IMG/VR virus record: IMGVR_UViG_3300027710_000009
Direction: 5' to 3' (one strand)
Origin: a virus
Lineage: Duplodnaviria > Heunggongvirae > Uroviricota > Caudoviricetes
Length of the DNA: 11,367 nt
Shown here piece after piece: positions 1 to 11,367 of this stretch. A program made the translations under genes and the position numbers. Every line of letters begins with the position of its first letter. The first letter of the stretch is position 1. Under the pieces are notes generated by a model. That model worked only from the letters and a program-made list of their open reading frames with translations. It did no database searches and had not been told where the DNA came from.

Positions 1-1
1 C

Positions 2-220
2 TAACACATGGTCGCTGGCTTGAGTCAGTGTAATCTCTACGTCTTTGCCGTAGCTGTACATGGCAGGGTTAAAACCAACAAACAGTATGCTACGAGGACT
101 CACGCGGTAATAGTTATTAACTGCGTCTATAATCTCTCGTTTTCGTTTGGTGATTTCTTCTTGCTTGTTGCTGAACTCAAACGCCTCAAACCCAATTTCA
201 GCGTAATCGATAAAATGCAT
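2..220 (-). CDS. Hypothetical protein, N-terminal 73 aa only (runs off the left edge)
   Basis: Not in the ORF track because it has no stop in the window. My translation from ATG 220: MHFIDYAEIGFEAFEFSNKQEEITKRKREIIDAVNNYYRVSPRSILFVGFNPAMYSYGKDVEITLTQASDHVL. AAGGA SD at 232-236 and a perfect TATAAATA at 248-255 lie on the same strand. Confidence 0.85.
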   Translation of the reverse strand, partial: MHFIDYAEIGFEAFEFSNKQEEITKRKREIIDAVNNYYRVSPRSILFVGFNPAMYSYGKDVEITLTQASDHVL

Positions 221-234
221 TTTTATTATTGTCC

Positions 235-263
235 TTGACAGTTCAAGTATTTATAGGTATGGT
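235..263 (+). promoter_or_regulatory. Putative sigma70-type promoter for the plus-strand block
   Basis: Perfect TTGACA (235-240), exactly 17 nt spacer, TATGGT (258-263; 4/6 match to TATAAT with T1, A2 and T6 kept), upstream of ATG 320. Confidence 0.55.
248..255 (-). promoter_or_regulatory. T4-like late promoter box TATAAATA
   Basis: Plus strand tatttata is TATAAATA on the minus strand, an exact T4 gp55 consensus, 27 nt upstream of ATG 220. Confidence 0.7.
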
Positions 264-280
264 CCAAAATTGGGGTCGTC

Positions 281-288
281 CATAAATA
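281..288 (+). promoter_or_regulatory. T4-like late promoter box variant (CATAAATA)
   Basis: 7/8 match to TATAAATA, 31 nt upstream of ATG 320, followed by an AAGGAG SD at 308-313. Confidence 0.6.
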
Positions 289-319
289 CCTATACAACAA
301 AATCAATAAGGAGCTCTCG

Positions 320-601
320 ATGGGTGAAATATTCAAAATCATCGGTGACCTAGGAATGCCAGTAGCAGTAGCACTTGCGGGTGGATACTTTGTGTATCTA
401 ACCATCAAGCTGTTGTTGGGTGGTGTGCTAGGTAGTATCAAAGGCATGGCCGGTATTATTACCGCGCTGGACAATCGTGTTAAAACCATGAACCACGACG
501 TGGTACGCATTGATACCATTGTATCCAATGCACTGGGTCTGCGTCCTGACGTTGATCGCATTGCACGTGCAGATGGCAAGAACGATGCAAGGAGGGACTA
601 A
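320..601 (+). CDS. Small membrane protein (N-terminal TM helix + coiled coil); paralogue of 1567-1959
   Basis: AAGGAG SD; hydrophobic LGMPVAVALAGGYFVYLTIKLLLGGVL followed by the heptad-like LDNRVKTMNHDVVRID. The N-terminus resembles YvrJ/BhlA-type small membrane proteins (pattern only). Confidence 0.85.
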   Translation: MGEIFKIIGDLGMPVAVALAGGYFVYLTIKLLLGGVLGSIKGMAGIITALDNRVKTMNHDVVRIDTIVSNALGLRPDVDRIARADGKNDARRD

Positions 602-750
602 TGGGAAAATATCAACAATGGTGGGATAGTCTAAGCCCACAGATGCAAACTTACCTCAAAGCCCAACCAGTGTGGCATGATCGAGATTTATACAAAGCAC
701 TATTAATCGGAATTGTTATTGGTTTTGTCTTGGGTGTAGCTATCGTGTAA
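601..750 (+). CDS. 49-aa membrane peptide (below the ORF-track cutoff)
   Basis: TAATG overlap with the previous stop, AGGAGG SD at 590-595. Translation MGKYQQWWDSLSPQMQTYLKAQPVWHDRDLYKALLIGIVIGFVLGVAIV has a C-terminal TM helix and fills the gap up to the next SD. Confidence 0.85.
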   Translation: MGKYQQWWDSLSPQMQTYLKAQPVWHDRDLYKALLIGIVIGFVLGVAIV

Positions 751-762
751 GGAGTTGGGGTT

Positions 763-1542
763 ATGGATCCTGTAACCCTATTTGCACTTGCAAACGGAGC
801 AGTCTCCGCGGTCAAAGCTGGCTGCAAACTCTACAAAGATATCAAAGGTGCCGCAGGCGATGTACACGATGTCATCAAAGACCTAGACGCACAATTTCAC
901 AAACTGTATGATGGCAAACCTGGTGGCGCACCTCCTGCCGCTGTTAAACAACTCAAAGAAGAAAAAGCTCGTGTCAAAGATCTAAACAAACGCGAAAACG
1001 AAACCACAAACATTTACCATGAGATCGGTAACCACCTGGGTACCTACTATGACAACTACTACAAGTGTCTGGCTGTGTTTGAGGAAGAAGAAAAACGTAT
1101 TCATACTGAAGTTTACAGTGGCAACGATAGTCTAGGCAAACGTGCTCTACAGCGTGTGCTCATGCGCAAGCAATTAGAGGCAATGAATAAAGAACTACGA
1201 GAAATTATGGTGTACCAGATGCCAGTTGAACTTGGTGCATTGTATACCGAAGTTGAAGCCATGATGAAAGAAATGGGTAAAGAACAAAAGGTCTTGGTTG
1301 CTCGTCAAATGCAAAATCAAGCTCGTGACGAAAAAAGACGCCGTGCAAAATTGAAAAAATTAAATGAGCAGTTTGTGATCAGTGTCATCATGTTGGCGTT
1401 TGTTTTTACCTTGATGTACATCTTTGCCACGGTGATTAACATGCGTATGGAAAAATACCCAGAACTAGGCAACTGTGCATTTCCAAAAGGAACTGTGGTG
1501 TATGAAAAATGGACCAACACCGTTTGGTCAAACTGCAAATAA
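763..1542 (+). CDS. Hypothetical helical protein with a C-terminal TM anchor and two-Cys tail, 259 aa
   Basis: AAGGAG SD at 749-754; long charged alpha-helical body; TM segment FVISVIMLAFVFTLMYIFATVI; C-terminal tail with two Cys (GNCAF...SNCK). Confidence 0.85.
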   Translation: MDPVTLFALANGAVSAVKAGCKLYKDIKGAAGDVHDVIKDLDAQFHKLYDGKPGGAPPAAVKQLKEEKARVKDLNKRENETTNIYHEIGNHLGTYYDNYYKCLAVFEEEEKRIHTEVYSGNDSLGKRALQRVLMRKQLEAMNKELREIMVYQMPVELGALYTEVEAMMKEMGKEQKVLVARQMQNQARDEKRRRAKLKKLNEQFVISVIMLAFVFTLMYIFATVINMRMEKYPELGNCAFPKGTVVYEKWTNTVWSNCK

Positions 1543-1545
1543 ATA
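1538..1545 (+). promoter_or_regulatory. Late promoter-like box AATAAATA overlapping the upstream TAA stop
   Basis: TAAATA core 21 nt upstream of ATG 1567, with AAGGA at 1551-1555. Confidence 0.5.
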
Positions 1546-1566
1546 ACAAAAAGGATATCAATTATC

Positions 1567-1959
1567 ATGGAAGATATTGCGCTGTTAGTCAACAAATATG
1601 GATTTCCAATCGTCATGGCGGTTGGACTGGGCTACATTATCAAATACGTTTGGGAATGGGCCACCAAAGAAGTTAAACCAGTAATTAGCGATGCAAATAC
1701 TGTGCTTATCGCACTAATAGATCGCATACGTATGTTGGACAACGATTTGATCCGTTTGAATCAAAAGGTCAACACTGTGTTGACCATACGTGGTAAAATG
1801 ATTGAATCGGATCGTGTGATGGAAACTGCTATTACCGAAGCTGAAGCCAACGCCAAGTTCCACGATGCAATGGACGAAGCTGACAGCATCAATGCAAAAG
1901 CAAAAAAGAAAAAAATAGATTCTGCAGATGATAAAGAAGCCAAAGCTGGAAGTTCTTGA
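1567..1959 (+). CDS. Small membrane protein (N-terminal TM helix + coiled coil + charged tail); paralogue of 320-601
   Basis: YGFPIVMAVGLGYIIKYVW TM segment; LIDRIRMLDNDLIRLNQKV coiled coil; aligns without gaps to 320-601 over 75 aa. Confidence 0.85.
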   Translation: MEDIALLVNKYGFPIVMAVGLGYIIKYVWEWATKEVKPVISDANTVLIALIDRIRMLDNDLIRLNQKVNTVLTIRGKMIESDRVMETAITEAEANAKFHDAMDEADSINAKAKKKKIDSADDKEAKAGSS

Positions 1960-1960
1960 T

Positions 1961-1966
1961 TAAATA
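1961..1966 (+). promoter_or_regulatory. Late promoter-like TAAATA directly before an SD-less start
   Basis: TAAATA-GCTGT-ATG, with a 5 nt gap and no SD. Confidence 0.5.
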
Positions 1967-1971
1967 GCTGT

Positions 1972-2562
1972 ATGACTATTGTGTATATACACGGTGCTAG
2001 TGCTACCAGTGAAAGTTTTGTGCATATTCAAGAGCACATAAAGAGACCCAGCATTGCCATTGACTATGACAGTTCTAATGGATTTGCTAGTAATCTAAAA
2101 GCCATGAAAGAACGTCTAGACGATGTAGAAAAGATCTTCTTTGTGGCACACAGTCTTGGTGGCATCTATGCACTACATCTAGCTGACTATTTCCAACACA
2201 AGGTACTAGGCGCTGTTACACTCAGCACACCCTACGGTGGCAGCAGACAAGCAGACTATGCAAAATATTTTCTACCATTCTCAAGACTCATGCGTGACAT
2301 AGGCCCTGCTAGTGATCCAATGTCTCGAGTCAAAGAACTTAGATTTCCTAGAGACAGATGGACCAACGTAGTTACCACTCGAGGACAAAGCCCTTGGATG
2401 GTTGAAGAAAACGATGGTGTGGTCACGCTCAAGAGCATGCGCTATTGCAAAGAAATGGAATTGGTTGAATTACCATTGAACCACTACGAAGTGGTGATAA
2501 GTAACAAAACAGTTGATATTATTAAAGATCGACTCAAAAGAACACCCTTAGGACCGCACTAG
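1972..2562 (+). CDS. Alpha/beta-hydrolase (lipase/esterase, PGAP1-like pattern)
   Basis: Oxyanion motif IHG, nucleophile elbow AHSLGG (Ser61), TLSTPYGGS, NDGVV (Asp148) and NHY (His171) give a complete Ser-Asp-His triad in canonical order. No signal peptide. Confidence 0.9.
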   Translation: MTIVYIHGASATSESFVHIQEHIKRPSIAIDYDSSNGFASNLKAMKERLDDVEKIFFVAHSLGGIYALHLADYFQHKVLGAVTLSTPYGGSRQADYAKYFLPFSRLMRDIGPASDPMSRVKELRFPRDRWTNVVTTRGQSPWMVEENDGVVTLKSMRYCKEMELVELPLNHYEVVISNKTVDIIKDRLKRTPLGPH

Positions 2563-2625
2563 TTGCGAGGGCGCCCGGGTGCTGGGCGTAGCAAGCGATT
2601 CGCTACCGTGAACTACAAAGTGACC
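2545..2625. ncRNA. Candidate structured RNA element (or atypical bidirectional terminator) between convergent genes
   Basis: Three abutting stems: CCCT/AGGG + CGCA/TGCG with a TAGGAC bulge (2545-2571); CGCCCGG/CTGGGCG (2572-2588); TAGC/GCTA with a 9-nt loop (2589-2605). GC-rich relative to its surroundings. No U-tract on the plus strand. Family not identified. Confidence 0.5.
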
Positions 2626-2626
2626 A

Positions 2627-3385
2627 CTATTCTTCCATCTTGGCAATGAACTCAGCTTCAGGAATACGTGTTCTTGTATTCTTGCTACCCAACACAACAA
2701 CCACTTTATCGCCTAGTTCAGTGTCCAACAACAGAACAATACATCCGCCTGCGAGATTAGTGAAACCTGTTTTGCTAACAACGACTCGACGGTCTTTGCC
2801 AATCATTGGATTGGTGTTGTTAAAGAACAACCATTTCTTCTTTAGTTTGATCTCTACTCTGGTTTGTTTGCTGGCATCTATAATAGCACCATAGGTACGT
2901 GCGGCTCTGACCAATAACACAAGTTCTCGAGCAGTACTTACATTACGATTGTCTAAGCCAGTGGGATCACTCATTGATGTACGAGTCATCCCTAGGCTTT
3001 GTGCTTTGCTATTCATTGCAGAGATACAACTACCGCGGCCTCCCGGATAGTGGTCGCAAAGCACAAAGCTGGCACGATTATCGCTGTGAACCAGGCTCAT
3101 CTCCATCAATTGACGACGTGTAAATGACAGTCCTGAACGCTTTTTAGTCCCGGGTACTAGTGTGATAACTTCATCCATGTTTTGTTGTGCATCTAGCACA
3201 ACCATTGCAGTCAATAACTTGGTAATAGATGCAATAGGCCGAAGTTCGTCTATATTTTCGCTGGCAATTATGCTGCCTGTGATGTCAGACACCAGCCAGC
3301 TTTTGGCAGTGACAGGTTGAGACTTTGCGGCGTTCCCAGAAATACAGAAGGCAAGAAGTACACTTGCAAGTAATAAAATACGCAT
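2627..3385 (-). CDS. Secreted D-alanyl-D-alanine carboxypeptidase/endopeptidase, peptidase S11 (PBP7/PbpG-like)
   Basis: Signal peptide; all three PBP motifs intact: SxxK (RPIAS53ITK56), SxN (S101DN) and KTG (K205TG); also DPTGL. No C-terminal membrane anchor. Confidence 0.93.
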   Translation of the reverse strand: MRILLLASVLLAFCISGNAAKSQPVTAKSWLVSDITGSIIASENIDELRPIASITKLLTAMVVLDAQQNMDEVITLVPGTKKRSGLSFTRRQLMEMSLVHSDNRASFVLCDHYPGGRGSCISAMNSKAQSLGMTRTSMSDPTGLDNRNVSTARELVLLVRAARTYGAIIDASKQTRVEIKLKKKWLFFNNTNPMIGKDRRVVVSKTGFTNLAGGCIVLLLDTELGDKVVVVLGSKNTRTRIPEAEFIAKMEE

Positions 3386-3398
3386 GGGTCAATTTAGA

Positions 3399-5438
3399 TT
3401 ATTTTTCGTGAGCAACGAACTCGCCGTTCCAATTGGGACCGAGGTCTTGTTGTTTCATAAAGTCACAGCGTTCAATCCACATCTTGTAGTACTTGTCCAT
3501 TTGTCCACCAAAGCTGCCTTTTAGTTTCTTACACATCACAGCCGCTTCGTCAAACTTCTTGGCTCGATACAAGTCGTGCATGACATCATGTGCTATCTTA
3601 TCTCTGGTGTAATCCACACCCCGTGTACGCAGAACTGTGTAGATCAAGTCTGCTACAGTTTTACCCTTTGGTTGTAAGTTATCTAATAACAAGTAGAAGA
3701 AATCATCTTTGGTTCTGTTGTATGTTTCTGCTCCAACAATAGCTAAAACTCCGTATGCTTTACAACGTGCTTCTAGTCGTGCCGCAGTTGAAACCATGTC
3801 GCCTAAAATGTCATAGCTATGTCGTTCTGTTGAACCCATTTCACCGATAAAGCCAATACCTGAGTTACAACCCCAACCCATTGCGGCTGGTGGTAAGCCT
3901 TGTGCTTCCATTAGCTTAGTGTACTCGTCTACTCGATCCAACATCTCTAAGCCTACCTTAACGATAGTGCGAGCATGATTAGGATCTTCAATAGGAGCAC
4001 CGTGTATGTGCATACTGGCATCACCCACATACTTGATGACCATACCTTTGTTATCTAACATAGGCTGACTGATAGCATCCATGTAACCGTTCATGTACTT
4101 GCCTAAGCCGCCCACGTCATCACCGTAGTGTTCACCAATGGGAGTGAAGCCACGCAGGTCTGAGAACATAACACTTACGTCTTTACGCACACCACGCTTG
4201 ATCAAGTCTGGATCTTTTTGTAACAGCTCTACAACTTCTTTTGAGCAGTAGCCAGCAAACTGTTTCTTTATGGCTTGCTTTTGCAAGAACTCACTTATAA
4301 ACTTAACACCATAAGCGTGAAGCATGACCAGAACAAGGCCAACCACGATAGCAGTTGAGTCAAAGAGCCAACTAAACTGTGAATAAGCATAGGACCCAGC
4401 GAACACACTAGACCCAATAATAACAACACCTGAAATGATACCAACATAAGTCCACCTTGTTAAAAATAGCAATAGCAATCCTGCGGCCAGCATAGCCGCA
4501 ATTTCCAATGCATCTGCATAGTCTGGACGTTGAATAGTTACATTGTTAAACATGGTGCCTAGCACTGCGGCCTGTGCTGTGTTGGGATACACTGCACCAA
4601 TTGAGGTAGGTAGTGGATTCACAATACCTGCCGCTGTAGGACCCACAAGGACTACTGCGCCTTTGAAGTCAGCAGGCAGTTTAGTAATACTATAAGCGTG
4701 TGACTTTTGTGACCAGTCAATCCAAATACGTCCTAGCTCGTCTGTGGCAATAGGCCCAAACTTTGGAATGCGCATTTTCTCCACGCCCCATTCATTGAGC
4801 TTGACCTGAAACGTTGAGTCTCCGGCGGCAATGCGTAAAACTTCCATGCTAAGACTAGGGTACAGTTTATCGTTGCTGGCTACCACAAGAGGAATGCGTC
4901 GATTCACTCCATCAATCTCTGGCATGGTGTGTACTGTGCCAACACCCACAGCTGAGTTTTCTAGCACAGGCACGTTGGCAATCACGCCAGGGTAGTTAAC
5001 AATGTTTTCCATCCATTCGGGTCCCATCACAGCCGAGCCTGGATTGCGTGGAATGTTTTTGTTTCGATCGCTAGGAACATTTACCAGTACTACTGGATAC
5101 TGTTTAAGAGCGGCAGCAAGATCCCCGTCACCACCAGTTCTATCGCTATCAGCCATGATAACATTGAGAACAACAAGCCCAGCACCACGATTGTACAAAT
5201 CTTTAATAATCTTTGCATATTCTGCCCTTGGTAATGGCCATTGGCCATATTTGTCCAAGCCGGCTTCGTCGATGTTGACCGTGACAATGTTGTTTTCAGT
5301 TGGGGCCTTGGATGTAATTAGTGTGTCAAAGTAACGTAGTCTCACGCTTTCAACAAATGCTGGGTCTGCAACTCGTATGCACAATACCAACGCCAGGGTT
5401 AGCAATGCTGTCCATGGGCTCAGCAGTAGTTTTTTCAT
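3399..5438 (-). CDS. CHASE2-domain class III adenylate cyclase, 679 aa
   Basis: Start re-called to 5438 (MKKLLLSPW): GGAG SD, one base after the upstream stop; the track's 5489 start overlaps the upstream gene. Architecture: N-terminal TM; periplasmic CHASE2 (IVTVNIDE, YGQWPLPR, DGVNRRIPL); three TMs; cyclase motifs FSDLRGFT, KYVGDA, YDILGDMVSTAARLE; TPR-like tail ending WNGEFVAHEK. Confidence 0.93.
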   Translation of the reverse strand: MKKLLLSPWTALLTLALVLCIRVADPAFVESVRLRYFDTLITSKAPTENNIVTVNIDEAGLDKYGQWPLPRAEYAKIIKDLYNRGAGLVVLNVIMADSDRTGGDGDLAAALKQYPVVLVNVPSDRNKNIPRNPGSAVMGPEWMENIVNYPGVIANVPVLENSAVGVGTVHTMPEIDGVNRRIPLVVASNDKLYPSLSMEVLRIAAGDSTFQVKLNEWGVEKMRIPKFGPIATDELGRIWIDWSQKSHAYSITKLPADFKGAVVLVGPTAAGIVNPLPTSIGAVYPNTAQAAVLGTMFNNVTIQRPDYADALEIAAMLAAGLLLLFLTRWTYVGIISGVVIIGSSVFAGSYAYSQFSWLFDSTAIVVGLVLVMLHAYGVKFISEFLQKQAIKKQFAGYCSKEVVELLQKDPDLIKRGVRKDVSVMFSDLRGFTPIGEHYGDDVGGLGKYMNGYMDAISQPMLDNKGMVIKYVGDASMHIHGAPIEDPNHARTIVKVGLEMLDRVDEYTKLMEAQGLPPAAMGWGCNSGIGFIGEMGSTERHSYDILGDMVSTAARLEARCKAYGVLAIVGAETYNRTKDDFFYLLLDNLQPKGKTVADLIYTVLRTRGVDYTRDKIAHDVMHDLYRAKKFDEAAVMCKKLKGSFGGQMDKYYKMWIERCDFMKQQDLGPNWNGEFVAHEK

Positions 5439-5439
5439 G

Positions 5440-6270
5440 TTAGAATCTCCAATAGAAATATTTAGTACTAAATCCCACAGCTCTTTCAATCATGTCATGA
5501 TCCATTCGTTCTAGCACAGGAAGATGCAAGCTAAACATTGTAATAGTTTCGTCCTGCACAATCTGTTGTATTTCCTGTTCTGTGGGCGGAGTTGCGTCAG
5601 TCCAGTAGATCTTGCTGTAGTTTTGGTGTGTTCCAACATCAGGTTGGTCAAATCCACGACTGGTAGCATAAAGATCATACATGATAAATTCACTAGGTAA
5701 TTTTGTTTTCAACAACCAAATACAGGCGTTTATATCGCCACCAAAAAACTCAAACATACTCTTGGCAGTGTCAGGGTCAATCCAAAATGGAGTGTGTGGC
5801 GGACGATACAGTTGAGGTTCTGCAATATTAAATTTTTGGTGGCATTGTTGTGCAAACTCATGAAAAGGGTCATGAGATCCGCGTCGTCGATGTTGCTCAA
5901 AGTCTTGGACTTTTGCGTTTTGAACCAGCCAATTTTTAGAGTCAAGCACCACGTACTTTTTGTCTGTCTTGGTTGAAAACAATAACTTCAGTGCCTGTTG
6001 TGTTTTCCATCCGTTGCTACTGACCGGAATTGGTAATGTTTTTTTAGCAAATTTGTAAAAATCAGGAAAATCGTTCAGTGTGTAAACACAAACACTATGA
6101 CGCCAAAGATATTTTTTACAATTAGCCTGGTACCAAGCCATCCACGACTCTGCATCTAGTTCGTTAACAACAATGTTGATTGTTGTGCGTGAAAGATATT
6201 TACAAAAACTCCAACACTGCACTTGAAACTGCCATCGGTCTCGGTCACAGGTTACCACTAGAATTTGCAT
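5440..6270 (-). CDS. DUF6492-like protein, probable GT-A-fold glycosyltransferase
   Basis: N-terminal strand ILVVTC; GWKTQQALKL; YVVLDSKN (DxD-like position); HTPF; PSEFIMY. This motif series matches my recollection of DUF6492. No signal peptide. Confidence 0.65.
   Translation of the reverse strand: MQILVVTCDRDRWQFQVQCWSFCKYLSRTTINIVVNELDAESWMAWYQANCKKYLWRHSVCVYTLNDFPDFYKFAKKTLPIPVSSNGWKTQQALKLLFSTKTDKKYVVLDSKNWLVQNAKVQDFEQHRRRGSHDPFHEFAQQCHQKFNIAEPQLYRPPHTPFWIDPDTAKSMFEFFGGDINACIWLLKTKLPSEFIMYDLYATSRGFDQPDVGTHQNYSKIYWTDATPPTEQEIQQIVQDETITMFSLHLPVLERMDHDMIERAVGFSTKYFYWRF
5459..5464 (-). promoter_or_regulatory. Late promoter-like TAAATA for the cyclase, inside the 3' end of the upstream gene
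   Basis: CTAAATA on the minus strand, 20 nt before ATG 5438, with the GGAG SD (5447-5450) in between. Confidence 0.45.
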
Positions 6271-6273
6271 GGG

Positions 6274-6402
6274 TCACTGCACCATGAGCCAGCCAATCAG
6301 CAAACCAATACCAAAGGACCACAGGCAAGTAACAAAAACCAGTGGTATGTAGGTCCACTCATTGTCGATGATTTTTTTCCAATCTAGTGCCATAGCAAGC
6401 AT
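6274..6402 (-). CDS. 42-aa membrane peptide (below the ORF-track cutoff)
   Basis: TAATG overlap with the upstream stop. Translation MLAMALDWKKIIDNEWTYIPLVFVTCLWSFGIGLLIGWLMVQ has one TM helix. Its stop lies 3 nt before the next ATG. Confidence 0.75.
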   Translation of the reverse strand: MLAMALDWKKIIDNEWTYIPLVFVTCLWSFGIGLLIGWLMVQ

Positions 6403-6698
6403 TATACAGCACTCCCAAACATAGGTCTAGAGTTTGTGCCTGCACCCAGCACACATGCAACCTGTTTGTTGTACTTGATCAGAGTCCATGAGTTTTCTTT
6501 GGTGTTTTCAAACATCATGTATCCTGATCCGTCTCGTGTGTCCTTGCCCGACCATACCGGTTTTTCACCGTAGTTGTTGATGATTGCGTCTATTACAATT
6601 TCTACTTTATCGCAAAGCGATGGATGCATGTATTGAAATGCTTGGGCGTTGACTACGCTGTGCGAGCAGAATAGGAACGCCAGTGCTAGTAATCGCAT
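6402..6698 (-). CDS. Small secreted/periplasmic protein with two Cys, 98 aa
   Basis: AAGGAG SD (6705-6710); signal peptide ending VNA|Q; Cys in PSLC and VACVLG suggest a disulfide. Confidence 0.85.
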   Translation of the reverse strand: MRLLALAFLFCSHSVVNAQAFQYMHPSLCDKVEIVIDAIINNYGEKPVWSGKDTRDGSGYMMFENTKENSWTLIKYNKQVACVLGAGTNSRPMFGSAV

Positions 6699-6717
6699 AA
6701 CTGGCTCCTTAAAGCAG

Positions 6718-6725
6718 TATTTATT
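6718..6725 (-). promoter_or_regulatory. Late promoter-like box AATAAATA overlapping the upstream TAA stop
   Basis: Same 8-mer and same stop-overlapping geometry as 1538-1545; 19 nt before ATG 6698 with an SD in between. Confidence 0.5.
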
Positions 6726-8991
6726 GACGTACTGTTATAGAGCAACCAGCTGGGTTGGTGCAACTTTGGATAATGGTAAAGTTCTTGCCACCTGATTGCT
6801 GTAGATCCAGGGTGGCAGGGCCACCTGCGTTGGTCAAGTCTATGTTGGCTTTGTTTTGCTGTGAGCCTTCTTGTACCACCAATGCGCTGTTGTTGTTACC
6901 AGTTAGGTTGGTTGTGAGTTGATGCTGTCCTGTGCCCTTTTGTACAGCATCAACTGTGTTGTTGTCGCCTGCGATCGTGGTAAACATGATCTTGTTGCCG
7001 TTGTCTGTTTGGCGTTTGGTAACGTTGTTTTGATTGCCATTGATCGTGGTTTCTTGATACTGGCCGCCCAGTGTGGTATTGCTTTGTTGTGTGGTCAATA
7101 CATTTTGATATCCGTTGACGTCCACAGCCTGATAGTGCCCGTTGGTGCCAATTTCTGCACCCAGGGTGTCACGAGCTTGTCCAATATTCAGTGTATTTTG
7201 GTTGCCAATCACACGCAGGTTGATTTCGTTTTGTCCTGCACCTGTGGTTCCTTGTTTGACAGTGACACTGTTGTAGGAACCTTGTACCACAGCGGCACTT
7301 TGCCCAATGCCCGACAATAAATTTTTGCTACCTACTTGTTCAATATCCAAAGTGTTGTTGTTGCCATTGACATCAAGGTTGACGCTGTTGCCTGTGTTTA
7401 ATGTTTTGTTCTGCCAGGTGTCCACACGAGTCTGTTGATCTGTGCCTAGGCCTGCAGAGCTGTTGCCACCCGAAGTAATGATCTCTTGGCCGGTACTGTT
7501 GGTTATGGTAATAGTACCGCCCTCCACAGTGGGGCCCAGTGCCACGCTGGTGCCACTTGTATTGACCACAGCAGAGTTAGAGTACACAATGCCTGTGGTG
7601 TCAATAACAGTCGACTCGGTGATCCAGCCTGTGGTGAATGCAGAGTTAGGAATGCTCATTCTGCCTGCGCCGTAGTCCCATTGAAACCGCATTCCGTATC
7701 CACCCAGATCGTTCCAATACCATGCTTCAAGATTATAAGTTTGTCCAGCAACAACATCTATCCATCCACTAGCAGTGTATCCGCCAATGCTTTGCCATTG
7801 ATTGGTTGACTGGTCATTTATAATTGTGCCGCCATTTACGTTTAGCACAAATCCGTCGTCACTGTTGCTGTAAAAGTACAATCGATACACAGTACCAGCT
7901 GGCCGAGCAACTGTAACAGGAGCAGTGATTGTACCTTTGTAATGTACCAACGTTCCGTCGCCCATGGCTGGGAATGATCCATTTGTAGGAACATATATTC
8001 CACTGTTGGTAACACCTGTGGCAACTTGATTGTATGCACCTGGTGACAAGTTGGGCACACGATAAGGACCAAACAAGTTTTTGGCACAACCAAAAATACT
8101 ACAAGTATAAGTGTACGCATCAAAGTCATACACTCGGTAGGTTAATCCAGTTTGTACATTTTGTGTTGTGGTTGTTACTGCACCGTTGGCTTCGATTGTT
8201 TTGTTGCCATTGGCATCGGTTACTGTGTTGATAGGTGTGGTGTAAACAGTCAGCACACCATTTGTAATCTTGTTAGTTACCACGTTGGACGCAACACGAG
8301 TTTGGTATACAGTTTCAGTGCCATTTGCGTTTGTGGTTGTGCCATCGCTGTAGGTTGTTGTGGTCACAGGTGTGCGATATACAGTAGTTGTGTTACCACT
8401 TACTACATTTCTTGTTGTGTATGTTACTGCGGTTCCTGTTACGGTCACAACAGGCGCGGTTGGCGTTACAGTTTGCCCTGCGGCCAAGGGCGTTGTTGAT
8501 CCACCCTGAGCGTATGTGTTGACTTGTGTTACTGTGGGATTTACTGTACCAGTCCAAGTAACTCCACTAGTGTTAGCAAAGCCTTGTGTCATACTAAACA
8601 ACTGTCCAGTGTTATTATCGTTGCCCACAAAGAAGAAATAGTCTGTGCCCATGTTAATAATGCGGCCAGTTCCCATTACTGCTTTTTGTGTTCCGTTGGC
8701 CGCATATTGAATAGCATTGAATGGATTGGTAGCATCACCTGTTGGTACAAAGGCAACATAGTCGCCTGTGGCCCATGCGAGTTGTCCTGAGGTCCATGGT
8801 ATCTTATACACTGTTCCGGGGTTCTTACTGTAGATTTGGCAAGTGGCTGTGTACATACAGGCGCTGACGTTCCACTGACTGTCGGCAATTTGATATCGTC
8901 CAAACTTTAAGTCAGCCAGACCTGATGCTTGTCCAAATGCAGGCAAGCAAAACAACATTGCAAACACAAACTGTAATAAACGTTTTATCAT
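6721..8991 (-). CDS. Secreted multidomain protein: unknown N-domain + Thr-rich repeats + PA14 domain + C-terminal curlin-like repeats, 756 aa
   Basis: Signal peptide ending AFG|Q. PA14 signature YxGxITAP...FYSNSDDGFVLNVNG...GQTYNLEAWYWN..GG...RFQW (about 7630-8150). Repeated N-x-h-x-h-x-Q-x-G / G-x-x-N strands from about 7390 to the end. ATGA overlap with the FecR gene. Confidence 0.88.
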   Translation of the reverse strand: MIKRLLQFVFAMLFCLPAFGQASGLADLKFGRYQIADSQWNVSACMYTATCQIYSKNPGTVYKIPWTSGQLAWATGDYVAFVPTGDATNPFNAIQYAANGTQKAVMGTGRIINMGTDYFFFVGNDNNTGQLFSMTQGFANTSGVTWTGTVNPTVTQVNTYAQGGSTTPLAAGQTVTPTAPVVTVTGTAVTYTTRNVVSGNTTTVYRTPVTTTTYSDGTTTNANGTETVYQTRVASNVVTNKITNGVLTVYTTPINTVTDANGNKTIEANGAVTTTTQNVQTGLTYRVYDFDAYTYTCSIFGCAKNLFGPYRVPNLSPGAYNQVATGVTNSGIYVPTNGSFPAMGDGTLVHYKGTITAPVTVARPAGTVYRLYFYSNSDDGFVLNVNGGTIINDQSTNQWQSIGGYTASGWIDVVAGQTYNLEAWYWNDLGGYGMRFQWDYGAGRMSIPNSAFTTGWITESTVIDTTGIVYSNSAVVNTSGTSVALGPTVEGGTITITNSTGQEIITSGGNSSAGLGTDQQTRVDTWQNKTLNTGNSVNLDVNGNNNTLDIEQVGSKNLLSGIGQSAAVVQGSYNSVTVKQGTTGAGQNEINLRVIGNQNTLNIGQARDTLGAEIGTNGHYQAVDVNGYQNVLTTQQSNTTLGGQYQETTINGNQNNVTKRQTDNGNKIMFTTIAGDNNTVDAVQKGTGQHQLTTNLTGNNNSALVVQEGSQQNKANIDLTNAGGPATLDLQQSGGKNFTIIQSCTNPAGCSITVRQ

Positions 8992-10094
8992 CGTTGTATC
9001 AGGGTAATGGTAGTACCGCCGCCTTGGTTAACACGGTTCTTGAATTCCAAACTACCTTGTGTTTGATAGATGGTTGAGCTTTGTGTTTGTGGTGTAGTCA
9101 CACATTGTCTGTCACTGCCGGTGTCACGACATAGTGTAATCTGTGGATCATCTTTGGTCACGACAATACCGCTGGACTTTTTGTAGTCAGGCAACATGTT
9201 GTCTGTGTCTTTGAGAAAGTCTTCATTGAGTGAGTTGCCCATTACCTCAAACAAATTGGCAAGATAGTTACTGTCCAAAAAGTTACGACTCAGCTTGTCC
9301 TGATACAAGTTGGCCATTTGTGCTTCTAGCACATTGTCCAAGCCGTCAAATTTGAAAAAGTCTTTGTCCAGAGGATTGTTAGTAGCTTTGATCTCTGTAC
9401 GCCCTTCTCGAATTTCTCGAGGTGGAGAAACAATTATCATGTTGTTGATGGCATCTTCACTTAGTCTTAGTAACACAGGCTTGGCTGGTACTGAACTGCG
9501 ATTTGCCACCCTTGTGGCTTGAAATGCCTGGTTAAGTATCACCTGACCTGCATCGCTTTCTACCACAATGCTTCCTGTTACACAGTTTGCTTCAACATCG
9601 TCTCGTGTTCTTGTTCGGCGATCGTTAGGACAGGATGGAAGCAAGATAATAGTACTTGCTCCAACTTCATCAACTGTGGCTGTGAAATCTGTGCCGCGCA
9701 CACTGATGGTTGCGCTGGGTGTATTGAGTGCTACTTTTTGAGGATCGTTTTTGGCAATTTGGCCACTGGCATAACGCACAGTGCCCAAGGCCATGTTCAA
9801 GGCCAGCTTGCCTGTTTTCTTGTTTGCATCGTAAACAAAGTCATCAATTACCAACTTTGAATTTTCGTTTACTTGTACCTTTGTATTGTCGTCAAAGGTT
9901 ATGCCCACTTTTCCCTGTGCTGTTCGTATCGAGTCCGCCATCTCCACTCCGGTGCCCTTGGCTCCGGTTATGGATTGATTCTTCCTTTGGATCGACGGCG
10001 GCGTGTTCAATTGCTCGGTGATATTCCCTATCCCGGCGTAGCTCTGCGATATAGGCAACAACAGCCCGCATAGTAGTAGCATCCATGTTTTCAT
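8988..10094 (-). CDS. Secreted FecR-domain protein, 368 aa
   Basis: GGAG SD; signal peptide ending SYA|G; FecR pattern DSIRT...ITFDDNTKVQVNENSKL...LGTVRY...TPSATISVRGTDF; acidic linker with L-x-x-D/N-F-L repeats; curlin-like C-terminal strands. Confidence 0.88.
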   Translation of the reverse strand: MKTWMLLLCGLLLPISQSYAGIGNITEQLNTPPSIQRKNQSITGAKGTGVEMADSIRTAQGKVGITFDDNTKVQVNENSKLVIDDFVYDANKKTGKLALNMALGTVRYASGQIAKNDPQKVALNTPSATISVRGTDFTATVDEVGASTIILLPSCPNDRRTRTRDDVEANCVTGSIVVESDAGQVILNQAFQATRVANRSSVPAKPVLLRLSEDAINNMIIVSPPREIREGRTEIKATNNPLDKDFFKFDGLDNVLEAQMANLYQDKLSRNFLDSNYLANLFEVMGNSLNEDFLKDTDNMLPDYKKSSGIVVTKDDPQITLCRDTGSDRQCVTTPQTQSSTIYQTQGSLEFKNRVNQGGGTTITLIQR

Positions 10095-10129
10095 TTATCT
10101 CCCCATTTGAACCAGTCATGCTTTTGAAT

Positions 10130-10897
10130 TTAGTTTCTCTGAATAATAGTGAAGCTGTTGCTATTACCCACGCCTTTGATATTTGTTGTCATATCAATTG
10201 TGCCACTTTGTAGGATGCTCACATTGTTGCTAGAGCCAGTTAAATCAACCTTGGCATAGTGTCCATTTATGCCGCCGCCACTTTGTGTGATGCCAATGAT
10301 GTTGGTTGCGCCAACAGTTACAACATCTACTGTGCCTTTGTCGCCGGTCATTTGTAGAGTTGTTTCGTTACCAGTACCACCAGTTTGATTCACAGTGACC
10401 AAGGTGCTGGCCGCATCAATTGTAGCTGAAATTTTGTTTAGATTGCCATCCTGTATGGATGAAAATGTATTGCTATTACCTTTCATGCTAATCTGTGTGT
10501 CTGTGTTGTTGCCAGTCTGTAGCACGTTGATAGAATTTGCAAGGCTGGTTTTGGTGCCGGCATTGTTCATGTCAATACGTGCAGTATTGTTGTTACCAGT
10601 TACCCGGTATGTAATGCTAGAAGATACTCCGCCCGACTGTCCTGTTTGTGCGCCTAGGTCTAGGGTGTTGCCGCTACCTGTTTGCACCACGTCCACAGTC
10701 AATCCGTCGCCGTAGAGTTTGGCTGCAATATCGTTGCTGGCCGCATTAACGCCTCGTATATAGTTGCTTGAACCATCTTGTGTCATTGTAATCGTAGCGT
10801 TGTCGCCGCTCTGATCAATGTAGATGCTGTTGTCTGCCGAGTAGGCTGACCCAAACACCATTGCAATTACAAAAGCAATAATTTTCTTTTTATACAT
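10130..10897 (-). CDS. Curlin-repeat (CsgA/CsgB-like) secreted protein, 255 aa
   Basis: Signal peptide ending AYS|A. The mature chain is almost wholly imperfect N-x-h-x-h-x-Q-x-G-x-x-N repeats (NSIYIDQSGDN, TITMTQDGSSN, TVDVVQTGSGN, SINVLQTGNN, FSSIQDGNLN, VTVNQTGGTGN); rich in N/Q/G/T/S, no Cys. Confidence 0.88.
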   Translation of the reverse strand: MYKKKIIAFVIAMVFGSAYSADNSIYIDQSGDNATITMTQDGSSNYIRGVNAASNDIAAKLYGDGLTVDVVQTGSGNTLDLGAQTGQSGGVSSSITYRVTGNNNTARIDMNNAGTKTSLANSINVLQTGNNTDTQISMKGNSNTFSSIQDGNLNKISATIDAASTLVTVNQTGGTGNETTLQMTGDKGTVDVVTVGATNIIGITQSGGGINGHYAKVDLTGSSNNVSILQSGTIDMTTNIKGVGNSNSFTIIQRN

Positions 10898-10940
10898 TTT
10901 TGTTGGCCAACTGTTTGTGTAATTGTATTGGCCGCTCCCT
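10898..10940 (-). promoter_or_regulatory. Putative split ribosome-binding site: SD - hairpin - ATG
   Basis: Minus strand reads AGGGAG C GGCCAA tacaattacacaaacag TTGGCC AACAAAA ATG. There is no SD at normal spacing. Confidence 0.55.
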
Positions 10941-10965
10941 TTTGTTGTTTTCTTTTTTGCTCCTC

Positions 10966-11367
10966 TTACTTTGATGGCGGAGTGTCAGGTGTAAGAACTA
11001 TATCTCTGACATACCCTTTCTTGCCGTCTTTGGTTTTTACAAAAATCCAACCTTCAGGAGAAGATTGAGTTTCTACCAGAAACGCTTGGCCTTTCTTCAA
11101 TAACCAAGTACGCTGTGATTTTTCATTTGGCTCTTTGTAAACATACGCATCTTGATTGAGATACATTAGTTTATCTTTTGGTAACTCACCTTTGAATTCA
11201 GGCTTGCTAGCTTTTGGAACTAGTCCTACACCATTGTCAGTGGCCTTTAGGGTCGCTTCTACTCGATCAGTAATATCAGTAACTGTGACTTTTGCTACTT
11301 CTTCTTTGATGACAGATTTTTCGCTTCCTGCATTGCTTTCTGACTTGCCGGGCTCGATCGCTGTGGT
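10966..11367 (-). CDS. C-terminal part of a larger protein: low-complexity linker + bacterial SH3 (SH3b)-like domain
   Basis: The frame is open from the window edge (TTAIEPGKSESNAGSEKSVIKEEVAKVTVTDITDRVEATLKATDNGVGLVPKASKPEFKGELPKDKL-MYLNQDAY...), so the track's ATG 11166 is probably internal. SH3b pattern: AYVYKEP...LLKKGQ.F.V.....GWIFVKT.DGKKGYV. Confidence 0.8.
   Translation of the reverse strand, partial: TTAIEPGKSESNAGSEKSVIKEEVAKVTVTDITDRVEATLKATDNGVGLVPKASKPEFKGELPKDKLMYLNQDAYVYKEPNEKSQRTWLLKKGQAFLVETQSSPEGWIFVKTKDGKKGYVRDIVLTPDTPPSK

Follow-up and report, generated by a model that had tools for sequence, protein, structure and literature searches.

What kind of system is encoded where curlin-like proteins lie beside a FecR-domain protein and a CHASE2 adenylate cyclase on viral DNA, is the link between fiber and signaling genes new, and how might it operate? 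We addressed these questions for the whole 11,367-nucleotide stretch of IMG/VR record IMGVR_UViG_3300027710_000009 (here called the window) and for 22 related IMG/VR loci, which served as the comparison set. The window almost certainly carries a copy of the type VIII secretion (curli) module known from phages, complete with its FecR-domain protein and CHASE2 adenylate cyclase; the copy belongs to an uncultured T4-like phage lineage with genomes of roughly 350 kb.

Gene content of the module

All seven genes named in the original prediction were found on the minus strand with matching coordinates, and they form the co-oriented, tightly packed run that it had described: the FecR and curlin 2 genes share a 4-nt overlap, and the remaining gaps measure 1 to 68 nt, except for a 131-nt spacer between s98 and a 276-aa open reading frame (ORF), which contains an unconserved 42-codon ORF. 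Pfam matches agree with the curlin, FecR, CHASE2 cyclase, and peptidase identities proposed earlier, and the five predicted cleavable signal peptides correspond to five N-termini (endopeptidase, curlin 2, s98, FecR, and curlin 1) that resemble Sec signal peptides by inspection. The list had missed the 276-aa ORF. CsgE, CsgC, and CsgD were not detected in the window by Pfam.

Table 1. Features of the window, with coordinates in nucleotides of the full stretch
Feature	Position	Strand	Basis or remark
C-terminal tail of CsgG homologue: linker and SH3b-like domain	10966..11367	-	ORF open at window edge
Curlin 1, secreted, 255 aa, almost entirely curlin-type repeats	10130..10897	-	Curlin_rpt, 31.5 bits
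Stand-alone secreted FecR-domain protein, 368 aa	8988..10094	-	Pfam FecR, 44.6 bits
Curlin 2, modular, secreted, 756 aa	6721..8991	-	Curlin_rpt, 21.3 bits (cut-off, 20.7)
Curlin 2, N-terminal domain, no family assigned	~8482-8931	-	After signal peptide
Curlin 2, PA14-fold domain	~7672-8124	-	Predicted structure
Curlin 2, C-terminal curlin-repeat solenoid, ending in C-x5-C loop	~6724-7389	-	Model and repeats
s98, small secreted protein, 98 aa, two Cys	6402..6698	-	Sec-like N-terminus
276-aa ORF without signal peptide or transmembrane segment	5440..6270	-	DUF6492-like, lead only
CHASE2 class III adenylate cyclase, 679 aa from ATG at 5438	3399..5438	-	Pfam CHASE2, 131 bits; Guanylate_cyc, 50 bits
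Cyclase, periplasmic CHASE2 domain	~4524-5366	-	After first transmembrane segment
Cyclase, cyclase domain	~3708-4184	-	Guanylate_cyc
PBP7/PbpG-like DD-endopeptidase, secreted, 252 aa	2627..3385	-	Peptidase_S11, 137 bits
Pair of small paralogous membrane proteins (p93, p130) with 259-aa ORF between	320..1959	+	Conserved neighbors, outside module

Curlin 1, with about nine G-x-x-N units, is encoded in all 22 relatives, and a profile built from 15 homologues matches the curlin-repeat protein of PDB 8c50 (E = 2e-12), with E. coli CsgA (8enq; E = 0.049) as a weak further match. Curlin 2 is more composite, with a Thr-rich beta region before its PA14-fold domain and a disordered linker after it, and its model comprises a strand-turn-strand solenoid (residues 535 to 755) in addition to the PA14 fold. 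The fusion of PA14 and curlin that had been proposed thus rests on curlin repeats scoring above the cut-off and on a predicted fold that matches PA14 domains with a Foldseek probability of 1.0 (GH31 xylosidase, RsgI 6qe7/6qdi, MpIBP 6x8a, and Epa1), but the PA14 sequence score lies below threshold (17.9 bits versus a cut-off of 24; PDB 6qdi, E = 0.13). The PA14 cassette occurs in 11 of 17 aligned curlin 2 homologues, among which the N-terminal head comes in two alternative forms.

The ORF at the window's edge had been read as an SH3b protein in its own right. This was ruled out, because it aligns to the ends of CsgG proteins, namely, to residues 294 to 409 of the 413-aa CsgG of locus L003 and to residues 356 to 416 of the 416-aa CsgG of L015 (the last 60 to 115 residues of these relatives' 413- to 416-aa proteins), and because a CsgG tail of 106 to 175 aa is common to 18/22 relatives. 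The L003 protein scores 170 bits against Pfam CsgG, with SH3_3 below the cut-off; the window ORF likewise matches SH3 families below the Pfam cut-off only (SH3_4, 20.2 versus 24.1). Judging from the relatives, the body of CsgG and the csgF gene should follow past position 11367, outside the window.

Three genes of the region are variable accessories rather than fixed parts of the module: the endopeptidase, s98, and the 276-aa ORF. The first had been called a PBP; a penicillin-binding-type peptidase is indeed present, more precisely a PBP7/PbpG-type DD-endopeptidase, with SxxK, SxN, and KTG motifs, murein DD-endopeptidases 6muq (E = 6e-40) and 6azi as best solved relatives, and 177 bits against NCBIfam PRK11669, under the equivalog cut-off of 294. 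Its homologues occur in 13/22 relatives, not always adjacent to the cyclase, and are absent from phages Melnitz and HTVC008M. Eight relatives encode a homologue of s98, which gave no Pfam or PHROG match and only unnamed viral clusters in the Atlas, in the interval from curlin 2 to the cyclase. The 276-aa ORF, also without a Pfam or PHROG match, probably entered the region as an unrelated cytoplasmic gene. Just two of the 22 relatives have homologues of it: L024, and L003 with two copies, one of which precedes csgF. An Atlas language-model look-up returned mostly viral DUF6492 clusters (score, 0.97), which we treat as a lead only.

Conservation, origin, and published counterparts

The order CsgF-CsgG-curlin-FecR-curlin is kept in 22/22 relatives, and since it is conserved across these loci, the arrangement is not due to chance. 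The cyclase follows in every relative that extends far enough (18/18), so that the suggested co-occurrence of curlin, FecR, and CHASE2 cyclase in IMG/VR was seen at each informative locus. The gene order is also kept in a clade only 35 to 45% identical, that of Melnitz and HTVC008M, the nearest named homologues, whose records both annotate the module as CsgF-CsgG-curlin-FecR-curlin-cyclase.

Might the locus instead belong to a bacterium, as a curli operon of the chromosome or the remnant of a prophage, or might the curlin-like proteins be virion fibers? The window itself has no phage hallmark gene, and some relatives are filed in bacterial metagenome-assembled genomes (MAGs). However, the bins of these MAG contigs are taxonomically unrelated, the contigs share the same phage neighbors p93 and p130, and the IMG/VR relatives, which are viral contigs, reach 214 kb, the longest (CheckV completeness, 61%) carrying a T4 Gp23 major capsid gene (E = 9e-83); phage origin, as originally assumed, is therefore supported. 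The neighbors, encoded at 320-601 and 1567-1959, are small membrane proteins and paralogs of each other; the second matches phrog_18771. Their homologues (89 to 98% identity for p93 and 67 to 91% for p130) adjoin the module in the window's clade, whereas in Melnitz, HTVC008M, and loci L026 to L034 they immediately precede csgF. They mark the phage backbone beside which the module sits. As for virion fibers, the curlins, FecR, and s98 bear Sec-like signal peptides and would thus be exported from the cytoplasm, the site of T4-like virion assembly. Both possibilities are therefore highly improbable.

The system is not new. The original prediction had placed the novelty in the signaling link, but Wittmers et al. 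(2022; PMC9599517) described a curli (type VIII secretion) module in SAR11 phages, linked FecR and adenylate cyclase explicitly to the viral curli genes, and reported gene ratios near 1:1 over 65 ocean stations. The same paper agrees with the prediction's statement that canonical bacterial curli operons have no cyclase. The published module of the pelagiphages and Melnitz (KC465899 and MZ577097; CsgF, CsgG, CsgA/B, FecR, a second CsgA/B, and adenylate cyclase) has the same genes in the same order, also in T4-like phages, and the window shares with Melnitz and HTVC008M full-length PHROG matches and the small membrane-protein neighbors. The window nevertheless represents a distinct lineage, of phages of about 350 kb with 44% G+C, in which the module is inverted relative to p93/p130, CsgG has an SH3-like tail, curlin 2 is extended by a PA14-fold head (756 aa versus 338 to 441 aa), and s98, a periplasmic DD-endopeptidase, and an inserted cytoplasmic ORF are added. 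None of these extras (tail, PA14 head, s98, endopeptidase, and ORF) is mentioned by Wittmers et al. With E. coli curli (csgBAC/csgDEFG), the common ground is the secreted curlin-repeat subunits and, in the relatives, CsgG and CsgF; the E. coli operon has neither cyclase nor FecR, and one subunit in the window carries large non-curlin heads.

The FecR-cyclase pair

The FecR protein matches phrog_37870 end to end (E = 7e-128). Its FecR fold spans residues ~20 to 215 (pLDDT, 80 to 89) and matches the periplasmic domains of PupR (6ovk) and BDI_1681 (4m0n) with a probability of 1.0. It shares the periplasmic domain fold and a Gly-Thr-containing motif with FecR/PupR-type anti-sigma factors but, unlike these, has a signal peptide in place of a cytoplasmic anti-sigma domain and membrane anchor, and neither an ECF sigma factor nor a TonB-dependent transducer was found near it. 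The C-terminal half, modeled with low confidence, is an extension ending in a curlin-like strand (...TITLIQR). This terminal motif, which was defined after the sequences had been seen, is present in 29/29 FecR proteins, although their C-terminal halves are only 20 to 26% identical between clades; outside the module, and further curlins aside, it appears in 2 of about 575 ORF segments, both from one protein in two near-identical loci. Comparison of the C-terminus with curlin profiles gave a weak match (hhalign E = 0.006; probability, 6%). Encoded between two curlin genes, the FecR protein has in this extension the best candidate for a physical link to the pore or to curlin subunits.

For the cyclase, the most likely start codon is the ATG at 5438, 1 nt past the stop of the preceding ORF (Pfam matches were scored on ORF 3399-5489). 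The protein matches phrog_35576 end to end (E = 6e-189), is 45% identical to the Melnitz and 36% to the HTVC008M cyclase, has a membrane-helix block at residues 307 to 382, and is extended by about 85 aa at its C-terminus. Read against CyaB (3r5g), it retains both metal Asp residues, the catalytic Arg, and the substrate Lys and Asp, and Ser occupies the class III transition-state Asn position. This Ser counts against a working enzyme, but cellular SAR116 homologues share it and it covaries with the substrate-pocket Asp, so that the substitution looks like a lineage trait; cAMP-making activity is putative.

Pairing of FecR with CHASE2 cyclases is a known bacterial gene neighborhood in Campylobacterota (PMC9239204); comparable are the LysM-FecR/CHASE2 kinase operon of Burkholderia (PMC5192318) and the CHASE2 cyclases downstream of the outer membrane receptor NsrA in S. 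meliloti, which signal from NsrA through CyaK/CyaD1/D2 to Clr (PMC7529298). As here, bacterial cassettes encode a periplasmic FecR-domain protein beside an inner membrane CHASE2 sensor. In 4/4 SAR116 loci, a CHASE2 cyclase that aligns with the window's over its full length and shares its Lys/Asp/Ser pocket is followed directly by a 225- to 234-aa FecR protein; the RGTxF motif is invariant in the FecR proteins, those of SAR116 included, and the phage proteins have about 150 extra C-terminal residues. The SAR116 pair adjoins a type I secretion system that bears cNMP-binding domains, and CsgG is absent or only marginal in these four genomes. Bacterial cassettes differ in not being linked to curli and in including a cAMP receptor, a phosphodiesterase, or cNMP-binding domains on the secretion system, none of which was found here; nor was a cNMP-binding domain or cAMP receptor found on five related phage contigs, which are only 13 to 61% complete.

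These bacterial pairs raise the alternative that cyclase and FecR act independently of curli, as a host-takeover device that converts a periplasmic cue into a reset of the host cAMP/CRP regulon, their adjacency to the curlin genes being due only to capture in the same variable island and to joint expression. Such independence would agree with the SAR116 pairs, with a related cyclase on contig L031 that has neither FecR nor curlin beside it, with the swapping of whole cyclase genes or cyclase domains between modules (L017, L015, and L024), and with the hypervariability of the region in pelagimyophages (PMC7029224). Yet the 18/18 co-occurrence, the order shared with the 35 to 45% identical clade, the position of FecR between the curlin genes with its overlap into curlin 2, the phage-specific extension ending in a curlin-like strand, and the near 1:1 ratios at sea all speak against it, and we regard it as unlikely. 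Within the pair, CHASE2 divergence tracks FecR (r = 0.79) more closely than its own cyclase domain (r = 0.72), in pairs of related and hence non-independent sequences, and L015 and L024 have a different cyclase domain but a CHASE2 that still goes with FecR. In L017, a window-type FecR (70% identity) is combined with a foreign CHASE2 (40%), evidence against close co-adaptation of the two at an interface.

Proposed working of the module

The explanation that we favor, joining this identity to a mode of working, is on balance probable; the working scheme taken as a whole is tentative. During infection, the phage would install an outer membrane CsgG/CsgF pore, in this lineage probably anchored to the cell wall by the SH3-like tail of CsgG. 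Through it, two curlin-repeat proteins would be exported, a plain fiber subunit and one with exchangeable heads, here a PA14-fold (lectin-type) domain; it counts against this scheme that folded heads of this type would need to cross the narrow CsgG channel unfolded. The FecR-domain protein and the CHASE2 cyclase would form a periplasmic sensor pair of bacterial ancestry, one that in bacteria accompanies other envelope export systems, and the phage FecR may have gained its extension with the curlin-like strand as a possible link to curlin subunits or pore. The pair would then signal curli export or envelope state as cAMP. Because the five related contigs showed no cNMP-binding protein of the phage, the receivers of this cAMP would be host proteins. 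The 276-aa ORF, s98, and the endopeptidase would be variable accessories.

Counting against a fiber, Buchholz et al. (2022) saw no clumping in Melnitz infections and proposed a lysis role for the pore. No fiber would then be made: CsgG/CsgF would be a repurposed outer membrane pore, secretin- or pinholin-like, that times lysis, with the curlin-like proteins, FecR, and cyclase gating or regulating it and the DD-endopeptidase serving in the lysis apparatus. The wall-cutting endopeptidase and wall-binding CsgG tail of this lineage would suit such a role, as would the two small membrane proteins of unassigned role that always flank the module. However, that proposal assumed that fiber genes were lacking, whereas two proteins here exceed the curlin-repeat cut-off and one matches the solved curlin structure 8c50; adhesin-type heads make little sense for a gate, and the endopeptidase is absent from Melnitz, HTVC008M, and several relatives. 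A lysis pore therefore seems to us quite improbable.

Alternatively, fibers might be made as a protective or exclusion coat that blocks superinfection, or for "sibling capture" of neighboring host cells, with the cyclase pair tuning expression. Both hypotheses were raised in PMC7029224 and PMC9599517, and the exchangeable lectin-type heads of curlin 2 fit binding to cell surface glycans, but the absence of clumping in Melnitz tells against them, and we give them a low probability, slightly below that of the lysis pore. They differ from the favored explanation in the benefit only, not in the parts.

The link between curlin, FecR, and cyclase is thus conserved and previously reported, and its function in fiber-dependent cAMP signaling is proposed from sequence. 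To the published cassette, this copy adds a predicted sugar-binding head, a predicted wall-binding tail, and a predicted wall-cutting enzyme.

Gene order and phage origin of the module

The minus strand carries a single co-oriented run of open reading frames (ORFs) from 11367 down to 2627, with intergenic gaps of 1 to 68 nt (the spacer between s98 and the 276-aa ORF excepted), one 4-nt gene overlap and Sec-type signal peptides recognized by inspection at five N termini. The original observation of a tightly packed run is thus borne out; its gene list needed correction, having overlooked the 276-aa ORF. The spacer between s98 and the 276-aa ORF is filled exactly by a 42-codon ORF (6274-6402, minus strand) encoding one hydrophobic helix, with a TAATG overlap at its start and a stop 3 nt ahead of the next ATG. 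Because this ORF is absent from every relative, it may not be a gene.

Features of the curli, FecR and cyclase module and of the flanking genes
Feature	Coordinates	Strand	Remarks
p93	320-601	+	Small paralogue of p130; N-terminal membrane helix and coiled coil
259-aa ORF	763-1542	+	C-terminal membrane helix; homologue in L017 only, among the fetched loci
p130	1567-1959	+	Small paralogue of p93; N-terminal membrane helix and coiled coil; phrog_18771
196-aa alpha/beta-hydrolase	1972-2562	+	Homologue in no fetched locus
Peptidase_S11 protein, 252 aa	2627-3385	-	Pfam
CHASE2 and class III cyclase domain	3399-5489	-	Pfam
276-aa ORF	5440-6270	-	No family; no signal peptide
s98, 98 aa, secreted	6402-6698	-	No family
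Curlin 2	6721-8991	-	Pfam curlin repeats
FecR protein	8988-10094	-	Pfam FecR, 44.6 bits
Curlin 1	10130-10897	-	Pfam curlin repeats
Open ORF, CsgG tail	10966-11367	-	SH3 Pfam matches below threshold only

Searching IMG/VR with the FecR protein retrieved 22 relatives at 62 to 87% identity, and the gene order in all of them is CsgF, CsgG, curlin 1, FecR, curlin 2. Each of the 18 loci that reach far enough has the cyclase next, so that the expected co-occurrence of curlin, FecR and CHASE2-cyclase in IMG/VR was found wherever the locus was long enough. The other genes are less constant: s98 was found in 8 of the 22 relatives, the DD-endopeptidase in 13, sometimes in a nonadjacent position, and the 276-aa ORF in 2. 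The cyclase and the FecR protein are end-to-end matches to two PHROG families (E values of 6e-189 and 7e-128, respectively). Among phage records (tblastn), the cyclase is 45% identical to that of four genomes of Methylophilales phage Melnitz and 36% identical to that of Pelagibacter phage HTVC008M, and the FecR protein is 38 to 43% identical to its counterparts in these phages; a megablast search with the complete window as query gave no match among phage records. The annotated gene order in Melnitz and HTVC008M is CsgF, CsgG, curlin, FecR (or hypothetical), curlin (or hypothetical) and adenylate cyclase, and the window's curlin, FecR, second curlin and adenylate cyclase on one strand follow the order of this published viral module.

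The window itself holds no phage hallmark gene, and support for its phage origin comes through its relatives. One of them, a 214-kb contig, encodes the T4 capsid protein Gp23 (E value of 9e-83), and the CheckV completeness of 13 to 61% among the relatives implies genomes of about 350 kb. Together with the PHROG matches, these IMG/VR contigs make the phage origin assumed in the original prediction well supported, and the block is securely identified as the viral curli (T8SS), FecR and cyclase module described before, here residing in a large T4-like phage lineage. Genes neighboring the module in the relatives encode an Hsp20, a ClpX-like ATPase and a ferredoxin oxidoreductase-type auxiliary protein; in the window's clade, the 10 kb around the module contain none of the T4-type genes (gp32, gp59, baseplate genes and others) that neighbor it in Melnitz. 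Two of the published papers (Zaragoza-Solas 2020, PMC7029224; Buchholz 2022) discuss only the CsgG/CsgF pore and mention neither the cyclase nor FecR, and our literature search retrieved no report of a functional test of the viral curli/FecR/cyclase module. Wittmers et al. 2022 (PMC9599517), who link FecR and the adenylate cyclase to the viral curli genes, detected the module at all 65 GOV2 stations and saw its transcripts; it is globally abundant in aquatic phages, a picture that the window copy leaves unchanged.

Homologues of the small membrane proteins p93 and p130 flank the module in every relative (89 to 98% and 67 to 91% identity, respectively) and are far more conserved than the curli module itself. 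In Melnitz and HTVC008M these homologues lie directly upstream of csgF, whereas in the window they lie on the other side of the module and in inverted orientation. The 259-aa ORF and the hydrolase gene seem to be cargo that varies, set among the conserved genes for the small membrane proteins.

Scans for sigma-70 promoters and terminators performed no better than chance, and no Rfam family was found anywhere in the window. There is a single copy of the complete T4 late motif, TATAAATA, at 248-255 on the minus strand, and TAAATA is not enriched, with 7 copies versus 6.7 expected. Six of these seven copies (window 248-6723) lie at most about 40 nt upstream of start codons, the cyclase and s98 being among the genes so preceded. 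The hydrolase and endopeptidase genes converge on a spacer (2545-2630) that contains one G+C-rich hairpin; a reading of this spacer as three hairpins was rejected, its folding being no better than that of shuffled sequence (z = 0.42).

Predicted secretion pore, fiber subunits and endopeptidase

In the relatives, CsgG is a protein of 390 to 442 aa, consisting of the CsgG domain and a tail of 106 to 175 aa that ends in an SH3-like domain. The open ORF at the end of the window aligns to precisely this tail. The original prediction had rightly noticed the ORF and taken it for a separate SH3b protein; given the alignment, it is the C-terminal end of a CsgG homologue, the window ends inside a putative csgG, and csgG/csgF should lie just past 11367, upstream of the module as in all 22 relatives. 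CsgG of the Melnitz clade, in contrast, has no SH3-like tail.

Both curlins contain Curlin_rpt matches above the cutoff. Curlin 1, whose profile matches the solved curlin-repeat protein 8c50 (E value of 2e-12) and, weakly, CsgA, is a plain curlin. For curlin 2, proposed to be a PA14-curlin fusion, the curlin repeats are clear, and the PA14 part did not reach significance at the sequence level (17.9 bits, below the cutoff of 24; phmmer E value of 0.13 to 6qdi). It is the structure model, built on 17 homologues and with a pLDDT of 55 to 82 in the PA14 part, that matches many PA14 structures (probability 1.0; E values of 4e-6 to 1e-3), among them glycosidases, RsgI anti-sigma factors, a Marinomonas ice-binding adhesin and yeast adhesins. 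Curlin 2 is thus predicted to have a PA14 beta-sandwich fold, with sugar binding as a putative function.

In the alignment of the 17 homologues, curlin 2 proves modular: its N-terminal head comes in two alternative forms, a Thr-rich beta region follows, a PA14 cassette is optional (present in 11 of the 17), and the curlin solenoid at the C terminus, which ends in a C-x5-C loop, is constant. The second head, unrelated to the first and about 250 aa long (columns 60-300 of the curlin 2 alignment A5), replaces the window-type head in six relatives (L003, L009, L010, L011, L017 and L018). The constant curlin anchor occurs in free combination with the heads and the PA14 cassette. With the E. coli-type curli operon the window shares the curlin-repeat subunits, whereas the Pfam families of CsgE, CsgC and CsgD are absent from all window ORFs, as they are from the viral modules described before (PMC9599517).

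The last gene of the run, predicted to encode a wall peptidase or PBP, does encode a peptidase S11, which can be placed more exactly among the PBP7/PbpG-type murein DD-endopeptidases. Its closest matches are 6muq (E value of 6e-40) and 6azi, it matches PRK11669, albeit under the equivalog cutoff, and its SxxK, SxN and KTG motifs of the active site are intact, the protein being nearer to the endopeptidases than to PBP5-type carboxypeptidases. The SH3-like CsgG tail, the exchangeable curlin 2 heads including PA14, the PBP7-like endopeptidase and the small secreted protein are variant features missing from the published description of the module.

The CHASE2 cyclase and its bacterial relatives

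By hydropathy, the cyclase has one N-terminal helix, an extramembrane CHASE2 domain, a membrane-helix block at residues 307 to 382 and then the catalytic domain. We read the catalytic residues against CyaB from P. aeruginosa (3r5g) and across 26 homologues, using the numbering of the 679-aa protein. The metal-binding aspartates D427 and D473, the ATP-specifying residues K469 and D543 and the catalytic R554 are kept, and the transition-state asparagine of the GxxVNxAxR motif is replaced by Ser550 (window 3789-3791). In the cyclase alignment (A6) there are two types of pocket: an aspartate at the substrate position is invariably paired with serine at the transition-state position, and a threonine or serine there invariably with asparagine. 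The Asp/Ser type is shared with the cellular homologues from SAR116. Because serine occupies this position in most phage copies and in the SAR116 homologues, and because it covaries with Asp543, Ser550 does not reflect decay, and the protein is a predicted class III adenylate cyclase.

The cyclase gene is a mosaic at the level of domains, as seen in the relatives L015 (14030-16066), L024 (14616-16664) and L017 (8707-10770). L015 and L024 carry a window-type CHASE2 (73 to 75% identity) with a different catalytic domain (51 to 60%). In L017 the whole cyclase gene has been exchanged (about 40% identity; CHASE2, 40%) and FecR stays window-type (70%).

With the cyclase profile, a scan covering one genome per prokaryote species gave two kinds of match. 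Most of the apparent bacterial matches (L025 to L034) were discarded as misbinned phage contigs, coming from unrelated bins and having phage neighbors and curli genes. One locus from this set, L031 (694-5320), carries a related CHASE2 cyclase of the Thr/Asn type (37 to 41% identity) on a contig of 55% G+C, flanked by amidoligase-like and gamma-glutamyl cyclotransferase-like genes; neither FecR nor curlin was found within this 5.4-kb contig.

The second kind comprises four SAR116 loci with a full-length cyclase homologue (27 to 31% identity), directly followed in all four by a FecR-domain protein of 225 to 234 aa. The pair lies behind a type I secretion system in all three loci that have upstream sequence (L039, 4614-12886; L040, 1388-8980; L041, 1328-8703). 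Since the HlyD protein or the C39-ABC exporter of these systems carries cyclic-nucleotide-binding domains, the locus looks like a cAMP-gated export system. No clear CsgG homologue was found in these SAR116 genomes. FecR/CHASE2-cyclase pairing has been reported in Campylobacterota (PMC9239204), a FecR protein is paired with CHASE2 kinases in Burkholderia (PMC5192318), and in S. meliloti CHASE2 cyclases are reported to act downstream of the outer-membrane receptor NsrA (PMC7529298). Together, the SAR116 loci and the published pairings suggest that FecR/CHASE2 is a bacterial cassette for envelope sensing, found alongside different export systems. The window shares with this cassette an inner-membrane CHASE2 protein and a secreted FecR-domain protein, a pair homologous to that of the four SAR116 loci; however, the linked cAMP receptor (CRP/Clr type or cNMP-binding domain) or phosphodiesterase of the bacterial cassette is found nowhere in the window. 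The phage appears to have joined the pair to curli and to have lengthened the FecR protein.

The FecR extension and a possible link to fiber export

The FecR fold begins at about residue 20, after a signal-peptide-like N terminus, and the N-terminal half of the protein (model pLDDT of 80 to 89) matches the periplasmic signaling domains of the anti-sigma factors PupR and BDI_1681. With FecR-type anti-sigma factors the window protein has the periplasmic FecR domain in common, but it has neither their cytoplasmic anti-sigma domain nor a membrane anchor, and Pfam detected no ECF sigma factor or TonB-dependent transducer in the window. The invariant RGTxF motif is also present in the FecR proteins of SAR116, whose chains stop shortly past the FecR fold. 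In the window protein some 150 further C-terminal residues are poorly modeled, and the final strand resembles the end of a curlin repeat. This curlin-like terminal motif is present in all 29 FecR proteins, including those of the Melnitz clade (20 to 26% identical in that half), and in most curlins; beyond FecR and the curlins, it occurs in only two of about 575 ORF segments. Comparison with hhalign placed the FecR C terminus, weakly, on the last curlin repeat. Since the motif was defined post hoc, after the sequences had been seen, and the profile comparison is weak, we treat the curlin-like ending as a lead, not as proof.

Is FecR coupled to the cyclase? Complex prediction for FecR(21-368) and CHASE2(22-312) with custom alignments scored 0.00 in both runs and gives no verdict for or against. 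Across 20 loci, the pairwise identity of CHASE2 tracks that of the FecR N-domain (r = 0.79) more than that of its own cyclase domain (r = 0.72), a correlation that is suggestive only, because the locus pairs are not independent. As to the output, five related contigs (558 kb in total, all incomplete) lack the cNMP-binding domain PF00027, and the host would be the simplest reader of any cAMP. A metallophosphoesterase considered as a cAMP phosphodiesterase was rejected; it scored 24 bits versus the CpdA cutoff of 225 and lies near the module in two loci only.

The original prediction held that a lectin-bearing curli fiber signals through FecR and the CHASE2 cyclase to cAMP. This is a reasonable hypothesis, which the FecR extension, the SAR116 pairs and the domain swaps make more concrete without proving it. 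It is tempting to speculate, though we consider it rather unlikely, that a bacterial envelope-sensor pair has been rewired by the phage to its own secretion system, the state of the curli being read as cAMP. The FecR protein would then dock, by its curlin-like C-terminal strand, onto the CsgG/CsgF pore or onto curlin subunits; curli export, or binding by the lectin-headed fiber, would be turned into cAMP by the CHASE2 cyclase; and the phage would use this cAMP to time late events of infection.

Several features offer experimental handles on these ideas: the curlin-like, phage-specific FecR extension, a bacterial, ancestor-like pair wired to a putative cAMP-gated type I secretion system, natural swaps that keep CHASE2 with FecR, and exchangeable lectin-type heads on one fiber subunit. 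If true, the rewired pair would carry signals from the surface of the cell into its cytoplasm along a virus-encoded path, and, if the sensor really reads fiber export, would be a rare case of envelope-to-cytoplasm signaling run by a virus.
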